Shown: piece after piece, positions 1-64,000 of the stretch
How the letters are laid out: every line of letters begins with the position of its first letter
How positions within the stretch are numbered: position 1 is the first letter of the stretch
Sequence record: LR694611
Origin: Escherichia phage rV5_ev158
Strand: one strand, 5' to 3'
Length of the DNA stretch: 64,000 bases
Program-made: the position numbers and the translations under genes
Notes under the pieces: model-generated
The model's input: only the letters and a program-made list of their open reading frames with translations
The model's database searches: none
What the model was told of the DNA's origin: nothing

Positions 1-836
1 ATGTCTTGGATATCCAAACCCCTGATCCTGTAGAGAACTGCTTGCACACAATTAAGTGTAAAGCTAATGCAGTCCTTAATTATCTCGGTATTCCGGAAGA
101 TCGGTGCGTGGGGGTACTTGGAGGCACAGGTAATTTCAGACTAGATCTTCCCATGCCGGAAAGATATAAAGCCAACCGTAACAATACTCTTCGACCACTG
201 CTGCTTGGAGATGCAAGACAGTATCTCCAAAAGCAGTATAATGCTCAAGTGATCAACGGTATCGAGGCTGACGACTGGTTAGCTATCCAGCAATTTGAAG
301 GTTGGAACCACTACCAAAAAACAGGTAAGTTCAACAAGTTTATTATCTCTATTGATAAGGACCAAAGAACACTACCGGGGCTTGTGTTCGATCCCATGCG
401 AAACGATAAGGGAGATTTTGTAAGGGAAACCCCTATGCTGATCGATAACGGTATGGGGAACATCTTCATGAAGCCTAATGGAGAGGTTGGCGGTTACGGG
501 ATGCTGTTCTTCGGATACCAAATGCTGTGTGGTGACTCTGCTGACAACATCAAGCCGTATCAAGGACTTATCGGTAAGGGTAAGTTCGGGGATGCCTCAG
601 CATTCTACCTACTGTCTCAGTGCAGCACTCCAAAGGAGATGTGGGTGGCTATTATTGATCAGTACAAGAAGTGGTTCCCGAAAGGTGTTGTTAAGTATAC
701 TGACTTCAATGGTATTGATCGTAGAATTTCCGTAGGTCAATGGATGAGTATAATTTTTGACTGTTTGTATATGAAGCGGACATTTAATGACCAGACAAAA
801 CTTGTTAACGTTCTTAGAAATGTTGGAGCAATCTGA
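1..836 (+). CDS. 5'-3' exonuclease / flap endonuclease (FEN family), 5'-truncated by window edge
   Basis: Reading frame is open from position 1 (the listed start at 6 is TTG); GIEADDWLA and H3TH-like LCGDSADNIKPYQGLIGKGKFGDA motifs resemble T5 D15 / T4 RNase H-type nucleases (recalled). Confidence 0.6.
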   Translation, partial: VLDIQTPDPVENCLHTIKCKANAVLNYLGIPEDRCVGVLGGTGNFRLDLPMPERYKANRNNTLRPLLLGDARQYLQKQYNAQVINGIEADDWLAIQQFEGWNHYQKTGKFNKFIISIDKDQRTLPGLVFDPMRNDKGDFVRETPMLIDNGMGNIFMKPNGEVGGYGMLFFGYQMLCGDSADNIKPYQGLIGKGKFGDASAFYLLSQCSTPKEMWVAIIDQYKKWFPKGVVKYTDFNGIDRRISVGQWMSIIFDCLYMKRTFNDQTKLVNVLRNVGAI

Positions 837-1168
837 TGACTAAAAATGCTGTAGATAACGCAATTATGGAAGCTGTTTTTGAGGATGATCACACAACAGG
901 GACACTTAAAACAAAAAATACATTCGTTGTTGCCACAGGTATGTGGCGGTTGTATGAAGATGACACCATTTCATACATCCTGTACACGGATGATTACGCA
1001 GATGACCGTGTATGGTCTGCTGTTTTAAAAGAGGATTGTGAGCTGATTGAGGGCGAGCGGTTATGCATGTTCACCAGTGTGGAAACAGATGTTAAGCTTT
1101 GCTCTCTCGTCTTGTTCAAAGATAAGGCTTATGCTCCTGATGAAGGAGAGGAGGACGAGGAAGCATGA
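836..1168 (+). CDS. hypothetical protein (acidic C-terminus)
   Basis: 110 aa ORF; start overlaps upstream stop (TGATG). Confidence 0.45.
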   Translation: MTKNAVDNAIMEAVFEDDHTTGTLKTKNTFVVATGMWRLYEDDTISYILYTDDYADDRVWSAVLKEDCELIEGERLCMFTSVETDVKLCSLVLFKDKAYAPDEGEEDEEA

Positions 1169-1794
1169 GAGAGCGTCTATTATCCATAGACCAGTCGTTG
1201 ACACACACAGCTTGCGTTGTATGGGACGATGGAAAGCCTGTTCATAAGGTTGTGTTACGAACTCAAAGCTCATCTGCAAAAGAGAAGAAACCAGGGACGG
1301 TTTCTTTTGCAACAGCTGCTGAGCGTATTGACTGGATCTGCAAACAGGTCAGATATTACATCCACACGCACGGCGTTGACACCGTGGTTATGGAAGGGCT
1401 TTCCTTTGGATCACGCGGGGATGCCACACGCGAACTGGCTGGGTTGTTTTACGGTCTTGAAGTTATGCTTTGGGATGCTTTAGCTGATTGTGAAAATGAC
1501 GGCCTGTTTAAGGTTCACACAGTGACACCAACAACTGCCAAAAAGTTTGCTCGTAGTCATCTTCCTGAAGAACTTGCTTTTGAGGAGAAGAAAAAGCTTG
1601 ACAAAAAGACAGGTAAAGAGCATACTGTGAAGAAACCTGTTACGATGGATAAAAAGTTGATGGTTAAGGCCTGCGAAGTATCTGAACCAGGGTTCCTAGA
1701 TGGGATCAATTTGGTACAAGGTAAGGCCGATCTCGCAGATGCTTATTGGATAGGCAGGGCGCATCTGGAGGGGTTATCGCAAAGCGTAAAATAA
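1165..1794 (+). CDS. RuvC-like Holliday junction resolvase
   Basis: N-terminal SIDQSLTHTACVV (catalytic Asp), VVMEGLSFG (Glu) and C-terminal KADLADAYWIGRA (two Asp) in RuvC-like order. Confidence 0.55.
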   Translation: MRERLLSIDQSLTHTACVVWDDGKPVHKVVLRTQSSSAKEKKPGTVSFATAAERIDWICKQVRYYIHTHGVDTVVMEGLSFGSRGDATRELAGLFYGLEVMLWDALADCENDGLFKVHTVTPTTAKKFARSHLPEELAFEEKKKLDKKTGKEHTVKKPVTMDKKLMVKACEVSEPGFLDGINLVQGKADLADAYWIGRAHLEGLSQSVK

Positions 1795-2351
1795 GAAAGA
1801 AAGCTGTCAAAGCCCCCGTTCATAGCGGGTGGCTAAAAGATTCTAAGGACATAGCCAACTTTCGAAAAGAATTGTCAGAGGAGCAGGATGGTCTTGATCC
1901 GATCTTGTGCGAGCCACTTCGTAAGCCTTGTTTAGATCATGATCATCTGACTGGTCGTTGCAGGGGTGTTTTGTCTCAGTGCACTAATACCTTTGAGGGG
2001 TATGTGCTTAAATACTGGATGAAATACTGTAACGAGTATACAGATTGCAGTTTATCAGAGGCGTTGCGCCGGATGGCTGACTATCTGGAGAAAGACTACA
2101 GCGACTTCCCGCTCCACAAAAACTACAGAGATGATATGACAAAGTTCTTGAGGAGATGCTCTAAAGCTACGATTATTGCACGAGCAGAATCAGATCTCAA
2201 TCTTGTCATTAATCCAGAGTGCACCAAGCATGAGGCTATTGAGTCCTACATGCAGGAGTTTATAAAGAAAACTGAGGAGAGAGATTTCTATGGGGATGAA
2301 AAAGGTATTCAATCCTTGCGACTCAGTCCTGATCAGGATGAAATACCGTAA
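1746..2351 (+). CDS. endonuclease VII-like protein (T4 gp49 family)
   Basis: CLDHDHLTGRCRGVLSQCTN matches the recalled T4 endonuclease VII core HLDHDH..G..RGLLC..CN; listed start overlaps upstream gene by 49 nt, so the true start is uncertain. Confidence 0.55.
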   Translation: MDRQGASGGVIAKRKIRKKAVKAPVHSGWLKDSKDIANFRKELSEEQDGLDPILCEPLRKPCLDHDHLTGRCRGVLSQCTNTFEGYVLKYWMKYCNEYTDCSLSEALRRMADYLEKDYSDFPLHKNYRDDMTKFLRRCSKATIIARAESDLNLVINPECTKHEAIESYMQEFIKKTEERDFYGDEKGIQSLRLSPDQDEIP

Positions 2352-2511
2352 CTGGAAAGGTGTTGTTGCAGATCGCTGCGTTACTGAGCCTAATTTATGG
2401 TTTGGCTCTACAGAGTATCATAAAGAAGAGCAGTGGTTGATGCATGCCTTTGATGTAGACAAGGGCGAATATCGTGACTTCGCTTTAAAAGACATTCTTC
2501 AGTTTTACTAA
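2290..2511 (+). CDS. hypothetical protein
   Basis: 73 aa ORF in an alternative frame overlapping the end of the endonuclease VII-like gene; weak support. Confidence 0.3.
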   Translation: MGMKKVFNPCDSVLIRMKYRNWKGVVADRCVTEPNLWFGSTEYHKEEQWLMHAFDVDKGEYRDFALKDILQFY

Positions 2512-2517
2512 GGAATT

Positions 2518-3507
2518 TTGACGATGATGACAAAGTTAACTCTTGAGCAAATTTTAACACTAAAGCAGCAGGGATACACTAATAGACAAATTGCTCGTGA
2601 ATTTTTAGGCCGTGAGTCACGTGAGAGTTGGATCCGACTACAGCTTAAACGTGCACAAGAGAATATGTCAGAGATTGTAGGAGAAGCAACGGAGCGCTTC
2701 CTTGAAGAACACAAAGGAGCTAAAGTTTGGGTGTATGATACAGAAACATCACCAACAAACGGCTGGTTCTTTGGGCACTATAAGACCAACATTCAAACCT
2801 GCGGTATTGAAATTATGCCCTATATGCTAACTTTCGCAGGTAAGTGGTTAGACAGTCCTAGTGTGGTTGACTGCGCTCTTCCCGATTACAAAATGTGGGA
2901 TGAGGATATTCACAATGACCTCGAATTGATTCAGGACTTGTGGTATTATCGGGATAAATGTGATGTCGCAGTAGCCCACAATTCAGGTTTTGACTGTGGG
3001 TGGGCAAACCAACGATTTGCATTTCACGGGTTGCCTCCAACAAGCCCATACAAAGAGGTTGACACCCTTAAAATGATCAAGAAGGCATTCCGTTTGAATG
3101 CAAACACTTTGGAGTATGCATGCAAATACTTCCAACTTGCCCGACAGAAACTGATTGACCACACATTTGAAATGTGGATCAAGTGTGTTCATGGTGATCT
3201 TGAGGCGTTTAAACAGATGCGGGAGTACAATGTTGGTGATATCCTATCTCTGGAAGGCCTGTATTTGCTGGCACGCCCGTTTGCTAAGCAGCACCCCAAC
3301 ATGTCATTGTACTACCAGGATGAGGAGCCAAAAGTTCGTTGCCCACGCTGCGGTGGAGAACACCTTCACGAGGAAGAAGCTTTGGCGTATACTCAACTGA
3401 GTGCATTTAAAACATATCGCTGCGAAGGTTGTGGATCTGTTGTTCGTGACCGTAACAACATCCGTACCAGAGAAGAAATGAAAAACACCCTGATTCAGAT
3501 AATCTAA
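2518..3507 (+). CDS. DnaQ-like 3'-5' exonuclease (DEDDy) with N-terminal HTH and C-terminal zinc ribbon
   Basis: Exo motifs VWVYDTETS (DxE), VAHNSGFDCGW (H-N-x2-F-D) and YNVGDIL (Y-x3-D); N-terminal QGYTNRQIAREF HTH-like; C-terminal CPRCGG...CEGCG; terminator hairpin follows. Confidence 0.55.
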   Translation: MTMMTKLTLEQILTLKQQGYTNRQIAREFLGRESRESWIRLQLKRAQENMSEIVGEATERFLEEHKGAKVWVYDTETSPTNGWFFGHYKTNIQTCGIEIMPYMLTFAGKWLDSPSVVDCALPDYKMWDEDIHNDLELIQDLWYYRDKCDVAVAHNSGFDCGWANQRFAFHGLPPTSPYKEVDTLKMIKKAFRLNANTLEYACKYFQLARQKLIDHTFEMWIKCVHGDLEAFKQMREYNVGDILSLEGLYLLARPFAKQHPNMSLYYQDEEPKVRCPRCGGEHLHEEEALAYTQLSAFKTYRCEGCGSVVRDRNNIRTREEMKNTLIQII

Positions 3508-3516
3508 TCAAGTATA

Positions 3517-3540
3517 GGGAGGCTTGCGCCTCCCTTTTCC
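3517..3540 (+). terminator. Rho-independent terminator
   Basis: GGGAGGCTTGCGCCTCCC hairpin followed by TTTT. Confidence 0.6.
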
Positions 3541-3553
3541 TTTTGGAGGCACT

Positions 3554-4372
3554 TTGAGCAAGAAAGAGTCCAACGACAAATATTACACAAACCCTGAGTA
3601 TGCAGAATATCTTGTTGGTAAAGTAAAAGATAAGTATGGAAATTGTGCATACGTTGAGCCTTCTGCTGGAAGGGGTTCTTTTTCAAAACTATTTTCAGAG
3701 ATACTGTCTTACGATCTAGTACCAGATCCTGAATTTGAAGGACCAACACCGTGCATTCAGGCAAACTTCTTGGAGGTGCATCCCAAGGCAGATGTCTTCA
3801 TAGGTAACCCACCATTTGGCAAGAATTCATCTTTAGCTTGCAAATTCTTTAACCATTGTGCATCATTGCTAGAGCTTGGAGGGGCTATAGCCTTCATCTT
3901 GCCACGGACATTTGAAAAAATATTTTTTGCAAACAAACTGGACATGTCGATGCACCTTGTCTACAGTGAAAGGTGCCCTAAGAACTCGTTTCTACTTAAT
4001 GGCAAACCTTATGACGTGCCGTGTGTTTTCCAAATTTGGGAGAAAAAGGCGTGCAACAGGGATCCTGTAGAGATTGGGGAGAATAAGTTATTTTCTTTTA
4101 GCACTCCAGATGACTACGACTTCTGTGTAAGACGTGTTGGGTATAATGCTGGAAAAGTATTGGGGGAGGATGACCCAAAATCTGAAGAATCAACATATTT
4201 CATAAAATCTTTAGTTGACGGTGTTGACAGAGTGTTTGCTGAATGCTATTCTTCTTTTCAAGAAGAAGCAGGTAAGACTGCCGGAATGAAGAGTATAGGT
4301 AAGAAAGAACTACAATACATTTTGGAGACTAGGTATGATCAAAAGCATAGACTTGACCAAAGAACTTACTGA
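3554..4372 (+). CDS. N6-adenine DNA methyltransferase (gamma-class, TaqI-like motif order)
   Basis: KYYTNPEYAEYLV, then VEPSAGRGSF (AdoMet motif I-like), then FIGNPPFGK (motif IV); start placed at in-frame TTG 3554 after the terminator, GGAGG 4 nt upstream. Confidence 0.6.
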   Translation: MSKKESNDKYYTNPEYAEYLVGKVKDKYGNCAYVEPSAGRGSFSKLFSEILSYDLVPDPEFEGPTPCIQANFLEVHPKADVFIGNPPFGKNSSLACKFFNHCASLLELGGAIAFILPRTFEKIFFANKLDMSMHLVYSERCPKNSFLLNGKPYDVPCVFQIWEKKACNRDPVEIGENKLFSFSTPDDYDFCVRRVGYNAGKVLGEDDPKSEESTYFIKSLVDGVDRVFAECYSSFQEEAGKTAGMKSIGKKELQYILETRYDQKHRLDQRTY

Positions 4373-4415
4373 TGCAAAAGCTTTTGGTGAGACAGCGGTA
4401 CAAAGGGGGCAGGCG

Positions 4416-4793
4416 ATGGGACTGGCACTACCTTTCGTATTAAAAGAGCACTTTACAGATTTTCAACTTATCAAGGGTGATAAGGGAATGCTTATCCTGG
4501 AGCATAAGTTGAGTAAGAAACGCTATAAAGTTGTTTTTAATTCTAAAGCTCCAACAAAACTGGGATTCAGAACTTACAATCTTAACCCATCCTACACTAA
4601 GGGTGTTGGAAGGGTAGAACAACAGCATTTCAGTGCCAGAGCTTCTTTAGCCCCTTTGATGCTAAATTTCTCAGGGGTGGCTTTAGGATACCTTGATAAG
4701 AAAAGAGTTCTTCATGTCCGTTTCACAGACTTTGTAACGCTTCTAGCCAACAACGAGGTTGATGAAAAGGGACGTGTAAAAACAAACTTCTAA
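4416..4793 (+). CDS. hypothetical protein
   Basis: Listed ORF starts at 4335; internal ATG 4416 has AAGGGGG 6 nt upstream. Confidence 0.45.
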   Translation: MGLALPFVLKEHFTDFQLIKGDKGMLILEHKLSKKRYKVVFNSKAPTKLGFRTYNLNPSYTKGVGRVEQQHFSARASLAPLMLNFSGVALGYLDKKRVLHVRFTDFVTLLANNEVDEKGRVKTNF

Positions 4794-4820
4794 TAACGCA
4801 TAGTATGATTGGAGAACGCA

Positions 4821-5012
4821 ATGACACTAAAGTTAACAATTCCAGACAGCTTTTCAGAAGACTTTATCCCAGAAATGATGGGTAAGATGCGATCATTGCT
4901 TGATCAGATCGAGGAAGCTGTTTGGGAAGACGATGCTGTAGTGGCTAACGAGCTGGTAGATAAGTGTAAAAGTATTATTGATGCAGTTGAAGAATACCAC
5001 GGAGGTTTTTGA
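4821..5012 (+). CDS. hypothetical protein
   Basis: ATG 4821 preceded by GGAGA; 63 aa. Confidence 0.4.
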   Translation: MTLKLTIPDSFSEDFIPEMMGKMRSLLDQIEEAVWEDDAVVANELVDKCKSIIDAVEEYHGGF

Positions 5013-5626
5013 TGGATATTATTGTTCTTAACGCCCCACCCAGCAGTGGTAAGGATCACATTGCAGATCTCTTGTTGGAAGCTATTCCTAACTCACACCA
5101 CCGTGAGGTTAAGGAGATGCTCTTCAGTGTGGCAATTAAGGCAGCTGGTGTAACTCCTCAACTCTGGAATGCACTTTATGACCGCCACTACAAAGAAGAG
5201 CCTTGCCCTTTCTTAATGATAGACGGTAAGCATGTTTCTCCGCGAGAATGGATGATCCATTGTAGTGAAAATCTGATTAAACCTATCTTTGGTGAAGATG
5301 CTTTCGGTAAAGCCGCAGTCGCATCTTTGAAGAAAGATTTCCCTAAAGGTAAAGGGGTTGTTGTTTACTCCGATGGTGGATTCAAAGAGGAGCTGGCATG
5401 CCTTAGCGAGTACGCGTACAGCACAGGTGGAGATCTGTTGTTGTTCCGTATTCACCGTGTCGGATATGACTGGGGAAATGATTCCAGAACCTATCTAAGT
5501 CTGGAAAAGAACGGAATAAAAGGAATTGAGTTCGATGTTGTAAACCCTGAAGGTGCACCTTGGGAATGTGCATCGGAGATTGTGTGCAAGTATATTGATG
5601 CTAAAGAGGCCCAAGAAGAATGTTAA
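5009..5626 (+). CDS. deoxynucleoside monophosphate kinase-like (P-loop)
   Basis: N-terminal IIVLNAPPSSGKDHIADLL resembles the T4 gp1 dNMP kinase P-loop (recalled LSGVKRSGKDT). Confidence 0.45.
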   Translation: MMDIIVLNAPPSSGKDHIADLLLEAIPNSHHREVKEMLFSVAIKAAGVTPQLWNALYDRHYKEEPCPFLMIDGKHVSPREWMIHCSENLIKPIFGEDAFGKAAVASLKKDFPKGKGVVVYSDGGFKEELACLSEYAYSTGGDLLLFRIHRVGYDWGNDSRTYLSLEKNGIKGIEFDVVNPEGAPWECASEIVCKYIDAKEAQEEC

Positions 5627-6213
5627 TCGGTATTGATGTAGATTTGACACTGGTAGATTCAGGAACAGCATGGTGGGAGTGGTTGGAGCGTTTATATGGT
5701 CCAGCCAGTAAGACAGTCACTAAACCTTCTAATGGGTTAATGTATTACGATCTGTCAAAGTATTGGCCTGATCGCCCCAAAGAAAACATCATAGGGCCTT
5801 TTGATTTCTGGAGTGACCCGTTCCTCTACGACTTTCTTAAGCCTGAAGATGGGGCTATTGAGGTTATGAAAGATTTGGTGGCTCGTGGTCACAAGCTTGC
5901 ATTTATCTCGGTATGCAAGAAAGGTCACCTTGCATCTAAATCAAGGTTCTTAAAGCGTTGGACTAGTGATTTTATGGATCTGGACGATCACACCCAGGGT
6001 CACGGCTTCTACGCCACGCATTTCAAGGGAAATGTGGCTGTAGATGTTATAATTGACGACAGGCATGAATACCTGAACCAATTCGCTTCACGCCCTGAAG
6101 TTATTAAAATTCTAAAAGATACGCCTTATGAGCAATTTGAGGAGTTAAAGGTCAGTGTTGACTATACCGCTAATAGCTGGTATAAAATAGGAAAGTTTTT
6201 AGAAGGTATTTGA
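5620..6213 (+). CDS. HAD-superfamily 5'-deoxyribonucleotidase-like
   Basis: N-terminal GIDVDLTLVDS fits HAD motif I DxDxT. Confidence 0.45.
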   Translation: MLIGIDVDLTLVDSGTAWWEWLERLYGPASKTVTKPSNGLMYYDLSKYWPDRPKENIIGPFDFWSDPFLYDFLKPEDGAIEVMKDLVARGHKLAFISVCKKGHLASKSRFLKRWTSDFMDLDDHTQGHGFYATHFKGNVAVDVIIDDRHEYLNQFASRPEVIKILKDTPYEQFEELKVSVDYTANSWYKIGKFLEGI

Positions 6214-6214
6214 A

Positions 6215-6415
6215 ATGGGCAGATGTTCTAAAGGTGGCGATCCTGTAGTCAGATACGGTGACTGGCTAGAGGTGTATGATCTGGGAGGTAAGCTGGTGTA
6301 TGCCTCCAGGATCACCCAAGACATGTGCTCCGATATGTTCAACAGATACCTTGCATTTAAGGCCAACATAAACCCAGACGAAATTTCCAAAATTAAAACA
6401 AGGAGAGCTAAATAA
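6215..6415 (+). CDS. hypothetical protein
   Basis: 66 aa ORF. Confidence 0.4.
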   Translation: MGRCSKGGDPVVRYGDWLEVYDLGGKLVYASRITQDMCSDMFNRYLAFKANINPDEISKIKTRRAK

Positions 6416-7398
6416 TGCTAAAACTGTGCACTGCAAAGATCATTGCTGACAGCATTTCCGAGAAAGGTAAGCGCATCACCACTTTTGAGCTAGAGTATCC
6501 TCGAATTATTCACTCAGAGCTTATGACGCACCGAGTGTTCAGCCGAAACGCCATGTCTTCCCGTGCAGTGCCTGTCGGAAAGATGCTGCAACAGATTGTG
6601 GAGAATCCGGCAATGCCAGTTCGCTTCGGTGTAAATAAGCGAGGAATGGAAGATGGTGGGGAACACGATCAAAAGATCCGTGTAGAGTACACTGATATGG
6701 AGCTAACTCCGGAAGAGTTTTGGAAAGAAGCTGCAAAAAACGCCGCTTGGCATGCAGAGAAGTTTGCCCTTGCTGGTTACCATAAGCAAGTATGTAACCG
6801 CTTAGTGGAGCCTTTTCAGCGCATGAAAACAGTTGTAACAAGCACCGAGTGGAATAATTTTTTCCACCTCCGTTGCTGGCACGATGCGGATCCTACGATT
6901 CAGATGTTAGCTAATTGTATGTGGGAGGCTCTTGTGAATAGCACTCCTGAAATCCTTAAACCGGGTCAATGGCACACTCCATATGTAGAGCACGTTTATT
7001 TGGACGGGGAGTTTAACTACGCTGTACGTGACACAGAAGGAAAGCTCTGCATTCTCGATACTAAAGAAGCTCTGGCTATCAGTGCTAGTTGCTGTGCACA
7101 AGTATCTTATCGAAATATTGACAGCACGTTTGAAAAGGCAGACAGTGTGGCTAAAAAATTGATTGGTGGGGATCGTATTCATGCAAGCCCTTACGAGCAC
7201 CAGGCAACACCTATGGATCACGATAACGCAATGGAACGTTTAAACTACTACCTGTCTTCATGTGAAATCACACAAGACATCAGTACTTGGCAGGAAGGTG
7301 TAACCCATCAAGACCGTGATGGTAAATTCTGGTCTGCCAACTTTTGTGGGTGGGTTCAGCACAGACAACTGCTTAATAACCACTTCGTGAAAGGTTAA
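6415..7398 (+). CDS. thyX: flavin-dependent thymidylate synthase ThyX
   Basis: ThyX signature RHR-x7-S-x-R present as THRVFSRNAMSSRAVP. Confidence 0.8.
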   Translation: MLKLCTAKIIADSISEKGKRITTFELEYPRIIHSELMTHRVFSRNAMSSRAVPVGKMLQQIVENPAMPVRFGVNKRGMEDGGEHDQKIRVEYTDMELTPEEFWKEAAKNAAWHAEKFALAGYHKQVCNRLVEPFQRMKTVVTSTEWNNFFHLRCWHDADPTIQMLANCMWEALVNSTPEILKPGQWHTPYVEHVYLDGEFNYAVRDTEGKLCILDTKEALAISASCCAQVSYRNIDSTFEKADSVAKKLIGGDRIHASPYEHQATPMDHDNAMERLNYYLSSCEITQDISTWQEGVTHQDRDGKFWSANFCGWVQHRQLLNNHFVKG

Positions 7399-7427
7399 TC
7401 CTATCACAGCGATAGGTAACTTTTGTG

Positions 7428-7456
7428 TTGACTAATAGTATTAGATAATCTATAAT
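7428..7456 (+). promoter_or_regulatory. sigma70-like promoter TTGACT-17-TATAAT
   Basis: Perfect -35/-10 with 17 bp spacer, after palindrome CTATCACAGCGATAG (7401-7415). Confidence 0.6.
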
Positions 7457-7484
7457 AATGGCTCACTTTGTTGGTGAGCCAGAA

Positions 7485-7958
7485 ATGGAGACAGATATGA
7501 GTAATGTTATGATTCCTAAAAAGACATTTATTTCAGTTACTTTGGATTTCCTATCTACCGTTCCCGGGTTTAACGTTCGCACACGAAACGGTCTCCGAGC
7601 TGCACTCTTTGCCGTAGGGTTTGATTTAAAAAGTATTGATGTTCTTCGTGGAAAAAACGTTCGATGCAAAAATAAGCCAACACATTATCGAAAGGCAGAT
7701 GTATTTGCTGGTGTCATGCGTGCAGACTTTAGATACCCGCAAATGTATAACGGTGTAGATATTTTAGATGTGGATAAAGCACCTGGTGAGGCAATGCTTG
7801 TTCAAGATCTTCCGTATGATATTCCTGTAGAGGATCGTGTTAATGTAAGAAAGTATACAAAACAATCTGAAAAGGCTGAAGATATTCATATTGTTGATGA
7901 ACCTTTCAATTTTGAAGATCTGCATCGCCTGGAAAAATTATTCGGTATTGAAAGCTAA
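7485..7958 (+). CDS. hypothetical protein
   Basis: Listed ORF begins at 7458, directly abutting the -10; in-frame ATG 7485 has GGTGAG upstream and is more plausible. Confidence 0.5.
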   Translation: METDMSNVMIPKKTFISVTLDFLSTVPGFNVRTRNGLRAALFAVGFDLKSIDVLRGKNVRCKNKPTHYRKADVFAGVMRADFRYPQMYNGVDILDVDKAPGEAMLVQDLPYDIPVEDRVNVRKYTKQSEKAEDIHIVDEPFNFEDLHRLEKLFGIES

Positions 7959-7968
7959 GGTGGTGAAG

Positions 7969-8199
7969 ATGAGTCATAACTCCAAGTGGAAGGATCTTGG
8001 TTTTGCAAGTCGGTCAGAGTATGTTGGTTGGCTTTGGTTCAACGGCCTGACAAACGATATTAAAATGTATGATGATGTTTATTATGACGAGTATACAGGC
8101 AAAATTATAAATATCTCTGTAGAAGAGGATACCTTTATCCAGCAAGATACTGATACCTGCCTTGATAAATACGTTGATGAAGTGGAGGAAGCAAATTGA
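7969..8199 (+). CDS. hypothetical protein
   Basis: ATG 7969 preceded by AAGGTGG; 76 aa. Confidence 0.45.
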   Translation: MSHNSKWKDLGFASRSEYVGWLWFNGLTNDIKMYDDVYYDEYTGKIINISVEEDTFIQQDTDTCLDKYVDEVEEAN

Positions 8200-10511
8200 T
8201 CACCAAGGTAATTAAAAGCAACGGATGTGAAGTGGCATTCGATCCAGAACGTTTAAATAAGGCAGCTATTTTCGGTGACGACGGTAACGGCAATTGGTCA
8301 CATATTGCACTGGATGCATACAAACGACTGTATGATGGATGTACAACCAAAGAAGTTAACCAAGCTATCATAGACTCCTGTGTTAGCCGTAAAGACGAAG
8401 CACATTCCCGTATGGCTGGTCGTGTTCTTATTGGTCAGATTTATAAAGAGGCTTTTGGAGGGTTTACAAAGATCCCTTCCTTACCATCATTTTACAACGA
8501 CATGGTTGAGAAAGGGTATTGGGAGGATATGGGATATAGCTTTACCGAGCTAAACACTTTAGACGCTGTTATTGACCACAGTAAAGATCTCGGTTATGGC
8601 TATGCAGTCCTTAAACAGTTTCGCGACAAATACGGGATCAAGGATACTCTTAAAGACACCTTGTTTGAATCTCCCCAGATGATGTTTATGGGGATAGCAA
8701 TGGCTGTCATGAAGAATATGCCGAAAGAACGTCGTATCAACGATGTTGTAAAATTATACACTTATCTGTCCGACTTAAAGATCAATGCCCCGACACCGTA
8801 CTTAAACGGGCTGCGCACAGGTAAGACAGGGTATGCATCTTGTTGTGTAATAAAAGCTGACGATACAGCAAAATCTATTGGTGTGGCACGTGAAGTTGCG
8901 TACACAATGACGGTTAACCAAGCAGGTATCGGCTACTATTTATCATCAAGATCTGCAGGTGATGGTGTTCGCGGTAACACTATTAAACACATGGGTAAGA
9001 TTCCATATTATCGAGGTATTGATGCTGGTGTTAAGGAGAACAGACAACAATCACGTGGCGGTTCTGCAACAGTATCATTCCTTGCACTGGACCCGCAGAT
9101 TGATGAGCTAATCCGTTTGAGAAACCCTATGACTGTTGCTTCAAAAAGAATCAACACCATGGACTACTCCATCGGTATTAATAGGTCGTTTATCAACCGT
9201 GTGGCTAAGAATTTAGATTGGATGCTTGTTTCTTATAAGCACGCTCCTCAACTGCATGAGGGTATCTTCACCATGTCTATGGAGGAGTTCGATGCAGAGG
9301 TTGAGCGTATTGCTAAAGATGACAGTATTCCTAAGACATGGATCCGGGCTAGAGATCTTGCTGTTGAGCTGATCACGCAGCGTACTGAGGTGGGAAGGCT
9401 GTACGTATACTGGACAGATGAGATGAATAGACATACACCTTTTAAAGATGTGATCTATTCAAGCAACCTGTGTGCAGAAATAGCCCTCCCGACAAAAGGC
9501 TATTCAGATATGCGTAATATCTTCAAGTACGATGTTGATGATGGTGAGGTTGCATTGTGCTTCCTGTCATCTCTTGTAGCTGGGAGGGTTACTCCAGAGG
9601 AGTATGAGGATGTTGCATACTATACGGTGCTTATGATTGACAATGTTATGGAAATCATGACATATCCGTATGAAAATATGGAAAGCACAGTTAAAAAACG
9701 CAGATCCATCGGGGTTGGCCTTACCAATGTTGCACATTTTATTGCCAGCCATAAGGTTACTTACGGGTCTCCTGAAAGTAAACAGCTTGTTCACGATCTT
9801 GCAGAACTTCACAGCTACAGCTTGCATAAGGCAAGTTTACGGTTGGCAAAAGAGCGTGGTGTCTGCGAGTGGATGCATAAAACAAAATATCCAGAAGGTT
9901 GGTTACCAATCGACACCTATAACAAAGAGGTCGATAGCGTGGTGAAAGATCCTTCTCTTAAACAGGATTGGGAAGGGTTACGTAAAGAAATCATTGAGAA
10001 TGGTGGGCTACGTAATAGCGTTCTTGAAGCATATATGCCTAATGAAAGCTCTTCGCTGGCAACAAACACCACTAACGGGGTTTATCCTGTCCGTGAGCAC
10101 ATTATCTTTAAAAAGTCGCCACAAGGGCAGGTGCTGTTTATCGTTCCTGACTATGATGGGTTGAAAGAGTATTACACCTCGGCTTGGGACGTTGATACTA
10201 ACGACATGATCGATATGTACGCCGTGATTCAAAAATTCACAGGTCAGGCAATCAGCGCGGATTTATACATAGACTACACCAAGTTGAAAGATGGTAAAAT
10301 TTCAATGAAGGAGCAGTTAGGGTACCTTATCCGTGCCACTAAATTCGGGATGAAGACATGGTATTATTTAAACTCTAGGGTTGGTGCTGGTGACTCCTTG
10401 GCAGAGGAACTTCATGCCAAGAAACAGGCTGAAGATGAAACCAGAAAGAACTATCCTTTGATTGCAGATAGTTCAGTTGAAGATCCGTATTGCGAAAGCT
10501 GTGCACTATAA
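8196..10511 (+). CDS. nrdA: ribonucleoside-diphosphate reductase large subunit (class I)
   Basis: 771 aa; N-terminal ATP-cone-like VIKSNGCEVAFDPERL; active-site NLCAEIALP; terminator follows. Confidence 0.9.
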   Translation: MITKVIKSNGCEVAFDPERLNKAAIFGDDGNGNWSHIALDAYKRLYDGCTTKEVNQAIIDSCVSRKDEAHSRMAGRVLIGQIYKEAFGGFTKIPSLPSFYNDMVEKGYWEDMGYSFTELNTLDAVIDHSKDLGYGYAVLKQFRDKYGIKDTLKDTLFESPQMMFMGIAMAVMKNMPKERRINDVVKLYTYLSDLKINAPTPYLNGLRTGKTGYASCCVIKADDTAKSIGVAREVAYTMTVNQAGIGYYLSSRSAGDGVRGNTIKHMGKIPYYRGIDAGVKENRQQSRGGSATVSFLALDPQIDELIRLRNPMTVASKRINTMDYSIGINRSFINRVAKNLDWMLVSYKHAPQLHEGIFTMSMEEFDAEVERIAKDDSIPKTWIRARDLAVELITQRTEVGRLYVYWTDEMNRHTPFKDVIYSSNLCAEIALPTKGYSDMRNIFKYDVDDGEVALCFLSSLVAGRVTPEEYEDVAYYTVLMIDNVMEIMTYPYENMESTVKKRRSIGVGLTNVAHFIASHKVTYGSPESKQLVHDLAELHSYSLHKASLRLAKERGVCEWMHKTKYPEGWLPIDTYNKEVDSVVKDPSLKQDWEGLRKEIIENGGLRNSVLEAYMPNESSSLATNTTNGVYPVREHIIFKKSPQGQVLFIVPDYDGLKEYYTSAWDVDTNDMIDMYAVIQKFTGQAISADLYIDYTKLKDGKISMKEQLGYLIRATKFGMKTWYYLNSRVGAGDSLAEELHAKKQAEDETRKNYPLIADSSVEDPYCESCAL

Positions 10512-10516
10512 TTTTA

Positions 10517-10538
10517 AAGGGGCTTCGGCCCCATTTTA
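10517..10538 (+). terminator. Rho-independent terminator / intercistronic hairpin
   Basis: AAAGGGGCTTCGGCCCC followed by ATTTT. Confidence 0.5.
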
Positions 10539-10549
10539 GAGGTAGAATA

Positions 10550-11638
10550 ATGGCTGTATTTAATGCTGAGAACACCGCTCATAAAACTGGTGACTATCCG
10601 CTGTTTCTGGGACAGCAAATGGGTATGTACGACTCTATCAACAAAAAATATCCACAACTGTTTGAACTATACAAAAAACAAAAAGAGCAAGATTGGGCAG
10701 AGGATGAAGTGGATTTGTCGCAATCTATTTCAGATTTTGTAACATGCTCAAAGTCAACTTATGACGTGATGGTGCAGACCTTGATGTGGCAATGGGAGGC
10801 TGATAGCGTTGCGGCAAGATCGATCATCTGCCTCTTTTCACCATTCATCACTAATAGTGAGCTTTTCACTCTATTGATGAAACAGTCAGAGATTGAAGTT
10901 CTTCACGCACTAACTTACTCAGAGATTGTTAGACAATGCCTCCCCAATGCCCGTGAGATTATAGAAGAGATTCAGGAAAACCAAAACGTTCTGAGCAGAT
11001 CCGTCGTTATTGTCAAATACATGCAAGAGCTTGAGGTTATTGGTGCAAAATACCGCCTGGATCCTTCTAGTGTTGAAGAAGATATTGTGCGGAAATGCAT
11101 TCTTAGAGCGCTTTTTGCGCTTTTAGCTCTGGAAAGTATTGAGTTTATTGCAAGTTTTGCATGCACTTTCGCAGTAGCTGAACAGGGTATCTTTGTTCAG
11201 GTGGCGCAGCTTGTTCAAAAAATCATGCTTGACGAAATGCTACATTCGAAAGGTGATTTTGCCATCATTGATATCTTGCTTAATGATCCCGCATGGGAGA
11301 AAAGCTTCCTTGAGATAAAGGGGGAGTTAAAAGAGATTCTTGATGAAGTACGAACCAAAGAGTACGGTTGGAGTGACTATATTTTCAGCGAAGGAAGAGC
11401 GATTATAGGTCTTAACTCACCGTTGCTTAAAGAGTGGGTTGACTATAACTGCTCACCGATTTATGATTACTACGACATCGACAAAGACTTTGTGCCGCCA
11501 ACAAAGGACCCGCTACCGTTTATGCAGGTGTGGATGAAACCTTCATTGCAACAGACGGCGAACCAAGAAATGTCGAACACTGACTACCGCGTCAACACAA
11601 CTGTTAACGACGCTGAAGAAGAAATTTGGGAGTTTTAA
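10550..11638 (+). CDS. nrdB: ribonucleoside-diphosphate reductase small subunit
   Basis: ATG 10550 after hairpin with AGAGGTAG upstream; ferritin-like small-subunit features; acidic C-terminal tail EEEIWEF. Confidence 0.8.
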   Translation: MAVFNAENTAHKTGDYPLFLGQQMGMYDSINKKYPQLFELYKKQKEQDWAEDEVDLSQSISDFVTCSKSTYDVMVQTLMWQWEADSVAARSIICLFSPFITNSELFTLLMKQSEIEVLHALTYSEIVRQCLPNAREIIEEIQENQNVLSRSVVIVKYMQELEVIGAKYRLDPSSVEEDIVRKCILRALFALLALESIEFIASFACTFAVAEQGIFVQVAQLVQKIMLDEMLHSKGDFAIIDILLNDPAWEKSFLEIKGELKEILDEVRTKEYGWSDYIFSEGRAIIGLNSPLLKEWVDYNCSPIYDYYDIDKDFVPPTKDPLPFMQVWMKPSLQQTANQEMSNTDYRVNTTVNDAEEEIWEF

Positions 11639-11641
11639 TAT

Positions 11642-11920
11642 ATGAGCTGCGAAAAATCTTTTTTCATCATCATTTACGGTAAGGATAACTGCCCACATTG
11701 TGTCAGAGCAAAAGAATTTGCAATCAGCAAAGGTCTGCCTTTTGTATATAAGACACTTGGCGAGGGCTACACAAAAGAAGAGCTTATTGAGAAGTGTAGT
11801 CCAATCGTCCCCCGAACGTTGCCGCAGATCTTCTTAGAAAGCGATCTTGACAGTATCCATATAGGCGGTGCCGACGATTTCATCTCTTTTGTTAAGAATG
11901 GTTTTGGAGAGAAAAAGTGA
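11642..11920 (+). CDS. glutaredoxin/thioredoxin-like redoxin (NrdC/NrdH-like)
   Basis: CPHC active site in YGKDNCPHCVRAKEF; sits between nrdB and nrdD. Confidence 0.75.
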   Translation: MSCEKSFFIIIYGKDNCPHCVRAKEFAISKGLPFVYKTLGEGYTKEELIEKCSPIVPRTLPQIFLESDLDSIHIGGADDFISFVKNGFGEKK

Positions 11921-14040
11921 AAGTTGTAAAACGGGACGGTAGAGAAGAGTTCTATAACGGAATTAAGGTGATCAAGGCGGCAGAGTCCGCCTTACTTGAG
12001 TCTGGACATACTGAAGAAGAAGCTTACCGGATCGCCTGCGCGGTTAATGAAGTTGTTGCTAACAATCTACCAACCGACCAGTGCACAATCTCTGTAAAAA
12101 ATATCCATATCCTTGTTGAAGATGCTCTTATGGATATGGGTTTAAAATGTGCAGCCAGAGAATACATCCAGTATAGACAGACAAGAGATAATAACAGAGA
12201 GGCAGGTGGAAAACTGCTTGCAGATATTAGTGGCTTCTTGGATCGAACTTGTGATGAATTTACAAAAGAAAACGCAAATAAGCCTACTAATCATGTACAC
12301 ACTCATCGCGACCTGCTTGCAGGTATTCTTAGCAAACACCTTGCATCAACACAGATCCTGCCAGACCGTGTCTCCGAAGAGCACAATAAAGGCTTCATCC
12401 ATGTGCATGATCTTGACTACTTGATCAGTCCGTTAACAAACTGTTGTTTGGTAAATTATCCAGATATGTTGGAAAACGGATTCAACATTGGTAACGCCCA
12501 TGTCAGTAAGCCGAAGTCAATAGGGGTTGCAACAACAATCCTTAGCCAAATTTCTAGTGCGGTAGCTAGTGCTCAATATGGTGGTCAGACTATGAGCCAT
12601 ATTGATCATTATCTGGCACAGTATGCTGAAGCAACCTATGAGAAGAACCTTAAATTTTGCCAGGAACATTGGTTGCCAAATGCTGAGAGTGTTGCAATGC
12701 AAATGACAGATAAAGACGTATTTGACAGCATGCAGACTTTGCTCTATCAAATCAATACGTTAACTTCTGTCAACGGGCAAACTCCATTCATCACATTGAG
12801 TTTAGGACTGGATACCTCGGTCTTTGGTAGAATGATTACCAAAAACTACCTGAAAGTCCACAAAATGGGTCTTGGTGAAGAACGTATTACACCTGTGTTC
12901 CCTAAAGTGCTGTTCTTCCTAGAAGAGGGTGTCAACATGAACCCTGGGGATCCTAACTATGATTTGAAACGATTAGCTCTGGAATGCTGTGCAGAACGTA
13001 TCTACCCTGACTTCGTATCTGTACCACTAAATAGAAAAGTGACAGGCTCGACAGATGGCAAAGTAACTAGCATGGGTTGCAGGAGTTTTCTTAGCAAATA
13101 CAATGACTTGGAAACAGGCGAGGAGAAATACCTTGGCAGATTTAACTTAGGCGTTGTTAGCCTTAACCTGCCAATGATTGCGGCAAAAGCCAAGACGGAA
13201 GGTGTTGATTTCTTTGCAGTTCTTGACGAATACTTGGATCTTGCATACGAGGCTCACCTTGTAAGGGTTAATCGTCTAAAAGGAACAAAGGCAGGGCAGA
13301 ACCCCATCATGTGGTGTGAAGGCGCTCTTGCTCGCCTGGATCCTGAAGAGAGTATTGATAAACTCTTCTATGACGGGTACGCTTCCATCAGTATTGGGTA
13401 TATCGGTGTGTATGAAACCTGTCAGATTTTGGGCAGAGAGGGTGACAAGGCTTTAGCTCTTGGAATCCTTCAGCACATGAGAGATGCTTGTGAGCGATAC
13501 AAGAAGGAAAGTAGACTAGCATTTAGCTTGTACGGCACTCCTTCTGAGAGTCTATGCTATAAAGCTGCAACCTGTCTGGATCGTGAATATCCGGAAGTGT
13601 TGAAGCACGAGCATGAATATCTCACCAACAGTTTCCATCAGCCAGTATGGATAAATAGCTCTCCTTTTGATAAGTGGGAGTATGAGGAAGGTTTTGCTAT
13701 GATCTCCTCTGGTGGCAACATCGGATACGTAGAAACACCTAACCTGAAAAACAACCTGGATGCTTTAGAGGCTCTTGTTGACTTCGGGTATAAACACATT
13801 ATGTATTTTGGTATTAACCAACCTGTGGATAAATGTCTCAAGTGTGGTTTCTCTGGTGAGTTCAGTGCAACAGCTAAAGGCTTTGTATGCCCAGAGTGTG
13901 GAAACCATGAAGAGGGAACGATCAGTGTAATTCGACGTGTGTCTGGATACCTTTCCAGTCCTAACTCCCGTCCTTACAATAAAGGTAAGCAAGCGGAAGT
14001 TATCGAGCGAGTTAAGCACTACGGAAGTTGTGGTTGCTGA
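11917..14040 (+). CDS. nrdD: anaerobic ribonucleoside-triphosphate reductase
   Basis: 707 aa; N-terminal ATP cone; C-terminal zinc ribbon CLKCGF...CPECG and glycyl-radical-like RRVSGYL. Confidence 0.85.
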   Translation: MKVVKRDGREEFYNGIKVIKAAESALLESGHTEEEAYRIACAVNEVVANNLPTDQCTISVKNIHILVEDALMDMGLKCAAREYIQYRQTRDNNREAGGKLLADISGFLDRTCDEFTKENANKPTNHVHTHRDLLAGILSKHLASTQILPDRVSEEHNKGFIHVHDLDYLISPLTNCCLVNYPDMLENGFNIGNAHVSKPKSIGVATTILSQISSAVASAQYGGQTMSHIDHYLAQYAEATYEKNLKFCQEHWLPNAESVAMQMTDKDVFDSMQTLLYQINTLTSVNGQTPFITLSLGLDTSVFGRMITKNYLKVHKMGLGEERITPVFPKVLFFLEEGVNMNPGDPNYDLKRLALECCAERIYPDFVSVPLNRKVTGSTDGKVTSMGCRSFLSKYNDLETGEEKYLGRFNLGVVSLNLPMIAAKAKTEGVDFFAVLDEYLDLAYEAHLVRVNRLKGTKAGQNPIMWCEGALARLDPEESIDKLFYDGYASISIGYIGVYETCQILGREGDKALALGILQHMRDACERYKKESRLAFSLYGTPSESLCYKAATCLDREYPEVLKHEHEYLTNSFHQPVWINSSPFDKWEYEEGFAMISSGGNIGYVETPNLKNNLDALEALVDFGYKHIMYFGINQPVDKCLKCGFSGEFSATAKGFVCPECGNHEEGTISVIRRVSGYLSSPNSRPYNKGKQAEVIERVKHYGSCGC

Positions 14041-14043
14041 TTC

Positions 14044-14073
14044 TTGACAAAAGCCACAAGGATGTGGCATATT
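14044..14073 (+). promoter_or_regulatory. putative sigma70-like promoter
   Basis: TTGACA at 14044-14049; TG-extended CATATT-like -10 about 18 bp downstream. Confidence 0.4.
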
Positions 14074-14103
14074 ATTGACACACAGTGAGCTAGGAGGTGC
14101 AGT

Positions 14104-14220
14104 ATGTCATCAGGTATTTATAAAATTTGCAAGTGCGGCTGTAGTTGTAATCTTCGTTGGTGCAAGGCACTAGACGATTTTATTTGGCATTGCCCTAAAT
14201 GTGATGCGGAGTATCTATGA
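14104..14220 (+). CDS. small Cys-rich (zinc-ribbon-like) protein, 38 aa
   Basis: AGGAGG 6 nt upstream of ATG; CKCGCSC...CPKC; stop overlaps nrdG start (ATGA); below the ORF-track size cutoff. Confidence 0.35.
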   Translation: MSSGIYKICKCGCSCNLRWCKALDDFIWHCPKCDAEYL

Positions 14221-14690
14221 ACATTGCTGGATACACAGAAATATCTTACACCGAAGGACCAGGTATTAGAACTGCCTTGTGGGTATCTGGGTGCCCACAC
14301 GCTTGCCATGGTTGCTTTAATCAGGCATTTTGGTCAAAAGATAAGGGGAGGAAGTTCACTGAAGAAGACTTGCAAAAAATCTTGTCAGATTTAGATAACC
14401 CGTCTGTGTGCGGTATCTCTCTACTGGGTGGAGAACCCTTAGCATACTATAATGAGCCAGATATTATTAGCCTGATGGAGAAAATTAAGGAAAAATTTGG
14501 TGACAAGAAAACTATTCTTGTATATACTGGGTTCACATTTGACCATATCTCTAGTGATGTTCTTAAACTGGCTGATATCATCATTGACGGTAAGTATGTA
14601 AAAGATTTACCAACCAAGAAACCGTTCCGAGGCAGTGATAACCAAAGAATGTTTAAAAAAGTATCAGGCGGTTGGGTTCAGGTAGACTAG
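14217..14690 (+). CDS. nrdG: anaerobic RNR activating protein (radical SAM)
   Basis: CxxxCxxC radical-SAM motif as CPHACHGC; adjacent to nrdD. Confidence 0.8.
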   Translation: MNIAGYTEISYTEGPGIRTALWVSGCPHACHGCFNQAFWSKDKGRKFTEEDLQKILSDLDNPSVCGISLLGGEPLAYYNEPDIISLMEKIKEKFGDKKTILVYTGFTFDHISSDVLKLADIIIDGKYVKDLPTKKPFRGSDNQRMFKKVSGGWVQVD

Positions 14691-14693
14691 TTG

Positions 14694-14723
14694 TTGACAA
14701 AGCTTTGTTGAGTTGGTTATAAT
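14694..14723 (+). promoter_or_regulatory. sigma70-like promoter TTGACA-18-TATAAT
   Basis: TTGACA 14694-14699, TATAAT 14718-14723. Confidence 0.55.
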
Positions 14724-14752
14724 TGCCGTAATGAAAGCAGAGGAGGTGCCAA

Positions 14753-14866
14753 ATGGCTAAAAAAGCCTTGAAGAAGGCGTACAAGAAAGAGATTGCGCTT
14801 GAGCTTAAGAAAAAACACAAGCGTGAAAAGAAACATCATGAAGATGAAGAGGGGGTGCAACAGTGA
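14753..14866 (+). CDS. small basic protein, 37 aa
   Basis: GAGGAGGTG upstream of ATG; lysine-rich; below ORF-track cutoff. Confidence 0.3.
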   Translation: MAKKALKKAYKKEIALELKKKHKREKKHHEDEEGVQQ

Positions 14867-15213
14867 CACAAGAACGTATCGATTTGGCTAATAAGTTTGT
14901 AGATCTCATTTTGCCACGGTTAGTTACTCAACATGCAGATGCTATTTCTACTAATCTTGATGGCTTACGCCTAATGCTGAATCGCACAGATGACCCTCGT
15001 ATTCGGGCTGATTTAGAAGCCTCTGCCAACAAACTGGAAAAGTTCTTGCAAGTAGACACGCAAGAAGCCTTGCACAAGATTATGGTGGAAGGTTTCTCTA
15101 AAGAATTTACCATTAAAGAGCTTAAGGAGCTGATCCACCAAGAAGAGATGAATATCCGAGTTCAGGCTGTTGCAAGCAGCATGGAAGCGGCTATTGAAAA
15201 ACTGTTGCAGTAA
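14863..15213 (+). CDS. hypothetical protein
   Basis: 116 aa ORF, GTG start overlapping upstream stop. Confidence 0.45.
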   Translation: MTQERIDLANKFVDLILPRLVTQHADAISTNLDGLRLMLNRTDDPRIRADLEASANKLEKFLQVDTQEALHKIMVEGFSKEFTIKELKELIHQEEMNIRVQAVASSMEAAIEKLLQ

Positions 15214-15251
15214 AAGTACTTGGCACATCTCAATCTGAAAGGAGTCCCAAC

Positions 15252-16040
15252 ATGGGTCGAGCTAAAGAAACAAAACGCATGCGTGATGAAGCTAGAGAGG
15301 CTCGCAAATCTGATCGCCTGCGTAAGGCTGCTGAGAAATTTGCTGACGAAAGAGAGCACACCGCTCCAGCTCTCCGACCAATGAATAAGAAGCAGCAAAA
15401 GTATCTTGATTATCTAGGGTCACGTAAGATTATTATTGTAAACGGTGTGTTTGGATCCGGTAAGACATTTATGGCATCTGCATATGCAGGTGATCTTCTG
15501 CGTAAGAACGAGATTGATAAGATCATTGTTGCACGTCCTTACGTCCAGACAGGAAAGACTTCAGGATTTAAACCCGGAAATGCAATGCAGAAACTGTGGC
15601 CCTATCTTCGAAGCATGATGGACACGATTTGTCGTCGTGTTGGCAAAGGTGCTTTTGCCGCAATGCTGGGAGACGGTCAGAACAGTCGTATCGAGATTTG
15701 TGAAGTTGAAAGCATTCGTGGTCGTAGTTTCGATGAGCGATGCTTTGTCCTGATTGACGAGGCACAGCAAACTAACCCTGAAGAAATGTTGTCAATTATC
15801 ACAAGGATCTCTGATCAAGCCACCCTTGTAATTATGGGTGATAATAGCCAACGTGACATCCCTGGTAAATCTGGCCTTGCATGGGTGACGGATTTCTTTA
15901 CTCGTCATCCAGATCCTGAGGTTGGAATGATCAGCTTTGATAGTCCAGACGATGTCGTTCGTTCCGGGTTGGGTCGTCAAATCGCACTCAATCTTATTGA
16001 GGATCGTGCAAATCATATTTGGACCCCTGTTTCCGAGTAA
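15252..16040 (+). CDS. phoH: PhoH-like ATPase
   Basis: Walker A GVFGSGKT; ARPYVQTGKTSGFKPG resembles the recalled PhoH block RPAVEAGEKLGFLPG. Confidence 0.75.
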   Translation: MGRAKETKRMRDEAREARKSDRLRKAAEKFADEREHTAPALRPMNKKQQKYLDYLGSRKIIIVNGVFGSGKTFMASAYAGDLLRKNEIDKIIVARPYVQTGKTSGFKPGNAMQKLWPYLRSMMDTICRRVGKGAFAAMLGDGQNSRIEICEVESIRGRSFDERCFVLIDEAQQTNPEEMLSIITRISDQATLVIMGDNSQRDIPGKSGLAWVTDFFTRHPDPEVGMISFDSPDDVVRSGLGRQIALNLIEDRANHIWTPVSE

Positions 16041-16084
16041 TACAGAAGGGTGGTTATTCCACCCTTAAATATCTAAAACAGTTG

Positions 16085-16113
16085 TTGACAAATAGGCAAG
16101 CTTTAGATATTAT
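16085..16113 (+). promoter_or_regulatory. sigma70-like promoter TTGACA-17-TATTAT
   Basis: -35 at 16085-16090, -10 at 16108-16113. Confidence 0.5.
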
Positions 16114-16141
16114 TATCGGACAAAACAAAGAGAAGGACAGT

Positions 16142-16453
16142 ATGGCTACAATACAAGAGAAACTGAATAAAATATACTGCCTATTTGTCTATAACGGTGA
16201 GACAATTTTGGCAAATAAAGGATCCAAGAATGTGTGGACCAAGGACAGCGGTGGTAATATAATCAACTTAGCGTTGCTACGTGAGCGCCGACACAGATTC
16301 TTTATCGAGTCTCGAATTATTGAAAGCAGCACTTGCTACAGAACAGGCGATAAAGTAATTGTTGACAATGATACGTGGTATGTGGTAGATTGGCAATCAT
16401 TGAGTTGTGATGCTTCTGACAATCGTAAGTACTCCATAGTGATTGCTAAATAA
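16142..16453 (+). CDS. hypothetical protein
   Basis: ATG 16142 downstream of promoter with AAGGACAG SD-like sequence; listed ORF start 16019 overlaps phoH. Confidence 0.45.
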   Translation: MATIQEKLNKIYCLFVYNGETILANKGSKNVWTKDSGGNIINLALLRERRHRFFIESRIIESSTCYRTGDKVIVDNDTWYVVDWQSLSCDASDNRKYSIVIAK

Positions 16454-16513
16454 AGGTAAATGTGAATCAGGTTTAAATAAATAGCTTTCAACTTCCAATA
16501 TTAAGGATTTCTC

Positions 16514-17563
16514 ATGAATTTAACACCTCGCAGCACCATGGTACACGGCATGAAAGAGAAACAGAACGGTTTCGAACCTATGAGTAATAAAATGTTTGGT
16601 ATGCCGGGCGGTATCATGGAAACATACAGCTACCCAACACCTGTTGTTGACCACGTTCTTTATATCGACGATTTGGAAGACCTGCAGGATCATATGTCTC
16701 GCCTGCAGACGATCCGTATGGCTCAGCCTGAAGAAAGCATTCGAGTGATCATTAACAGCCCTGGTGGTTGCGTGCACATTGCGATGGCTTATCTGCAGGC
16801 ATTCCGCGAGTCTCAGGCAAGCGTTGTTGCACATGCGGAAGGGATGTGCTGCTCTGCGGGAACAATCTTATGGCTGGGTTGCAAAGAACGTACTGTGGCT
16901 CCGGACACAGAGTTTATGTTCCACTACTATCAAGGTGGCACTTATGGTAACGGTGTGAACATGAATACTCAGGTCAGCTACTGGAAAAAACGTTTTGAAC
17001 GCCTGATCGAAAAATACTACGGTGGGGTGCTGACAGAAGATGAGATCGCATCCATCACAGCTGGTGGCGAAGTGTGGTTGGACGGAGAAGAGCTGGCAGC
17101 ACGCACTGGAGCTATTATTCTGGATGAAGGCAACATACAACGCATCCAGAACGGACAAAAACCGAAAAAGCTTCTGGCAAAAGGTGATGAAGAAGGCGTG
17201 TTAGGTGAAGCAGGTCTTCCGGAGATTCACCAGTGCACATCTTTAGATGAGTTAGTTCATGCTGTTGAATCTGCAAAAGCGGGTGGTTCGAAAGGTGATG
17301 TTCACACTGTGTTCCTGAATCTGCAGATGGAAAGTGGCGAGACCGTCAGAATTGCCCTGAGTGAGATTACTTCAGAAGATCTGCAGCGATTCTCTGTCGT
17401 TGAACTTCAAGACATTCTGTCCCAATTGAAGACAACCCTGAACGGCGGTGAAGAGGTTAAGGTAAAAGATAAGACTCGCAAGCGTCTGGTGGACAATATT
17501 ATTAAAACAGCAAAAGAGCTCAATGAAAAAATCCTGGGTGCAGGAATTGTCGAAGAAGCTTAA
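16514..17563 (+). CDS. ClpP-family serine peptidase-like protein with C-terminal extension
   Basis: INSPGG and GMCCSAG (Ser) blocks, then His and Asp in ClpP order; about 150 aa extra C-terminal region. Confidence 0.6.
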   Translation: MNLTPRSTMVHGMKEKQNGFEPMSNKMFGMPGGIMETYSYPTPVVDHVLYIDDLEDLQDHMSRLQTIRMAQPEESIRVIINSPGGCVHIAMAYLQAFRESQASVVAHAEGMCCSAGTILWLGCKERTVAPDTEFMFHYYQGGTYGNGVNMNTQVSYWKKRFERLIEKYYGGVLTEDEIASITAGGEVWLDGEELAARTGAIILDEGNIQRIQNGQKPKKLLAKGDEEGVLGEAGLPEIHQCTSLDELVHAVESAKAGGSKGDVHTVFLNLQMESGETVRIALSEITSEDLQRFSVVELQDILSQLKTTLNGGEEVKVKDKTRKRLVDNIIKTAKELNEKILGAGIVEEA

Positions 17564-17574
17564 ACATTAATTCT

Positions 17575-17598
17575 AAAGCCCTCTTCGGAGGGCTTTTA
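17575..17598 (+). terminator. Rho-independent terminator
   Basis: AGCCCTCTTCGGAGGGCT hairpin followed by TTTT. Confidence 0.65.
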
Positions 17599-17614
17599 TG
17601 ATCTGGAGATTTGC

Positions 17615-18148
17615 ATGACTTGTGCTAGAAAACCTGATGAACAACGTAACGCCTACGATGAGTATGTGACACCGGAGTGGTGTGCAGAAGGGCTGTATGA
17701 CCTTATTCCGTTCCCAGAAGACTGGACCTACTTAGAGCCTTGCAGGAATAGTGCCTCAGGTGTGTTCTACTCACGTATGCCGTTAGGATCTGCATGGGGA
17801 GAAATCCAAGAAGGTGTTGACTATCTGAATACAGAATACAACCATGTTGACTGTATTATCACCAACCCACCATACAGCCTGGCTCGTGAGTTTGTAGACA
17901 AGGCGTTGAAAGATGCTGACGTAGTTATTATGCTTTTGCGTCTTAATTTTCTGGAAAGCAAAGCCAGATTTGAATGGTGGCTTGATAATGCACCTACTAC
18001 TGTGATCACAATATCTAAGCGTCCATCATTTCAATCAAATGGCAGAACTGACGGGCAAGCATATGCATATTTTGTGTGGGATAAGAAAAACCGTTTAGAC
18101 TTGCCGCCGTTTATGTGGTTGGCACCCCCAGAGGTAGACCTGAAATGA
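17615..18148 (+). CDS. small DNA N6-adenine methyltransferase-like protein
   Basis: 177 aa with IITNPPY catalytic motif; size and motif fit small phage Dam-like methyltransferases. Confidence 0.5.
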   Translation: MTCARKPDEQRNAYDEYVTPEWCAEGLYDLIPFPEDWTYLEPCRNSASGVFYSRMPLGSAWGEIQEGVDYLNTEYNHVDCIITNPPYSLAREFVDKALKDADVVIMLLRLNFLESKARFEWWLDNAPTTVITISKRPSFQSNGRTDGQAYAYFVWDKKNRLDLPPFMWLAPPEVDLK

Positions 18149-18429
18149 AAATGAGTGCTAAGGACAAATTACACCAGTTAGCGCTAAAACGTCCTGTAAC
18201 GCTTCCTGACGAGCTTAACTCCATTTATGATGCGATTGTAGGGGAGATACAAAATAAAGCGTTAGCAGGCTTTCTGGGGTGCGGATTTTCGATAAATCTA
18301 CCCTCGCATCTCTCAGATTACTTCCCGCACATTGTTGGAGATTTAAGGGCAGGAGGTCTGCAGGTAGATGTTGTTGGCATCTCCCCAGAGAAAAATAATA
18401 CGGTTGCCTACTTGACAGTAACCTGGTAG
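18145..18429 (+). CDS. hypothetical protein
   Basis: ATG 18145 with GAGGTAG upstream. Confidence 0.45.
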   Translation: MKMSAKDKLHQLALKRPVTLPDELNSIYDAIVGEIQNKALAGFLGCGFSINLPSHLSDYFPHIVGDLRAGGLQVDVVGISPEKNNTVAYLTVTW

Positions 18430-18465
18430 TTGTGTATTGTTGTTTTCAACAAGAGGGGGTCATTT

Positions 18466-18705
18466 ATGTACAAGTCATTTTCAATCTACTCAAGACAGGC
18501 GAAACACTACACAGAGATCCTGATCACTCAGAAAAAATCTGTGGAAGGTGAGTGGGAATATCACCATAAAATGTTGCGTCCAGACTGGGTTTTTGATAGA
18601 CTTATTGCTATGATCCCTCTCGGAGAAGTATACCCTCTGACAGCCCATCGCGATGCTTGGGATTTAATTGATTACATAGATTCATTTAAGGAGCCTAGAT
18701 TATGA
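18466..18705 (+). CDS. hypothetical protein
   Basis: ATG 18466 with AGGGGGT 5 nt upstream. Confidence 0.45.
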   Translation: MYKSFSIYSRQAKHYTEILITQKKSVEGEWEYHHKMLRPDWVFDRLIAMIPLGEVYPLTAHRDAWDLIDYIDSFKEPRL

Positions 18706-19100
18706 AGATTGAGATTACTAAAGAAGGTAAGAAAGTGTCCGGCAACTATGCAACAGTAATTCGGGATTTAATGTTTGAAGCCACCAAGATCGGTACATCT
18801 AAAGTTGGTCAAACTGTTAGTGTGAAAAGTAATATCGCCACAGGAGAGAAGGTATTCATTGTGGTCAAAGGGCAGGATCCCGTGGAAGGAACAGTGGGCC
18901 GAGGTGGCTACCTATGCATTTCTGAAGAGCCGCGTATGTTAGTGGCTGACGCTACTATGGGTGGGAAACGTGTGTGCGAGGCGGATGAGGTAATGATTAT
19001 CCAACCTGTTGATCCAGATGACCCAGCAACTTGGGTGGTAGGAAATGAAATCTTCTCTTTAGAAGAGTTATCCTTCCCAGCACCGCGCTCTGTTCAGTAA
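18702..19100 (+). CDS. hypothetical protein
   Basis: 132 aa ORF. Confidence 0.45.
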   Translation: MKIEITKEGKKVSGNYATVIRDLMFEATKIGTSKVGQTVSVKSNIATGEKVFIVVKGQDPVEGTVGRGGYLCISEEPRMLVADATMGGKRVCEADEVMIIQPVDPDDPATWVVGNEIFSLEELSFPAPRSVQ

Positions 19101-19137
19101 TAATTTATCTTACCGGGGACGGTAGGTAGGAGGTAGC

Positions 19138-19371
19138 ATGAAAGTTAAATTTCTTACAGATTTAGGGTACCCTTCCTTGGTTGACTGTGTTGGTAAAATT
19201 GTGGAAGCAAAACGGCTATCTGCAAACGAGAATGTTGTCCTGGTTAAAGGGAAGGATTTACTAGCTGCAGGTGCAGAGTCTGGCAGGATCTCTCCTGATT
19301 ATATGTATTACCTATCTTTAAGTAATCTGCCAGAGCGAGGCGGTAAAGGCCTTGAAGTTGTGGAGGAGTGA
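19138..19371 (+). CDS. small acidic protein, MKVK / KGxDLxAAGA paralogue family
   Basis: MKVKFL...VGKIVEA...LVKGKDLLAAGA...GLEVVEE; paralogous to 22796 and 23010 ORFs. Confidence 0.5.
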   Translation: MKVKFLTDLGYPSLVDCVGKIVEAKRLSANENVVLVKGKDLLAAGAESGRISPDYMYYLSLSNLPERGGKGLEVVEE

Positions 19372-19376
19372 CAGGT

Positions 19377-19901
19377 ATGCTTCTGATTAACTGGGAAGAC
19401 CTCTATGGGGACAAAGACCCTGTTGCGTTTGTTGATCGTAGGTGGAGATACACTGAAGAACAACTGGCGGCAAAAAATTTAACTGCAAAACGCAGAAAGA
19501 TCATCCAGTGCAAGTACAAATACGCACAGTTTGCTGCAAAAGTGTCTCCACAAATCGAGAGCTTTGTGCTTAAATTGTATGACGAGTACCTCAAATTCAA
19601 ATTGGATTTTGTGCAGGTGTACCGTGCACAGGTACGACCAGATACCAACATATGTAGATGGAAGGTTGTTTGTGAAGGTAAAGATTTGCCGCTCAGCTTG
19701 ACAATTGAGTGGCGTTATGGGTATCATGAGTGTGGTCTGTATGATATTTGGGATGTCATTGTAGATCCTGCTAAGCATCTGAACACAGAGGAGCTGGAAT
19801 ATATCAATAAGGTTATTCTCGATATGTTTTTCAGCTACACACATGAAAACTCTGAGAAAGAACGGGATAATTTTCTTGACACCCTCAGCGACCATTTGTA
19901 G
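19377..19901 (+). CDS. hypothetical protein
   Basis: ATG 19377 with GGAGGAG upstream. Confidence 0.45.
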   Translation: MLLINWEDLYGDKDPVAFVDRRWRYTEEQLAAKNLTAKRRKIIQCKYKYAQFAAKVSPQIESFVLKLYDEYLKFKLDFVQVYRAQVRPDTNICRWKVVCEGKDLPLSLTIEWRYGYHECGLYDIWDVIVDPAKHLNTEELEYINKVILDMFFSYTHENSEKERDNFLDTLSDHL

Positions 19902-19931
19902 TATACAATTTAACCTACAAAGGGAGGACCA

Positions 19932-20159
19932 ATGAGTATAAATGTTGTGCTAATAGGTTACCTGGTAATGTCCGTTATAACAGCGGTATTCTTGACAGGT
20001 GTATGCATCGTGTCCAGACGAAGGGTGAAGTTTGATGATTTTATCACCATCATCACTGCTGCACCTTTTTGGCCTGTTGTTATCTTCATCGTAATAATGT
20101 GCCTAGTTGATTACTACAAGAATATCAGGAAGGAGAGTAGGGATGGAGACCGCACCTAA
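19932..20159 (+). CDS. small membrane protein (two predicted TM segments)
   Basis: Hydrophobic stretches VVLIGYLVMSVITAVFLTGVCIV and IITAAPFWPVVIFIVIMCLV. Confidence 0.45.
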   Translation: MSINVVLIGYLVMSVITAVFLTGVCIVSRRRVKFDDFITIITAAPFWPVVIFIVIMCLVDYYKNIRKESRDGDRT

Positions 20160-20295
20160 AACTATCTATACTGTTCTTAAAGATATTGCGTTCTACGCAG
20201 ATCTTAGCCAGGCACCTTTATGGGAAAAGAGCATGTATTTAAAATGGTGCGTTAATTTAGGGAGACCTTCCAGTGTTTCAAGCCATGTTTATTGA
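20143..20295 (+). CDS. hypothetical protein
   Basis: ATG 20143 with AAGGAGAG upstream. Confidence 0.35.
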   Translation: METAPKTIYTVLKDIAFYADLSQAPLWEKSMYLKWCVNLGRPSSVSSHVY

Positions 20296-20378
20296 GATGC
20301 TATCTGGGATATTGTTACTGGTAGCCATCTTAGGTGGTGCAGTTCTGATGTATAACTATCTTGAAAAAGGAGACAGCA

Positions 20379-20564
20379 ATGGTAAAAAATAAATCTTTAG
20401 AGCAGGCTGAAAACCTTCTCCACGAGCTGGTAAAGGAGTGGAAAGTTGAATACTCAGATTTTAATGCACGAGAGGGTGAAGATTATTGGCCTACGGAGCG
20501 CTCAGAGGGAGAATGGTATCAAGATTTTATAGAGTGGTTATATCAGACGTGCGATGAGGGGTGA
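20379..20564 (+). CDS. hypothetical protein
   Basis: ATG 20379 with AAGGAG 6 nt upstream. Confidence 0.4.
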   Translation: MVKNKSLEQAENLLHELVKEWKVEYSDFNAREGEDYWPTERSEGEWYQDFIEWLYQTCDEG

Positions 20565-21031
20565 CGATGTTTGTTAAATATGTAAAAACGTGCCTCAACA
20601 GTCTTGGCAGAGAGCATTGGTACACCTTGCTTGAAAAAGGGGAAATTTTAACAAAATCTGGAAAGATAACTTTGATACCTCTTGATAGTAAAGGTAAAGA
20701 CCCGTCACGACTTGTTATAGATGATTACGTTACAGGTGTGACGTTCGAGGTCTCTGTGGAGAGGTTAATACGCAGAGCTGGCGGCCCTTATGACCGAAGA
20801 GAGTATGTTTTCGATTCCGTTACAGAGATGGGGGAGCATCCGTCTTTAATGTTCAGGATGGTAATCAGAGATATGAGGTCATCTATAGATAGGATCGTAA
20901 AGGACATTAAGGAACCTTTTAGAGTAAAAGTTAAGAAGTTTTTCGATTCTAAGATTAACATACTCGCCGTTGCACTAGGTGTAGTTCAACTTCTGTTAAT
21001 TTTGCACTATTTTGAACTACTATTTAAGTAG
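20561..21031 (+). CDS. hypothetical protein with C-terminal TM segment
   Basis: 156 aa; C-terminal ILAVALGVVQLLLILHYF. Confidence 0.45.
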   Translation: MTMFVKYVKTCLNSLGREHWYTLLEKGEILTKSGKITLIPLDSKGKDPSRLVIDDYVTGVTFEVSVERLIRRAGGPYDRREYVFDSVTEMGEHPSLMFRMVIRDMRSSIDRIVKDIKEPFRVKVKKFFDSKINILAVALGVVQLLLILHYFELLFK

Positions 21032-21093
21032 TAGTTGAGATATGGCACAAAGGATGTGCCATAGTGAAATAAACTAAGAAAGAGGTAGAGAGA

Positions 21094-21441
21094 ATGCCAA
21101 AGATTAAAACGTTATTACTGTGGGTGGCTGTTTTAGCTTTTATAGGGTACTGGACTTGGGAAACTGAATTAAAAGATATCGGATATACCAGTCTTGAGAG
21201 CAAGGCGTGCATTGGCATAACCGATGCGTTCAGGCAAAATGCTATGGATCACGAATGTGTTGATGCAGATATAGATGAGAAACTGTCTAAGGACAAAGAT
21301 TTTTACCATGGGCATGCTTTACTTGATAGTGGTGACACTGTAGAGTTCTGGTCGTGGTTTCGTGAAGATGGAACAATAAAAACAGCAGTAAAGATCTCTA
21401 ACAAAGAGTTAATGCTGTTGCAGCAAAAGGAGGCTCAATGA
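21094..21441 (+). CDS. hypothetical membrane-anchored or secreted protein
   Basis: N-terminal hydrophobic LLLWVAVLAFIGYW. Confidence 0.45.
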   Translation: MPKIKTLLLWVAVLAFIGYWTWETELKDIGYTSLESKACIGITDAFRQNAMDHECVDADIDEKLSKDKDFYHGHALLDSGDTVEFWSWFREDGTIKTAVKISNKELMLLQQKEAQ

Positions 21442-21725
21442 TCTGGATATCCTATGCTGATGGCACCATGCTGTATACTGCAGGTACCAGATATGAAGTT
21501 CAGGAGAACGATAAAAAATTTATCGTAAAAACATTTGACAAGGACGACAACCTTTTGCTAGAATTGACTTACAAGGTTGGAGAGGTATCCAATATCCAAT
21601 TGGATTGTGGTTATAAAGATAATCCACTCAAAAAACCTGGAATAGGCAAGGCTTCAGAAGAACGTTTGTCTCGTATTGCAGAAAGCGTTTCTACACAAAA
21701 ATCTAAGAAGGGGACTAGAAAATGA
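21438..21725 (+). CDS. hypothetical protein
   Basis: 95 aa ORF, 4 nt overlap. Confidence 0.45.
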   Translation: MIWISYADGTMLYTAGTRYEVQENDKKFIVKTFDKDDNLLLELTYKVGEVSNIQLDCGYKDNPLKKPGIGKASEERLSRIAESVSTQKSKKGTRK

Positions 21726-21916
21726 AAAACTTACGTTTTAACACTTATTACTACAACACATTGAATGATTTGTACTATATTGTTCGAAGTAAAAGTCCTG
21801 AAACAGTCCTATTCTGCCGTGAACCTTTCAAAGGGGAGGAAGTAGAGTCTGAGATGAATGTTAGCCAAATCACCTCTTTGTTGCTCTCAGGCGCAATGGA
21901 AGAAGCAATATTCTAA
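21722..21916 (+). CDS. hypothetical protein
   Basis: 64 aa ORF. Confidence 0.4.
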   Translation: MKNLRFNTYYYNTLNDLYYIVRSKSPETVLFCREPFKGEEVESEMNVSQITSLLLSGAMEEAIF

Positions 21917-21934
21917 ACCAGGCGGGAGGGTTTT

Positions 21935-22120
21935 ATGAAGCACTATTGCCTGTCTGGTAGAATGGGTGCAGATTGTGATTGGGTTTTCTTAAAACTTGTC
22001 AGCATTCGAGAGTTCATCCCAGAGGAAGAGCAAGAAAGCGAGCTGATGTCATGGATCAACCATTACGGTAACACTTTTCGGCATGTTAAGGTAGAAGAGT
22101 TGCCAAGCGAGGCTGATTGA
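21935..22120 (+). CDS. hypothetical protein
   Basis: 61 aa ORF. Confidence 0.4.
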   Translation: MKHYCLSGRMGADCDWVFLKLVSIREFIPEEEQESELMSWINHYGNTFRHVKVEELPSEAD

Positions 22121-22215
22121 CTATGATTGCATCAATATTAACGTTTATGGGTGGCGTGGCATTCGGATTCATTGTTTGCCTGTTTATAGTGATTATGTCT
22201 ATGCGAGGCTGAATT

Positions 22216-22512
22216 ATGAAACTTTTTGAGTGGTTTAAAAAGTTTAAATATAAAGCTGTAGCCATCGTGCCGTGGTCCATTCAGTGGGTTGATGAAGGTG
22301 GTCTACCGATACCTGGTGACAAAGATACTGGGTACTGGATTATGATGGAGAACGGGTTTGGAAAGCGAAAGTATACGTGCACAAACTCTACTCGATCTGC
22401 ACTTAATAGAGTTCCTGGTTACAAACTTATGGTTGTGTGGAAAATGTCAGGCGTGCCTCCAGCCAATGCTCAATTTCTTACTGACAATCCTACCACGGTA
22501 GAGGAAGATTGA
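22216..22512 (+). CDS. hypothetical protein
   Basis: 98 aa ORF. Confidence 0.45.
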   Translation: MKLFEWFKKFKYKAVAIVPWSIQWVDEGGLPIPGDKDTGYWIMMENGFGKRKYTCTNSTRSALNRVPGYKLMVVWKMSGVPPANAQFLTDNPTTVEED

Positions 22513-22514
22513 TA

Positions 22515-22796
22515 ATGAAAAAGATTAACAGTAGTGAAGTCGAGTTTAAACTTGTCGGAAAAGGCACTTACTGGGAAGTTCGTCAAAAGGTATATTTGTT
22601 CGGTCTTATTCCTTACTGGTCTAAATTCTACTGGGGAGCTAACGAGTGGGGAAGATACGCCACCAAATCAATGGCACTTATTGGTATAGCAGAGTACATT
22701 GCAGCCAGAGATAGGGTTGAAGACACTTATTACTATACTGCGGACGATATTCGTAACAGTGTTTACGTCCCACAACCACCTGATGGAGACCGTTGA
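22515..22796 (+). CDS. hypothetical protein
   Basis: ATG 22515; 93 aa. Confidence 0.45.
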   Translation: MKKINSSEVEFKLVGKGTYWEVRQKVYLFGLIPYWSKFYWGANEWGRYATKSMALIGIAEYIAARDRVEDTYYYTADDIRNSVYVPQPPDGDR

Positions 22797-23020
22797 TGAA
22801 AGTTAAAGTTTTAGATTCAAGCTTCTATATTGGTCAGGAGCCCTTAGTGGGGAAAGTGTTTACTGCTGTCCCTAACGAAGATTACCCCGACCTTTTAAAA
22901 ATAAAAGGGGCAGATCTTATTGCCGCTGGTGCATCTCAGGAATGCTTTGACAGTCAGTGGACCTACAACTTTGCCCTAGGTGAGGATGTAGAGATAGTGG
23001 AGGACAATCATGAAGGTTAA
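22796..23020 (+). CDS. small acidic protein, MKVK / KGxDLxAAGA paralogue family
   Basis: MKVKVLDSSFYIGQEPLVGKVF...IKGADLIAAGA...EIVED. Confidence 0.5.
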   Translation: MKVKVLDSSFYIGQEPLVGKVFTAVPNEDYPDLLKIKGADLIAAGASQECFDSQWTYNFALGEDVEIVEDNHEG

Positions 23021-23264
23021 AATTCTTGATTCTAACGTCTACTTGGGACAATCCTTCCTGAAGGGAAAGGTCGTTCCTGCGGTATACTTTGAAGGGTTGC
23101 CGTGGGATGATCCTGTTCGGCAACATCACAGTTATGTAGGCCACAACGTAGTGTTTATCTTAGGAGCAGACCTGATCACCGCTGGTGCACCTGAATATTA
23201 TTTCGGGGAAGAGTCCTATTATGCCTTTGGGGTAGGGTCAGATGCAGATATTGTAGAGCTGTGA
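23010..23264 (+). CDS. small acidic protein, MKVK / KGxDLxAAGA paralogue family
   Basis: MKVKILDSNVYLGQSFLKGKVV...ILGADLITAGA...DIVEL. Confidence 0.5.
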   Translation: MKVKILDSNVYLGQSFLKGKVVPAVYFEGLPWDDPVRQHHSYVGHNVVFILGADLITAGAPEYYFGEESYYAFGVGSDADIVEL

Positions 23265-23276
23265 TGGGCAACCGTT

Positions 23277-23675
23277 GTGAAAAATAAACTGTTCAAAGTT
23301 ACAATGAAAATTCGCGGAGCTTGGAGCGTAAAGCAAGGGCGTATTCCAGAATTTGAGAAAGACTTCTACGTAGTCTCCACCTCGGAGGAGGCTGCATGCT
23401 GGCAAGCTGGCTATGCCTATGCAAGAACCTGGTACGAAGGATACCAGACTGGGGGCTATGACGGAGAAATTATCAGCAAGGGTGTAGAAGAAATTAATGT
23501 GTTGACAAGTGAAAAAGTTTTTGTTATAGTGCATCCAGATTCCAGAGTGAAGCATTACTGGAATGCCAGAACAAAAACTTGGACACCGTTTGCAGATTCT
23601 GCTACACCACTTTTAAACCAGAAAGCTCTTGACTCTGTCCCGAGCTATGGGGTTGTTGAAGAAAAGCTAAACTGA
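23277..23675 (+). CDS. hypothetical protein (paralogue of 25482-25877)
   Basis: Shares VIVHPDSRVKHYWNARTKTWTP with VMRHPHSNIAYYWDVLNNEWTP in the other ORF. Confidence 0.5.
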   Translation: MKNKLFKVTMKIRGAWSVKQGRIPEFEKDFYVVSTSEEAACWQAGYAYARTWYEGYQTGGYDGEIISKGVEEINVLTSEKVFVIVHPDSRVKHYWNARTKTWTPFADSATPLLNQKALDSVPSYGVVEEKLN

Positions 23676-23692
23676 AACAGTGGGGTACTAAC

Positions 23693-23983
23693 ATGATGGA
23701 TTTAGTTCTGGACACTGATAACACCGGAGCGTTTAAAAAGGGTGGTGTAACAAGCGTTGACCAATCCTTCCCTGCCAAGATTGACTCAAAATGGACCTAC
23801 AAGTTTGATGGAGAGATCTTCGCAAATGATGAGAAGGTTGTAGATGCTGCAGCCATTTTGAACGCTCTAGGGTACGACCCTGTGAATTCTTTGATCAAGG
23901 ATCCTGTTGAGTTTGCAGAGTATGTTCGAAAAATGGCAGATCTTGCTGTGGATATTTTAAAAACTATCGACAACAATCTGTAA
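23693..23983 (+). CDS. hypothetical protein
   Basis: 96 aa ORF. Confidence 0.45.
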   Translation: MMDLVLDTDNTGAFKKGGVTSVDQSFPAKIDSKWTYKFDGEIFANDEKVVDAAAILNALGYDPVNSLIKDPVEFAEYVRKMADLAVDILKTIDNNL

Positions 23984-23989
23984 AAACTG

Positions 23990-24018
23990 TTGACACAACG
24001 CTTCAGATTTAGTATCAT
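23990..24018 (+). promoter_or_regulatory. putative sigma70-like promoter upstream of hpf homologue
   Basis: TTGACA 23990-23995 with TATCAT-like -10 about 17 bp downstream; hairpin GAGGGTTTGGTTCCCTC in the leader. Confidence 0.4.
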
Positions 24019-24065
24019 TGTTTTCAAAGAGGGTTTGGTTCCCTCTTCTTTAAAAGGAACACGTT

Positions 24066-24383
24066 ATGCAAATTGAAATCACTGGCAACGTAGAAATCAC
24101 TGAAGGTATGGTGTCTTTCATTTCCAACAAAATGTCTAAACTGGAGCGTTTGCACCCCTCTGCCAACTATGCACGTGTGAGTGTAAAAGTTGAAAATGAT
24201 CACCAGGAAGTTATGGCGTTCATTTTTGACAATTCTGGAAAAGAAGTTATTGCCAAGGCTAAAGGTAGTGATGCTTACGAGGCAACTGACCGTATGGTAG
24301 ATGTTGCAGCACGTCAGCTGGCTAAATGCGGTGGAAAGAAAGGTAAGGGGAAAGGCAAAGTAAAGATTGACTTTGGAGAATGA
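24066..24383 (+). CDS. hpf: ribosome hibernation promoting factor / RaiA (YfiA) family homologue
   Basis: MQIEITGNVEITEGM... resembles recalled E. coli HPF MQLNITGNNVEITEAL...; conserved VKVE block and C-terminal ARQLAK; Lys/Gly-rich tail. Confidence 0.75.
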   Translation: MQIEITGNVEITEGMVSFISNKMSKLERLHPSANYARVSVKVENDHQEVMAFIFDNSGKEVIAKAKGSDAYEATDRMVDVAARQLAKCGGKKGKGKGKVKIDFGE

Positions 24384-24520
24384 GGTGCTACAACGGGTGT
24401 GATTAAGAAATTAGTCCCAAATGTAGAGATTGCATGCTTTGAAATTATGTTTGCAATCGCAGTTGTAGTTAATGTGTTAGGTTACGGCTATTAATATCAA
24501 ATAATTGAGGAGACCTCTAA

Positions 24521-24790
24521 ATGAAAATTAAATTATTCAAAACTGAGCTGGCAGACAAAAACTGTGGACTGGTTGAAGGCATGATTGTTGAAGCACAACC
24601 AGTGGACTATATGAAGGTGGTTCGTGATGCCCTGGGTGAAGGTTTTGATCTGATGGAGCCAGCTCTGCGAGAAGATGTTATCGAGATGGCTAAAAAGCAC
24701 ACACCTGAAGGTTTGGTGGTGTTTGTTGCACCGGGTAACGGAGAAGAATTGATTGTAACTCCTGATGTGTATGAGATTGTAGAGGAATAA
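24521..24790 (+). CDS. small acidic protein (MKIK start, EIVEE end)
   Basis: 89 aa; compositionally similar to the MKVK family. Confidence 0.45.
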   Translation: MKIKLFKTELADKNCGLVEGMIVEAQPVDYMKVVRDALGEGFDLMEPALREDVIEMAKKHTPEGLVVFVAPGNGEELIVTPDVYEIVEE

Positions 24791-24881
24791 TCCTGCTTGG
24801 ATTAGCATACTTCCTCGATAAGGAAGATTTGTAATTATTTGTGGGAAAGGAATCCCAATCTCTTACCAGAGGTGATACTAT

Positions 24882-25145
24882 ATGATTGTTTATTTTAAAA
24901 CTTCAGGTGGATACCCTGATTCTCAAAGCTTGATCGGAAAAACGTGCACAGCATACTCACCTCTTGATGAGGAGGTAAGCGATATTCTACGAAATATGTA
25001 TCGGATTGACCCCCAAGAAGCCTTTGATCAAAACCTTGTATTTGTCAAGGGCTCAGATATGAAGTCTTTGGGAGCATTCCCTGAAGCAGATGATGATGCC
25101 GTTTATTCGTTCATGACTCCTTTTGAAGCTATGGTTGTTGGGTGA
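24882..25145 (+). CDS. small acidic protein
   Basis: 87 aa. Confidence 0.45.
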   Translation: MIVYFKTSGGYPDSQSLIGKTCTAYSPLDEEVSDILRNMYRIDPQEAFDQNLVFVKGSDMKSLGAFPEADDDAVYSFMTPFEAMVVG

Positions 25146-25149
25146 TAAT

Positions 25150-25482
25150 ATGAAAGTACGCTTTATTGGTGAAACAATTCCTGTGCATCTCCGGTCTCCT
25201 GAGGATTCTGCAGATCTTGCATCTCAAAAGGCGAGAGGTTATGATAAGAAAGTAACCTCAACCGATGTAGTGCTTGAGGCTACCAGTCTACCTGACCCTG
25301 CTGCATTCTTTAATCATTATGGGTACTATTTCAGCAATCTGATGAATATCGGTGAGCTTGTGTTTATTAGTGGTGGAGAGATTGTTAGCAAGCTTGGCGG
25401 CGATCCAGATGTCTTTCATGAAACCTGTCCTTTTGCATTTGTGGTAGGTTCAGATGTGGAAGTTATTGAGGAGGTGCGGTAA
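25150..25482 (+). CDS. small acidic protein (MKVR start, EVIEE end)
   Basis: In-frame ATG 25150 just after upstream stop; listed start 25123 overlaps. Confidence 0.45.
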   Translation: MKVRFIGETIPVHLRSPEDSADLASQKARGYDKKVTSTDVVLEATSLPDPAAFFNHYGYYFSNLMNIGELVFISGGEIVSKLGGDPDVFHETCPFAFVVGSDVEVIEEVR

Positions 25483-25877
25483 TGGTAAGCCTATACCGTG
25501 TTGAGTATAGCTCAGATACTGTATACAACGTAAGAAGCAAAGATCGCAGCGACAGAGTGCAAGAAATGTATGTTCTTGCCGACAGTCCGTTATCTGCAGC
25601 GTTCAAGGCAGGGGCTCTTGCATCTCGTTGGAAATTTGAAGGGGGATCTTTCTATGAAGAAACCCTTGAAGATTCTGTTGTTATTTCTTCTGTAGAGGTT
25701 TCAGACGACTACGAAGGGAAAAAGTTCGTAATGCGGCACCCACACAGCAACATTGCGTACTACTGGGATGTTCTGAACAACGAGTGGACCCCAGATCTTC
25801 AGAAGGCTACTGTGCTAACACCGTTTTTGGCAGATAAGTTCCCACCAGAAGGTAATTTATCCGCACTGTTTCAGTAA
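25482..25877 (+). CDS. hypothetical protein (paralogue of 23277-23675)
   Basis: Shared HP...YYW...WTP block. Confidence 0.5.
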   Translation: MVSLYRVEYSSDTVYNVRSKDRSDRVQEMYVLADSPLSAAFKAGALASRWKFEGGSFYEETLEDSVVISSVEVSDDYEGKKFVMRHPHSNIAYYWDVLNNEWTPDLQKATVLTPFLADKFPPEGNLSALFQ

Positions 25878-25953
25878 TTTTCTTGCACACAGGTGTTGAC
25901 AACGCCAACCCTGTGTGAAATAATACCTTCATCTTAACAAGACAGGAGACCGA

Positions 25954-26214
25954 TTGATGAAGATTAAATTGAAAAACCTTGAAACGGCAGAGATTCAGGA
26001 CGGTGTTGATTTCCGTTCTAAAGATGGTGACATCTTAGATGTAAATATTCCAACCTACGAGCTGATTAAAGGTTTTGGCAACGTTCCGGAAGAGGATATT
26101 ACAGAAATTCTTATGATGTTGATTCTTGACGGAACTGTGTTTGCAGGTGAAGGTGAGAACGCTATTGCAATCCCAGGCCATTTTTATGAAGTAGTTGACG
26201 AAGAGGTGCTGTAA
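25954..26214 (+). CDS. small acidic protein (MKIK start, EVVDEEVL end)
   Basis: TTGACA 25896-25901 upstream; 86 aa. Confidence 0.45.
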   Translation: MMKIKLKNLETAEIQDGVDFRSKDGDILDVNIPTYELIKGFGNVPEEDITEILMMLILDGTVFAGEGENAIAIPGHFYEVVDEEVL

Positions 26215-26565
26215 ATGAAAGTAGAAATTACCGGTTTTGATGTGAATGTGGTTCCGGAAGATATTTTAGCTAAACTTCCAGAAGGTTTTGGTAACGGCGT
26301 TGTGGTGGATGCTGTTCCTCCTACCAAAGACATTCTGCTGCAGTATGGTGTAGCAGAGGAAGATGTCGATAAAGTTCTTACAATGATGGCAATCGATCGT
26401 GTTGTCGTTGTTAAAGGTCTCGATAATTTTGAGAGTGATCCCCTGATTATTCGTGGAGATGACTACAAAATCATCGATAATGAAGGCCAAGAGTTCTATG
26501 AGCCTTGTGCAGAAGATATTCTTAACTTATTACTGGAAGCAGGCACCGAAGAGGAGGACGAATAA
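26215..26565 (+). CDS. small acidic protein
   Basis: 116 aa, strongly acidic C-terminus TEEEDE. Confidence 0.45.
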   Translation: MKVEITGFDVNVVPEDILAKLPEGFGNGVVVDAVPPTKDILLQYGVAEEDVDKVLTMMAIDRVVVVKGLDNFESDPLIIRGDDYKIIDNEGQEFYEPCAEDILNLLLEAGTEEEDE

Positions 26566-26894
26566 TGAAGATTGACCCGTTACTGAAGGCTCGTGCAGAA
26601 AAAGCGTACACCATTAAGTTGACCAACCTGGTTCCTACTTGTCATCCGGATGTAGGTTGGCCCGAAGGTTTGGTGGAGGGAACTGTAACAGCTGCATACC
26701 TTCCTAACATCAAATACCTTATGGAAATCTTGGAGCTGGATGAGGAAACTGCAGAACAGTTCCAGTTGGATATGAAACAAAGTGGGACTCTGGTTATTCA
26801 CGGGTGGTACAATACTAAAGATGCAGAAGACCCTCTGGTAACTTCTAATCTGGCATATGAAATCTTAGGACCTTTGAACCTGGAGAAAGACTAA
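26565..26894 (+). CDS. hypothetical protein
   Basis: 109 aa. Confidence 0.45.
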   Translation: MKIDPLLKARAEKAYTIKLTNLVPTCHPDVGWPEGLVEGTVTAAYLPNIKYLMEILELDEETAEQFQLDMKQSGTLVIHGWYNTKDAEDPLVTSNLAYEILGPLNLEKD

Positions 26895-27181
26895 TGAAAG
26901 ATCTGGTTAAGATTAAGATTAAAGATACCAATGGAGAACTCAGTCATTTTGGAATTAATGATGGTGACGAGCTGATCGCACACCTGCCTACCAAGGAAGT
27001 TGTAAGCAAAGCAGTTGCCGGAGAAGAAGATGCAATGCAGGCTGCAGGTGTGGATGAAAACTATGTAGCCATGTGCATGTGCCGAGATCAGGTTGTTCTG
27101 TATAAAGCGTATCGACCAAACGGAGCCACGGAGTGGCTTGTATTCCGACCCGAAGGATATGAAATCTTAGAGGCACTATGA
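26894..27181 (+). CDS. hypothetical protein
   Basis: 95 aa. Confidence 0.45.
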   Translation: MKDLVKIKIKDTNGELSHFGINDGDELIAHLPTKEVVSKAVAGEEDAMQAAGVDENYVAMCMCRDQVVLYKAYRPNGATEWLVFRPEGYEILEAL

Positions 27182-27270
27182 TAAATCTTGCCAAGGTTGC
27201 AACGGCACTGTTAATTATTTGCTGGTCAGTAACCTTAACACTGTGTCTTGTATTTCAGTAAGGTGCTTAT

Positions 27271-27534
27271 ATGAACATCCTGATGTGGGTTGTAGCAGTG
27301 GCGTTTGTTGCATGTTTTTGCTGCTGGGTTGCGGTGAGGATTTCTGTAGCTACCCTTCGGAAGTTGGGGTTCTCAGAGTGGGATATTAATATCCTTTCTT
27401 TTCGCAATGAAACAATCTCAGCCGCCCTGCTCTGTAAGAAATTCAAGTGGGAACCTTGCGAGGTCATGAACTATCTAAGAACGGGAGATATCCCTGAAAG
27501 ATTTAAAAAAGTTCTTGACGACAAGGATAAATGA
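27271..27534 (+). CDS. small membrane protein
   Basis: N-terminal TM MNILMWVVAVAFVACFCCWVAV. Confidence 0.45.
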   Translation: MNILMWVVAVAFVACFCCWVAVRISVATLRKLGFSEWDINILSFRNETISAALLCKKFKWEPCEVMNYLRTGDIPERFKKVLDDKDK

Positions 27535-27562
27535 TAGTATAGTGACTAACAAGAGGTGAGGA

Positions 27563-27703
27563 ATGACTAATTTTACTGAAGCTTTAATGATGGCCTTGTC
27601 TGTTTTAGCGCTATCGGTGTGTTTTGGGGCGTTATTCACATCTCTGGTTAAAGTTTTACATACAGTATTATTACCCAAGGAGCGCAGTAATGACGAAGAT
27701 TGA
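27563..27703 (+). CDS. small membrane peptide, 46 aa
   Basis: AAGAGGTGAGGA before ATG; hydrophobic core; below ORF-track cutoff. Confidence 0.35.
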   Translation: MTNFTEALMMALSVLALSVCFGALFTSLVKVLHTVLLPKERSNDED

Positions 27704-27941
27704 CTTAAATGCTGGAGACCATGTTGTTGTCAAATGCATCGGAGATTATCTTGGATTCACAATCGGCAATACTTACGAGGCGGTAGTGGCGAAGGTTTAC
27801 CATGATAAAGTCCTCAGTCTTGTATTTGACTGCGATGATGATGGGGATGACCGATACGTCTGTGAGGTGCTGGCACGAGACGATAGTGAAGACCAGAAAT
27901 TCCTGGTTATTGAACTGAACGGTATTTTTGTAGAACGTTAA
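27690..27941 (+). CDS. hypothetical protein
   Basis: ATG 27690 with AAGGAG upstream; listed ORF start 27624 less likely. Confidence 0.45.
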   Translation: MTKIDLNAGDHVVVKCIGDYLGFTIGNTYEAVVAKVYHDKVLSLVFDCDDDGDDRYVCEVLARDDSEDQKFLVIELNGIFVER

Positions 27942-27969
27942 TTTAAAACAACATAAGGAGACTCTTACT

Positions 27970-28275
27970 ATGGCTAAATCTAAAGTTGAACTGTTCACCT
28001 CTCTTCCTTCTGACACTGCAGAGCGTGATCGCCTTCGCAAAACAATCGAAGAACTGGTAGAACTCCAACTTCAGATTAAAGATCTGAAAGATGCCATTAA
28101 GGATATCATTCTCGTTGAGAAGCAGGATCACCTGTATTCTCCTAAATTCATCAAATCTCTGGTGGCTACCGAGTTCGATATTCGCTATGAGGCTGAAAAA
28201 CGTCGCGCTAAAATCGAAGAAGAGGTTGAGCACATGTCTGAGGCAGACATTCTGTTCAAACGCTCTGTAGAATAA
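27970..28275 (+). CDS. hypothetical coiled-coil protein
   Basis: 101 aa, charged heptad-like; followed by terminator. Confidence 0.5.
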   Translation: MAKSKVELFTSLPSDTAERDRLRKTIEELVELQLQIKDLKDAIKDIILVEKQDHLYSPKFIKSLVATEFDIRYEAEKRRAKIEEEVEHMSEADILFKRSVE

Positions 28276-28283
28276 TGACAAAG

Positions 28284-28307
28284 AGGGGGGCTTGGGCCCC
28301 TCTTTTT
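28284..28307 (+). terminator. Rho-independent terminator
   Basis: GAGGGGGGCTTGGGCCCCTC hairpin plus TTTTT. Confidence 0.65.
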
Positions 28308-28330
28308 ACTATCTATGAAGGAGATTTGAG

Positions 28331-28657
28331 ATGGGTATACCGATTACTGTAAAAGAGCTAAATGAACGTGATGCAGGTGGTCTATGGCCTGCACGAAAAA
28401 TCCGCTGCGTCTATATGAAAGAGAATCTTGAACATCTTGATCAACAGATAAAGGTCGGCGATATTTTCGAGGTCTTCTATTCCAATCGGCGCAACTGGGA
28501 AACCATTCAGCCTTCTGGTTTTGTTCTTGCCAAACTTGACACTGGAGAAGTGATTATCCCTGGGTTGGATATTGTCTTCGAAATTATCCAAGAGTGGGAT
28601 CCGGATAAGATTAGATACGAAGAATTATTCGGTAAAGGTATTATCAAACCTGTGTGA
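28331..28657 (+). CDS. hypothetical protein
   Basis: 108 aa. Confidence 0.45.
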   Translation: MGIPITVKELNERDAGGLWPARKIRCVYMKENLEHLDQQIKVGDIFEVFYSNRRNWETIQPSGFVLAKLDTGEVIIPGLDIVFEIIQEWDPDKIRYEELFGKGIIKPV

Positions 28658-28965
28658 GGTGGATTATGTCTACAAAGGCGGCTAAATACTCCTATATGCC
28701 ATCAACCTCTGCAGAGGTAGACTTTAGTTTCGATGTGTTTCCACTGTTTGAGGTGATTCTGGCATACCCAACAATACTATCTACTCCTGAATCACTTGTA
28801 CCTGTTAAGTTGCAGAACGCTATGCATTCTATGCACTACAACAACAAATGTAGGCACAGATGGTGTCAGGACGAGGAAAAAGATTTGGATAGTTTGAGGG
28901 ATTTTGACAGTCACCTTTTGACACCTTTCAGCTACTCCAACCTTGATAAGCCCTCATGGGTATAG
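28654..28965 (+). CDS. hypothetical protein
   Basis: 103 aa. Confidence 0.4.
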   Translation: MRWIMSTKAAKYSYMPSTSAEVDFSFDVFPLFEVILAYPTILSTPESLVPVKLQNAMHSMHYNNKCRHRWCQDEEKDLDSLRDFDSHLLTPFSYSNLDKPSWV

Positions 28966-28989
28966 CAAAATATCAAATTTAAGACACCT

Positions 28990-29016
28990 AGGACGCTCTG
29001 TGGCGTCCTTTTCTTT
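28990..29016 (+). terminator. Rho-independent terminator
   Basis: AGGACGCTCTGTGGCGTCCT hairpin plus TTTCTTT. Confidence 0.65.
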
Positions 29017-29177
29017 ATCTGGTGCACGATTGCATACCTTGGACAGATAATCTCGTTACAGAGCGTTTAAGAGCTTTCTACAAACAAGTCTCTCTTTCGA
29101 GCGTAGCGAGAACGCACGTCCGTTTTGACCCAAATCACCATACGCTCGGATTTTAACCAAACCCTCGCGGCGTTGCT

Positions 29178-29206
29178 GTTGACACATTACCGCTCCCGTG
29201 ATAGTA
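29178..29206 (+). promoter_or_regulatory. sigma70-like promoter TTGACA-17-TAGTAT
   Basis: -35 at 29178-29183, -10 at 29201-29206. Confidence 0.5.
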
Positions 29207-29239
29207 TCCACACACAGTTTGGAGAATATGGAATACACA

Positions 29240-29329
29240 ATGAGAACATTGTCTGAAGTTTTAGTGGTGATCCTGATGATCATTACTTCCATAGCGGCTG
29301 TTGCCGGAATACTCACGGGTGGAACATGA
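29240..29329 (+). CDS. small hydrophobic peptide, 29 aa
   Basis: Downstream of promoter; single TM-like VLVVILMIITSIAAVAGIL; stop overlaps next start (ATGA). Confidence 0.3.
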   Translation: MRTLSEVLVVILMIITSIAAVAGILTGGT

Positions 29330-29538
29330 TCAACACACATGCATCTGAAGAGACATCCGAAGGAGTGACCATATGTCCCTTGGATGAGCCAGTTAAAGAG
29401 GAAAACTTAGATTCTGAGGACTCTTCATCTTCGTCCCAGACAGATCCTGAGGCTGATGACCTGACGTGGGAGGACATCGTAGATATCTGGTTCTCTATTA
29501 TGCCTGAGCACGAAGAGTTCAGAGGTGGTAGACTATGA
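29326..29538 (+). CDS. small highly acidic, Ser-rich protein
   Basis: 70 aa; DSEDSSSSSQTDPEADD. Confidence 0.4.
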   Translation: MINTHASEETSEGVTICPLDEPVKEENLDSEDSSSSSQTDPEADDLTWEDIVDIWFSIMPEHEEFRGGRL

Positions 29539-29659
29539 AGCACCGAGCCCACACAGGTTCCTCATGCTAAAGCATGGCCTGAAGAGGCAAACGTGTATAA
29601 TTCTTGTGCATTGGAACGTATAAAACCCTGTTCACACTCTCATTCCCAGAGGAGATTTT

Positions 29660-29875
29660 ATGAAGATAGAGATATTTGGTGGAGCTGACAACACTCGTGG
29701 CCTGATTTACCTTGAATTCGATGAATCATACCTGCCAGAGGTGTTAAATATAGACTCTGTTGCTGAGGCTTTGGGAGTAAACCCTAAAGAACTCCACTCT
29801 TGTGCTGAGATCGATGGTTGGGAAGAGACCATGAACATTGATTTCAGTGAAGTAGAGGATGAACCGCTAGACTGA
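29660..29875 (+). CDS. small acidic protein (MKIE start)
   Basis: 71 aa; last plus-strand gene before the ORF-free zone. Confidence 0.45.
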   Translation: MKIEIFGGADNTRGLIYLEFDESYLPEVLNIDSVAEALGVNPKELHSCAEIDGWEETMNIDFSEVEDEPLD

Positions 29876-30004
29876 CACACAATCAGCTGCCCGGCTAAAG
29901 TGCTGGAAGCGCACCTATAACACATCTTTCAACTAAATTTCCTACCACCACAATCACTTACCTACCACACATGACTGTTTGCTTGTTTAGTGAGCAGTCA
30001 TGCC

Positions 30005-30033
30005 TTGACATTCTTGCCTATCCTGATAAAATT
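30005..30033 (+). promoter_or_regulatory. sigma70-like promoter TTGACA-16-TAAAAT reading into ORF-free DNA
   Basis: -35 at 30005-30010, -10 at 30027-30032; no ORF of 60 aa or more on either strand for about 2.2 kb downstream. Confidence 0.45.
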
Positions 30034-31382
30034 AAGTTCTTCTCTTTTCTTTTACCGAGTAATTCGGGTTTTCTGTTCTCTTCGGTTTGAAGGGGTATGG
30101 AGATACACCTGAGTGAACAGGGTGAACAACCGAACCATTGGCTATGGCATTAGCATGGCGAAGCGGACGGGTGACGAAAGAGGGGCCGGAGGACACCAGT
30201 CACTGCCATATGATATATGGGTGATAACCTGAAGAGTCTGAATAAGTGTTTAAGTACCAGTCAGAGGAAAAGGTGAATGGTAGCCGAAGGGGGATGGGGG
30301 GTTTCTTGTATCTTTAATTTGTATATTATGTATACACTTGTAAACCAATCTCATCTGAATCTGTTTACCACACAAAGCGGATAGAGACAAATATCACCTA
30401 TTAAACTTGAATTATTTATAGAAAATACCACAACACCACTTAAGTCTTTGATTTTACACACAAATCCTACAGATATTCAACCTCCATATTTAACATACTT
30501 GTAACATATTCCATACTCTACCTGTCTGATCAATTTCCCCAACTACATTCTCATATTTTCCCTGTCTGTACTACCCCTGCCCCGCCGGGAGTCCCGTCAT
30601 ATCTGGCTTTCCAGCAAATATCACACCCACAAATATCATTGCCTGAAGAGGGTTTCATCCCATAATACCTGCCTTACCTGAAGAGCGCTTCATACACCAC
30701 GTAAATTTTTTAATTGACCTCCCCCTGCCCCGCCGGAGAGGTTGGCTTTTCCCACACAGACCTGAAGAGTCAGCCAGAAATATCTGAACAGGCCCAATTC
30801 TACCACGATTTTGACCTGACCTACAGGGAGGCCCGAAGGGTCTAGCTTTCAGCTAGAGTCCTTGCAGGACCTACAGGAGCGCTGCCAGGCGGACGGAATG
30901 GGAATACTTCTCATTCTTATAACAATTCTCAAATATCGAGACAGTGAGAGAAATTAATAGGCCAGGCCGTTCACACAGTGGCACAACATTTGCAACCTAT
31001 TTTGGGTGGATGAATGAGAATACCTATCATTGTGAGAACTGTTATCATTACGGGCAATTTAACATAATACCCATTATGCGCACCACCGGCGATACATACA
31101 GGGATTGATAACATGGGTTACTGTTTACGCACATAACAATTATATTTCTTACTATTTGTGTGGGATATAGTTAGCAGCCGATAGATTAGATATTAACCTG
31201 CAGACTTCTGACCGTCCAGACGTCTAAACGCCCACACACCAAGGATTATACATACACTCCTGAATGTAAACAGGGCCGCAAAAATGCTACCATACAAGCT
31301 TGTAAATTTTTCATGCAGCACTTGACAAAGAGGAGAAAAACTTGTCTGACATAATGTGACCTAACTGACACAACATGACACT

Positions 31383-31471
31383 TTTACACACCTATTAGTT
31401 TACACACTGGATTGTTTACATTCCTGATTGTTCACATGCTAACCATTTACATGATTGACTGTTTACACACC
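31383..31471. repeat. iteron-like array, six copies of (T/A)GTT(T/C)ACA spaced 14-16 bp
   Basis: TTTTACACACC, AGTTTACACAC, TGTTTACATTC, TGTTCACATGC, CATTTACATGA, TGTTTACACACC; further TGTTTAC copies near 31121, 31265 (inverted), 31871, 31924, 31973. Confidence 0.6.
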
Positions 31472-31479
31472 GATAATCA

Positions 31480-31773
31480 GCCATGCCATTCGTTTGCATG
31501 AAAACAATTAACAAGATAACAATCGACAAGTTAATAATCTTTCGCTGGCTATGCCAGGTGACTAGGTCACCCCTTCGGGCGTTCCTATGACATAATATAA
31601 AAGCAGGGCAACTATTAGCAGATCTATAGTTGCCTTGCTTGTTATGTCATGATTAACTAAATACAAGGCAACTATGATCTGATTAATAGTTTGCAGACAA
31701 ACTATCACGGGGGTGATGGTTACTGCTTTTATATTATGTCGCGACTCCGTCGCGCCATGCCATTCGTTTGCAT
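31480..31773. repeat. 20 bp perfect direct repeats flanking a palindrome-rich 274 bp module
   Basis: GCCATGCCATTCGTTTGCAT at 31480-31499 and 31754-31773; between them a ~66 bp imperfect palindrome (31586-31652, centre AGATCT), GCAACTAT/ATAGTTGC inverted repeats and hairpin CGCGACTCCGTCGCG. Confidence 0.6.
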
Positions 31774-32380
31774 AGTTGCCTTATTGTTACGAATAAAACA
31801 ATTGCATTGTTAATGATTTCTTATCTTTCTCTTAGTCATCTAATGATTCCAGTCAGTATAGTAATGTACAGTAAACATTAGACGACTAAAGATTTCTCTG
31901 TTTATGATAACTCATCTTGATAATTTCGGACTGTTTACGAAAAATGTTGACACCTGAGCTGATTTATGTTATGCAGTTTACACGAATAATTATTTTATGC
32001 AGGTATTGACTATTCCGTTATTCTGTGGTTGGAATAAATACTTTGCAGGCTATAGAATGGCGTGCGTACGTGAATTCTGAGATCTGGCGGCTATAGTTAT
32101 ACTCGATTTTTCGCGTAGAACACGCTTTCGATGCTGTGTAAGTGTATGACTTATAAAGATTTTTAGTTGTTGACAAGATATTGGAGATGTGCATCAGGTT
32201 AAAATTTGTGCAATAGCGGCATTACGTGCACTTTTGGGAGAGAAAACGGGTAAAAATGGACTTGCTACCACACAATGAAAAATTATGCAATAGTTATTTT
32301 CCATGTATATTTGTACAGTATGTGGGATTGATGGCTAGTCAATTATTCCACTTGCCAGGTAGGGCCGTTTATGGTAGGAG

Positions 32381-32404
32381 AAGAGCAGACAAAAAGAAAG
32401 GGGC
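32381..32404 (-). terminator. Rho-independent terminator for the minus-strand block
   Basis: AGGGGCCTAAGCCCCT hairpin; on the minus strand it is followed by a T-run (plus-strand AAAAAGAAA upstream). Confidence 0.6.
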
Positions 32405-32433
32405 CTAAGCCCCTTGATAATTCAGTTAAAAAA

Positions 32434-32853
32434 TTATAATGATTCGTATATTTCAAAAATCCGATTTGCCAGGTCGTTACGGTAGCGGAATTTTTCCTCA
32501 CGTTTGATCATAAGATCTTTATAGCCGTACTCTTTAAGCACTTCATTAACTTTATGGCGGCATACTTTCATATTATCCTGCGCGTCACCAATAAATCTGT
32601 TGCTATGGTGCATGGCTTTAATTTCTTCTTCCAGGACCAGGGCAACTATGCGGACCGGATCAAGCTGATAGGCGGTAACATCCATGCGGCATTGTAAACG
32701 GCTTTTTACGTCTGCCACCGGATATACTGCAACCTCTTCCCCGTCAACATTGATAATAATTAGTTTACCATCGATTTCGAATCCTTTCGCCGCCGGACCG
32801 TGACAAAAAGCGTTATCAAAGCTATATGCCGGATTATTAGATTTAATGTTCAT
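32434..32853 (-). CDS. hypothetical protein
   Basis: 139 aa; last gene of the minus-strand block. Confidence 0.5.
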   Translation of the reverse strand: MNIKSNNPAYSFDNAFCHGPAAKGFEIDGKLIIINVDGEEVAVYPVADVKSRLQCRMDVTAYQLDPVRIVALVLEEEIKAMHHSNRFIGDAQDNMKVCRHKVNEVLKEYGYKDLMIKREEKFRYRNDLANRIFEIYESL

Positions 32854-32997
32854 GGTGTTTTTACCTCTTAGTTAATTTTCTTACAACTTCCCTTCAAAAA
32901 AGAATATAGCAAAACTGCCGATCCCTGTCAACCAGGGATAGCATAATTTTTATGTGATCAAGGGGCTTTATTGCCCCTGACCATGTAACTTGTTGTA

Positions 32998-33261
32998 TTA
33001 TTTGTTGCTCATCCAGTTTTCCCAAGCTGCCTGATAATCTGCCTCACTACGGCGGATCTCTTCTTGCTCTTCAAGGCGGATCTCTTCTTCCAGGTACCCC
33101 AAGATGTCAGCCTTTTTAGTCTGGCGTAGCATCCAGTCATCTTTTTTGCGAGTGAAGATCTTATAAGCTTTCTCGCAAACCTCTTTTTTGCTACCTTTCT
33201 GGACTTCAAGAACACGATAAGCCATATATTGAACTAATTTGAGCTGATCAAGACGTTTCAT
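32998..33261 (-). CDS. hypothetical protein
   Basis: 87 aa, charged. Confidence 0.45.
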   Translation of the reverse strand: MKRLDQLKLVQYMAYRVLEVQKGSKKEVCEKAYKIFTRKKDDWMLRQTKKADILGYLEEEIRLEEQEEIRRSEADYQAAWENWMSNK

Positions 33262-33321
33262 GATGTTTACCTCTTTGTGCGGTTCTGATTAGTGGGCCTT
33301 TTGGCCCGTGTCATTATCTTA

Positions 33322-33594
33322 TTACTTATGGCGGCAGAATTCAAGCGTTTTTAATTGATAATCTTCCTCAGCCTGGAGTACAACCGCCTCGATCATTTCG
33401 TTGGCATTGTTGAAGCCATACCCTTTAGCGAACTCGTCCGCACCACCTTCGTGATCATGTTCTGCGTTCATCGCTTCCACAAAATGGAATTCCAAATTGT
33501 TGAGGTAGGGGCTTGATGTGCCGTCTTCTTTTTCGATGAGATCCCAAATAGCATTAAAACGTGATTCGACTTCTTGATTAATCCAGCTTGACAT
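33322..33594 (-). CDS. hypothetical protein
   Basis: 90 aa; AGAGGAAAA upstream of ATG; TTGACA promoter-like sequence in the upstream intergenic region. Confidence 0.45.
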   Translation of the reverse strand: MSSWINQEVESRFNAIWDLIEKEDGTSSPYLNNLEFHFVEAMNAEHDHEGGADEFAKGYGFNNANEMIEAVVLQAEEDYQLKTLEFCRHK

Positions 33595-33812
33595 AGTGTT
33601 TTCCTCTCTTCTGGTTGTTGTGTGGGCACCTTTGCCCCTTCAAGATAAATGTTACCCCACCCCCTGGCAGATGTCAACGGTTTTTATAGTTCTTATATGA
33701 CAGGCAGGCCTGGTGATTGTCTCCCCCTGTTCCCAAGTGCCGCCCGTTTAATAAGAATAGCAAAAGGGGCCGAACAAGTCAACCCCAAAATCAGTACCAA
33801 AACACTTTTTAT

Positions 33813-34124
33813 TTATACGGTCCGGTCATTGGCCTTTGTCCAGGACCTGGCGATCCGTTTCCCAGTCACCTGGAACGGAGACTGCATTGTGTGTAATGAA
33901 TCCAGCGTAAGGGAGGACCGTTTACGGCGTATCTTCAGGATCGCCAATGTATTGTCCATCTCACGGCCAGGTCCTGGGCGGTATGGTGTGCCTCCAGCGT
34001 TAAGGTTGATGATCTCATGTATTGAGATCCGGCGTTGTTTTGCTTCCGCATCTTTGAAGATAGCCAGTGGAGGCGCTATGCGTTGCCGATACCAATCTAA
34101 AACGGTTGGCGTAATAGCGATCAT
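33813..34124 (-). CDS. hypothetical protein
   Basis: 103 aa; AGGGGGT 5 nt upstream of ATG; start overlaps upstream stop (ATGA). Confidence 0.45.
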   Translation of the reverse strand: MIAITPTVLDWYRQRIAPPLAIFKDAEAKQRRISIHEIINLNAGGTPYRPGPGREMDNTLAILKIRRKRSSLTLDSLHTMQSPFQVTGKRIARSWTKANDRTV

Positions 34125-34312
34125 ATTTTACCCCCTATGTAGTCCGGTCGGTTTTTCTCTGTCATGCGTTTTAGCAATTCTTGAATAATCCCTATTGCGG
34201 TTAATGTCTCATCTTCACGCTTTGAGTCAACATACCCGGGATCGTTTATAACTTTTGTCTGATTATGATATCTCAATACCGCCAACACTTTTACAGCTTC
34301 ATCAGTGGTCAT
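34121..34312 (-). CDS. hypothetical protein
   Basis: 63 aa. Confidence 0.4.
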   Translation of the reverse strand: MTTDEAVKVLAVLRYHNQTKVINDPGYVDSKREDETLTAIGIIQELLKRMTEKNRPDYIGGKI

Positions 34313-34457
34313 TATCGCACCTAAAACAATGAGTTAATATATAACACCAGATCGCTGACCACTAGAACAACACTGATCAGCACATACCTAACCATAAGGG
34401 TAAAGAGCGCCAATATTGACACCACAATCCCCAAGGTGGTGATTATCTTTTTCATGG

Positions 34458-34742
34458 TTAACGGTTCACGTAAGCTTTACCGTTTACCGTCATCGGCAAA
34501 TCTTCCAGGTCTGGATCTTCCTTAAGGTCACGAGCAAGCTCACCGCACCGGATACCCTCGAATCCGTAGTACTCTGTTGTACCGTCATTAAAAGTTTTAG
34601 TGGCAAGGCATAAGCGATAAGTAACCCCGATTCGATTGACGGCATGAATATCCGTTAGATTAACCTCTTTTGCCAGCTCATTAGCCATTGCAGGCGCATT
34701 AAGTCCAACAACCAGGGTAACCGCTGCGATCATCTTTTTCAT
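34458..34742 (-). CDS. secreted small protein (signal peptide)
   Basis: N-terminal MKKMIAAVTLVVGLNAPAMA signal-peptide-like; AAGAGGA upstream. Confidence 0.5.
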   Translation of the reverse strand: MKKMIAAVTLVVGLNAPAMANELAKEVNLTDIHAVNRIGVTYRLCLATKTFNDGTTEYYGFEGIRCGELARDLKEDPDLEDLPMTVNGKAYVNR

Positions 34743-34833
34743 TGTGTCTATCCTCTTTCTGCTACGTTTAAGGCGGCGGTAACCGCCTGTTTATGCTTTG
34801 TTGGTTAATTTTCAGGTATCTGTATAAATTAAA

Positions 34834-35049
34834 CTATGCTGTACGCTCAACTATAACAACGGTTTGGGGGATCTCCCCTTCCACCACTAGTAAGGCCTTT
34901 TTCTGCGTGATAGATATCTTTACCCGTTGCAGCGTGGCGGTGAAGTCTTTCATTTCGTCACGCGGTGTTTTAGTGCAGTACCAGATCTCAGGCTTGCCGA
35001 TCTGTAAGTTGCGTAAAAATTCTGTTTTGCCTGTTTTGTTAGTGATCAT
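34834..35049 (-). CDS. hypothetical protein
   Basis: 71 aa. Confidence 0.4.
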   Translation of the reverse strand: MITNKTGKTEFLRNLQIGKPEIWYCTKTPRDEMKDFTATLQRVKISITQKKALLVVEGEIPQTVVIVERTA

Positions 35050-35233
35050 TTGTCAACCTCACCCGATACCGTTGGAAGACAAGATCACATTAGCCATGGT
35101 TGCAATCAGGCCAATACCCAGGGCAATAACCGGGATCACAGCATCAATTAATTTTTGTTTCATGGTGTTTATTCTCTTCTGTTAGTAACCTTATTCATAG
35201 GGCCGCTGCCACGGCCCCAGGGTAAGGCGGCTA

Positions 35234-35479
35234 TTAGTGTTTCATTCCAACCATAGCGGCGCGGATCGCCGTAGTGCTGTACTTGAAGCCGTCCGGGGTC
35301 TTATCTTGTCCGGTTAGCTCCAGAAAAAGCATCATATCCCGCGCCGCATCATTACGATTAGCATTAGCGTTAATAAAGCCTTGGGCCAACCGGTACAATG
35401 ACTCATCGTTATTAATCCAAAGGCTTACATTCCAATGAGTTTTGTTTTTGTAACCGTTATAACCTTTATTGCTTTTCAT
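35234..35479 (-). CDS. hypothetical protein
   Basis: 81 aa. Confidence 0.45.
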   Translation of the reverse strand: MKSNKGYNGYKNKTHWNVSLWINNDESLYRLAQGFINANANRNDAARDMMLFLELTGQDKTPDGFKYSTTAIRAAMVGMKH

Positions 35480-35570
35480 GGTGTTTACCTCTTCTTTGTT
35501 CCGGGTGGCGGATCATTCTACCACCTTATGTATTATGCTTTGTTAGATGGTTGTTTGTTGTCAAACTATT

Positions 35571-35792
35571 TTAACGATAATCATCGTACGCTTTATTAAC
35601 CTGGCGAATATAACATTCAAAAGCTAGATCAATAGATTCATATTCACGGATATACTCACCATAGGAAACCACATACATTTCTATAGCTTCCTCATATGCG
35701 AGGAGAATAGAATCTAAGCCTACGATCTCGGTCTTTGCAATAATAGCCATGATTTTTATCCTCTTTGTGGTTGGTGGGGCTTGTTGCTCCAT
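35571..35792 (-). CDS. hypothetical protein
   Basis: 73 aa. Confidence 0.4.
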   Translation of the reverse strand: MEQQAPPTTKRIKIMAIIAKTEIVGLDSILLAYEEAIEMYVVSYGEYIREYESIDLAFECYIRQVNKAYDDYR

Positions 35793-35825
35793 TTTATTTA
35801 TATATTACAGTTTTATATGGTCATG

Positions 35826-36059
35826 TCAACTATTTTCAAAAAATTTTTCTGCTGTGATATTCTTTCCGGTAGGGTTCGCTACTTTCAAAATTCTATCATG
35901 CACCGGACGCCCGAAAGAATAAGATCCGTATACAGTAAACCAATAATCACCGTCAGGCTGTACTATTACCGCCGCATAGGGTACGCCTTTTTCGTTTTTG
36001 CTGACAAAATAGATCACATTGCCATTAATAGCCTCAGTGCGTTTAATTTGTTCCATCAT
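35826..36059 (-). CDS. hypothetical protein
   Basis: 77 aa. Confidence 0.45.
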   Translation of the reverse strand: MMEQIKRTEAINGNVIYFVSKNEKGVPYAAVIVQPDGDYWFTVYGSYSFGRPVHDRILKVANPTGKNITAEKFFENS

Positions 36060-36114
36060 GATGATTTACCTCTCTTTATTTTCATAATTGGGGGCCTTTT
36101 CGGCCCCGCCAGGT

Positions 36115-36399
36115 TTATTTATTGATAGCGTGCAGCGGGAAAGCTACGCCAGGTTGATAAATAACCTTTACAACCTCATCAGGACAAAAGAAGTTGCAGA
36201 ACTCACCGCAATAGGCCTCATCCTCTTTCAACTCTTCATCAACATACTCAAAAAAGTAGTCGATGCTTGGATAATCCTGGCCGGGATTATAGTCAACCAT
36301 CGTTAATAATAACTCTTGATCATTCCGTAGGATGTGCATACCCGCTTTTAAGTATTTTGCTTCCATTTCTACTACATCGCCAGCGGTAACAATAGCCAT
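36115..36399 (-). CDS. hypothetical protein
   Basis: 94 aa. Confidence 0.45.
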   Translation of the reverse strand: MAIVTAGDVVEMEAKYLKAGMHILRNDQELLLTMVDYNPGQDYPSIDYFFEYVDEELKEDEAYCGEFCNFFCPDEVVKVIYQPGVAFPLHAINK

Positions 36400-36526
36400 G
36401 ATTTTAACTCCTATCTATCTGGTCAACGATTGGGGGCCTCCCCCTCGACAACTCTTATTATCCATATTGTCGGGAATGATGCAAGTACTTCTTTAAAAAT
36501 TTTTTAAGCGCCCCGTATGCCGTTGT

Positions 36527-36567
36527 AACGCCAAAATAATAAAGGCCATGCAACCGCATGGCCTTTA
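36527..36567 (-). terminator. Rho-independent terminator
   Basis: 8 bp stem GGCCATGC/GCATGGCC; minus-strand transcript would have a T-rich tail after the hairpin. Confidence 0.55.
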
Positions 36568-36601
36568 TGTGATTATATTGCTGCAGGCCCTGCTAGGGGC
36601 C

Positions 36602-36952
36602 TTATTTTGCATTCTTGCCTGTATTGCCGCCACGGTACCAGCGTTTGCGGTGAAAATGGTAATAATCACCCTCGGCATTAAACATCAGATGATTTTCAAT
36701 AACCAGCTTACGAAGGTGGGCCGGATCTTGTTCCATTCTTGCCAGATTCCGGCGGCTGTTACGTAAGCGTATAAATTCCATATTCAGGCCGTTGATTGCA
36801 GCATGGATGTTAAAGTAACCACCTTTGAGACGTTCACGCATGGCGTTAAGCTCAACACAATATACAGATTTCTCACAAATCAAGGTATTAGCTAGGGCGC
36901 GGACCTGGGCAAGGGGGTTAAGCTCATTAAAGTAATATAGTTTGACTTTCAT
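36602..36952 (-). CDS. hypothetical protein
   Basis: 116 aa. Confidence 0.45.
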   Translation of the reverse strand: MKVKLYYFNELNPLAQVRALANTLICEKSVYCVELNAMRERLKGGYFNIHAAINGLNMEFIRLRNSRRNLARMEQDPAHLRKLVIENHLMFNAEGDYYHFHRKRWYRGGNTGKNAK

Positions 36953-36969
36953 AAAATCGCCTGCTGAAA

Positions 36970-37269
36970 TTAGTTTGAGAAAACATCGTTCACAATAGCG
37001 ATCACAATGCCGCCCACCTTGTCACGGTCAACAATGCACAAATCACCATAGATCATGTGGTAGTCTGGATGATCTTTCACAGAATAGTCAATAAGTGTTT
37101 TCTTGTCATCCAGCTTCGTAACTTCCATTCTCATAACGATATGAGAATCATCAAAGGCATTATTCCGAAAAGTCATAGCCTGACCGCCAGGGCACCCGGT
37201 GATCTCCACTTCCACACCATCTACGATCTGACCATCAAAGAAATAAAGATTATTAGCCTGGATAAACAT
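36970..37269 (-). CDS. hypothetical protein
   Basis: ATG 37269 with AAGGAG 8 nt upstream (listed GTG start 37278). Confidence 0.45.
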   Translation of the reverse strand: MFIQANNLYFFDGQIVDGVEVEITGCPGGQAMTFRNNAFDDSHIVMRMEVTKLDDKKTLIDYSVKDHPDYHMIYGDLCIVDRDKVGGIVIAIVNDVFSN

Positions 37270-37315
37270 GTCTATCACTCCTTGTTAACTGCGTGGTATT
37301 TTAACAGGGTTTAAA

Positions 37316-37359
37316 TTTACTTTATTGATGGCCCTGGAGTCAAGGCCATCTAAAAATAA
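37316..37359 (-). promoter_or_regulatory. conserved 44 bp promoter/operator-like element, copy 1
   Basis: TTTACTTTATTGATGGCCCTGGAGTCAAGGCCATCTAAAAATAA; on minus strand TTGACT -35 lies in the loop of palindrome GATGGCC...GGCCATC; about 47 nt upstream of the next minus-strand gene. Confidence 0.5.
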
Positions 37360-37362
37360 ATT

Positions 37363-37563
37363 TTACAGGCCTACAATCTCTTTGATTCGTTTAACCGCTG
37401 CCTCAGCGCCTTGGGGGTAAAAATTATGGTAACCAATCACGCGAGTGATACTAATCGCCGTTTGATGATCTTCATAGTCGCCCTTGAAGATTTCTTGACC
37501 GTCAATCAGCACGGCAATTTTTTCTTCTTTTTTGAAGTTAATAACGCGGATATTGTTGCTCAT
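37363..37563 (-). CDS. hypothetical protein
   Basis: 66 aa. Confidence 0.4.
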   Translation of the reverse strand: MSNNIRVINFKKEEKIAVLIDGQEIFKGDYEDHQTAISITRVIGYHNFYPQGAEAAVKRIKEIVGL

Positions 37564-37702
37564 TTTGTTTCTCCTTTCTGGTTTTTGTGGTGGTGGGGAT
37601 TAGCTCCCCGTTGATTGTTATTATCCACATTCCGGACCGGATTGCAACACCACGGAAGAAAAATTTTTTAAAAAGATAGGCCCCCATGATCGGGGGCCGT
37701 TC

Positions 37703-37822
37703 CTAGTTACTTACAGCGATAAAGTACATCCCTACGCCTAGCAATATTTCAAGGGCGATAATCTCAAGCCATACCATAACGCGGCGCACCTTATCGGTGC
37801 ATGGCTTATCCTTGGTTGTCAT
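37703..37822 (-). CDS. small membrane peptide, 39 aa
   Basis: GGAGGAAAGGGGGAG upstream of ATG; hydrophobic C-terminus; below ORF-track cutoff. Confidence 0.35.
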   Translation of the reverse strand: MTTKDKPCTDKVRRVMVWLEIIALEILLGVGMYFIAVSN

Positions 37823-37991
37823 CGTCTCCCCCTTTCCTCCGGGTAGTAGTGACGCGATCTACAATGGCCCCCAGGAGTCCTATCACGACACACACCACAA
37901 GAAAAATTATCTCCGCTGTTGTTCGATCCATTGTTATAAAATTCCTCAAGATCAGGCCTGAAAATAAAGCGTTCGTTATTGAATCCGTCAC
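37806..37991 (-). CDS. small membrane peptide
   Basis: Listed GTG start 37991; internal ATG 37931 would give a 41 aa TM peptide; translationally coupled to the 37703-37822 ORF. Confidence 0.3.
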   Translation of the reverse strand: MTDSITNALFSGLILRNFITMDRTTAEIIFLVVCVVIGLLGAIVDRVTTTRRKGGDDDNQG

Positions 37992-38041
37992 GCCAGGCGG
38001 CTGGCTTCAAATCTTCACTAAAGGGATTAATTAACGTGGCA

Positions 38042-38413
38042 TTATTTAAACGGTTGGCCCACATATTTTCTATTCCTCTCAAATAGGCGATCCGCCTCAG
38101 TTAAACATATCTCATGGGCTTGATCTCTGGTTTTAGCCTCATCAAAAACCTGTTGTGCCAGGCTGCAGCGTAGGGAGACTGGAAGATCACTATAATAGGC
38201 GTTGACAAACGTTTGAGCGTCGTACAGGTCTGAAAATACTTTACCCTTTCTATTATTCCCCTTGTCAACAATTGCAAGGATAACCAATACAATAGTTGCA
38301 ACCACCCCCAGGAAAATAGATATAATAAACCATAAAAAGGCGGATCTGCCCATCTTGCCAGCGATCCAGGCGTTAAACAAGGAAACCAATACAGCCAAAA
38401 TAATAAATTCCAT
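38042..38413 (-). CDS. membrane protein (two predicted TM segments)
   Basis: MEFIILAVLVSLFNAWIAG and FLWFIISIFLGVVATIVLVILAIV; listed start 38446. Confidence 0.45.
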   Translation of the reverse strand: MEFIILAVLVSLFNAWIAGKMGRSAFLWFIISIFLGVVATIVLVILAIVDKGNNRKGKVFSDLYDAQTFVNAYYSDLPVSLRCSLAQQVFDEAKTRDQAHEICLTEADRLFERNRKYVGQPFK

Positions 38414-38477
38414 TCTATGTACCTCTTTTGCAGTTCTGTTTAACAATAAGGCGGCAAATATGCCGCCTGTTACCTGA

Positions 38478-38858
38478 TTAAAAATTATCGCCGTAAATCT
38501 TTCCGCTTTCTGCCCATACCACCACGCGGGGCATACTATCCCACACGTCTTGTTTTAGATTGAGCGCGTGCAATTCTTCGGTGGTGCCCATACCAGGCAC
38601 GGGCTGATTGTATACTGCAAAACGACCACCTGCATAATCGTAGGCCAGAGTTAAATCACACTGGATCATCTTTTTGATCATGGCGTTGAGCATAGCGTTA
38701 GCCGCATACTGGTCACGTTTTAAAGGCAACTCTTTGATTAGTTTGCGATAGTTTTCAATGTGATCGCACACTGTTTCACGTGGAAGATCTTTCATGTCCT
38801 CGCGAAAGGTAACCAGGTTAAACATAACGGTGTCAATAGCTTTAGTAGTGTTTTTCAT
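38478..38858 (-). CDS. hypothetical protein
   Basis: 126 aa; upstream TTGCAA/TATATT promoter-like sequence and leader hairpin GGGGCAAGACGTTTGCCCC. Confidence 0.5.
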   Translation of the reverse strand: MKNTTKAIDTVMFNLVTFREDMKDLPRETVCDHIENYRKLIKELPLKRDQYAANAMLNAMIKKMIQCDLTLAYDYAGGRFAVYNQPVPGMGTTEELHALNLKQDVWDSMPRVVVWAESGKIYGDNF

Positions 38859-38947
38859 AATGTTTACCTCTTTGTTTTGTGTGGGGGCAAACGTCTTGCC
38901 CCTTGAGTTTTAATATAGCAGGTTTTTAGGTTATTGCAACACTTTAT

Positions 38948-39571
38948 TTATGAAAAAGTCATCTCGCCATATTCATCCACATCAAACCGCCAATCATTGG
39001 CCTCGATAAGGCCGATCAGGTTTTCGGTGGTGAATTGTTCAAGATAGGCTTGCTCCAGGTCTACGTAAACCTTGCGGGATAACTCCCGTACCGTCTCGGT
39101 GATCAGCTCTTCCAGCTCTTCAACTTTATCCTCTTGCTTGGTGGTCAGGTCTAGCCAATTGGTATCGATGCACCCGCCTATTGTGTTTTCGTGATGATAA
39201 TGGCTAAACGGGATACGTTCAACGCTGGCTGACAGTTCGCCATCATGCATTGTGCCGAACAAGTGTCTAATTAAGCGGAATTTTGTAAGCGCTTTAACCT
39301 TACGCAAGAATTTTTCTAAGTTTACATTTTCAGCACTAATTGATGCGCCGTCGCCTTGACACCAAAAGCCGGACCAATGTACTTCGGTATCTTCAAGGCC
39401 GTACTCTGGAAAAACATATTCTTTATAGTATTCAATTACACTTTCTGCGAAAAAATCCTCTCCGCTGTGTTCTTCTCTTTCGCGGACCATTTCAATAGCC
39501 TTTTCTTTTTGTTCGTCGGTCAGCACGTCGAAAGATAAATTGCAACCTGTGGTAATGTTAACGGTGGTCAT
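38948..39571 (-). CDS. hypothetical protein
   Basis: 207 aa; preceded by promoter and leader hairpin. Confidence 0.5.
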   Translation of the reverse strand: MTTVNITTGCNLSFDVLTDEQKEKAIEMVREREEHSGEDFFAESVIEYYKEYVFPEYGLEDTEVHWSGFWCQGDGASISAENVNLEKFLRKVKALTKFRLIRHLFGTMHDGELSASVERIPFSHYHHENTIGGCIDTNWLDLTTKQEDKVEELEELITETVRELSRKVYVDLEQAYLEQFTTENLIGLIEANDWRFDVDEYGEMTFS

Positions 39572-39628
39572 GATATTTTCTCCTGTTTTCTTTGTTAGTG
39601 GCGGGAAGTTTTCCCGCCTGTGTTTTTA

Positions 39629-39656
39629 ATTATACTTATTGAGATTTACTTGTCAA
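39629..39656 (-). promoter_or_regulatory. sigma70-like promoter TTGACA-16-TATAAT with leader hairpin
   Basis: Minus-strand -35 at 39651-39656, -10 at 39629-34; leader hairpin GGCGGGAAAACTTCCCGCC (39600-39618) before the RBS. Confidence 0.55.
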
Positions 39657-39906
39657 CACTATTTTTTAAATTATTGTGGCGCAAAATGTTTAAAATCTCC
39701 TCAACGTCATCAACACGGCGGCAATTTTTAAACGCTACCAATTGCCCCATGATTTTAATCACTGGGCGGCCTTGCCAGTGCCCCTGGAGAAAGCGCGCCT
39801 TGACTTTATCGGTGGAACTATCACGCCACCAAATGGCCTTGTTGTTGCAGTAGTAAAAATTATTCAGGACAACATCAACTTTATCAAAATTTTTTAATTT
39901 ACGCAT
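39646..39906 (-). CDS. hypothetical protein
   Basis: 86 aa. Confidence 0.45.
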   Translation of the reverse strand: MRKLKNFDKVDVVLNNFYYCNNKAIWWRDSSTDKVKARFLQGHWQGRPVIKIMGQLVAFKNCRRVDDVEEILNILRHNNLKNSVDK

Positions 39907-40110
39907 GGCGTTTACTCCTTTCTCTCTTTGATGTGGTTAGTATAGCTAACCTGTTTAAGATGTCAAGCTTTAAATAAAATCACTGTCAATGATATTTTTA
40001 ACGCCATAAAACGGCCCTAAGCGATGTTTTCAGGTTAAAGGGGGGCGATTGCATAGGTGGGGCCTTTTTGGCGCTTACAGGGCCAACCAGGGGCGCTATT
40101 CGTAGGATAG

Positions 40111-40139
40111 AAATAAAAAGCCCCGCACAATGGCGGGGC
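40111..40139 (-). terminator. Rho-independent terminator
   Basis: GCCCCGC...GCGGGGC hairpin; minus-strand T-run after it. Confidence 0.6.
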
Positions 40140-40147
40140 GTTGGTTG

Positions 40148-40369
40148 TTATTTGTCTTTATGGCGGTATCGTTCTGCCTGTCGTTCACGTTCCAAAAGTA
40201 GGCCAGGCAATTTACGATCATAATGATTTCGCCAGATCTTTCCAAATCTTTTTGGCTTATTCAGTTTATTGTTACGCTGGCGTCGTTCCGGCAGCTCTTC
40301 GGAATCATGAGATCGCTTTACAATCTTCTCAAAATTAATCTTCATATATTCCCCCCTTGCTAACTTCAA
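40148..40369 (-). CDS. hypothetical basic protein
   Basis: Arg/Lys-rich; alternative ATG start at 40345. Confidence 0.4.
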   Translation of the reverse strand: MKLARGEYMKINFEKIVKRSHDSEELPERRQRNNKLNKPKRFGKIWRNHYDRKLPGLLLERERQAERYRHKDK

Positions 40370-40706
40370 TATTGGCCTGAATAGCCCGGATACGCCGTTT
40401 TATAACCTCCTGATCCTTGCAATCATATCCCCAAAAGTCTACGATTTTTGCGCCTCCAGCCTTTAGGCGGTATAGTGTTTCTTGCATCTTGTAGGCCGGG
40501 ATCGGTCGCGGTGTTACCTGGTCGCCCTTCTCATTCTTGTACTTGATAATGTAGTCTTCATTGTCGTTGAATATCCAAAATGGGTATTCTGTGAGCGCGT
40601 TGCTCTCTTTTTCGTTTTTAGATTGGATCTTGTTTACAATTAAAGCCGTAGCAATAGCGCCAATAATAAAACTTGCCCCACTGATCATGTTACTTTCTCC
40701 TTTCAT
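40335..40706 (-). CDS. hypothetical protein with N-terminal TM segment
   Basis: ISGASFIIGAIATALIV. Confidence 0.45.
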   Translation of the reverse strand: MKGESNMISGASFIIGAIATALIVNKIQSKNEKESNALTEYPFWIFNDNEDYIIKYKNEKGDQVTPRPIPAYKMQETLYRLKAGGAKIVDFWGYDCKDQEVIKRRIRAIQANIEVSKGGIYED

Positions 40707-40764
40707 TGTATTGATAAACTATCTTTATAGATGGCCCTGCTACCAGGACCACCGAAAAAACAGT

Positions 40765-41010
40765 TTATTTGACGATACCGACAAAACAGATCCCGCCTTC
40801 CCCTATATAGGCAATATCGGTAATTTTATAATTTGTCAAGATCCGCGTGTTCAGCTCATTAATAAAATCTGTCATCGCGTTGGTGTAGTTGTCTTCCGTG
40901 TCTAAGGCATAATCCCAGGTGTAAACCTTTTTACGTCCGAAGCCTTTTACCATGATACGGGCGCTTTTGGTGTTGGTAGGGGCATAATATTTGGTGATTA
41001 GTGCTGCCAT
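40765..41010 (-). CDS. hypothetical protein
   Basis: 81 aa; preceded by conserved 44 bp element copy 2. Confidence 0.45.
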   Translation of the reverse strand: MAALITKYYAPTNTKSARIMVKGFGRKKVYTWDYALDTEDNYTNAMTDFINELNTRILTNYKITDIAYIGEGGICFVGIVK

Positions 41011-41053
41011 GGTTTTAACTCCTATGCATTAGTTCAGTGTTAACAGTATAAAG

Positions 41054-41097
41054 TTTACTTTATTGATGGCCCTGGAGTCAAGGCCATCTAAAAATAA
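41054..41097 (-). promoter_or_regulatory. conserved 44 bp promoter/operator-like element, copy 2
   Basis: Near-identical to copy 1; about 44 nt upstream of gene start 41010. Confidence 0.5.
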
Positions 41098-41099
41098 TC

Positions 41100-41441
41100 T
41101 TACTCGTTTTCTTCCAGCTCCGCAAGCTCTTCTTTTGCTTCTTCTAACTCTGTCTGTAATTCCTGGTATTCTTCATCGTCCTCAATATCCAGGCTGTCGA
41201 TGTAGTCGCTAAATCCGCAGCGGTAAGCGATAGGATCTAGCTCCTTGAGGATACGCGACGGAAGAAAAGAAATGTTTCCGATCATGATTTCGCCGTAGAT
41301 CTCGTCTAACCATTCATCATAGTTTTCGTCGTACTTGTCCTCGTCGATTTCAAAGGTATCGATCTTGTTCTCAAGGTCTGCGATCTGTTTTTTCAGTGCG
41401 GCAACCTGAATAGCTTTTTCTGCGGCGGTCATAGTAGTCAT
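41100..41441 (-). CDS. highly acidic coiled-coil protein
   Basis: 113 aa, Asp/Glu-rich. Confidence 0.5.
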   Translation of the reverse strand: MTTMTAAEKAIQVAALKKQIADLENKIDTFEIDEDKYDENYDEWLDEIYGEIMIGNISFLPSRILKELDPIAYRCGFSDYIDSLDIEDDEEYQELQTELEEAKEELAELEENE

Positions 41442-41492
41442 GGTGTTTTCTCCTTTTGTGTGTTCTGGGAAGTTTTCCCGTTTACGGGTTTA

Positions 41493-41520
41493 AGTATACC
41501 GATCTAAGTTAGCTTGTCAA
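41493..41520 (-). promoter_or_regulatory. sigma70-like promoter TTGACA-16-TATACT with leader hairpins
   Basis: Leader contains GGGAAGTTTTCCC / CCCGTTTACGGG hairpins (41467-41488). Confidence 0.5.
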
Positions 41521-41640
41521 TTAAAAATTTAAGAAAAATTTTGCAAAACTGTTAGCGCTACTCATTAACATTTGCGCCAGGATGTAACCGACAACGCAGA
41601 CGATAATAGTTACCTTTGTGTATTGGCGTGTAGTGCCCAT
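41521..41640 (-). CDS. small membrane peptide, 39 aa
   Basis: AAGGGGG upstream of ATG; TM-like VTIIVCVVGYILAQMLM; lies just downstream of element copy 3. Confidence 0.3.
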   Translation of the reverse strand: MGTTRQYTKVTIIVCVVGYILAQMLMSSANSFAKFFLNF

Positions 41641-41674
41641 CTTAAAGCCCCCTTTTTCGCTTAACTGAGATTAG

Positions 41675-41718
41675 TTTACTTTATCGATGGCCCTGGAGTC
41701 AAGGCCATCTAAAAATAA
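41675..41718 (-). promoter_or_regulatory. conserved 44 bp promoter/operator-like element, copy 3
   Basis: Same sequence with one substitution (ATCGATGG). Confidence 0.5.
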
Positions 41719-41720
41719 AC

Positions 41721-42125
41721 TCAATAAGTTTTTAGTACTTTCCCGTCCAACCTGTCTAGCTGGATCTCAATGGCTGCAGAAAACCTATTATAAACCACGT
41801 CGCCCATGGAATCCAACCAGTCTATGACGTTATACACTTGCTCTTTGTTCTTGCAGGTCCGGATCCGTTTCATGATGTAAGCCGGATCAATATTGGTACT
41901 CTCGTTGGTGTTCCCCTGTACCTGGTTTGCCGTATTAGCCACATCTTTAATGGCCTTTACCACCACCTGGAAGGGCTTTAAGGTGCCTTTTGCGTTCATC
42001 TCACGCGCTTTTGCGGCGCGGTTGTTATAGGTTACACAACGGCGGCAAATGTTCACTAAGTGCATGTCAATAATTTTTTCATCGTTTGCCAGTTCGTTCA
42101 TGATGCGGCGTACGTTCTTATTCAT
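41721..42125 (-). CDS. hypothetical protein
   Basis: 134 aa. Confidence 0.5.
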   Translation of the reverse strand: MNKNVRRIMNELANDEKIIDMHLVNICRRCVTYNNRAAKAREMNAKGTLKPFQVVVKAIKDVANTANQVQGNTNESTNIDPAYIMKRIRTCKNKEQVYNVIDWLDSMGDVVYNRFSAAIEIQLDRLDGKVLKTY

Positions 42126-42173
42126 GATCTTTTTCCTTTGTGCTGGCGGGAAACATTCCCGCCTTTTGTGTCT

Positions 42174-42201
42174 AGTTTACTTAAATTTTGCAGCGTGTCA
42201 A
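42174..42201 (-). promoter_or_regulatory. sigma70-like promoter TTGACA-16-TAAACT with leader hairpin
   Basis: Leader hairpin GGCGGGAAACATTCCCGCC (42145-42163). Confidence 0.5.
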
Positions 42202-42207
42202 TGATTT

Positions 42208-42606
42208 TTATTCGTGGGCGCATGTCACAATGTGCTTTTTATAGCCCAGGTGGTCAGCAAGTGCCGACAAAAACTCTTCTTCGTAGATCCAGCCGTCGGC
42301 AGTGATCCCCATAGCATTTAATGCACTCTCAAGTGCTGCGTTAGCTTTATCGTAACCGTGACCGCTCGCCTTGCCGCCAGTATAACCGTACTTATTGTTC
42401 TTGTTGTCGTGAATCCAAAACACGCAGTAGTGAGTGTTACCACTGGCGGCGGCATAATACCGGATCTCAGCTACTTCGTGCAAATTATTGTCATCATCCA
42501 GGCCCACCAGATTATAAGCCTTGTAAAATCCACGATCACGGCGGCAGTTCTTGACATCAGAAAAAGAAAAGTCCGCATTATCAAAATTAAAGGTAGTGGT
42601 TTTCAT
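42208..42606 (-). CDS. hypothetical protein
   Basis: 132 aa. Confidence 0.5.
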   Translation of the reverse strand: MKTTTFNFDNADFSFSDVKNCRRDRGFYKAYNLVGLDDDNNLHEVAEIRYYAAASGNTHYCVFWIHDNKNNKYGYTGGKASGHGYDKANAALESALNAMGITADGWIYEEEFLSALADHLGYKKHIVTCAHE

Positions 42607-42669
42607 GATTTTATCCTCTTAGTGTCTTTTGCGATTTCAGTGTATTTTGTGTCAGACCATATGTCAACA

Positions 42670-42867
42670 TTATTTTTTATTAAACCAGTGGTTGATCTGA
42701 CCTTTTGTCAGGGCGCAACGGTTAAGCTGTTGCAGGGTATAGCTATGACCGCGACGAAATTTATAAAGGCCTTGCCCGTTGTTGATGGTTACATCCACCC
42801 GGCAAATCACTTGATTGGTGACCACCTGGCGAGTGTTGCGACGTACTTTAATTCCGTAGGCGTTCAT
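42670..42867 (-). CDS. hypothetical basic protein
   Basis: 65 aa. Confidence 0.4.
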   Translation of the reverse strand: MNAYGIKVRRNTRQVVTNQVICRVDVTINNGQGLYKFRRGHSYTLQQLNRCALTKGQINHWFNKK

Positions 42868-42962
42868 GATTTTTTATCCTCTCTGTTAATTGGTGTGGTG
42901 TTGTTCACCTTGCGAGGATAAGAATAACAAGAACTGTCCGAGCTGTCAACCATTAGTTAAAA

Positions 42963-43130
42963 TTATTTTTTTGGGTAGAATTCTCCAGCCGCCGCCCCTG
43001 CCAGGTTAACCATCATTTTTTCGTACTCTTCTTTATGTTCCAACGCTCCCGCCATAGCCTTTTCAACCAGGGCGATAGCCTCAGCGTCATTAATAGCTAC
43101 ATTTTCCAGGGGGATCATATTACCTTCCAT
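42963..43130 (-). CDS. small protein, 55 aa
   Basis: AGAGGAGGT 7 nt upstream of ATG 43130; below ORF-track cutoff. Confidence 0.4.
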   Translation of the reverse strand: MEGNMIPLENVAINDAEAIALVEKAMAGALEHKEEYEKMMVNLAGAAAGEFYPKK

Positions 43131-43673
43131 TTTTGTACCTCCTCTTCAATTGTTACCTATCCTATAGCATAGGCCCACCAGGTTTGCAAGCCTTCATTCT
43201 CTCCTACCTGGTCAGTTAGGCCCTGCCAGGCTGGCCCCGCCAGGTTGCAGCGGTCAGCGCATCAGGTTAGAATTTTTTTTTTTGAAAAGTGTTGACAGCG
43301 GCCCCGCCAGGTGGCAAAATATACCTATCGAAAGGACGGCAGGCACCGGTGACGGGGGAGACAACCACCGGGGATGGGCGCTGCATGAAATGAGAACGAT
43401 TATCATTATCGTCTAAAAATTTATGCAAAAACTTCTTGCTTTCTTTGTCCTGTGTGTTACTATAATAACAAGCCGGGGCAGTAGGGGCCGGGAGACAATC
43501 ACCGGGCCTGCCCGTTATTCTGCAAACGAGAATGATTATCATTCAAAATTCTAAATGAGAACTCCTCGCATTTAATAAATTTAATTAGCACGCTAATTAC
43601 CCTACGTAACAATTTCCTATAAAATAGTATCCACTAAAATATTCCCATATAGAAATTTTAAAAATCCATTTCT

Positions 43674-43836
43674 GAAAACGAAAAATCGATTTCGTCCCCA
43701 AAAATTTCAGGTCGAGAGCCGGAACGATTTCCGGAAAATCCGATTCAGAAAACGAAAAACAGATCGAGTACTGAGAAATTTATCGAGAAAAATTTTCAGA
43801 AAATTCAATCTTTGAAACGAAAAACAGATCGAGTAC
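43674..43836. repeat. direct repeats GAAAACGAAAAACAGATCGAGTAC (two near-exact copies plus one degenerate)
   Basis: Copies start near 43674 (degenerate), 43747 and 43813; period about 66-73 bp; no convincing ORF. Confidence 0.55.
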
Positions 43837-44147
43837 TTGGAAAGCTGCGCCACAACTTCAAGGTAGTGGTTGGATTATTACTATAAAAGGTCAAGGGTAA
43901 GTGGGGGAAGTTCTAGTAGAAGGGTGTGAGCATGTGCGGGAAATCTGTAATGGTGGTCTGGAATATGGTGCAGACGATAGGATGAGTGGTTCATCTCGTC
44001 GTGCCTGCTCTGAAAAATCCATTTTAGTTTTCGATCCATTTTCTGATTTTCTAAGGATTTTAAAATATCCTGGTAGGTAAAATATCAAAAGGAGGAAATC
44101 CATTTTAGAAATCCTCCTGATCTCTGGCAACCTGATAACTTAAAATA

Positions 44148-44480
44148 TCAGGCTCCCAGTGTGTTCTTTCCTTTATACAACCGTAAGGGTATAGTTTTTG
44201 TAACAGTCCATCTCCCCAGCCCTTCCCAGTTCCAGTTGTAGGCATGGTACCCGGTTACGCATGCACTGCTGGAGTGATCATAGGCATAAGAGAACGCTAT
44301 ACGCACCAAATGAAACCAGTCTTTCCACGGTTGTGGTCCGTAAGCTTTTCTCCAACACCGACACAAGCTAAATGTCTCAAGAATAGGCAGGATAACAAAT
44401 CCATACACCGCCACCAGAATAGCCAACGCAATGATTGTCAGGAATACATACCCTGCAGTTGAAACGATGATCTCTGTCAT
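44148..44480 (-). CDS. membrane protein
   Basis: N-terminal TM VFLTIIALAILVAVYGFVILPIL. Confidence 0.5.
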   Translation of the reverse strand: MTEIIVSTAGYVFLTIIALAILVAVYGFVILPILETFSLCRCWRKAYGPQPWKDWFHLVRIAFSYAYDHSSSACVTGYHAYNWNWEGLGRWTVTKTIPLRLYKGKNTLGA

Positions 44481-44680
44481 TTGTCGTCCCCTTTCTTATG
44501 GATATAGATGTGAGAGCCTGCCTGTATATAAATTTCTCGACCATCTTCTGCAAAGATATGAAATACACGATCACCTTCATACTCGATACGTGATATCTTC
44601 ATAATGGTCTTTCCACCTGGGATGCGGATCTCGTCCCCCACAGCGATGTTCCATGCAGATTTAAGCTTAAACATCTGCAC
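44477..44680 (-). CDS. hypothetical protein
   Basis: 67 aa. Confidence 0.4.
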   Translation of the reverse strand: MQMFKLKSAWNIAVGDEIRIPGGKTIMKISRIEYEGDRVFHIFAEDGREIYIQAGSHIYIHKKGDDK

Positions 44681-44912
44681 CCTCCTTTGGGAGCTCTAAC
44701 TCTGGCATAGCCATATACGCCACAACAGGGTTGTAATCAAAGTAGAAATGACCGTTAATTATCCCAGTTTTGTGCACATGGTCACCAGATCCTGCAAGAA
44801 CAATCTCGCAAGCTCCGAAATCAACCTTGCCATTCTCATCTGCCATGGCTACAATATACTTTCCTAGAGGCATGTTTTCAACGCCGTCTACAAATGTCCA
44901 CCCTTTGTTCAT
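44667..44912 (-). CDS. hypothetical protein
   Basis: 81 aa. Confidence 0.45.
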   Translation of the reverse strand: MNKGWTFVDGVENMPLGKYIVAMADENGKVDFGACEIVLAGSGDHVHKTGIINGHFYFDYNPVVAYMAMPELELPKEGADV

Positions 44913-44932
44913 ACTTTATCTCCTGCACTTTC

Positions 44933-45268
44933 TTAAGGTAACCAGTAAACAATCTCGCCTTTCAGCTTCATGTCATTTCCAACATAAATTTGCCAGCCAT
45001 CCATCGTTTTGGCAACTGCAGGCCCAAAGTCATCCGCACCCCTTACCTCTTTCCAGGTCCCGTAGTCAGGTTGCCAGATATAAAATCCACCTTCTTTGTC
45101 CCATGCTCCATACACCACGTTTGACAGGTTTCCCATTGCAACAATAGTGGGCCGTGGGAATAATGCATCTACAGATGCGCCACAATATCGGGTATCTTTT
45201 AAATTGCACTCCCAAAAGATGTCTGCCAGTGTGGCGGCGATAGCTTTACGTCTTTCTAATGTTACCAT
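44933..45268 (-). CDS. hypothetical protein
   Basis: 111 aa. Confidence 0.5.
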   Translation of the reverse strand: MVTLERRKAIAATLADIFWECNLKDTRYCGASVDALFPRPTIVAMGNLSNVVYGAWDKEGGFYIWQPDYGTWKEVRGADDFGPAVAKTMDGWQIYVGNDMKLKGEIVYWLP

Positions 45269-45275
45269 ATCATAC

Positions 45276-45467
45276 TCACTTGTTGTTAATAAGTTCTAAA
45301 ACTTTCTGTCTTACTTTGTCAAGATCTGTTGATTCAAAAACTGTACGATATCCCCAACTTTGCCCATATGAGTGATTGCAATCCCCGTAGCACCATTGCT
45401 CAATTTGATAGTATTCAAGGAACGGGTGCTGTCTAACTATGATACCATCCCGGTTAAAAATTACCAT
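45276..45467 (-). CDS. hypothetical protein
   Basis: 63 aa. Confidence 0.4.
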   Translation of the reverse strand: MVIFNRDGIIVRQHPFLEYYQIEQWCYGDCNHSYGQSWGYRTVFESTDLDKVRQKVLELINNK

Positions 45468-45530
45468 AATACATCGCTCTCTGTTAGTTTATGCGTATAT
45501 TATACACTGCAGTTTTCAGATGTCAACCTC

Positions 45531-45782
45531 TTACAGATTGCTCCAGTACAATCGGCATTTACATTTTGGGCAATGAGGTTCTTTTATGTAATAACCATCA
45601 GTCTTTGGAACACTTTTTGGTGCAGTTTTAAGATTGTACCTGGTAAAACATCTGAAGCAGGTTACCTCTCCCACCTGTTGATCGTTGATCCACTCACCAG
45701 AGTAAAGCTCTTTCTTGTTTCTCATAATTCTCTCCCAAATCCTCTGCAATCTTATACCAAAATCTCCAGCCAGAAAGCACAC
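45531..45782 (-). CDS. hypothetical Cys-rich protein
   Basis: CFRCF...CPKCKC zinc-ribbon-like. Confidence 0.4.
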   Translation of the reverse strand: MCFLAGDFGIRLQRIWERIMRNKKELYSGEWINDQQVGEVTCFRCFTRYNLKTAPKSVPKTDGYYIKEPHCPKCKCRLYWSNL

Positions 45783-45976
45783 GGGAACACTTTGAGGATT
45801 GAATCTTTACTTGGCTCGGAAGTTCTTTTTCCGTATGGTAGGTAGAAATACCCTCCTGCAGATTCGAATATAGCTCCTTCGGTTGTATCTACCACAGCAA
45901 GAATTAAGATTTTAGTCTCCACAGTGCTCTCCTCTCTTAGTTGTCGTGGAAACTATATCACCTCAGAAGATGGTCG

Positions 45977-46516
45977 TCAACACTTTTTGTACTCCACCAC
46001 GACAATATCTATGTCGAAAGTGGCAAGTTTAATAACGTCCTCTACGTGTTCCCACTTCAAACCGCCTATGCCGCACCCGATCTTAGGGATGTAGAATGGT
46101 AAAGTCGATCCGCTAAATACTTCATTGACTAGCTCAAAGCCTTTCAGGATTGAGAAATACTCAGCATTAGGTCCTGGGTAGAACTGGGTATATAGATTGA
46201 TTCCGTAGACAATACCTATCGGAGATAAGTGCTCCCATCGGGAGAACGCACCCAGTTTACTTAGGCAACCGTATCTAGTCTCTTTGTCGGCTGACAGTGC
46301 TTGAGGAAACTCACGGGCAATCTGTTTTGCTATACCCTTGCCCATTGTGTGGAAGCAGTTACAACCGTGGATCAGGTGACCAGCACCGCTCTTAAAAAGG
46401 GAGATTAAATCTCCCTCTACAGTATCAATAATCACGGTAGGCCAGCTCCTCTTCCGCAATTTCAAAAAACTCAGTCCAGCACTGTGGCATATTGGAGTTA
46501 CCGAAGTGGCTTTCAT
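45977..46516 (-). CDS. macrodomain protein (DarG-like ADP-ribose hydrolase fold)
   Basis: HLIHGCNCFHTMGKGIAKQIAREFP and YIPKIGCGIGGLKWEHVEDV resemble recalled DarG macrodomain blocks VNTVGVMGKGIALQFKQAFP and MPALGCGNGGLPWEDV; alternative GTG start at 46435. Confidence 0.65.
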   Translation of the reverse strand: MKATSVTPICHSAGLSFLKLRKRSWPTVIIDTVEGDLISLFKSGAGHLIHGCNCFHTMGKGIAKQIAREFPQALSADKETRYGCLSKLGAFSRWEHLSPIGIVYGINLYTQFYPGPNAEYFSILKGFELVNEVFSGSTLPFYIPKIGCGIGGLKWEHVEDVIKLATFDIDIVVVEYKKC

Positions 46517-46850
46517 AGTAAAGGTTCTTACCGCTAGGAAGGTAGAAATCTGTTACCTCATAAAATCCACAATCGTCGCACTCACCTTCTTCAAACTTGG
46601 CCTTAACCTTAATACCGAGGAAGGTGAAAAGTTTATGGACATCTTCAGTTTCGAACTCCCAGGGAATGTTGTTTTCCGCATCGGTGTAGAACTGGATCAG
46701 CAGACCATTGTCCAGTTTACCAAAATACTCTGTGAAGTAACTTCCTTCCCAGAAATCTTTATGACAAATAATATCCATGCGTTTGCCCATAATAATGGTG
46801 TGAGCGTTTTGGGCATCGTCACGAATCAGTTTTGGCATTTCATAGATCAT
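46425..46850 (-). CDS. hypothetical protein
   Basis: 141 aa. Confidence 0.45.
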   Translation of the reverse strand: MIYEMPKLIRDDAQNAHTIIMGKRMDIICHKDFWEGSYFTEYFGKLDNGLLIQFYTDAENNIPWEFETEDVHKLFTFLGIKVKAKFEEGECDDCGFYEVTDFYLPSGKNLYYESHFGNSNMPQCWTEFFEIAEEELAYRDY

Positions 46851-46918
46851 CTTAGTTCTCCGGGTTCAACAGGTGGTGGTGCTACAGGAAGATCATAAAA
46901 CATGGCTATCACAGTCTC

Positions 46919-47116
46919 TTACACAGGAATTGCTTCAAACAGGCCGTTATCTATACCGTCCTTCAGATAGAGATTATATTCTATGTCGGTATCTGTATAA
47001 AGGGCAGCATCCAGCATTCTATCTGTGAGTCCATCCATTGGGTGGAGAAACCACCACCCACGCCAGTCAAAGTAACAGCCTGGTGCATCTTCTCTTACAC
47101 GGATTCGATAAATCAT
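46919..47116 (-). CDS. hypothetical protein
   Basis: 65 aa. Confidence 0.4.
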   Translation of the reverse strand: MIYRIRVREDAPGCYFDWRGWWFLHPMDGLTDRMLDAALYTDTDIEYNLYLKDGIDNGLFEAIPV

Positions 47117-47212
47117 GGGCAGTGGCCTCCTGTTAGTTATACATCCCAGTTTTCTTCGTTCATCACGTCCTCCCGTTCTATGAAGTTATAATTGCACACC
47201 TTTCCACCTGTG

Positions 47213-47629
47213 TCAACAGAAAACTTCAACAAACTCTTCCACAGTTTTAATGTCGTGGGAAAAAGGTTTACGGCTATAACGGGCAATAGCACTATCAACC
47301 ACCACCCGGTACTCCAAATCTTCAGAATATTTCATGAAGCATTGCAGCGTCTCTGGGCAGATAGCTAAATAGCTCCACCACCCTTCTTCAGATTGGTAGT
47401 CGAATCCCATACTCTCCAACCATGAAGCATATACGCCTGCACCCTCAAGCCAGTGAGTATTTTCATCCAGAAACTTGTTAATAGACATGTGAGCTTCTAA
47501 GCATTTATCCAGCTCTTTTCCGTTAACCAGCCACGCACTGACCGTGGCGCATCCAAAGTCTACAGATTGAGTTGACAGGTTGTATTGGTCATAGTTCTCA
47601 GGTTTAACAATGATATCTTCTAATGTCAT
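47213..47629 (-). CDS. hypothetical protein
   Basis: 138 aa. Confidence 0.5.
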   Translation of the reverse strand: MTLEDIIVKPENYDQYNLSTQSVDFGCATVSAWLVNGKELDKCLEAHMSINKFLDENTHWLEGAGVYASWLESMGFDYQSEEGWWSYLAICPETLQCFMKYSEDLEYRVVVDSAIARYSRKPFSHDIKTVEEFVEVFC

Positions 47630-47642
47630 TTTCAGATCTCCT

Positions 47643-47675
47643 TATACAAAAATGCCCCACCCTTTCGGGCAGGGC
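47643..47675 (-). terminator. Rho-independent terminator (repeated element, copy 1)
   Basis: GCCCCACCCTTTCGGGCAGGGC hairpin; minus-strand T-run follows; same element at 58468-58495. Confidence 0.55.
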
Positions 47676-47690
47676 TATGTTAACTAGGTG

Positions 47691-48314
47691 CTAAAAGTAT
47701 TCGTAGAGGTATCCATCGGGGGCTGGAATTTTTTCATGAATGTAGTAATCAACACATATTCCGGTTTCTCTTCTACAAGAATTGTGGGATACCCATTCTT
47801 TAAGAACGTTTCCATTCATGTCCAGCCTTCTTACATTTTTACACCGTCTACCGCTGGTGCTTCTATGCAACAGAATATCCTCCGTCTGCTTGTCTTTATT
47901 TTCTCCCCAGGTAGTTAAACGGATATTATCAAAAGAGTACCCTTTGAAATCATCTATCCTGTCACAAGAAGGCTTTTTCCTTTTGTCGTATCCGCTGGCT
48001 ACCCACTGATCATACAACTCTTTGTAACCGTTCAGGTATAGCCACTCCTTAAACTCTTTTTTGGTGTAAGTCGGAGGAGGGTGGCCTCTTTGCTTGCTGT
48101 TGCACTTTTGAGCCTTGTACAGCACGCGTATTACACCTTTTTCTGAAGAGTCGTGGGAAAATTGGTCAGCCTCCTTGCTGGCCTTCTTGCAACACTCTTT
48201 GCACTTATTAAGATGACCGTCAGACATCTTTGGGTGTTTGTAGAACTCGGAGAGGTTTTTCACCTCTCCGCACTTTATGCACCTCTTACAATGCGTGGAT
48301 TCTGCTTTTGCCAT
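47691..48314 (-). CDS. Cys-rich zinc-finger protein
   Basis: N-terminal HCKRCIKCGEV...NKCKECC cluster; function not recognised. Confidence 0.5.
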   Translation of the reverse strand: MAKAESTHCKRCIKCGEVKNLSEFYKHPKMSDGHLNKCKECCKKASKEADQFSHDSSEKGVIRVLYKAQKCNSKQRGHPPPTYTKKEFKEWLYLNGYKELYDQWVASGYDKRKKPSCDRIDDFKGYSFDNIRLTTWGENKDKQTEDILLHRSTSGRRCKNVRRLDMNGNVLKEWVSHNSCRRETGICVDYYIHEKIPAPDGYLYEYF

Positions 48315-49557
48315 ATTGCAAACCTACCGGAGCGAAAGGTATGTCATCACAGAAGTCATACTGCGCCGGATTCTGACCCATCGGGTCATCTTCCTCATCA
48401 TTTACAGGAGGAGCGTCTACAGTGTTTTGCTGTGGAGCTGCTTCCTGTTTGGCAGCCTGAGGTTCTTGATGGTCAGTTGACCCAGCACCGTTCTTGATCC
48501 AATCGTACAACGGCTCAGCCAGATTAGTCAAGACATCTTTTGCTTCTGCAGTAATTGCCGCTGCAAAATCATCAACTTTCGTTTTCTTGTCAATACGGCG
48601 ACAAGCGTTCAACACCGCATTACCGACACTGGCACCTACTTCATCTTCAGTTCGGTTGGTGGCTTGAGCATACTCTTTCTTAAGCTCAATGGTGACTACG
48701 TGCAGTGTTTTAGCCACACCTAGTGGGTCGTCTACCTTAAACCCGCGATCCAGGATGATTTGCAACGCATTGATGCTATGTCCCGTCTCCACACCAATAG
48801 GGTCGTAAGAGGATTTACGCTTGCCACCAGAGCCTTGAGTGCCGTTCTCTGCCTTAGGTGGATAGGCTTTGAAACCGCTGATAATGTTTCCGGTGTCTTT
48901 GTCAACAATGGCTGCAACACGACCACCTACCACCAGGTCTTTAAGCTGCTCATCAGTAACAACCATGGCACCTTCGCCAATCTTGTGGTCATTAACAGTA
49001 ACCACGTTGCCAACAATCTGAGTCACATCGCCATAGATGCGTAAAACGTCCTGATTGGCATTCTGCTGAGGTTTCTGCTTCTGGCCTTGTGATTGTGCAC
49101 CTTGTTGCTGTTTTTGCTGCTGAGTCGCTGCTGGAGCCTCTCCTGCACCCAGCTTGACCATCTTAGCCAGTGAGCCTTTGTAATAGGTCTTACCGTTATG
49201 CTCGTTTGCCTTCAAAGGGATATTTACGATCCATCCCGGCGTTACGGTTTCCCACTTGTCATCAATTTTAACAGAGACAGAGTCTTGATGACCAGGTTTA
49301 AGCAGCTTATCACCCATACTGATCCAAACTTCTTCACCACCTTGAAGCAGGTTATCAGAGGAATCCAGTTCAGAAATCAGTAAAGAGATGGTGTGGCTGG
49401 ATTCAATTTTCTTACCTTGCCACACAGTGGTTTTAATACCTGTTGTAGGATCAGCACCTTTGATAGGTTTGATGCTGACACGTTTAATCATGCCGTGAGC
49501 CAGTAAAACAGTTTCACGCGGATTCATCGGGTTAGCGAATTGTTGAATAACGCTCAT
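48286..49557 (-). CDS. putative ssDNA-binding protein (SSB-like; tentative)
   Basis: 423 aa; Gln-rich low-complexity linker and acidic C-terminal region containing DDIPF, the canonical SSB tail motif, though not at the extreme C-terminus. Confidence 0.35.
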   Translation of the reverse strand: MSVIQQFANPMNPRETVLLAHGMIKRVSIKPIKGADPTTGIKTTVWQGKKIESSHTISLLISELDSSDNLLQGGEEVWISMGDKLLKPGHQDSVSVKIDDKWETVTPGWIVNIPLKANEHNGKTYYKGSLAKMVKLGAGEAPAATQQQKQQQGAQSQGQKQKPQQNANQDVLRIYGDVTQIVGNVVTVNDHKIGEGAMVVTDEQLKDLVVGGRVAAIVDKDTGNIISGFKAYPPKAENGTQGSGGKRKSSYDPIGVETGHSINALQIILDRGFKVDDPLGVAKTLHVVTIELKKEYAQATNRTEDEVGASVGNAVLNACRRIDKKTKVDDFAAAITAEAKDVLTNLAEPLYDWIKNGAGSTDHQEPQAAKQEAAPQQNTVDAPPVNDEEDDPMGQNPAQYDFCDDIPFAPVGLQYGKSRIHAL

Positions 49558-49922
49558 TATTTGTCTCCTTGTTCTTCGTTAGTGTTCGCCGTGTGTGCAA
49601 ACCCTGCCTGAATTAATTTGTCCTGAACTTGAGCCAACAGGCCCATTGCAAAACTTGTGGTCCCAGAGAGAGCCATCAGCATATCTCGTTGTTGAGCTAC
49701 CCAACCTAAGGCATAGTCCAAACGACGATATTTTTCTTCTTCGCGCAGAGCCTGAAATAATTGTTCAGCCTCCGGTTGTTGTGTGAGCTCCTGAAGTCTT
49801 CCCATGAAAGAAGAAAGCACTAGCAAAAGAGACACTTGATCTTTACTTAACCCTAAGAAAAATTCTTGAGGTTGTTCTTGCTCGTTCATCGCAACCGACG
49901 CTTGATCGTTCATTTGTTCCAT
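49557..49922 (-). CDS. hypothetical protein
   Basis: 121 aa. Confidence 0.45.
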   Translation of the reverse strand: MEQMNDQASVAMNEQEQPQEFFLGLSKDQVSLLLVLSSFMGRLQELTQQPEAEQLFQALREEEKYRRLDYALGWVAQQRDMLMALSGTTSFAMGLLAQVQDKLIQAGFAHTANTNEEQGDK

Positions 49923-50005
49923 TATGGAATCTCCGATTTTATTTGAACAACATAGAAGGAGACACTATTTTAGCATCCCCTTCTGTAAATTACAATAGGT
50001 ATTTG

Positions 50006-50251
50006 TTAGCCAATCACTTCAAAAGTTCCCCAATTCCCGTCCAGCAGGCAGGTGATCGGATCCCCATCGTCGTCAAAGATTTCAAAGTTTTCAGCATCCA
50101 GGATGTGGCCCTCGAACACAATACTTTCGTCGCCACCACCAGAAATAACAGCGTATTCCTTACCTTGAGTCAAGTTTTGACACCCTTTGCCACCAAAACC
50201 TACTTCCACACAACGTACTTTCTGTCCTGCGCGAGCAACTACTTCAGCCAT
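50006..50251 (-). CDS. hypothetical protein
   Basis: 81 aa. Confidence 0.45.
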   Translation of the reverse strand: MAEVVARAGQKVRCVEVGFGGKGCQNLTQGKEYAVISGGGDESIVFEGHILDAENFEIFDDDGDPITCLLDGNWGTFEVIG

Positions 50252-50268
50252 CTTAAGGTCTCCTGATA

Positions 50269-50589
50269 TTAATCGTCAAGTTCAAAATAGATTTTAACAG
50301 CTTCATCAAAGATTGGGATCCCGATGTTGTTGATAAGCTGCCAAACTACCATATCTTTACCTGGGTCTGGGAGAATGTCAACCTTCCTCCATGCGCTGTA
50401 TATCCAGTTTGGACCACCTTCTGCACTAACTGGCAGATTTTCACCAGCCTCCTGCAGATACTTATACAGCAAAAGATATTCTGGATACTCTAGAACACTG
50501 TCCTCTGTAGTATATAGCAGTTCACGGTATACTTTTAAGAACCCTGCTGGGGTAATGTTTTCAGTCTTCATTTGCCGCTTCTCCTGCAT
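50269..50589 (-). CDS. hypothetical protein
   Basis: 106 aa. Confidence 0.45.
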   Translation of the reverse strand: MQEKRQMKTENITPAGFLKVYRELLYTTEDSVLEYPEYLLLYKYLQEAGENLPVSAEGGPNWIYSAWRKVDILPDPGKDMVVWQLINNIGIPIFDEAVKIYFELDD

Positions 50590-50950
50590 TCATCAGGTCT
50601 GCCATGGCGTCACCCACGAAGAGAACAACCACATCGTTGACAGCGTCAGCATCATCTTTGTTGACGTTGCTGAATTTAGGACACACAGCGATGATCATAT
50701 AGACACCGTTACCAACCTGGACTGTCCGTGTGGTGCACATCATGGCGGTATTTGTGCCTTCTTTGAAGGCGAAGCCTTGAAGACGCTCCTCTAAAGTGTT
50801 ACCGGTAGATTTCAGAAGCGCCAGCTCGTCCAAGGCATAGATGATATCTCCGGAAGTTAGTGTTGCCTTGCCATCAGACACCATAATCACTCCATCAGCA
50901 CCGTCAAGCTTAGAGGCTTCAAAGATATCAATATCCCAAATATTTTTCAT
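50561..50950 (-). CDS. hypothetical protein
   Basis: 129 aa. Confidence 0.45.
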   Translation of the reverse strand: MKNIWDIDIFEASKLDGADGVIMVSDGKATLTSGDIIYALDELALLKSTGNTLEERLQGFAFKEGTNTAMMCTTRTVQVGNGVYMIIAVCPKFSNVNKDDADAVNDVVVLFVGDAMADLMNAGEAANED

Positions 50951-51282
50951 TACGCTTCCTCGTCGTCTAAGTAATCATCAAGAGAGGTGAAGATTTCACC
51001 GAAGTATTCTAAGATTTCTAGCTCACGTGTGGTGCAGCAAACATAATCGCCTTGGTCGTCCTTAATAGTGGCCTCTTTACCCAGAACATCTACTTCAAAT
51101 TCATCGTTCAGCAGGACGGCCCCTGTGTAAACTTTGTCAGCTGTGCAGTCCCGAAAAGCAGAGTCCTTTTCCAGATAGTCTGGCTTAACCTTGGCTTTAA
51201 TTCGTTGATATTGTTTGGTCATTGCTGTGGTCCCCTTTCGTTTTGATAGGGCCATTATATTAGGCCCCATCACTGTTGTCAA
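50950..51282 (-). CDS. hypothetical protein (paralogue of 51286-51540)
   Basis: KPDYLEKDSAFRDCTADKVY vs KPECVANDRAFKDCTVGAIY; alternative ATG start at 51222. Confidence 0.45.
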   Translation of the reverse strand: MTTVMGPNIMALSKRKGTTAMTKQYQRIKAKVKPDYLEKDSAFRDCTADKVYTGAVLLNDEFEVDVLGKEATIKDDQGDYVCCTTRELEILEYFGEIFTSLDDYLDDEEA

Positions 51283-51285
51283 GTA

Positions 51286-51540
51286 TTAATGTTCAGGTTT
51301 TACAAAAACTACTTCATTAACAGTGCACCAGACAGAGTCTCCTTCGTCATCTTTAAAGGTAAGGCACTGTGCTGAGTTTTCCAGCTCATCAATCTCTTCT
51401 TGTGATAAAGGGGCCCCTTCTTCCAGAAGGGCTTTTACCAGAGGGTTCTCACAAAACTCTGCTTCATAAATTGCACCGACTGTGCAGTCTTTAAAAGCTC
51501 GGTCATTTGCAACGCATTCTGGCTTCAAAGTAATTTTCAT
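51286..51540 (-). CDS. hypothetical protein (paralogue of 50950-51282)
   Basis: 84 aa. Confidence 0.45.
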   Translation of the reverse strand: MKITLKPECVANDRAFKDCTVGAIYEAEFCENPLVKALLEEGAPLSQEEIDELENSAQCLTFKDDEGDSVWCTVNEVVFVKPEH

Positions 51541-51617
51541 CTTGGCAGTCTCCTTAGTTATTTAAAAAATCAACGCTTTGTTTGTGTGAAGCATCTTATA
51601 TCTAATCTGACTTCTTG

Positions 51618-52016
51618 TCAATGGCTATTTTCAATCAGCCACACAGGGTCTAGGTAGATTTGTTGACGTCTTGCCCAATGACAAACTTCATTATACATCT
51701 GAATCTCTTTGTCTGTCAATTCACGAATAGGCTCATCTATACCCTCATTTTTGTGGTAATCCCATTCTGCGTCTATCTCCCACAGCCATGACTTGTTGTC
51801 ACCACGCTTACGCACACAGAAGTCACCAGGGCGGCCTGCCAATGCATTTAAGAACTCGTTCTCCGCTCGCTCCTGGAGAATACTAAGGAGCAAAACGTTG
51901 GAACATGACCGTAAAATATGCTTCAGCTCGCAGTCATCGATCTCAACTTCGATACGTTGTTTGACTGTGTGAGTACCTTTTACTAACATTCTACCTCCTC
52001 TAAACAAACTCTGCAA
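51618..52016 (-). CDS. hypothetical protein
   Basis: 132 aa; contains the recurrent GGCAGGCC..GGTGA motif in coding sequence. Confidence 0.45.
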   Translation of the reverse strand: MQSLFRGGRMLVKGTHTVKQRIEVEIDDCELKHILRSCSNVLLLSILQERAENEFLNALAGRPGDFCVRKRGDNKSWLWEIDAEWDYHKNEGIDEPIRELTDKEIQMYNEVCHWARRQQIYLDPVWLIENSH

Positions 52017-52194
52017 GGGTTGTGTTGTTCACTGCACCACAGTAAATGGAGTATCCCAGCCCATTAGGGTGCAGAAACCACGGCGTGCCGAAATTATCTT
52101 TCACGTAGACATCGCCGTTGCTTGTAAAGGGCCAATATTCTTCACCAAGGGTGAAATACCTACTCATACCCTCAGCCAGATACTTTACTTTCAT
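52000..52194 (-). CDS. small protein, paralogous trio member
   Basis: DNFGTPWFLHPNGLGYSIY block. Confidence 0.4.
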   Translation of the reverse strand: MKVKYLAEGMSRYFTLGEEYWPFTSNGDVYVKDNFGTPWFLHPNGLGYSIYCGAVNNTTLAEFV

Positions 52195-52418
52195 AGGTCC
52201 TCTTCAACAGCTACAAACTTGGCAAGCAGGGTGGTTCCGTAGATATGATACTCACCGTTTGCCAGATGGGAGATAAACCAGGCAATCCCTTCCTCGTCTT
52301 TAATCATCTTGTTTGCACGAGCTTTATCGTAATAAACCTCGTAGGTCTTTCCTTCTTTAAAGAATGACAGGTCTGTCATCTTTTCTTCTACAAAGGTAGC
52401 TTTAACCAAAGTCGTCAT
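52191..52418 (-). CDS. small protein, paralogous trio member
   Basis: DEEGIAWFISHLANGEYHIYG block. Confidence 0.4.
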   Translation of the reverse strand: MTTLVKATFVEEKMTDLSFFKEGKTYEVYYDKARANKMIKDEEGIAWFISHLANGEYHIYGTTLLAKFVAVEEDL

Positions 52419-52822
52419 TGATCAGTCTCCTTCTTGTTAAGTCTGAATACTGCAATAATAGCATTCCCAAGGTGCAGTGTCAAATCATTTCCAAGATACC
52501 ACAGCATTCCACGGTCATCTTTGATGAAAGGGTAGCAATTTGGTGCCTTCTCTTTAATGAAAGGGTGACAATCTGGTGCCTTCCAGACATTGTACACTTT
52601 CCCAACCTGAAAGAAATCAGGCCCTGTTGGGATTTTAGTGCCTGGCCACACTTGAGATACCTGAACACACTCCACCTGCATAATAACAGGGATAGTCATG
52701 GATGTAAATGTTTTTGTTGGTTCTACTACCATAAAAGTCTCCTCTTTGCTCAACAACACTTCCATGTGTTGATAGTTTACATTAGTGACAATCACCCCAA
52801 TTACGACCACACAGGTATTCAC
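52415..52822 (-). CDS. small protein, paralogous trio member, with internal 11 aa tandem duplication
   Basis: APDCHPFIKEK/APNCYPFIKDD from a 33 bp tandem repeat at 52519-52582; DDRGMLWYLGNDLTLHLGN block. Confidence 0.45.
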   Translation of the reverse strand: MNTCVVVIGVIVTNVNYQHMEVLLSKEETFMVVEPTKTFTSMTIPVIMQVECVQVSQVWPGTKIPTGPDFFQVGKVYNVWKAPDCHPFIKEKAPNCYPFIKDDRGMLWYLGNDLTLHLGNAIIAVFRLNKKETDQ

Positions 52823-55559
52823 CTGTGATCTGGAACGGGACGCCCATCATTTTAGAAGCTTGCCAGAAGCAATGCACCACCATTTCACCCACAGGGCTCC
52901 AGATAAGTTCAAGCTTTCCGTCATCGTTCAGGATAGGATCGTACACCGTGTTTCCGTCTCTGTCAACCACTTCGTTTCCGTCCTCATCCTTGCGTGCCTT
53001 TTTGTACTTATGACCGTCGAACACATGAAGTTTGGCCTCCTGCTCTGCCTTAAATGCTTCCAGTTCTTCGATTGTGTCGAAGGTGTACACAGTCTTATAC
53101 TTCGGTGTGTCAGGGACTTGAAGCTGATATTCGTCATGGTAATAGATAATACGACGAACACCTTCATCGTACCACCCACGCTTCACCATTTGATGGTGCA
53201 TGAGTATCCCAACTAAGTCACACAACGATGCGCCGCCATTTTGTTGGTATGCATTAAGTAAAGAGTGTTTAGATCGGGTCCAGATAGCATGACCATCAAA
53301 AGAGTAGATAAACTTCTTACCCGTTGCTTCCCAGAATTTCTCCAGATCTTCTTTACGCCCCTTAAGACCAGGGTTGGCATCCCAGAGTGCATCGATTACC
53401 CTTTGTCCCAACTCTGGAGAGATGTCCAGCATATCTGCAACTTTATCTTTTTGTGCCCCATACATAACCCCATACGTGATAGGTTTACCGTCGTTACGAG
53501 ACACCTCTCTACCTGCTACTTTTGTATATGCCTCAGCATTGTTTTGGTGTGCGTCCCCGTTACTTACAACATCGTAATACAGGCCGTTGTCGAACTCAAA
53601 GGCACCCCAAGCCCCGATAAGCTGCTCTAAGTTGGACCCGTCAATACCGATCTCAAAGTATCCTGGAGGAACACCCCACAGACTACGCATCTCTTTACCC
53701 ATAACCACTTTAGGAGATGGTTTAGGCATGTTTGCACAAATACTGTGTTTCTGTCGGGAAGTGTTTGTTAATCCAGAACTTTTAGCAGGAAGCTTATGGT
53801 CAATCTTCAAACGTGGGTGATTAAGAAGACCAGTATCAACCTTATCCTCCTTGATTGGATCAAGGACCGATCTGCGGTTTCGCAATGATAACCACAAGAC
53901 GATATCTTTAGCCATCTCTCCGTTCAATTTTTCAAGATTCGGGCATAGGTGTCCAAACGTATCTTTCAGTTGCGGAGAAGTAATAAGTGCCCTAGCTTTT
54001 CTACGTATTTTCCCGAATACTTCCTTTTTAATCCTTTCGGAGTTAGGAAAGCTTCGGAACTTGTGCACGGTTGTCTGGAACTTAGCATCAGTTTTGTTCC
54101 AGAAGTTGATAATTAGGTCACAATACTCTGACTCTAAAAGCTCGTCCATATATGCATACACTCGTGCATCAACATCTGCATCAGGTAGAGCTTTCTTCTT
54201 GCTGTCTTTAGTTACATCCTTAGTTCTCCACATTGTCGGAAGCCAACCAGCACTGATCAGGTATCGCTTAATATCGTCCTGATTACTGATTTTCATAGGT
54301 ATCTTGCAGTCAGGCATTCGCTTCTGCTGTAGATCACTTATTGCCTGATCCATTAGCTCTTTAGGTAAAGGTTGTGGTGTGGAGGTGCCCTTGATATAGC
54401 CCCTCAAGAAATCCGCCATCTTATCAGGGTCTTTACAGCCCATCTCTTCACACCATTTTATCCCCATCTTACTGACATCTCCTGTGGAGGTAAATGCTCG
54501 CTTAGGAGGAGCTTTGAATTCTAAAGCACTCATGTCCACAGGGTAGCCAAGCTTGTCTTTTAACCATTTCCAACCATTATTGGAGATTGTCCCATCCTGG
54601 TTAAACGGCTTTTCAGGGAACTTAGGCCGCTGAGACATTGATAACTCTTTTAAAGGAAGTTGTGGTTCAACACGATCAGCGATCTCTTTCATCCACGCAT
54701 CGCAGCGGTCACGTAAAGCAATAGCCCCATCTATGTCGAAATACACACCCTGTCGAGCCTGCAGCTCCATCAGGAAATGCTGCAGCATGCCTCGGCGTAA
54801 TGCATTCTTCCAGGTAATCTTCTTGAATCCTTTAGGCTTCTCTTTGGCAGGGTCATACATAAAGTTCTGCATGTCAGATTTGCCGTAGAATACACCTTTT
54901 GATTCCGCTACCAACTCTTTCCAGAGCAACTCCTGGATGATAACGTCCTCGAACACACGATCCACATATTTCCACAGCGGAAGATCGCGCCAGTCATCAA
55001 TTTGAACTTTCTGGTTACCAAGGGCGTAGCCCCATGCCATAAGGCCGTGAGGACCAACAGGTTGCATTTTCTTAGTAACCGGGTTGAATACAGCGTCCGG
55101 ACAACCTTTTGGTAAAGGGCGATCAGGCCACAAGATTCGGCTCATAGCCAACGTATCAAACAGGTTAACCTGGTGGTCGTTGATAGTCCCCATGCATTTA
55201 GGATCACGGAACATATCAAAATGAATACCGGATAATCTTTCCATTAGCATAAAGTCATAACTGTAGCAGTTATGGCAGTTCAAAGCTGTTGGTGACCAGT
55301 CAGAATTGCCTGTAAGCCAACCTTCCAACTCCGAAAAATCTGCTATGCGAACTTCAAAATCTTTATAAAGAGTTTTCTTTGCCAGAATGAAGTTCTTAGC
55401 CTTTTCTATATCCTCCTCGGAGTAGTGTGTGCGGTCATTTAGAGGAAGGAACAGCATAAAACGGTTCTTATTCAGCTCTTTAAACAGACCGCAGTGATAA
55501 TAAAGATCTGGGTCTTCCAGCAAACCGGATGACTCAAAATCGAAAGACCACATACTCAT
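52782..55559 (-). CDS. family A DNA polymerase with 3'-5' exonuclease domain
   Basis: 925 aa; N-terminal FDFESSG (exo I DxE); PolA-like motif B KPITYGVMYGAQ and motif C YYHDEYQ. Confidence 0.8.
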   Translation of the reverse strand: MSMWSFDFESSGLLEDPDLYYHCGLFKELNKNRFMLFLPLNDRTHYSEEDIEKAKNFILAKKTLYKDFEVRIADFSELEGWLTGNSDWSPTALNCHNCYSYDFMLMERLSGIHFDMFRDPKCMGTINDHQVNLFDTLAMSRILWPDRPLPKGCPDAVFNPVTKKMQPVGPHGLMAWGYALGNQKVQIDDWRDLPLWKYVDRVFEDVIIQELLWKELVAESKGVFYGKSDMQNFMYDPAKEKPKGFKKITWKNALRRGMLQHFLMELQARQGVYFDIDGAIALRDRCDAWMKEIADRVEPQLPLKELSMSQRPKFPEKPFNQDGTISNNGWKWLKDKLGYPVDMSALEFKAPPKRAFTSTGDVSKMGIKWCEEMGCKDPDKMADFLRGYIKGTSTPQPLPKELMDQAISDLQQKRMPDCKIPMKISNQDDIKRYLISAGWLPTMWRTKDVTKDSKKKALPDADVDARVYAYMDELLESEYCDLIINFWNKTDAKFQTTVHKFRSFPNSERIKKEVFGKIRRKARALITSPQLKDTFGHLCPNLEKLNGEMAKDIVLWLSLRNRRSVLDPIKEDKVDTGLLNHPRLKIDHKLPAKSSGLTNTSRQKHSICANMPKPSPKVVMGKEMRSLWGVPPGYFEIGIDGSNLEQLIGAWGAFEFDNGLYYDVVSNGDAHQNNAEAYTKVAGREVSRNDGKPITYGVMYGAQKDKVADMLDISPELGQRVIDALWDANPGLKGRKEDLEKFWEATGKKFIYSFDGHAIWTRSKHSLLNAYQQNGGASLCDLVGILMHHQMVKRGWYDEGVRRIIYYHDEYQLQVPDTPKYKTVYTFDTIEELEAFKAEQEAKLHVFDGHKYKKARKDEDGNEVVDRDGNTVYDPILNDDGKLELIWSPVGEMVVHCFWQASKMMGVPFQITGEYLCGRNWGDCH

Positions 55560-55617
55560 ATACAGTTCTCCTTAAAGGGGAGGCGGTTGTACTACCCCTC
55601 CCACTCTTTGTTAAACA

Positions 55618-57696
55618 TTAAAAAGGCGTTTCATCATCCTCAAAACCAGGGACCGGGTCAGAGGATGGATCATCGTACTGGAGGTCTTCCTGCGTGTCAA
55701 CAGGCTTAACAGTAGGAGTTACAACCTTATCAGCCACAACCTTGCCCATAGGTGTTTCTACAACTGCATGCTCCTGATCCTCAAACATAGCCTGAGGTCT
55801 CCAAACAACCTCCCCACCTTCTCCGTCTGTAAACATTTGCATTTCTTTGTCCCAGTACCAATTACTGGCATCATGGAACTTACCTGTGTGCGGGTCCATA
55901 ACCAAAGTGTCAGCAATACCTAGAGTTTTTGCTGGACGGTTTTTAAGACCTACCAGACGGACACGTCCACGAGAACGATCCACCATTTCTTCGGCCTCGA
56001 CACCTATGACTACCCAACTCAACTGTTCAAGCCCCGCCGATCCTCGCAAATTCTCTTTTCGCACAGGATACCAGAAAGGTAACGGGTTACCATCCTTGTC
56101 CTTAGGAGGCACAATCTCTGTACGTTTGAGGTGAGCGATCACCAAGATAAACACGTTAAACTGCTTACAAAACGCAGCCAGCTGAGTCATAGCCATGTCC
56201 AGTTCTTTTCGCTCATCCTTAACATTAAGCCCTGAAATTACCATGGACAGGTGATCCAGCACAATATAACGGCAATGGTACAGGCAAACCATTTGCTTAA
56301 GCTTGGTAATCAACTCGTCCACCGGAATAGATCCGAAATGTTTGAACACTTTGATTTTTCCAGCTTTTGCCCATGATTGGTGAATCTCTGCGTGTTCTTG
56401 ATCAGTTAAAAACTGGCTAGGATCTTCAACAAACTCTTTAACATCAAACCCTAACTGGTTTGCATACAAGGAGTTAATTGCTTCCTCTGGGTCCTCCTCA
56501 AGATGGATCATACATAGACGATCATCCTCTTCATAGTCATCAGCCTTCGGGCATGTCGGGTCCATTAGGTATCTTGCAATACAATGTTCCAGTTTTTTAG
56601 CTACAGTTGTTTTACCGCCCCCTGATGGCCCTGTAAGCATTACGAGTGTCCCTTTGTGCAAGCCTTTTAGCATTTTTTGCAGTTTTGGGAACTCTGCGCT
56701 GATATCTACCCCGTTGGAAGTCTTTTTCCGCAAAGACTCGATAGAGAAGTCTTCTAAATCCGACACAGCATCAGGCACATATTTAACAGGGTGCCGGAAC
56801 ATGTTGACAATATCTTCCAGCTTTTTAGCCTTCAGCATGTCACGGATATCTTTTACCCCGTCAGGGTCATTTACTTCACCAGGGTATTCTACGTGGTAAA
56901 CGTTATCAGCCATCAAAAATGCTGCGATATTGTGCGTGGCCTCAACACCTTTAATGACGTGTTTTTGCTTCTCTACCTCGTTAGCTGCATCGTTATCCAT
57001 TGCCAGCACAACTGTTCCATAGCTACGGATAAACTTCTCATTGTTTGCAAAAGTATCTACTGCGTTTGCACATCCACAGTTAATTCCAACAAAAGGCAGG
57101 CAGGGTTTTCCTGCCAGATCACCACCGTTGATAACTGCGTCGATCCCGTCCTGGACCTCTTTAGCCCACTGCTTCACCTTTGCCGGGGCTTTAGCGTTGG
57201 TGAGAATCCCTTTTACTTGTATCTGATATGCAGCCTGCCATGCTGCAATAACATCACCTTCTCCCTCACAAACGTTAATCTGCTTACGGTTGTTGGAAGA
57301 TGCACACAGCTTTTGACCAAACATCTGGGAGTTGGCCTTTACGATGCCAACAACGGAGAAGTGGCCCCTTTGTTCTTTAGGAATAGTCCAGTCACGCTTT
57401 TTGAAACCGGACAGATTTCCGTAGCGGTCGTAATATGGGAAATATGTTGCAGTGACTGTCACACCGTCTTCTTGTGACAATGCTGATCGCACACCAAAAT
57501 ATTGTGCAGCCATCAGACCGATATTTTGTTGTGGGACAGGGACAATTTTAGTATTTTCTAAAACAGTCTCTACAGTTTCAACTTCTTTTTCATCACGATA
57601 GTCTCGTTTCACACTTCCCCCACTTTTATACTTAGTTGCTTTCGGGTTTGGCTCACCGAAACGGTTGTATGCAGATGCCATAAATTTACTTCCCAT
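55618..57696 (-). CDS. primase-helicase (TOPRIM primase plus DnaB/gp4-like helicase)
   Basis: 692 aa; TOPRIM-like VVLAMDNDAAN; Walker A LTGPSGGGKTT; Walker B-like IVLDHLSMV. Confidence 0.75.
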   Translation of the reverse strand: MGSKFMASAYNRFGEPNPKATKYKSGGSVKRDYRDEKEVETVETVLENTKIVPVPQQNIGLMAAQYFGVRSALSQEDGVTVTATYFPYYDRYGNLSGFKKRDWTIPKEQRGHFSVVGIVKANSQMFGQKLCASSNNRKQINVCEGEGDVIAAWQAAYQIQVKGILTNAKAPAKVKQWAKEVQDGIDAVINGGDLAGKPCLPFVGINCGCANAVDTFANNEKFIRSYGTVVLAMDNDAANEVEKQKHVIKGVEATHNIAAFLMADNVYHVEYPGEVNDPDGVKDIRDMLKAKKLEDIVNMFRHPVKYVPDAVSDLEDFSIESLRKKTSNGVDISAEFPKLQKMLKGLHKGTLVMLTGPSGGGKTTVAKKLEHCIARYLMDPTCPKADDYEEDDRLCMIHLEEDPEEAINSLYANQLGFDVKEFVEDPSQFLTDQEHAEIHQSWAKAGKIKVFKHFGSIPVDELITKLKQMVCLYHCRYIVLDHLSMVISGLNVKDERKELDMAMTQLAAFCKQFNVFILVIAHLKRTEIVPPKDKDGNPLPFWYPVRKENLRGSAGLEQLSWVVIGVEAEEMVDRSRGRVRLVGLKNRPAKTLGIADTLVMDPHTGKFHDASNWYWDKEMQMFTDGEGGEVVWRPQAMFEDQEHAVVETPMGKVVADKVVTPTVKPVDTQEDLQYDDPSSDPVPGFEDDETPF

Positions 57697-58480
57697 TAAT
57701 TCTGCTCCTTACTACAGGCTCGTTTGCTAGGAATACGGCTTTTGCCCAGCCACGTGGTGTGAGGCTTCGGATCATCTTCGTTCTTGCACTCTTTCCACCC
57801 AGCTTGGCGTGTTGCATGGAATACCCGCTAACCGCGTCAACTATTTGCGGGACAGGTTTTGTGGCCGGGATTATAAATCCATTACCTATCCAGCCGCAAG
57901 TTATTTTTGGATAGGCATCACGTGGAGCTATAAATTCAGGAAACCAGGGGTTTACATCATCCTCCGGTAAATACCCGCCATAGTCAGAAGGGTGAAAACG
58001 GTAATCAGGTTTGCGCCACAGTGTGGACATAACACCCACAGGATTCTCTACATGCCACGGGCAATCGTAAATCTCTCCCAACTCTTCTGCAACCCGAGCA
58101 TCCTTTACAGCATTAATCTGGATCAGCGGGTCCTTAGCCAGCTTCTTCTTAAAGTGTGCAGCACCTGACACCGCTAAGTGGGTGCACGGAGGAAATGCAA
58201 GAACAAAGTCCGGAGCTGGGTACATGCAGAAAGTTTCCTGAGGGAACCATGGATCAATCCAATAATCTACATAGTGAATATTTGGATGATCGGTGATCAC
58301 CTCTGCATAACTGCCGTGGTCAGCACCTTCTGCGTTAAAGCACAGGCACAGATATCCAGCTTTTGCCCAGTCAATGACTGCACCGCCAGATCCGTCAAAT
58401 AGACTCCACACAACACCTTTGTGGTAGTGTTCTTTATAGATAAATTTCAATTTGCTGTCTCCTAATGCAAAAAGCCCCAC
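57686..58480 (-). CDS. C5-cytosine methyltransferase-like protein (short)
   Basis: LFDGSGG (motif I FxGxG), AFPPC (motif IV PC) and HVENPVG (motif VI ENV) in C5-MTase order; only 264 aa. Confidence 0.45.
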   Translation of the reverse strand: MGLFALGDSKLKFIYKEHYHKGVVWSLFDGSGGAVIDWAKAGYLCLCFNAEGADHGSYAEVITDHPNIHYVDYWIDPWFPQETFCMYPAPDFVLAFPPCTHLAVSGAAHFKKKLAKDPLIQINAVKDARVAEELGEIYDCPWHVENPVGVMSTLWRKPDYRFHPSDYGGYLPEDDVNPWFPEFIAPRDAYPKITCGWIGNGFIIPATKPVPQIVDAVSGYSMQHAKLGGKSARTKMIRSLTPRGWAKAVFLANEPVVRSRINGK

Positions 58481-58495
58481 CCTTTCGGGCAGGGC
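58468..58495 (-). terminator. Rho-independent terminator (repeated element, copy 2)
   Basis: Identical GCCCCACCCTTTCGGGCAGGGC hairpin. Confidence 0.55.
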
Positions 58496-58501
58496 CTAGT
58501 G

Positions 58502-58984
58502 TTAAACCCGGATACCTATTGTATACTCGGTGGATACCAATGTCAAATCTAAATTTAAAATTTCTTGCATCTCATAGTATGCATCCAGGGTGAGATACAT
58601 TTCCCCATCCTTTTCTACATACTTGTCCAAGTGCTTGAGGCATTTCGGATAACTATCAAGGGCAGCCTTTAGGCACTCAAACTCTGTGCTGTTGATGAGT
58701 CCTTCCATCTTGGCTACCCGTTCTGGGGTAACGATAGCACTGTAGTGAGATTTAGCTTCCTGGATGCAATGGGTCCAAGCATCAACTTTCTCTTCGAAAA
58801 GTCCGAAGAACTTCTTTTTGGTGAGCTTCAGATTCTTTAAGTGCTTAAGCACTCGGTTACCGATCACAGCCACATCACGAAACTTAAGGATCACTTTGTC
58901 GATATCCTCGCGGCCTATTTTCACAAAGCAAGCCTCACACATTTCAGGAGCTGCGTAACCTACTTTCCACATAAAATCTGACAT
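58502..58984 (-). CDS. hypothetical protein
   Basis: 160 aa. Confidence 0.5.
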   Translation of the reverse strand: MSDFMWKVGYAAPEMCEACFVKIGREDIDKVILKFRDVAVIGNRVLKHLKNLKLTKKKFFGLFEEKVDAWTHCIQEAKSHYSAIVTPERVAKMEGLINSTEFECLKAALDSYPKCLKHLDKYVEKDGEMYLTLDAYYEMQEILNLDLTLVSTEYTIGIRV

Positions 58985-58996
58985 AACACTATCCCC

Positions 58997-59395
58997 TTAT
59001 TCTTCCTGAAAAGCAACGATATCATATGAACTTGCAGACGATCCTGGTGAAGAATGACTCCAGTCTAGGTCATCAGAGTAGTCAGCGTACTGTGCACCAC
59101 TACGTAGTTTATATTTTACCCACTTACCTGGTGCAGGGTTTTCACCACCTTCCCATACTTCCCAGCCTTCTGGCAGGCCGTCCTGGGGATAGTCATCCAC
59201 CTCACTAATAATCTTAGGGTTTGGCACCAAGATCCCTGCAGGCTCTTCCTTCCGGATAAGTGTCCACACAACGTAGGTGTCTGAGCAGGCGCATGATAGC
59301 AAAGTATATCCACTATTCAGAACTTCTGCAAGCTCTTTTTCAGCATCTTCCAATTTGGTTAAGTGGTATTGGATAACCTTCACACCTGTAATCAT
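58997..59395 (-). CDS. hypothetical protein
   Basis: 132 aa. Confidence 0.5.
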   Translation of the reverse strand: MITGVKVIQYHLTKLEDAEKELAEVLNSGYTLLSCACSDTYVVWTLIRKEEPAGILVPNPKIISEVDDYPQDGLPEGWEVWEGGENPAPGKWVKYKLRSGAQYADYSDDLDWSHSSPGSSASSYDIVAFQEE

Positions 59396-59739
59396 CAGAA
59401 ACCTCCCACTTCTTCAGCAAATGCAGCTGCTGTCGTCGCTGCATCCAGATAGGACTCTAGTTCACGGGCTGCACGTTTGTAAATTGAGTGTCGCAAATCG
59501 TTTGGCAGTTGGTGGAAGTCCACCTCTTCACCGTTGTGGTAAACATGCACATCGGTAATTTGTCTAAATCCGTAATAGTCAACATCAGAATCACGGCACT
59601 CTGGGTCTGGCAACTGGACAACTGCCTGAGCTTCCACAGTGAACATATCGTCAAGTTCGAAATCGATTTCAAAAGTGTATGGTTTATAACATTTCATCAT
59701 TTGATTGTACTCTTTATTGATCAGACTTATCTTTCGCAA
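59395..59739 (-). CDS. hypothetical protein
   Basis: 114 aa. Confidence 0.45.
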   Translation of the reverse strand: MRKISLINKEYNQMMKCYKPYTFEIDFELDDMFTVEAQAVVQLPDPECRDSDVDYYGFRQITDVHVYHNGEEVDFHQLPNDLRHSIYKRAARELESYLDAATTAAAFAEEVGGF

Positions 59740-61039
59740 TTAAGGTCGGGGCAAGTTTGTAATAACGGAAGCCACCACCACCTTGCCAGTTTACAGACTT
59801 AGAAATACCACCTTGATCTTCACCATCGATCACTTTTTCCAAGCGCGGAATAATATGGGTATGACAATGATCACCTAGCTCGATTGAGATCCAACGTCTT
59901 TTCATCTTGTGAGCTACAGCAGCAGTAGTTCCCGAACCACCGAATGAATCCAATACCAAATAGCCTTCTCGCGTACACATTTCGAAAATTCGCTTCAAAA
60001 GCGCTTCTGGTTTTTTCCCATTTTTGAAACTAACGCCGCCTTCATTTGCTATTCCATTCCAACTAATGTCTGTCCAAACATCAGTTATTAGTTCCGCAGG
60101 TTGCATATCACCGTCAATTTCCAAAAGCCTGTTGGAGTAAAAGACCATTTGCCTACCATTTACGATATAAAATCCTTCAACATCTTCATTTGGATGTACA
60201 TAAACCTTATCCCTATCTTTCTTTGACTTCTCGATAGTTTCTTTTCTCTTTATTTTAGCACCACCGCCGATTGCAACAGATTGAAATACACGTTCTGCAT
60301 TATCAATTGCGAATTGTGCTAATTCATCATCGAATGTATCAGGCAGTTTTTTCTTGGCCTCTTTTGCATCTTTATAGCCATTGGCCTTTGCAAACGCATC
60401 GGCAATACCGCACCACGTCCAATTTTTATAATGGTCATCCGGGTTTAATAGGTATTTGTTATATCCTGTATCGTACCCTTTAGGTATATAGATTTTGTTA
60501 AGCGGTTTCTGGGTGCGATCTTTTGCATATACAAGCAAAAAGTTTGCTGTGGAGAAAACTGTGGCTCCTGTTGCCTTAAATCCCGAAGGGGAATTTGTGG
60601 TCATCGATATGGTATTTAACTGATTTGCACGACCAAAAATCTCGTCCATCAAAACTTTTAAATACGCCATTTCGCAATCATCTAAGTGAACGAATATTAC
60701 CCCATCATCACTTAGAAGATTACGAATTATTTCTAACCTATCCCTCATTAAGCCCAGCCAAATGGAATGCTCCAGGCTATCATCGTAGTGCTCAAAAGCC
60801 CTCCCGGTATTGAATGGCGGGTCTATGTAAACACACTTCACTTTGCCTGCATACTCTTGCTCTAGCGCCTTCAATGCTAATAAGTTATCTCCAAAAATCA
60901 GTTTATTATCAAAAATATCGTTTTCGGTCACTTTCTGGCTGCGGTAAGACTTGCTAGAATCTTCTAATAAAATGTGCGGCTCTAACTTTTTGCGCTCGTT
61001 TTTACCTATCCAGGTAAGTTCTAATTTGGTTTTGCTCAT
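59714..61039 (-). CDS. DNA methyltransferase (N6-adenine or N4-cytosine, beta-class motif order)
   Basis: VYIDPPFNTG (motif IV) near N-terminus and LVLDSFGGSGTT (motif I) near C-terminus; AAGGAGAG upstream. Confidence 0.7.
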   Translation of the reverse strand: MSKTKLELTWIGKNERKKLEPHILLEDSSKSYRSQKVTENDIFDNKLIFGDNLLALKALEQEYAGKVKCVYIDPPFNTGRAFEHYDDSLEHSIWLGLMRDRLEIIRNLLSDDGVIFVHLDDCEMAYLKVLMDEIFGRANQLNTISMTTNSPSGFKATGATVFSTANFLLVYAKDRTQKPLNKIYIPKGYDTGYNKYLLNPDDHYKNWTWCGIADAFAKANGYKDAKEAKKKLPDTFDDELAQFAIDNAERVFQSVAIGGGAKIKRKETIEKSKKDRDKVYVHPNEDVEGFYIVNGRQMVFYSNRLLEIDGDMQPAELITDVWTDISWNGIANEGGVSFKNGKKPEALLKRIFEMCTREGYLVLDSFGGSGTTAAVAHKMKRRWISIELGDHCHTHIIPRLEKVIDGEDQGGISKSVNWQGGGGFRYYKLAPTLIAKDKSDQ

Positions 61040-61100
61040 CGTTTGGTGCTCTCCTTAGTTTTTTGTGGGGAGGAGGCCTCCCCTTTATACTCACATCTTA

Positions 61101-61442
61101 CTACTCAAGGTCTTCAGAGTCAAGCTCAAAAAGAATCAAACTGTGCATGCCTGCAGATAGATTAACACACCCTGCAACAATAAGGGTCTGATAGTAAGGT
61201 TCAGCACCCTCGATGTCTTCGTTAAAATCCACAACAAGGTAGTCACCTTTGTTAAAGGTGTATTTGTCCGATGTAAACGCAAAACCTGCCCAGTCCCCTA
61301 CTGCAGGGTCTTTATCAGTCACCTTTGTTAACAGTAGATCTTTTTCACGGGATCTTTTAGTAAAATCGTGAATCACAACATCCTTCTCTTCAGGAGTTGG
61401 ATTGCCACACACGTAGTTAACTATATTTCTCCACAAACTCAT
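61101..61442 (-). CDS. hypothetical protein
   Basis: 113 aa. Confidence 0.45.
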   Translation of the reverse strand: MSLWRNIVNYVCGNPTPEEKDVVIHDFTKRSREKDLLLTKVTDKDPAVGDWAGFAFTSDKYTFNKGDYLVVDFNEDIEGAEPYYQTLIVAGCVNLSAGMHSLILFELDSEDLE

Positions 61443-62809
61443 ACGTCCCCCTCTTCGGCTCTGGTTTCAAAATCTTTCCTGACAATTTTGTCTAAGTCAG
61501 GGAATGTTGTATTGTAAAACTCTACGACTCGCGGGTCAACAATAATGTCAACTTCTCTTAGTGGACGCAACAAGTTTATCCCTTGTATTGTCTTAACTCT
61601 ACTCAGAGCGACATACGTCATCCCAGGAGAGAAAGCTCCGTTCTTTCCAAGGTCTAGGTTGTAACAATCTAGCGTAAGTCCTTGACTTTTATGAGATGTT
61701 ACGGCGTACCCAGATTTCAGAGGAAGTTGCTTGTATGATCCAATCACTACCCTCTCTATAAACTTCTCCATCTTCCTTTCTGCAATGTTGTATCTCTGAG
61801 ATGGCTTATACTCGTTATTTTCCCACAACCTCTGCTCTATGTCAACCTGTGTTCCATCTTCAAGCTCTACCACCACCGCCTTGTTCTTAAATTTAACAAT
61901 TGTGGCACGTGTTCCGTTAACATAATAAGGTACTTTGTGCGTCGGGTCAACATCGTTGGCGGTTATCATAACTTTCATGCCAATTTTCAACTTCATCTCC
62001 TGCTCAACTGGCAGGGTGGAGGGAAACTTACCCTTCATTTCACCAGTGTATACCTTCTCTGGGCCATTGATGGCATCATAGAACCTTCTGTTCACTTCCT
62101 CTGCTTGTTTGTTGGTGGCGCAAATTGTGAGAGCGTCTGTTGGTACACCGCCTTTGTAACAGCGAGCATTAAGTTCTGCTACAACCTCTTTTATGCGACG
62201 ACCCTCACGAACACAGTTGAGCATTGTGGCAAATCGAATAGACTCCTGTCGGAACTGGTCTATTAGGGCTATGTTGTGAAGGTCCAGCTCTTTCCAAGAT
62301 TCGGTATAGCAACATAGGTCTGTGTGGTAGAAGTTGAAGTAGGCCTCCTTCTCCATAGAAGAGACAACAGGAGGTGCCTGGTAAAAATCGCCAAACAATA
62401 TGACCTGTATGCCTCCGAAAGGTTTGTCATTTTTTCGAAGGAAGCGGAGTTTCCTATCCATCTCTATAAACTTATCAGCACGGATCATAGAGATTTCATC
62501 GATAATTAGGATGGTAAATGCCTTGCTTTTCAAAGGCTTTGCTGTTTTTGCCCTTATTGCAGTCCAGTCAGACTCCATGCTCACACCTGCTGCAAGATCG
62601 AAGGTTCGGTGTGCTGTTGCTCCATTAACGTTTAAAGCGGCTACCCCTGTCGGGGCAACCGTTATGCAAGAGTCTCCATACATTGACTGGATCATGTTGA
62701 TGAGGTACGTCTTCCCACAACCTGCGGGTCCTGAAACGAAGACATTCTCCCCACTCATGATTGCAACAAGGGCAGCATCTGTGCCTACATCATACTGCCC
62801 TTTTTCCAT
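61439..62809 (-). CDS. SF1B helicase (Dda/RecD/Pif1-like)
   Basis: Walker A VSGPAGCGKTY, Walker B ILIIDEISMI, C-terminal VTSHKSQGLT. Confidence 0.75.
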   Translation of the reverse strand: MEKGQYDVGTDAALVAIMSGENVFVSGPAGCGKTYLINMIQSMYGDSCITVAPTGVAALNVNGATAHRTFDLAAGVSMESDWTAIRAKTAKPLKSKAFTILIIDEISMIRADKFIEMDRKLRFLRKNDKPFGGIQVILFGDFYQAPPVVSSMEKEAYFNFYHTDLCCYTESWKELDLHNIALIDQFRQESIRFATMLNCVREGRRIKEVVAELNARCYKGGVPTDALTICATNKQAEEVNRRFYDAINGPEKVYTGEMKGKFPSTLPVEQEMKLKIGMKVMITANDVDPTHKVPYYVNGTRATIVKFKNKAVVVELEDGTQVDIEQRLWENNEYKPSQRYNIAERKMEKFIERVVIGSYKQLPLKSGYAVTSHKSQGLTLDCYNLDLGKNGAFSPGMTYVALSRVKTIQGINLLRPLREVDIIVDPRVVEFYNTTFPDLDKIVRKDFETRAEEGDV

Positions 62810-64000
62810 TACGCCTCCTCGTAAAGAATGTCGATAGTGTTACCGTCTCGGTCAACCACGTATTCAATCGGGTCTCCGTCCTTGCGTGCTTCCGGAGCTA
62901 CCACAATCTCATAGCGGCATGCACGGCACTTAGCGCTATTGTGTTGGTATGGCACACTAACCACATCTGCAGGGTCAACCATGACAGTCATTACAGTGCC
63001 GTAGCTCTTTGCATACTCCTTGCTGGCGCAGTGTAAGCCATAGGAGCACGCAGCTTCAGGATCATCCTCTACAAAGTCACGAGGCATGGATACAAAAGCA
63101 CCCTGGTATTGTGGAACTTTACCACTGTGACAATCCACCCACTTGCTGCCGTTAAACTGAACCCCTTTGTAGCAAATGATTCGACCATCTTCTGCAATCT
63201 GGATATCGTTGGCCTGCATAAAATCGTAGAGCATGTTTACAGATTTTGCAGAAGGATTGCGTAGCAGGCGAACGAGGAATTTCACATAGCGGTCATCCAG
63301 TGTTCCGTCTGCATAGTCTTTCTCAATTTTCTTTGCAATGGTGGATCGCATCTCTACACCGTAGTAGTAGAGCTTACCATCTTTCATGATCAGGTTGTCT
63401 GCAAGTGTGGTGAACTCATTCTTGCGTTCCAGCCAGACAAGGATTTCACCAATTGCCTCATCATATTCCTGAACAGAGATATGGTCGAAGACTTTCTGGT
63501 AAACTTCCTCACTTTCGCTGCGGCGAATTTCAAAAATGCCTTCGTTGCAGGTGATCTGGAGGAGTTCCCCACAAATAACTACTAAAGGCTCGATGCTTCG
63601 AGTCTGTTGCTGAGACACACTGCTCACCACCTCCAGCACCGGGTCTTTGACTTCTACTAAAGGTTCTTCTGACTTGATTGCCACCCCAGTGAACCCCACA
63701 CCGTGAACAACACACAGTGGGTATACCACGCCCCAACGTTTAACGGAACCTTCGCCTAAGTCTAAGATCATGGCGTACTTACCATTATCTTCCAGCCCAT
63801 ATCGAAATAGACGGGCCTCTTCACGGGTTTCAAAATCCTCACGGGTGTAGCAGACGCTGTCACGGTCAGGATCGAACAACTCTGGGGCACCAACTGCCAG
63901 TGTCCAGGTTGTGTCGCCTTTCTCAATGGCACATGTGAAACCCTTCTTCTCAAGTTCTGCACGGCGGTCGCGTGCTTCTTTACGAGTTTTGAAGTGTTCG
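62809..64000 (-). CDS. hypothetical protein, 5'-truncated by window edge
   Basis: Listed start 63879 is TTG; the frame stays open to position 64000, so the gene begins beyond the window. Confidence 0.5.
   Translation of the reverse strand, partial: EHFKTRKEARDRRAELEKKGFTCAIEKGDTTWTLAVGAPELFDPDRDSVCYTREDFETREEARLFRYGLEDNGKYAMILDLGEGSVKRWGVVYPLCVVHGVGFTGVAIKSEEPLVEVKDPVLEVVSSVSQQQTRSIEPLVVICGELLQITCNEGIFEIRRSESEEVYQKVFDHISVQEYDEAIGEILVWLERKNEFTTLADNLIMKDGKLYYYGVEMRSTIAKKIEKDYADGTLDDRYVKFLVRLLRNPSAKSVNMLYDFMQANDIQIAEDGRIICYKGVQFNGSKWVDCHSGKVPQYQGAFVSMPRDFVEDDPEAACSYGLHCASKEYAKSYGTVMTVMVDPADVVSVPYQHNSAKCRACRYEIVVAPEARKDGDPIEYVVDRDGNTIDILYEEA

Follow-up and report, generated by a model that had tools for sequence, protein, structure and literature searches.

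The genome maps of rV5-like phages have shown a non-coding box since 2013, without explanation, and the terminal repeats of these phages have been reported only as lengths. The question raised by this box is what the short words repeated in it are. We analyzed a window of 64,000 nucleotides (nt) from Escherichia phage rV5_ev158 (LR694611), an rV5-like Escherichia phage of the genus Vequintavirus with a 138-kb genome. In the window, the last of the + strand genes stops at 29875, and those on the − strand begin with a gene at 32434–32853. A first-pass annotation of the sequence had called the zone free of open reading frames (ORFs) and had proposed that its words are recognition sites for a nicking, packaging, or regulatory protein. 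The first term is correct for the interval from 29875 to 32434, but the leftmost word lies outside it. The features of the zone are collected in Table 1.

Table 1. Features in and next to the non-coding zone, in window coordinates (DTR, direct terminal repeat; a slash marks the junction)
Feature	Position	Strand	Remarks
CCTGAAGAG copy 1	29578..29586	+	In the gap separating two small genes of the + strand; DTR junction 1310 bp to the right
Sigma-70-like promoter TTGACA-16-TAAAAT with upstream TG	30005..30032	+	Score 11/12; identity 0.98 (14 genomes)
Candidate structured non-coding RNA, ~260 nt	30038..30297	+	Includes copy 2 (30228–30236)
C-rich box 1, CCCCTGCCCCGCCGG	30574..30588	+	Identity 0.98 (14 genomes)
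AAATATC(A) word pair (30616, 30631)	30616..30637	+	Invariant in 14 genomes
CCTGAAGAG copy 3 and GGTTTCAT	30642..30658	+	246 bp left of junction; small imperfect palindrome TGAA/TTCA
CCTGAAGAG copy 4 and CGCTTCAT	30677..30693	+	Palindrome TGAAG/CTTCA
C-rich box 2	30722..30736	+	Identity only 0.71 (14 genomes); often CCCTCCCCGCCGCCGG
CCTGAAGAG copy 5 (CAGACCTGAAGAGTCAGCC) and AAATATC at 30778	30761..30784	+	
Hypervariable indel cassette	30800..30875		Directly before DTR; identity 0.19–0.72
DTR region	30888..31346		By homology; left junction GCTGCCAG / GCGGACGG; AAATATC at +43 (30931)
Second one-strand word array, TTTACACAC and TGTTTACA, 4–5 copies	31383..31470	+	Just right of DTR

Repeated words on one strand

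The 9-mer CCTGAAGAG is present in five copies on the + strand. The first-pass annotation had the number right and four of the positions exact; the remaining one, given as 30219, was off by 9 bases, the correct position being 30228. It also had three copies followed by a (G/C)G(G/C)TTCAT block, which in fact follows only those at 30642 and 30677, whereas GCAAACGT, TCTGAATA, and TCAGCCAG come after the remaining three. Counted on both strands of the window, CCTGAAGAG was observed seven times compared with 0.48 occurrences expected from dinucleotide shuffles, and none of 100 shuffles reached seven. The genome-wide count proposed at that stage as a check adds no further copy in the remaining 74 kb, for a total of seven in 138,126 bp; five of these seven fall in a 1.2-kb interval and share the + strand, and CCTGAAGAG is the top zone-enriched word relative to the rest of the genome (Poisson p ~3e-10). 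The copies are spaced irregularly (35, 84, 414, and 650 bp), with three of them to the left of the DTR junction at 127–246 bp and two further out, and copy 4 always lies 35 bp past copy 3. The 15-mer CCCCTGCCCCGCCGG has exactly two occurrences, both in the zone, whether the window or the complete genome is counted; it had been placed about 40–70 bp upstream of a CCTGAAGAG copy, in agreement with the actual distances of 68 and 39 bp. The view that the words are not random sequence is borne out, given that they are strongly enriched, strictly oriented, and conserved in at least three genera.

CCTGAAGAG, the C-rich boxes, and the AAATATC words form a composite cluster. The cluster is adjoined by an AT-rich stretch (30301–30560, G+C 0.30) on one side and by the indel cassette on the other. 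In this phage, the cassette carries a 50-nt hairpin insert with a 10-bp duplication, GACCTACAGG, at both sides (30818 and 30868). Small ORFs are annotated in the cluster only in a few over-annotated records.

Among 17 relatives, we found 82 copies of CCTGAAGAG on the + strand and one on the − strand, at homologous places. The word columns are 0.99–1.0 identical compared with 0.83 for the whole cluster, and CCTGAAGAG is retained in a divergent clade in which the flanks are only ~76% identical and a gene for an HNH endonuclease is inserted. Copy 1 is identical in all 14 close genomes; its positional homolog in Mydovirus and Seunavirus is a terminator-promoter cassette with the same word. The site of copy 1 is promoter-like for a 71-amino acid ORF because TATAAT is located 9 nt downstream.

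The terminal repeat and its conserved junction

A DTR of 459 bp has been published for the close relative Gotham. This repeat aligns to window positions 30888–31346 without gaps and with 98% identity, which puts the cluster 77–315 bp left of the left DTR junction. The same limits recur in GenBank: the records of EdH4, bov11CS3, and bov25_3 start at 30888, those of Gotham and ECP2309 end at 31346, and that of EcoIv14a_Aya begins there in reverse orientation, so that at least six independent records start or end exactly at one of the two positions. The terminal redundancy of EdH4 and HdK5 is 458 bp. For this isolate, homology at 98% identity points to a short exact DTR with fixed ends, and 30888–31346 most probably corresponds to the physical ends of the genome. 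A PhageTerm run on a vequintavirus in one paper suggested headful packaging, in conflict with the DTR evidence from Gotham, EdH4, and HdK5. The record of BME3 was used only qualitatively as a DTR comparator because its repeat region is triplicated and contains Ns. Both the CCTGAAGAG and the C-rich motifs are genuine, conserved words of one strand, and they probably lie immediately inside the physical right end of the genome.

The junction itself, CTGxxGTGYTAG/RCGGAC, is conserved over three genera, with the words upstream. In Mydovirus and Seunavirus, words of the form CCT(G/A)AAG(A/T)G are found only upstream of the conserved junction G(A/G)CGGAC and on the same strand; in KPP-1, this junction is the published start of the DTR, and it is also where the KP12 record starts. 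In the three genera, AAATATC is invariant 43 bp inside the junction, with one to three more copies upstream, including the word pair in KPP-1 and KB57. C-rich counterparts of box 1 were identified in KPP-1, KB57, and the divergent clade, and copy 5 is homologous to TTGACCTGAAG(A/T)GTCAGCCCTG in KPP-1 and GAP31. The variants CCTAAAGAG and CTAAAGTG are present in PVP-SE1, 4MG, and the divergent clade. Word order and spacing differ between genera, as expected for clusters of binding sites. Across three genera of Vequintavirinae, the words lie beside a conserved terminal-repeat junction, and they are kept where the flanks diverge. CCTGAAGAG was not found in Stephanstirmvirinae, which share other elements of the terminus. 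A scan of IMG/VR with the pattern AAATATCAC-N-AAATATCAT was too unspecific, yielding 120 matches, mostly unrelated.

On the other side of the junction, no CCTGAAGAG was found in 30888–32430, that is, in the repeat and its right flank. The word of the right-flank array, TTTACACAC, occurs four times in the zone and not at all in the rest of the genome, and the identity of this array among relatives is only 0.67–0.80.

Most of the GenBank records examined open at arbitrary points, and the junction motif can place their true ends. With the repeat junctions placed in the non-coding box, the blank region of the maps becomes a testable map of the genome-end machinery, which comprises the conserved junction, the invariant AAATATC at +43, and lineage-specific one-strand word arrays. 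The rV5-like coliphages are a group widely used in therapy and biocontrol.

Proposed recognition of the genome end and competing explanations

The reading we prefer, at about an even chance, is that the words are protein-recognition sites for the recognition or maturation of the genome end. They would be recognized as double-stranded DNA, in the unique DNA adjoining the left DTR junction, and in virion DNA they would lie just inside the right-end copy of the repeat. On replicated concatemers, a DNA-binding protein encoded by the phage and belonging to its genome-maturation machinery would bind the cluster, possibly a terminase small-subunit-like or accessory protein. Its binding could set the place or direction of the cut at the conserved junction (…TGCCAG/GCGGAC…), serve the duplication of the terminal repeat required by T7-type packaging, or both. 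Folding of the cluster as a single strand is no better than chance (z = +0.13), which favors recognition of duplex DNA. The packaging option of the first-pass annotation gains support from the position of the cluster next to the DTR that forms the physical ends in close relatives. The copies located 660 and 1310 bp from the junction (in the candidate RNA and the gene spacer, respectively) are far away for a packaging signal and count against this reading. So do the coincidence of words with promoter- or terminator-like sequences and the lack of the word in Stephanstirmvirinae and, in contrast to T7, in the repeat and its right flank. Next to the large terminase gene, we recognized no small subunit, the two small neighbors being Rz-like spanins.

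Nicking at the word or at a fixed distance from it, the remaining option of that annotation, finds no support: the gap between the last word and the junction varies between 77 and 145 bp in 14 genomes, as a result of the hypervariable cassette, while the junction sequence itself is conserved and AAATATC stays at +43 in all genera. For the same reason, we rejected a fixed-distance cutter of the type IIS kind (CTGAAG is the Eco57I/AcuI site), and we see the word as a probable address label and not as the place of the cut.

The main rival is control of transcription, since several copies overlap sigma-70-like promoters and one conserved copy forms an intrinsic terminator loop in sister genera; to this extent, the regulatory option of the first-pass annotation keeps some probability. 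Under this explanation, which we regard as rather unlikely, the words are operators or promoter-proximal elements for a phage or host factor, or else parts of recurrent terminator-promoter cassettes. What they would govern, with the same limited probability, is rightward transcription from the end of the + strand gene arm into the terminal region. In KPP-1, KB57, 4MG, and GAP31, an intrinsic terminator (GGGAGCCTGAAGAGGCTCC-TTTTCTTTT) has one copy as its loop, and the next one, 52 bp on, overlaps the −35 element and the spacer in TTGACCTGAAGWG-N10-TATACT; the sister genera have a further copy that reads TTGACCTGAAGWGTCAGCCCTG-TATNCT. The match to sigma-70 promoters (−35 and −10 hexamers 16–18 bp apart) is good at two to three sister-genus copies (TTGACC-17-TATACT). 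In the window, copy 3 was picked up in a promoter scan (30639–30666) and has CATAAT 10 nt downstream, comparable to the TATAAT of copy 1, and the absence of the word from Stephanstirmvirinae fits with a left arm that in those phages is not transcribed toward the repeat. However, a usable −10 element accompanies only these two of the five copies, and the hexamers that end in the first two bases of the word, in the TTGACC register, make poor −35 elements (ATGGCC, ATAACC, CTTACC, and CAGACC). Furthermore, the TTGCCT of copy 3 is TCACCT in several relatives, the divergent clade keeps the word but loses the downstream −10 element, and the 9-mer is conserved better than the putative promoter hexamers around it. 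Transcriptional control also leaves unexplained the clustering of the words within 250 bp of a DTR junction conserved in three genera.

Elements of a replication origin appear to be a very unlikely alternative. The words would be iteron-like initiator sites with the adjacent spacer of 30% G+C, supplemented by host DnaA boxes in the sister clade. The AT-rich stretch, the turn of the GC skew at the zone, the putative promoter and transcript upstream, and two to three perfect TTATCCACA boxes in the DTR equivalent of the divergent clade are all compatible with an origin. Nevertheless, the skew change coincides with the switch in the direction of transcription, as described in the rV5 paper, and the words are few, 9 nt long, and irregularly spaced, unlike iterons (at least three regular direct repeats of ~17–22 bp). 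The zone in the window contains no DnaA box at one mismatch or less and no adjacent initiator gene. More generally, no sites for IHF or DnaA and no convincing Fur sites coincide with the words in the window.

We assign an equally small probability to the possibility that the words are functionless remnants left when a single ancestral unit, such as a promoter or terminator module, was duplicated locally. Copies 3 and 4 do represent a 35-bp tandem duplication, the two units that each extend from a C-rich box to a word resemble a diverged 148-bp duplication, and indels and insertions are frequent in the zone. Neutral decay does not account, however, for a 9-mer that is nearly invariant in each unit even though the stretches separating the words have diverged or been exchanged, for the persistence of the words and of their strict strand bias across genera with unalignable flanks, or for the independent gain or loss of a word inside the candidate RNA. 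A protein-coding cluster was rejected as well, there being no notable ORFs and the indels of the relatives not being multiples of three.

The least probable explanation is a role at the RNA level, in which CCUGAAGAG would mark sites of processing or protein binding on read-through transcripts and on the candidate non-coding RNA. In its favor, every copy reads in the direction of rightward transcription, one is in the candidate RNA, and one is in the terminator loop of other genera, but the cluster lacks structure, the word is dispensable for the RNA, and one-mismatch variants of CCTGAAGAG are equally biased genome-wide (43 sense vs 8 antisense), the sense bias outside the zone being due to purine-rich coding strands, so that the common sense of all seven copies was rejected as a sign of such a role.

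The candidate RNA upstream of the cluster shows identity of 0.99 in 14 genomes, compared with 0.96 for the neighboring ORF, and the counterpart of its promoter in the divergent clade is TTGCAA-17-TATAAT. A fold of the alignment contains 56 pairs, and compensatory changes, to which only two clades contribute, are seen in 10. A metagenome scan with the RNA core retrieved only these two already known clades, so the covariation support stays at two lineages. Copy 2 is located in an unpaired, variable segment that is missing from six sequences of the divergent clade. A search of Rfam gave no match at the gathering score anywhere in the window, and within 29500–32600 there was no match even at E ≤ 5; a structured RNA or known RNA family was rejected for the cluster, which has no Rfam match, no tRNA, and no excess folding. 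Returning to genome-end maturation, it is conceivable, although quite unlikely, that this near-invariant, promoter-driven candidate RNA of 260 nt takes part in that process.

Comparison with repeat arrays of other phages

Among the systems compared are the SRL/SRR arrays of phage T7, with which the rV5 words share a short exact DTR, a word of 7–9 nt on one strand in the repeat flanks, and irregular spacing of tens of bp. The words themselves look alike (CAGACCTAAAGAC in T7 and CAGACCTGAAGAG in rV5). In a check of the T7 sequence, the terminal repeat contained three copies of CCTAAAG, the DNA directly to its right another eight, and its left flank two or more, all on one strand. The T7 word occupies both flanks and the inside of the 160-bp repeat, whereas CCTGAAGAG is confined to the left flank and the right flank carries TTTACACAC; three rV5 copies near the junction compare with eight right of the left repeat of T7; and the rV5-like virus is a 138-kb myovirus without an RNA polymerase of its own. 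Because the repeat and its right flank lack CCTGAAGAG and the word family of the right flank differs, we classify the rV5 words, by analogy, as probably the same kind of element as the T7 arrays but not as their homolog. To our knowledge, the function of SRL/SRR is unproven, and their role has been an open question since the T7 sequence was published. A literature search on T7 repeat arrays, this motif, and vequintavirus transcriptomes found nothing usable.

Phage SP6 has a similar one-strand array, (C)CTTAGT(G), beside a DTR of 174 bp and highly enriched relative to the rest of the genome; in our sequence check, CTTAGT occurred 14 times in the DTR flanks. The word is a different one, and its copies are packed more tightly than in rV5, most of them to the right of the left repeat. 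It is conceivable, although quite unlikely, that the CCT(G/A)AAG words, T7 CCTAAAG, and SP6 CCTTAGT represent a single device, a strand-specific, end-proximal address of short-DTR enterobacterial phages used for concatemer resolution or repeat duplication, which perhaps would be read by a common host factor or by analogous phage proteins. The rV5 arrays provide a second, unrelated system in which the role of word arrays flanking terminal repeats can be addressed, and, should the device indeed be shared, the large, genetically tractable rV5-like phages could settle the role of SRL/SRR independently.

The R1–R3 sites of lambda cosB with cosQ, the pac hexamers of P1, and pacL/pacR of SPP1 are directional clusters of repeated words beside a conserved cleavage site, combined with other elements; they are proven binding sites of small terminase subunits, with largely fixed geometry. 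Similarly, the rV5 words adjoin a conserved putative cleavage junction, but at a spacing of 77–145 bp that is not fixed and with no small subunit recognized by the large-subunit gene, and the ends of rV5-like genomes are DTRs rather than cohesive or headful ends.

The PeSL cassettes of T4-type phages consist of a terminator stem-loop and, ~50 bp on, a sigma-70 promoter; they are located between small early genes and recur in sequence, as do the word-bearing cassettes described above. In contrast, a single such cassette in each genome bears the word, with a degenerate version in the window (copy 1 only), and the near-junction cluster is not a stem-loop with a promoter. The paired positions for the cassette are 1990 and 2042 in KPP-1, 163 and 215 in 4MG, 961 and 1013 in KB57, and 407 and 459 in GAP31.

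Probable genome ends within the non-coding zone

Two gene arms converge on this region: the plus-strand genes stop at 29875, and minus-strand genes lie on the other side from 32434-32853, leaving the approximately 2.5 kb without a credible ORF that the first-pass annotation had described as an ORF-free zone. The cumulative GC skew reaches its maximum here because the direction of transcription switches, a point also made in the rV5 genome paper, where the region appears as a grey box marked "non-coding" and no terminators were found in it (PMC3606486). Window positions 29500-31500 are 100% identical to 103626-105625 of LR694610.1 (Escherichia phage rV5_ev168, Vequintavirus). The first gene to the right of the zone (minus strand, 32434-32853) encodes a 139-aa protein of PHROG 12277 without a Pfam domain, which a few records name "DNA translocase" on a basis that is not visible. 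Its homologs, 84-90% identical, are found in ~150-kb Phapecoctavirus genomes, often within 1-6 kb of the record start, and the gene appears to move together with the terminus region from one subfamily to another.

GenBank records of close relatives start or stop within the zone at two coordinates only. The EdH4, bov11CS3, and bov25_3 records start at the equivalent of 30888, and those of Gotham and ECP2309 end at the equivalent of 31346, where EcoIv14a_Aya starts in reverse orientation. In Gotham, a repeat_region is annotated at both ends, and its two identical copies align with 30888-31346 without gaps at 98% identity. Because these record ends and repeats map to the zone, the physical termini probably lie inside it, bounded by a direct terminal repeat (DTR) with its left junction at 30888. 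A terminal redundancy of 458 bp was reported for EdH4 and HdK5 (Korf et al., PMC6563267), and a 514-bp DTR with T7-type packaging was identified by PhageTerm in KPP-1 of the related genus Mydovirus (PMC9862379). A discordant PhageTerm run on a vequintavirus suggested headful packaging (PMC13211470) and is treated here as weaker evidence than the DTR reports. In the BME3 record (PP239276.1), the terminal-repeat region appears three times and includes N bases, which looks like an assembly artifact around the DTR. The zone is also matched by 19 unannotated "Campylobacter phage" records (MG0656xx; 89-97% identical among the matches listed), probably mislabeled or contaminant assemblies.

Repeated words and a candidate RNA left of the repeat

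The 9-mer CCTGAAGAG occurs seven times in the window against 0.48 expected, a number reached by no shuffle, and when k-mers of the zone were compared, strand by strand, with those elsewhere in the genome, it ranked first (p ~3e-10). The remaining 74 kb adds none, giving seven copies in 138,126 bp, five of them within 1.2 kb. The first-pass annotation had counted these five correctly, with four coordinates right and copy 2 (numbered left to right) misplaced at 30219. The C-rich 15-mer CCCCTGCCCCGCCGG is present twice, 68 and 39 bp ahead of a 9-mer copy, as had been claimed, and nowhere else in the genome; a (G/C)G(G/C)TTCAT block, said to follow three 9-mer copies, follows only two. A third repeated word, AAATATC, had gone unlisted. 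The two CCTGAAGAG copies beyond the zone sit within coding DNA in sense orientation, which is uninformative because one-mismatch variants genome-wide share this bias (43 sense vs 8 antisense) of purine-rich coding strands.

Measured from the left junction of the DTR, the three clustered 9-mers and the two 15-mers are 119-314 bp to the left; in virion DNA, this cluster would be unique DNA just inside the right-end repeat copy. We compared the zone in 14 close vequintaviruses and three divergent IMG/VR contigs. Each of the 17 genomes contains three to six exact CCTGAAGAG copies in homologous places, 82 on the plus strand vs 1 on the minus strand. Copies 3 and 4 keep a constant spacing of 35 bp, and the distance from the last copy to the junction varies from 77 to 145 bp. 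In the alignment, large insertions separate copy 4 from the second C-rich box, and the sequence just before the junction is replaced, with the words intact. In the divergent clade (e.g., locus L007), where the flanks are ~76% identical, the word is kept five times along with a CCTAAAGAG variant. In L007, an inserted gene for a 256-aa HNH_3 homing endonuclease interrupts the non-coding zone, separating the upstream RNA-like segment from the motif cluster. This clade, known from metagenomes only, carries two or three perfect tandem DnaA boxes (TTATCCACA) inside the terminal-repeat equivalent (L007 and the IMG_157310, IMG_140627, and L154 loci); the rV5-type clade has none.

Positions and conservation of features in and around the zone (window coordinates unless stated; offsets in bp from the left junction)
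Feature	Position	Column identity, 14 close genomes
CCTGAAGAG, copies 1-5, + strand	29578, 30228, 30642, 30677, 30761	0.99-1.0
CCCCTGCCCCGCCGG, first	30574	0.98
CCCCTGCCCCGCCGG, second, often CCCTCCCCGCCGCCGG	30722	0.71
Cluster overall		0.83
AAATATC	30616, 30631, 30778, 30931	
Sigma-70-like promoter	30005-30032	
Candidate RNA	30038-30297	0.99
Left cassette, indel-ridden	30800-30875	0.19-0.72
GACCTACAGG duplicates	30818, 30868	
DTR	30888-31346	0.94
AATGAGAATAnnTATCATT element	31013-31040; L010 3714-3767; L009 reverse complement 3760-3800; BME3 (L146/L147)	
TTTACACAC / CTGTTTAC array	31383-31470	
TTTACACAC / CTGTTTAC, other sites	30453, 31121, 31931	
Right cassette	31520-31586	
GCCATGCCATTCGTTTGCAT, 20-nt direct repeat	31480, 31754	
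Perfect inverted repeat, 18 nt	31589-31606 / 31723-31740	
CAGGGCAACTAT / ATAGTTGCCTTG palindromic units	31480-31790	
DnaA boxes	L007 6840-6885	
HNH_3 gene	L007 7716-8486 (+ strand of locus)	
Words, PVP-SE1	-553, -525, -501, about -477, about -420, -173	
Words, 4MG	-309, -182, -63	
Words, GAP31	-386, -344, -63	
Words, KB57	-280, -216, -137	
Words, KPP-1	-317, -208	

Past the last gene and ahead of the cluster comes a strong promoter, and after it a 260-nt segment more conserved than the adjacent ORF, with conservation ending exactly at a G-tract. The alignment fold over the two available clades has 56 pairs, 10 with compensatory changes, and includes a 5' hairpin (CCGA/UCGG vs CAGAA/UUCUG) and a 5'-3' closing helix; this covariation rests on two lineages only, even after a metagenome scan, and the energy of the single-sequence fold is unremarkable (z = -0.84). 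No Rfam match was found for 30005-30297. We consider the segment a candidate new phage non-coding RNA, ~600-850 bp from the right-end repeat. CCTGAAGAG copy 2 falls in a predicted unpaired stretch that is absent from six divergent-clade sequences, so the word is not part of the core of the candidate RNA.

Another word family confined to one strand, TTTACACAC / CTGTTTAC, makes up an array that starts 37 bp and ends 120 bp to the right of the DTR and is poorly conserved in relatives (0.67-0.80); TTTACACAC has four copies in the zone and none elsewhere in the genome. Hypervariable cassettes lie on both sides of the DTR. In this genome, the left one holds a 50-nt hairpin-rich insert between 10-bp duplicates, found elsewhere only in phage Alma, and its arm GGCCCGAAGGG is complementary to CCCTTCGGGCG of the right cassette; these are apparently small inserts, either mobile or generated by slippage. 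Exact repeats are dense in the right half of the zone, where the palindromic units lie.

Conservation across genera and parallels in T7 and SP6

Convergent arms and an ORF-poor zone are common to KPP-1 and KB57 (Mydovirus) and to 4MG, PVP-SE1, and GAP31 (Seunavirus). The left junction has its homolog in both genera, G(A/G)CGGAC; this coincides with the published DTR start in KPP-1 and with the start of the KP12 record. Both genera also carry CCT(G/A)AAG(A/T)G words, same-stranded and upstream of the junction only. Across the junction, CTGxxGTGYTAG|RCGGAC is conserved, and AAATATC is invariant exactly 43 bp inside it in every genus, the window included (30931); the right junction is similar in rV5 and KPP-1 (CTTGACAAaGAGgAGA…TTGT). 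Since the word set is conserved between genera and its order and spacing differ, the cluster probably consists of protein-binding sites rather than an RNA structure or a gene. CCTGAAG is absent from the Stephanstirmvirinae BME3 and Phapecoctavirus-like locus L009, which do share the AAATATCA word and the AATGAGAATAATTATCATT element, so the 9-mer appears specific to Vequintavirinae. The AATGAGAATAnnTATCATT element inside the terminal repeat is common to Vequintavirus, Mydovirus, Justusliebigvirus, and Phapecoctavirus; in BME3, the neighboring copy GATAATGATTATCATTTGC is near the E. coli Fur-box consensus, and the window copies are weak (6 mismatches).

Phage T7 carries heptamer arrays, SRL and SRR, beside its terminal repeat. 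In its sequence (NC_001604), CCTAAAG occurs at 17, 41, and 60 within the 160-bp repeat, and eight times at 175-332 just right of it; two more copies, at 39671 and 39700, immediately precede the right repeat, and the variants CCTAAGG and CATAAAG are close by. CCTAAAG is absent from the opposite strand. In SP6, which has a 174-bp DTR, CTTAGT occurs 14 times in ~1.1 kb of terminal flanks vs 25 times elsewhere in the genome (p ~2e-18). Thus, arrays of one-strand words recur beside short DTRs and are lineage specific, the rV5-type cluster being a new example in a myovirus subfamily. To our knowledge, terminus-flanking words have not been described previously for Vequintavirinae, and we know of no proven function for the T7 arrays. 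The words themselves look alike, as in T7 CAGACCTAAAGAC vs rV5 CAGACCTGAAGAG and in the CCTAAAGAG variants of PVP-SE1 and L007, an intriguing resemblance that chance could explain (roughly 0.01 for two 7-mers matching at 6/7 positions). Unlike in T7, the rV5-type word is found on one flank only, in few copies, and never in the repeat.

Possible role of the words

The earlier suggestion that the words are recognition sites rather than random sequence holds insofar as they are enriched, oriented, conserved, and adjoin a conserved repeat junction; the recognition role itself we infer. T7-type packaging requires that the single repeat lying between concatemer genomes be duplicated and that it be cut, on opposite strands, at its two borders. 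With moderate confidence, we propose that a phage protein of the maturation machinery binds these one-strand words next to the DTR and would thereby locate or orient processing at the junction. The variable distance from word to junction argues that the word would be an address and not the cut site, and that context for a catalytic site would more plausibly come from the junction sequence and the AAATATC fixed at +43.

Transcription control ranks second. In KPP-1, KB57, 4MG, and GAP31, one copy forms the loop of an intrinsic terminator (GGGAGCCTGAAGAGGCTCC-TTTTCTTTT) ~1.3-1.5 kb left of the junction; the next, 52 bp on, overlaps the -35 and spacer of TTGACCTGAAGWG-N10-TATACT, and a further copy nearer the junction reads TTGACCTGAAGWGTCAGCCCTG-TATNCT. 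The positional homolog in the window is copy 1 (at -1310), where a TATAAT lies 9 nt downstream; a CATAAT follows copy 3 at 10 nt, and copy 5 corresponds by homology to the second promoter-like unit, with degenerate hexamers. However, the 9-mer is better conserved than the surrounding promoter hexamers, and in the divergent clade the word persists where the -10 has been lost, for which reasons we place this less likely role behind maturation. Replication origin elements and neutral remnants of duplication are each less probable still. The cluster shows no single-strand folding above chance (z = +0.13), and an RNA-level motif is very improbable.

Returning to the proposed maturation protein, no small terminase subunit is recognizable beside the large subunit gene, whose neighbors are spanins. 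The large terminase gene (locus L132, 8095-10525; LR694610.1, 58095-60525) is annotated as two joined pieces with an endonuclease VII-like ORF in the gap, suggesting an insertion of the intron or intein type in the packaging ATPase gene.

Follow-up and report, generated by a model that had tools for sequence, protein, structure and literature searches.

A long non-coding gap between converging gene blocks in an rV5-type phage is very probably its genome-end region

A gap between converging gene blocks

The genome of Escherichia phage rV5_ev158 (LR694611) raises a simple question: what occupies more than two kilobases that seem to hold no gene, between flanks that are packed with them? Our analysis covers a window of 64,000 nucleotides of this genome, and all coordinates refer to it. 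The original prediction described an ORF-free, repeat-rich zone at which two transcription blocks converge. The ORF listing and an independent ORF scan agree that positions 29926-32225 (2300 bp) contain no ORF of 60 or more amino acids on either strand, and the runner-up among ORF-free runs in the window measures 348 bp. Such an ORF was also lacking in 7.3% of mononucleotide shuffles of the gap segment; since this figure is only 7.3%, the contrast with the packed flanks is the stronger argument. The convergence is equally real: the plus-strand gene block ends at 29875, and the first minus-strand gene lies at 32434-32853. A mis-join, which had been named as a possible refutation, is excluded because the gap and both its sides are arranged collinearly in approximately 100 related genomes. 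In the 2013 rV5 paper, the gap was drawn as a grey 'non-coding' box between genes 163 and 164 and was not explained.

The zone had been proposed to act as a replication origin, to be the packaging site or the end of the genome, or to carry genes for non-coding RNAs. Our results favor the terminus or packaging site and speak against an iteron-type origin, while a non-coding RNA is plausible for one element. We found no homologues of the gap or the block beyond Vequintavirus in a distant-mode search of phages, where the matches outside the genus were 29-nt ones due to chance, and no further copies of the gap's elements elsewhere in the window. Searching IMG/VR with the gap or the block gave two contigs, both rV5-like, and an 18-mer search of metagenomes gave five rV5-like contigs, the remaining matches being due to chance. 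ARAGORN found no tRNA or tmRNA in the gap. The eight proteins flanking the gap belong to PHROGs of unknown function, except for one transcriptional regulator, and none of the eight has a Pfam domain.

The terminal repeat and its arms

We conclude that the gap is very probably the Vequintavirus genome-end region, i.e., the concatemer junction between successive genomes. This main explanation is already known, as it has been published for a close relative. The features to which it refers are as follows.

29876-30887: right-end arm, beside the terminal repeat
30571-30887, plus strand: right arm before the repeat, with two CCCCTGCCCCGCCGG boxes, three copies of CCTGAAGAG and pairs of AAATATCA
30780-30880: variable hairpin-cassette zone, just outside the left cut site
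30888-31346, no strand: direct terminal repeat of the virion chromosome (placed by homology), 459 bp, single copy in this assembly; the EdH4 and Gotham ends map here
31347-32430: left-end arm, beside the terminal repeat
31347-31479, plus strand: TT(T/C)ACA array of six units in a 16-bp phase, just inside the left end
31480-31773, no strand: module between perfect 20-nt direct repeats at 31480 and 31754
31503-31539: AACAA tandem repeats, inside the palindromic module
31538-31581: mobile 44-bp hairpin cassette inside the module, missing from 6 of 17 genomes
31774-32396, no strand: distal left arm, non-coding, free of indels and moderately conserved, with weak promoter-like sites only
32397-32415, minus strand: GC-rich terminator hairpin that closes the minus-strand gene block; the EdH4, Gotham, Alma and Murica records also label it a terminator

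The proposed terminus gains strong support from the 459-bp direct terminal repeat, which lies in the middle of the gap. EdH4 and Gotham, whose records have mapped ends, carry a perfect copy of it at each end; their left ends correspond to window position 30888 and their right ends to 31346, and the Gotham record annotates the terminal copies as repeat_region. Terminal redundancies of 458 bp are published for EdH4 and HdK5, and a PhageTerm read analysis supports terminal redundancy in LL12, with coordinates that map onto exactly 30888-31346. Among the matches listed, query position 1009 is the starting point of at least five records, which come from two laboratories, and at least three records stop at 1467, a span of 459 bp. 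Across 17 aligned genomes, the repeat contains no indels, and indel hot spots lie just outside both of its boundaries. With a slash marking the boundary, the left end of the repeat reads GCTGCCAG/GCGGACGG and the right end ...CTTGACAAAGAGGAGAAAAACTTGTC/TGACAT.

A published comparison groups the large terminase of rV5, whose gene lies outside the window, with the terminases of Felix O1-type phages; a terminal repeat of 608 bp is present in one of these phages. Counting against fixed ends, a PhageTerm call in one recent Vequintavirus paper indicated headful packaging with partial permutation. The ends of this isolate are assigned by homology, at 91-95% identity across the aligned end regions. 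The repeat accounts for 459 of the approximately 2550 non-coding bases, and any accessory roles of the arms are putative.

Judging from the homologues, the virion DNA is linear and non-permuted, with the same 459 bp at both ends, and the two copies have collapsed into one in this circularised assembly. Both flanking gene blocks are transcribed outwards, and they appear to converge at the gap because both run towards the physical ends. By analogy with T7, terminase would recognize conserved boundary sequences and cut at GCTGCCAG/GC and ...ACTTGTC/TG, and DNA synthesis would duplicate the repeat, such that each packaged genome has a copy at both ends. The arms may hold accessory signals, namely strand-specific CCTGAAGAG and AAATATCA before the repeat and the phased TTTACA array after it, together with hairpin cassettes that are small and mobile and a single unit, specific to the genus and extremely conserved, of a promoter and approximately 265 nt, for which a non-coding RNA is the likeliest reading.

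These results bear on annotation and on engineering. The gap should be labelled as a genome-end region. Most of the approximately 120 public rV5-type records, this one included, start at an arbitrary position; records of this type should open at 30888, with the 459-bp repeat at both ends. Because rV5-type phages are common candidates for engineering and therapy, it is important that the cut sites and flanking signals stay undisturbed.

In the right arm, the recurrent short motif of the original prediction is well founded: CCTGAAGAG occurs seven times in the window, versus 0.48 occurrences expected, and five of the copies are on the plus strand between 29578 and 30769. We considered a hammerhead ribozyme for this motif, given its resemblance to the CUGANGA core, and rejected the idea: the closing pair of stem II fails on inspection, and no Rfam hammerhead model matches.

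The left arm contains the other predicted repeats. The array exists as a repeat, with TTTACA at 31383, 31399, 31415, 31446 and 31462 and TTCACA near 31430, all on the plus strand. It is missed by Tandem Repeats Finder because the rest of each unit diverges. The palindromic module is likewise present: its direct repeats enclose GGCAACTAT palindromes and an inverted repeat whose 18-nt arms match perfectly (31589/31723). Its core (31580-31773) is 97.8% conserved. The 44-bp cassette is inverted and at another site in one genome, L043.

It might seem natural to read the array and module (31347-31773) as an iteron-type origin to which an initiator of the phage binds, like the origins of lambda or plasmids. 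The six units in strict 16-bp phase on one strand, the palindromes and AT-rich DNA close by, and the recurrence of TGTTTAC-like words in the gaps of the phages KPP-1 and A5-4 are consistent with such an origin. However, the array is the least conserved segment of the gap, with a mean pairwise identity of 71% and with a copy number and sequence that vary even between close relatives; the window shows no enrichment of the 11-mer TGTTTACNCAC (5 occurrences versus 4.6 expected); FV3 precisely lacks the whole palindromic module; and we found no initiator-like gene next to the gap among flanking proteins that lack Pfam domains. We therefore regard this origin as very unlikely.

A promoter and an ultra-conserved block in the right arm

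The right arm also contains a unit whose conservation invites a separate explanation, consisting of the following features.

29971-30003, no strand: 8-bp inverted repeat CATGACTG-N17-CAGTCATG, adjoining the -35 box on its upstream side and invariant in 16 of 17 aligned genomes
30005-30032, plus strand: near-consensus sigma-70 promoter (TTGACA, 16 nt, TG-a-TAAAAT), directed at the terminal repeat
30036-30303, plus strand: ultra-conserved block of approximately 265 nt downstream of the promoter, a candidate non-coding RNA or origin primer RNA
30289-30308, plus strand: G5(A/T)G6TTTCTT tract on the block's 3' margin, with the sequence GGGGGAGGGGGGTTT in most relatives
30304-30570, plus strand: AT-rich stretch with more C than G, in which conservation falls to 90.7%

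The original prediction was accurate in calling this "a promoter with nothing obvious to transcribe". It matches 11 of 12 consensus positions, has an extended -10 element and scores well above every other site in the region. Both hexamers survive where the spacer and upstream DNA diverge; they persist even in L008, the relative that diverges most, despite a different spacer. The inverted repeat beside it is possibly an operator or a hairpin, and the AT-rich stretch beyond the block is possibly a DNA-unwinding or Rho-loading zone.

The block is 97.5-100% identical in approximately 118 Vequintavirus records. Its mean pairwise identity is 98.9%, versus 91-96% for the flanking genes; no other segment within 2 kb in either direction is as conserved, and the block surpasses every neighboring gene in conservation across the genus. 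This conservation stops sharply at 30303. Probably, the block is a non-coding RNA or an RNA-primed origin, and it is a candidate element for which we found no description: the papers on rV5, LL12, EdH4 and KPP-1 make no mention of a promoter-driven conserved block.

Could the gap instead encode several small proteins that annotation has missed? Some records do annotate 3 to 16 tiny 'hypothetical proteins' here (MiataMamis, Mangalyan, NHEP1 and PMBT16), whereas curated records annotate none. The longest ORFs, of 54-58 amino acids, are what random sequence would give, indels of lengths not divisible by three are frequent outside the repeat, and the substitutions in the best-conserved block are not coding-like. 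Within that block, we rejected an ORF at 30113-30232, which shows 3 synonymous versus 9 non-synonymous changes, and another at 30277-30384, which an indel in the G-tract frameshifts in most genomes. Missed proteins are therefore an extremely improbable explanation, and the same two ORFs count in favor of a non-coding RNA.

We tentatively entertain such a non-coding RNA gene, with a regulatory, structural or anti-defence function, as a reading of the promoter and block; it falls somewhat short of an even chance, and it would supplement the terminal-repeat explanation without replacing it. Host RNA polymerase would make the RNA early, and base pairing between the two ends of the RNA would stabilise it, as the consensus fold predicts that a polypyrimidine leader at the 5' end pairs with the G-tract at the 3' end. 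Besides the ORFs just discussed, the durable promoter hexamers, the near-identity of the body and the abrupt edge of conservation all suggest an RNA. The distribution of variation over the predicted fold also counts here: among 17 variable columns, 9 are unpaired, and 5 of the 8 paired columns have single changes that preserve the pair, the other 3 breaking it. On the other hand, the folding z-score is only -1.34, and these columns include no compensatory double changes, in an alignment of 273 columns that is nearly invariant and so offers almost no variation.

Searches for known RNAs also weigh against this reading. The covariance-model scan suggested by the original prediction was empty: in 28500-33500, Rfam 15 gave no match at E-values up to 1. 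For 29950-30360, raising the limit to 10 yielded four chance-level matches, with 11-14 bits versus gathering scores of 35-50. There is no canonical terminator at the 3' end of the block, and we found no homologues outside the genus among phages, E. coli genomes and metagenomes. The predicted non-coding RNA genes are reduced to one plausible element, the promoter at 30005 and its approximately 265 nt. A further candidate function, that of a CsrA sponge, was rejected: the six GGA motifs counted by eye are, by a rough estimate, near the number expected by chance for this base composition.

The same promoter and block might instead form a transcription-primed replication origin, which we consider unlikely. 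Host RNA polymerase would start at 30005, the G5AG6 tract would lead to a persistent R-loop or hybrid G-quadruplex, the AT-rich DNA downstream would unwind, and a gp4-like primase-helicase and a PIF1-like helicase would take over. The layout agrees with this scheme, as far as layout goes: the promoter is followed by the G5(A/T)G6TTT tract and then by DNA of 27-32% GC (30300-30499, where GC skew drops to -0.63), and the most AT-rich 200 bp of the gap directly follow the tract. The tract is the sole tandem G-run on the plus strand of the 64-kb window, and it resembles mitochondrial CSB II (G5AG7); most relatives read GAAGGGGGAGGGGGGTTT, like the human CSB II variants G5AG7 to G6AG8. These variants cause transcription termination and give rise to hybrid G-quadruplex R-loops, T7 RNA polymerase being one enzyme with which this happens, and Pif1 is the helicase proposed for resolving the hybrid (CSB II literature). 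Among the rV5 proteins, gp230 is a gp4-type primase-helicase and gp237 is a PIF1-like helicase.

Several points argue against this origin. The likeness to CSB II is a short motif that could arise by chance, and E. coli RNA polymerase is not known to act in this manner at G-tracts of the kind. There is no obvious need for an invariant transcript of 265 nt. Since the promoter and block are absent from KPP-1 and A5-4, the block is ruled out as an origin conserved throughout the subfamily. Within the window, cumulative GC skew reaches its maximum at 29-30 kb, which would suit an origin, but the skew switches where transcription changes direction, a point made earlier by the authors of the 2013 rV5 paper. 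We therefore rejected skew as origin evidence, since it is confounded by transcription direction.

More broadly, we can imagine a new Vequintavirus genome-end RNA element, acting as an RNA-primed origin or a packaging-linked transcript with a CSB II-like R-loop and PIF1-like resolution. This proposal, drawn from analogy, is speculative and would be a surprise. If true, the block would give a bacterial virus its own counterpart of the primer formation seen in mitochondria. Like mitochondrial LSP-CSB II and ColE1 RNA II, it has a promoter, a transcript that would end at a G-rich tract and an unwinding-prone region, and the phage encodes a Pif1-family helicase. The likeness is in motif and layout only, with G5AG6TTT here versus G5AG7 to G6AG8 in human CSB II, and the RNA polymerase differs.

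Comparison with known genome ends

The closest parallels to the genome-end region are LL12, EdH4/HdK5 and Gotham (PMC6658697; PMC6563267; GenBank MT682716), whose DNA is homologous: their 458-459-bp repeat corresponds base for base to 30888-31346, in the same gap between convergent blocks. The reports on these phages give the length and position of the repeat, and say nothing about the arms, boundary motifs shared across genera, the conserved block or mobile cassettes.

In T7 and T3, the concatemer junction has a terminal repeat of 160 or 230 bp, flanking arrays of short repeats, the phiOR promoter and hairpin-primed duplication of the repeat. In T7, phiOR adjoins the right-end repeat, and thus provides a precedent for a promoter without a gene. 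The rV5-type region is similar in its short, non-permuted terminal repeat, in the adjoining short-repeat arrays, in the inverted repeats near the junction, and in a strong promoter that lies close to the right end, faces the repeat and has no gene to transcribe. However, rV5 is a 137-kb myovirus that lacks a phage RNA polymerase, and its promoter belongs to the sigma-70 type of the host. There is also no sequence similarity to T7, any link between transcription and packaging is hypothetical here, and the palindromic module is dispensable in FV3.

The hairpin cassettes recall the mobile promoter/stem-loop cassettes (PeSL) of T4-type phages. Both are GC-rich hairpins of approximately 30-70 bp whose presence varies among close relatives, one of those studied here being inverted at a second site. 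Unlike PeSL, the present cassettes lie in the genome-end arms and not between early genes, and we liken the two by layout, not by sequence.

Two phages of the same subfamily but of other genera have similar gaps. In the Klebsiella phage KPP-1 (Mydovirus), read coverage is twofold over a repeat of 514 bp, and PhageTerm assigned the phage T7-type packaging. As in rV5_ev158, this repeat lies in the middle of a gap, of 1.8 kb, between convergent blocks. The KPP-1 gap shares short motifs at or near the boundaries, including CCTGAAG(A/T)G and AAATATCA, and is otherwise unrelated in sequence. Its right arm is only 335 bp and, in contrast to the one described here, contains neither the promoter nor the 265-nt block. 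A5-4 also has a 1.8-kb convergent gap, in which boundary motifs likewise recur, with GCCTGAAGAGG in its right arm and with repeat boundaries that we assign provisionally. All of these motif matches across genera are short, at 10-17 nt with BLAST E-values of 0.015-3.6.

The DsbA-like gene proved a poor anchor for finding the gap in other genera, as it lies 36 kb from the repeat in KPP-1. The A5-4 gap was located through an 87-aa gene that adjoins the left arm.

Genome ends within the gene-free gap

The original prediction described an ORF-free zone where two transcription blocks converge, and both properties held. An ORF scan found no ORF of at least 60 aa on either strand in 29926-32225 (2300 bp), and the second-longest run of this kind in the window is 348 bp. 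The two gene blocks end at 29875 (+) and 32434 (-). Careful annotations place zero genes in this gap. In a sequence search, the flagged interval (29880-32430) gave a 100% match to Escherichia phage rV5_ev168 (LR694610.1, positions 104006-106555), and a further 120 Vequintavirus records matched it at 90-98%. In the 2013 rV5 genome paper the gap, where two of the four transcription units meet, appears as an unexplained grey "non-coding" box with genes 163 and 164 on either side; that paper's GC-skew origin search merely followed switches in transcription direction.

In a sampled listing of matching records, at least five begin at query position 1009 and at least three stop at 1467, a span of 459 bp. 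BLAST of record ends mapped the ends of the relatives EdH4 and Gotham to 30888 (left) and 31346 (right). Both records have a perfect 459-bp copy at each end, and the Gotham record labels both copies as repeat regions. Terminal redundancies of 458 bp were reported for EdH4 and HdK5 (Korf et al.), and the published PhageTerm coordinates of phage LL12 align exactly with 30888 and 31346. The terminal repeat is free of indels in all 17 aligned Vequintavirus genomes, and the strongest hot spots of indels and variation flank it closely (30780-30880 and 31350-31560). The mapped ends of EdH4, Gotham and LL12 point to the gap as the genome-end (concatemer-junction) region, with the direct terminal repeat apparently collapsed to a single copy in this record. 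They bear out the earlier suggestion of a genome terminus or packaging site, which they place at 30888-31346. This explanation has already been published for a close relative. In one Vequintavirus paper the PhageTerm call was headful; we give that call less weight than the concordant mapped ends of relatives.

Features of the gap
29876-30887, right-end arm
30005-30032, promoter (TTGACA, 16 nt, TG-n-TAAAAT), scoring 11/12; the sole strong site in the region
31347-32430, left-end arm
31480 and 31754, perfect 20-nt direct repeats of the palindromic module
32397-32415, GC-rich terminator hairpin (sequence scan)

In T7-type phages, the concatemers arising from replication hold one repeat between genomes. 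If rV5 follows these phages, its concatemers would hold one repeat per genome junction, terminase would cut at both repeat boundaries, and DNA synthesis would double the repeat, leaving a copy at either end of every packaged genome. The part of this mechanism that is demonstrated is that relatives have fixed, identical ends, located in the window. Short-repeat arrays flank the T7 repeat. The oriented motifs that precede the rV5 repeat and the phased array that follows resemble those arrays; by this analogy, they are candidate accessory binding sites. T7 also has a promoter, phiOR, that adjoins its right-end repeat and drives no gene; it offers a functional precedent for the rV5 promoter without a gene.

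The conserved block and possible replication origins

The predicted promoter was recovered at 30005-30032. Nothing within 2 kb to either side is as conserved among the 17 aligned genomes as the segment that runs from this promoter to 30303: its variable columns make up 6.3% and its mean pairwise identity is 98.9%, compared with mean identities of 91-96% for flanking genes and 71-95% for the rest of the gap. Identity of the conserved block behind the promoter is 97.5-100% across roughly 118 records. The most divergent relative has changes in the promoter spacer and upstream DNA and retains both hexamers and the body of the block. Conservation ends sharply, directly 3' of GAAGGGGGA(T)GGGGGGTTTCTT. 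In the predicted consensus fold, a polypyrimidine 5' leader pairs with the G-rich 3' end, and variation is concentrated in two predicted loops; no compensatory double changes were seen in this fold, and the folding z-score reaches only -1.34. Substitutions in the ORFs that overlap the block follow a non-coding pattern, and most genomes carry a frameshift in one of these ORFs. An Rfam scan of the gap and block gave zero matches, and no homologues of the block were found in E. coli or beyond the genus; the gaps of Klebsiella phage KPP-1 and Escherichia phage A5-4 have neither the block nor a comparable promoter. Our best reading, a tentative one, is that the block may be a genus-specific non-coding RNA. 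The promoter-driven block is unmentioned in the rV5, LL12, EdH4 and KPP-1 papers, and it represents a modest lead that is open to testing.

A more speculative and rather improbable reading is that the conserved unit is an RNA-primed replication origin. Its G5AG6TTT tract, the sole tandem G-run on the + strand in the window, is similar to mitochondrial CSB II, a site of hybrid G-quadruplex R-loops; directly downstream of this tract the gap reaches its highest AT content, and rV5 encodes gp4-like and PIF1-like helicases (rV5 genome paper). Less probable again is an iteron-type origin comprising the TTTACA array and the palindromic module. Both elements named in the original prediction exist: the array has six units in 16-bp phase on the + strand (31383-31467; five TTTACA and one TTCACA), and the module combines its 20-nt direct repeats with nested GGCAACTAT palindromes and an inverted repeat of 18 nt that is perfect. 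However, the array is the least conserved segment (71% identity) and varies in copy number, no initiator gene was found near it, and the entire module (31480-31773) is absent from phage FV3, which retains a single copy of the 20-nt repeat. This absence means that the module can be dispensed with, and an origin of the iteron type is very unlikely.

Variable cassettes and recurrent motifs

The absence of the module from FV3 might reflect either repeat-mediated deletion or an empty site; SYGMH1, another record assigned to species Vequintavirus FV3, has the module. Within it, a 44-bp hairpin cassette (31538-31581) is missing from 6 of the 17 genomes and turns up elsewhere, in inverted orientation, in a metagenomic Vequintavirus contig (L043, 5255-5298). 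Further small cassettes next to the terminal repeat are present or absent among relatives. The inverted, relocated cassette suggests that the genome-end arms may carry miniature mobile elements. GC-rich hairpin cassettes of ~30-70 bp vary in presence between close relatives, whose variable inserts sit after 30717, 30861, 31511 and 31641.

Short recurrent motifs had also been noted, and CCTGAAGAG indeed has 7 copies in the window versus 0.48 expected, five of them on the + strand (29578-30769). The + strand copy at 29578-29586 sits between genes, in the spacer that precedes the last + strand gene, and the motif therefore extends beyond the gap.

Related genera, flanking genes and record labels

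The genome-end architecture is common to the subfamily. PhageTerm classes KPP-1 (Mydovirus) as T7-type; its 514-bp repeat shows twofold read coverage and lies mid-way in a 1.8-kb gap flanked by convergent blocks; A5-4 likewise has a convergent gap of 1.8 kb. Overall sequence similarity is absent between the rV5, KPP-1 and A5-4 gaps, and short motifs alone recur, with E-values of 0.015-3.6 and with A5-4 boundaries that are inferred.

Short motifs recurring across genera (slash, repeat boundary; A5-4 boundaries inferred)
Left boundary: rV5 GCTGCCAG/GC; A5-4 GCTGCCAG/GC; KPP-1 GGTGCTA/GAC
About 20 nt before the right end: rV5 CTTGACAAAGA; A5-4 TTGACAAAGA; KPP-1 CTTGACAAGGA
Inside the repeat: ATTTAACATAA...CGCAC in rV5, A5-4 and KPP-1 alike
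Right arm: rV5 CCTGAAGAG and AAATATCA; A5-4 GCCTGAAGAGG, no AAATATCA; KPP-1 CCTGAAGTG and AAATATCA

In all three genera examined, tandem G/C runs are concentrated in the right arm or at the repeat start, on differing strands (window 30571-30588, 30719-30736 and 30289-30301; outside the window, L024, 4621-4708, and L025, 8159-8175). The three window loci, all in the gap region, are among five such motifs in the 64 kb.

Beside the left arm, the gp164-like first gene (32434-32853, - strand, 139 aa) is missing from 3 of 17 genomes (18% gap fraction) and likewise from EdH4; in genomes without it, an 87-aa gene (32998-33261) takes first place. At ~33780-34130, ORFs overlap on both strands in a segment present in only ~30% of aligned relatives, which looks like a variable insertion among early genes. 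Nineteen "Campylobacter phage" records (MG0656xx, host C. jejuni) share 92-98% identity with E. coli rV5-type phages over the gap, and that of C2 (MG065655) carries an UNVERIFIED flag; these nineteen are probably mislabelled or contaminants. The + strand gene at ~24066-24383, annotated in the rV5_ev168 record as "ribosome hibernation promotion factor S30AE", is by that annotation a candidate for an unusual host-takeover gene.

Follow-up and report, generated by a model that had tools for sequence, protein, structure and literature searches.

A conserved candidate non-coding RNA downstream of a sigma70 promoter near the genome end of Vequintavirus

Why does a phage keep a near-consensus promoter that points into DNA without genes? 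Phages of the genus Vequintavirus contain a 2.5-kb gap that has been drawn as a "non-coding" box, without explanation, since the 2013 genome paper. It is the only large intergenic region free of insertions in a saturated transposon screen, for which the 2025 report of the screen proposed no function. We analyzed this gap within a 64,000-nucleotide stretch (the window) of the Vequintavirus Escherichia phage rV5_ev158, sequence record LR694611. A preliminary description, made from the sequence, had noticed a promoter firing into ORF-free, purine-rich DNA and had proposed a non-coding RNA as its product. The matter is also practical: vequintaviruses are among the commonest coliphage isolates and find use in therapy cocktails and engineering, several annotation pipelines fill the region with spurious ORFs, and it matters to genome design and annotation where the ends and the cis-essential elements lie and whether there is an essential RNA. 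The features discussed below are as follows, in window coordinates.

29970-30002, + strand: perfect inverted repeat CATGACTG...CAGTCATG, which can be extended to a hairpin of 14 bp directly beside the -35 hexamer
30005-30032, + strand: sigma70 promoter with extended -10 (TTGACA, 16-nt spacer, TGnTAAAAT)
30036-30053, + strand: predicted transcription start zone (start at about 30036-30040, placed from the -10) and polypyrimidine 5' tract UUCUUCUCUUUUCUUUU
30051-30127, + strand: predicted 5' domain, a long imperfect hairpin with 30 pairs, of which 8 are G·U (-29.1 kcal/mol, z = -4.34)
30130-30171, + strand: predicted middle hairpin (-14.3 kcal/mol, z = -2.25)
30190-30286, + strand: predicted 3' domain (-24 kcal/mol, z = -1.88), with the hairpin CCAUAU-GAU-AUAUGG at 30206-30220
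30289-30307, + strand: G-run (GGGGGATGGGGGG at 30289-30301), then TTTCTT (TTTCTTGTATCTTTAATTT), predicted 3' end of the conserved unit
30302-30500, no strand assigned: AT-rich DNA directly 3' of the G-run, candidate unwinding element
30350-30800, + strand: C-rich, G-poor tract with the composition, as RNA, of a Rho-utilization site; contains CCTGAAGAG three times and CCCTGCCCCGCCGG twice
30888-31346, no strand assigned: 459-bp direct terminal repeat, the physical genome ends, placed from the ends of GenBank records

The good promoter that had been reported at 30005, TTGACA-16-TAAAAT, is indeed present. Its -35 hexamer occupies 30005-30010 and its -10 hexamer 30027-30032, and the TG at 30024-30025 adds an extended -10 to a score of 11/12. 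Sites scoring at least 11/12 number 18 in the 64-kb window, against 1.36 expected from dinucleotide shuffles, and six of them carry the TG, against 0.13 expected. Their orientation follows that of the genes (9/9 on the + strand in the + gene block, 9/9 on the - strand in the - gene block). Judged by sequence, the near-consensus sigma70 sites of this genome are overwhelmingly likely to be real, and that at 30005-30032 is the sole one of the 18 with no ORF downstream. Both hexamers and the TG are unchanged across 21 genomes. In lineage L021, the spacer has undergone six substitutions and a 2-nt insertion (16 to 18 nt) with hexamers and TG intact; in the other lineages, changes are confined to the spacer or to the bases just 5' of the -35. 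The two hexamers, a spacer of 16 to 18 nt, the TGn, and the conservation of hexamers over spacer are the marks of the extended -10 class of sigma70 promoters, and sequence statistics and evolution together argue strongly that the promoter at 30005-30032 is real.

The inverted repeat that abuts the -35 is unique in the window, where none is expected. Its RNA fold reaches -19.1 kcal/mol (z = -5.5), a stability equaled by 0 of 200 shuffles. Across the 21 genomes it hardly varies: L021 has a single substitution, and four genomes have G30002C. This element may serve as an operator or may form a 3' hairpin on transcripts that read through from the upstream genes.

The sequence into which the promoter points is free of ORFs, as had been stated: none of at least 60 aa lies in 29876-32433, where we found only mechanical ORFs of 18 to 54 aa, and most depositors and curated records annotate nothing there. 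Could the segment still encode one or more very small proteins, for instance, from a 39-aa GTG ORF (30113-30232) or an 18-aa ATG ORF (30097-30153)? Several small ORFs are intact in 17 to 20 of 20 genomes, a GGAG lies 10 nt 5' of the GTG at 30113, and Pharokka-style annotations of MiataMamis, NHEP1, and Mangalyan call CDSs in the segment. However, intactness is to be expected by default, since the sequences are 98 to 100% identical. The 13 variable sites in 30113-30232 are distributed 6/3/4 over the codon positions, without a third-position excess; G30140A introduces a stop into the 18-aa ORF of three genomes and T30211G into the 39-aa ORF of one, while ORFs spanning the G-run are frameshifted in 18 to 19 of 20 genomes. 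The small ORFs match no PHROG family, and most curated records leave the segment blank. We consider a coding role extremely unlikely.

Four compositional extremes lie side by side downstream of the promoter: the purine maximum, the only tandem G-run, the lowest GC content, and the most negative GC skew. The predicted 5' end is pyrimidine rich (74% over 30036-30089), and the L021 sequence, divergent up to 30038, is identical to the others from 30039 on. The G+A richness given in the preliminary description is confirmed, 30101-30300 being the most purine-rich of 1,276 200-nt windows (66%); over 30090-30303, G amounts to 35.5% and A to 30.8%. The G-run followed by T-rich sequence, placed there near 30290-30310, is likewise found; it is the only tandem run of G4 or longer in the 64 kb and has the highest G4Hunter score (1.84). 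The exact form seen here, G5ATG6, is rare: only this genome and rV5_ev168 carry the T at 30295, and the remaining 19 have G5AG6 or one G fewer. G5AG6 followed by TTTCTT occurs in 15 of 20 full-length genomes, and the rest vary in run length. The AT-rich DNA that follows has a GC content of 0.29, the lowest of the 1,276 windows, and the tract at 30350-30800 (31% C, 13% G) includes the three most negative GC skews (-0.52 to -0.55).

Nowhere in the 2.5-kb gene-free gap is conservation higher than in the ~265 nt that follow the promoter. Variable columns account for 6.1% of 30040-30303, versus 21.8% and 13.6% of the flanking CDSs, 43% of 30304-30887, and 21% of the terminal repeat. For the island 29966-30303 (6.5% variable), Fisher tests gave P values of 3e-7 and 0.002 against the two CDSs, 4e-36 against 30304-30887, and 2e-9 against the repeat. 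Conservation drops from 0.99 to 0.83 at 30300, and this sharp limit at about 30303 coincides with the G-run and T-tract. Constraint at the RNA level on 30040-30303 is moderately supported.

The 5' hairpin was equaled in stability by 0 of 200 shuffles, and its reverse complement folds differently, at -16.5 kcal/mol; because 8 of its 30 pairs are G·U, this 77-nt hairpin is specific to the + strand RNA. Folding energy beyond that of shuffles on one strand, the generic mark of a structured RNA, is thus seen for the 5' hairpin, whereas the full-length fold does not differ significantly from shuffles in stability (z = -1.47). In the consensus fold, the 5' polypyrimidine tract pairs with the 3' G-run. 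Two substitution hot spots occur: that at 30135-30140 falls in the unpaired or bulged part of the middle hairpin, and that at 30211-30215 mainly in the loop of the 30206-30220 hairpin, where GAU becomes AGU or GGU and where the closing U-A pair is U·G in lineage L013 and broken in L010. Compensatory changes were seen in 0 of 87 predicted pairs, a count without power, since the sequences are 98% identical.

Such conservation might also reflect an element acting as DNA, with dense binding sites for an initiator, the terminase small subunit, or an end-binding protein, and with the promoter secondary or a regulatory target. The palindrome abutting the -35 is nearly invariant, CCTGAAGAG recurs in the island and downstream of it, and the insertion intolerance of the whole gap, described below, suggests extended cis-acting DNA. 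Nevertheless, 30040-30303 has no internal repeats or iterons apart from one copy of CCTGAAGAG inside the 3' domain (30228-30236), and the limits of conservation match the promoter and the G-run/T-tract, not a repeat array. Moreover, the significant hairpin relies on G·U pairs and is hence RNA specific. We judge a DNA-level element improbable. The earlier proposal of a real promoter and a non-coding RNA is supported by the comparison of genomes and by the 264 conserved nucleotides, which have no coding signature and include a strand-specific hairpin. The promoter very probably yields a ~265-nt RNA, for which "candidate" is the right word.

This candidate RNA appears to be confined to the genus. 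As previously remarked from inspection by eye, it resembles no known RNA family: an Rfam scan of the whole 64-kb window at gathering thresholds gave no matches, and a permissive scan of 29800-32500 gave chance-level matches only (E of at least 4.6), none of them inside 30005-30300. A tRNA/tmRNA search returned nothing relevant. In a blastn search of phages set for distant matches, only Vequintavirus matched; the non-coding gaps of phAPEC8 and A7_1 gave no match by blastn or nhmmer, nor did an nhmmer profile of the transcript find one in the Phapecoctavirus, A7_1, Mydovirus, Seunavirus, and Certrevirus loci. A pattern scan of IMG/VR yielded one viral and five metagenome loci, all from the same genus as the window. 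Synteny of the 71-aa left neighbor is also confined to the genus, and synteny followed through the DsbA-like regulator leads, in other genera, to mid-operon positions with no gap. A similar architecture was sought in the convergent gap of A7_1 and not found, sites there scoring at most 10/12 and lacking the TG. A host-derived origin or host-gene match was rejected, since blastn matched none of 5,426 E. coli genomes; the single plasmid match is a mislabeled phage genome. We found no Vequintavirus transcriptome in the literature searched.

Where would the transcript end? No intrinsic terminator was detected at 30280-30310, the sole flagged site being a weak 5-bp stem at 30055-30067, and the GC-rich terminator hairpin with U-tail that typifies Hfq-dependent sRNAs is absent from 30280-30310. 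By the preliminary description, its proposal would fall if, among other things, the transcript proved to be the leader of a gene far downstream. Such a leader is unlikely, because the rest of the gap contains no + strand gene and the following gene block lies on the - strand.

The other clue to function is the position of the locus. Five sequence records start or end exactly at 31346, those of Gotham and bov10K2 start at 30888, and the Gotham annotation gives identical 459-bp repeats at both ends. With the repeat so placed, the promoter is 883 bp upstream of it and faces outward in its direction, with no ORF of at least 60 aa between. The record ends show that the promoter lies close to the genome end. 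Published PhageTerm analyses describe these genomes as circularly permuted, in conflict with fixed ends. In the left-end arm, a second conserved island, rich in inverted repeats, is located at 31600-31850.

A 2025 preprint reports a saturated transposon screen, HIDEN-SEQ, of phage Bas54 with no insertions in the orthologous intergenic region (Bas54 92786-95297), a statement that covers the whole gap of ~2 to 2.5 kb and is not resolved to the RNA segment. Of the 224 TA sites in the region, 14 fall within the RNA and 4 in the promoter region. In bas54_0135, which adjoins the promoter, 11 of 11 TA sites were hit. The requirement for the gap region rests on this one preprint, and the non-coding RNA is a concrete candidate to account for its unexplained insertion intolerance.

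One explanation for an outward promoter at this position is that transcription itself matters, as at T7 phiOR, the polymerase marking or opening the concatemer junction for the terminase as it moves through or pauses in the end region, with an incidental RNA. In T7, a pause of RNA polymerase at the concatemer junction initiates maturation (PMC3276506). The 883 bp without an ORF, the insertion-intolerant gap, and the three CCTGAAGAG and two CCCTGCCCCGCCGG copies and hairpins between promoter and repeat fit such a role. However, the act of transcription leaves unexplained the fact that the first 265 transcribed nt are the most conserved while the DNA nearer the repeat is 43% variable, and the Rho-prone C-rich tract before the repeat should stop the host polymerase. 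Furthermore, the T7 mechanism requires a phage polymerase able to bind terminase proteins; rV5 lacks an RNA polymerase of its own. We regard this role as unlikely. A role in transcription-driven DNA entry was rejected because the promoter faces toward, and not away from, the nearest end.

The explanation that we tentatively prefer is that 30005-30303 constitutes an independent Vequintavirus gene for a non-coding RNA that acts in cis through an R-loop or priming. Host RNA polymerase with sigma70 would initiate at about 30036-30040 and yield a ~265-nt transcript that begins with a pyrimidine-rich tract and a long hairpin rich in G·U pairs, continues with two lesser hairpin domains within an exceptionally purine-rich body, and closes with G5AG6 followed by UUUCUU. 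Use of the host polymerase throughout has been proposed for rV5 (PMC3606486). Transcripts reading through would meet the C-rich, G-poor tract, suited to Rho termination. The purine-rich transcript ending in the G-run may stay hybridized to its C/T-rich template as an R-loop and, adjoining the most AT-rich DNA, could open or prime the DNA for a T7-type replisome; the rV5 genome has genes for a family A DNA polymerase and a primase-helicase of the gp4 type (PMC3606486). Priming might serve as an origin or might copy the terminal repeat during concatemer processing. We only infer the R-loop or priming step. A promoter directed into a purine-rich non-template strand, with an AT-rich element directly downstream, is the arrangement expected of R-loop origins.

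A precedent is found in mitochondria, where CSB II, G5-6AG7-8 followed by a T-tract, terminates transcription and forms a priming R-loop (PMC5027508; PMC3488243). CSB II variants with 8 to 11 guanines cause virtually no extra termination with POLRMT, the mitochondrial polymerase (PMC5027508), and the 11 guanines of the phage run fall short of the 12 taken as the least for appreciable termination, a point against the preferred explanation. Two further observations count against the preferred explanation. Near 30300, the cumulative GC skew reaches a local maximum, as at a terminus, and not the minimum that an origin would show, a signal confounded by convergent transcription (PMC3606486). The uniform 99% conservation over 265 nt exceeds what a simple primer needs and would suit a folded, trans-acting RNA equally well. 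An origin based on DnaA boxes was rejected, no box with one mismatch or fewer being present in 29212-36458. As an origin candidate, the island at 31600-31850 is at least as good as 30005-30303.

A trans-acting structured RNA that binds or sequesters a host or phage protein, serves as a regulator or an anti-defense decoy, or forms part of an essential machine is a real, if somewhat doubtful, possibility. Conservation is high along the full length, predicted loops included, and stops sharply at the 3' boundary. The significant strand-specific 5' hairpin points in the same direction, as does the potential for the 5' CU tract to pair with the 3' G-run in a closing helix of the kind that many stable RNAs have. 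The pRNA of phi29 sets a precedent for an essential phage RNA beside a genome end: its 174 nt are encoded at nt 147-320, within an early region that is transcribed as far as the left end (PMC11476376). On the other hand, neither an Rfam family nor an Hfq-type terminator was found, blastn revealed no complementarity or similarity to E. coli genomes, and homologs are absent outside the genus, as is seldom the case for a core component of a machine. Phages can usually dispense with accessory RNAs, whereas the region in Bas54 tolerates no insertions. By hand count, 30090-30300 contains six GGA motifs, which by a rough estimate is not above what composition predicts, and a CsrB-like sponge was rejected on this count. 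By analogy with phi29 pRNA, and with unrelated sequence and fold, the RNA might be an essential trans-acting structural or catalytic part of the replication or packaging machinery; we consider this very unlikely.

The gap that was an unlabeled box now has an anatomy: 459-bp repeat ends, a right arm with the promoter and a candidate non-coding RNA of ~265 nt, an AT-rich and then a C-rich tract, and a left arm with the conserved island. How does this arrangement compare with known systems? Small RNAs such as T4 band C/D, lambda oop, and DicF are generally dispensable. The candidate resembles them in being short, non-coding, and, by prediction, sigma70 driven, and differs from them in that no intrinsic terminator, target, or family was found. 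The phi29 pRNA (120 to 174 nt, structured, and essential) is encoded beside the genome end (PMC11476376), as the candidate is near it. The latter has no Rfam match and differs in size and predicted fold, and the phage has a standard large terminase.

The phiOR promoter of T7 maps a few hundred base pairs before the right terminal repeat. The likeness lies in an outward promoter before the right repeat, with no ORF and with short repeats between. Here, the promoter is of the sigma70 type, the predicted transcript is conserved and structured, a Rho-prone tract precedes the repeat, and the phage is a 137-kb myovirus with a 459-bp repeat. In T7, transcription at the concatemer junction is coupled to DNA maturation (PMC3276506). 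phiOR is recognized by a phage-encoded RNA polymerase that couples to the terminase, unlike the sigma70-type promoter here. With the CSB II-type terminator, the locus shares two G-runs split by one base and followed by a T-tract, although its 11 guanines are too few for appreciable termination with POLRMT.

The origins of ColE1, T4, and T7 are primed by transcripts. Compared with R-loop-primed origins (ColE1 RNA II, the T7 primary and secondary origins, T4 ori(uvsY) and ori(34), and mitochondrial LSP-CSB II), the Vequintavirus locus differs in sequence, in its use of the host multisubunit polymerase, in having 11 guanines, in the conservation of the whole 265 nt, and in a GC skew that is not origin-like. 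It is like them in its strong, gene-less promoter, its purine-rich non-template strand, the AT-rich DNA downstream, the T7-type replisome, and a G-run with T-tract, which in the phage reads GAAGGGGGAGGGGGGTTT.

The window comes from a Vequintavirus. Over the query, it matches Escherichia phage rV5_ev168 at 100% identity; identity to more than 100 rV5-like genomes is 90-97%. The segment analyzed here, a sigma70-type promoter at 30005 followed by a purine-rich stretch to ~30303 on the + strand, occupies the left margin of a gene-free gap of 2.55 kb (29876-32433), between a + strand gene block whose last gene ends at 29875 and a - strand block whose final member ends at 32434. The rV5 genome paper drew this gap as a "non-coding" box and did not find the bidirectional terminators expected between rV5 genes 163 and 164 (PMC3606486). 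Because promoters were sought only upstream of genes in that work, the gap promoter was left unannotated (PMC3606486).

Features of the gap and its neighborhood, with the percentage of variable alignment columns where calculated
27970-28275, +: gene for a DsbA-like transcriptional regulator, 101 aa, conserved across Vequintavirinae genera
28666-28965, +: ORF, ortholog of bas54_0140
29660-29875: flanking CDS, 21.8%
29876-30887: right-end arm (fixed-end reading)
29966-30039: inverted repeat and promoter, 8.1%
29970-30002, +: 14-bp hairpin/palindrome abutting the -35, unique in the window, near-invariant, z = -5.5
30040-30303, +: predicted RNA, 6.1%
30304-30887: non-coding DNA directly downstream, 43%
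30571-30588 and 30719-30736: two copies of CT(A/C)CCCCTGCCCCGCCGG, C-rich tract
30888-31346: terminal repeat, 459 bp (fixed-end reading), 21%
31347-32433: left-end arm (fixed-end reading)
31347-31599: hypervariable indel-rich zone just inside the left-end repeat copy, 72%
31383-31467: four TGTTTACA-type units, spaced 16, 16 and 31 nt
31589-31850: second conserved island of the gap, in the left-end arm, 10%
32434-32853, -: 139-aa gene, common to Phapecoctavirus at ~88% amino-acid identity, 13.6%

The 30005 promoter is real, as two independent lines of evidence indicate. The elements reported in the preliminary description were confirmed (TTGACA at 30005-30010, a 16-nt spacer, TG at 30024-30025 and TAAAAT at 30027-30032), and near-consensus sites of this kind are strongly over-represented in the window, with 18 observed at 11/12 or better versus 1.36 expected, and 6 versus 0.13 when an extended -10 TG is required. 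Their strand agreement is complete (9/9 + sites in the + block, 9/9 - sites in the - block), the 30005 site being the last on the + strand and the only one without an ORF behind it. Second, its hexamers and TG are unchanged in 21 genomes. A metagenomic relative, L021, differs from the window by six spacer substitutions, a 2-nt insertion that lengthens the spacer from 16 to 18 nt, and an altered discriminator, yet its TTGACA, TG and TAAAAT are intact and full identity to the window resumes at 30039. Such a pattern, with hexamers kept and spacer rewritten, is what selection on promoter function would look like, and it supports a predicted transcription start near 30036-30040. The palindrome at 29970-30002 may act as this promoter's operator or as the 3'-end hairpin of the upstream operon, which has no canonical terminator.

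What follows the promoter is probably a true non-coding transcription unit of ~265 nt, driven by sigma70. In a 15-genome alignment, mean pairwise identity is 0.967-0.997 in seven consecutive 50-nt bins (29950-30299) and falls abruptly to 0.83 and 0.80 from 30300. Over the whole island (29966-30303), 22/338 columns vary, fewer than in CDS 29660-29875, CDS 32434-32853, the DNA at 30304-30887 and the repeat (Fisher p = 3e-7, 0.002, 4e-36 and 2e-9, respectively); the conserved unit therefore begins with the promoter and upstream palindrome and stops exactly at the G-run/T-tract. No relatives of the segment were found in other Vequintavirinae genera, Phapecoctavirus or the A7_1 clade, nor among 5,426 E. 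coli genomes, and the sole plasmid match was a mislabeled phage genome. Among matches to 29600-31600, 18-19 GenBank MG0656xx records named 'Campylobacter phage' (95-99% identical to rV5_ev158) and the 137,565-bp E. coli 'plasmid' CP057073.1 are Vequintavirus genomes, probably reflecting mislabeling or contamination.

Protein coding by the segment is unlikely. The segment was rightly described as ORF free, and the whole gap contains zero ORFs of at least 60 aa. Automated pipelines place 10-15 ORF calls (30-60 aa, both strands) across the gap in the related genomes MiataMamis, Mangalyan and NHEP1 (L006, L007 and L008); lacking conservation or homology support, these are probably spurious. That the segment encodes small proteins is scarcely credible: CDS calls here come from a few records from permissive pipelines, whereas curated records leave the region empty; the 13 variable sites of a 39-aa GTG ORF are spread 6/3/4 over codon positions; small ORFs gain stop codons in some lineages and match no PHROG family; and ORFs crossing the G-run are frameshifted in 18-19/20 genomes because run length varies.

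At the RNA level, the full-length fold is unexceptional (z = -1.47), but 30051-30127 forms a 30-pair hairpin (-29.1 kcal/mol, z = -4.34) that 0/200 shuffles equal. Since eight of its 30 pairs are G·U, this hairpin exists only in + strand RNA, the reverse complement adopting a different, weaker fold. Substitution hot-spots (30135-30140 and 30211-30215) fall mainly at predicted unpaired positions; of the changes, one preserves pairing as U·G and another abolishes a pair. At 98% identity the alignment lacks the power to reveal covariation, with compensatory changes at 0/87 predicted pairs. Hairpin and hot-spot placement together lend moderate support to RNA-level constraint on the segment. Two other explanations, that transcription as such matters rather than its product and that the island is a DNA-level binding array, both appear improbable.

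Composition also sets the segment apart. It is as purine rich as first described, 30101-30300 being the top 200-nt window (66% purine) of 1,276 in the 64 kb, and the reported G-run followed by T-rich sequence is present. This run (30289-30301) is the sole tandem G4+ run and the G4Hunter maximum of the window. The 200 nt past it have a GC content of 0.29, the minimum of all windows, and the following ~300 nt contain the three most negative GC-skew values, being C-rich and G-poor. In rV5_ev158 and rV5_ev168, the run is split by a private T insertion at 30295 (G5ATG6), a homopolymer length polymorphism or sequencing error; the remaining genomes show G5AG6 or differ from it in length (G4AG6, G5AG5). 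The CT(A/C)CCCCTGCCCCGCCGG copies take in the window's richest spot for C-runs (G4Hunter minimum at ~30710); should the transcript read through, they could base-pair with the G-run. CCTGAAGAG occurs seven times in the window versus 0.48 expected (+ strand, 13342, 29578, 30228, 30642, 30677 and 30761; - strand, 61386); five + strand copies cluster within 1.2 kb around the segment, one inside the predicted RNA, and two pairs extend to 12-20-nt repeats. Just as no known RNA family had been recognized by eye, an Rfam scan gave none, and no tRNAs were found.

In seven GenBank records, the breaks fall at exactly two positions. Five, from different laboratories and in both orientations (Aya, YN3, HdK5, Pr121LW and Gotham), start or end exactly at 31346 (…AAAACTTGTC|), and those of Gotham and bov10K2 begin exactly at 30888 (…GCGCTGCCA|GGCGGACGG…); Gotham is annotated with identical 459-bp repeat regions at both ends. 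Read most simply, these records would imply a linear genome whose ends are fixed and carry a 459-bp direct terminal repeat (30888-31346), in disagreement with literature descriptions of Vequintavirus genomes as "circularly permuted" or headful (PMC3606486 among the sources). Under the fixed-end reading, the promoter fires outward, with 883 bp separating it from the repeat and 1.34 kb from the right end. Some depositors annotate a tandem repeat in the 31347-31599 zone. The island at 31589-31850, with an 18-bp perfect inverted repeat (31589-31606/31723-31740) and about four CAAGGCAACTAT-type motif copies of alternating orientation, could serve as an origin, a packaging site or an array for protein binding.

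Phage Bas54 (MaxBurger) carries the orthologous gap, genes 0135 and 0134 being orthologs of the two flanking genes, and its island is 98.8% identical. In a saturated Himar1 transposon library, this gap, with 224 TA sites, tolerates no insertions (HIDEN-SEQ preprint); the statement covers the whole gap, and so shows a requirement for the gap without singling out the RNA. In rV5_ev158 itself, the predicted RNA contains 14 TA sites and the promoter region 4. The gene immediately upstream of the promoter, bas54_0135, received insertions at 11/11 TA sites, and its neighbors at 6/6, 9/9 and 11/13; 146/227 genes are dispensable (HIDEN-SEQ preprint). bas54_0140 is reported to be an anti-defense gene, needed to counter DS-28, a predicted system of E. 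coli CFE311, and the ortholog of the 139-aa gene scored 'Intermediate', with strong depletion in one host comparison (HIDEN-SEQ preprint). In Phapecoctavirus (phAPEC8-like, another subfamily), the 139-aa gene also precedes a gene-free gap, of 1.5 kb and without sequence similarity to that of rV5_ev158. Mydovirus, Seunavirus and Certrevirus have the DsbA-like regulator gene in the middle of an operon, ahead of replication genes; the placement of the gap next to this gene is therefore specific to Vequintavirus.

The non-coding box and the insertion intolerance of the gap are already published. The promoter, conserved putative transcript, predicted structure and position relative to the terminal repeat are unannotated in the inspected records, and we found none of them in the literature. 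The unit is a candidate with good support and brings an unanswered question within direct experimental reach; its mechanism is an unproven proposal.

We tentatively propose, as possible rather than probable, that the ~265-nt unit works in cis at the end of the genome, and we infer its mode of action: the transcript would act in the manner of a transcript-primed origin, where purine-rich transcript, G-run and AT-rich DNA are similarly arranged. A cis role is favored by the location near the genome end; by insertion intolerance, unusual for an accessory trans-acting RNA in a phage with so many dispensable genes; by the close grouping of the most purine-rich transcript with the sole tandem G-run and the most AT-rich DNA; and by the T7-type DNA polymerase and primase-helicase of the phage (PMC3606486). 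Against it, the GC skew is terminus-like rather than origin-like, albeit confounded by convergent transcription; the gap contains no DnaA boxes; uniform conservation over 265 nt is more than a simple primer needs; and the inverted-repeat-rich second island (31600-31850) offers another possible origin or packaging site. The main rival, a folded trans-acting RNA, is rather unlikely, and its boldest form, in which the RNA would be an essential part of a machine as phi29 pRNA is, would be highly improbable. The phi29 RNA is likewise encoded beside a genome end (PMC11476376).

For the proposed cis role, the phage G5AG6-TTT recalls mitochondrial CSB II (G5-6AG7-8 plus a T-tract; PMC5027508), where a hybrid RNA-DNA G-quadruplex ends transcription and stabilizes the priming R-loop (PMC5027508; PMC3488243). 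However, the phage run has 11 guanines, a length that gave the mitochondrial polymerase almost no extra termination (PMC5027508). T7 offers a positional precedent, transcription into the concatemer junction being coupled to maturation (PMC3276506). Although outside all known RNA families, the segment fits the promoter-driven non-coding transcripts tied to phage genome ends or origins.
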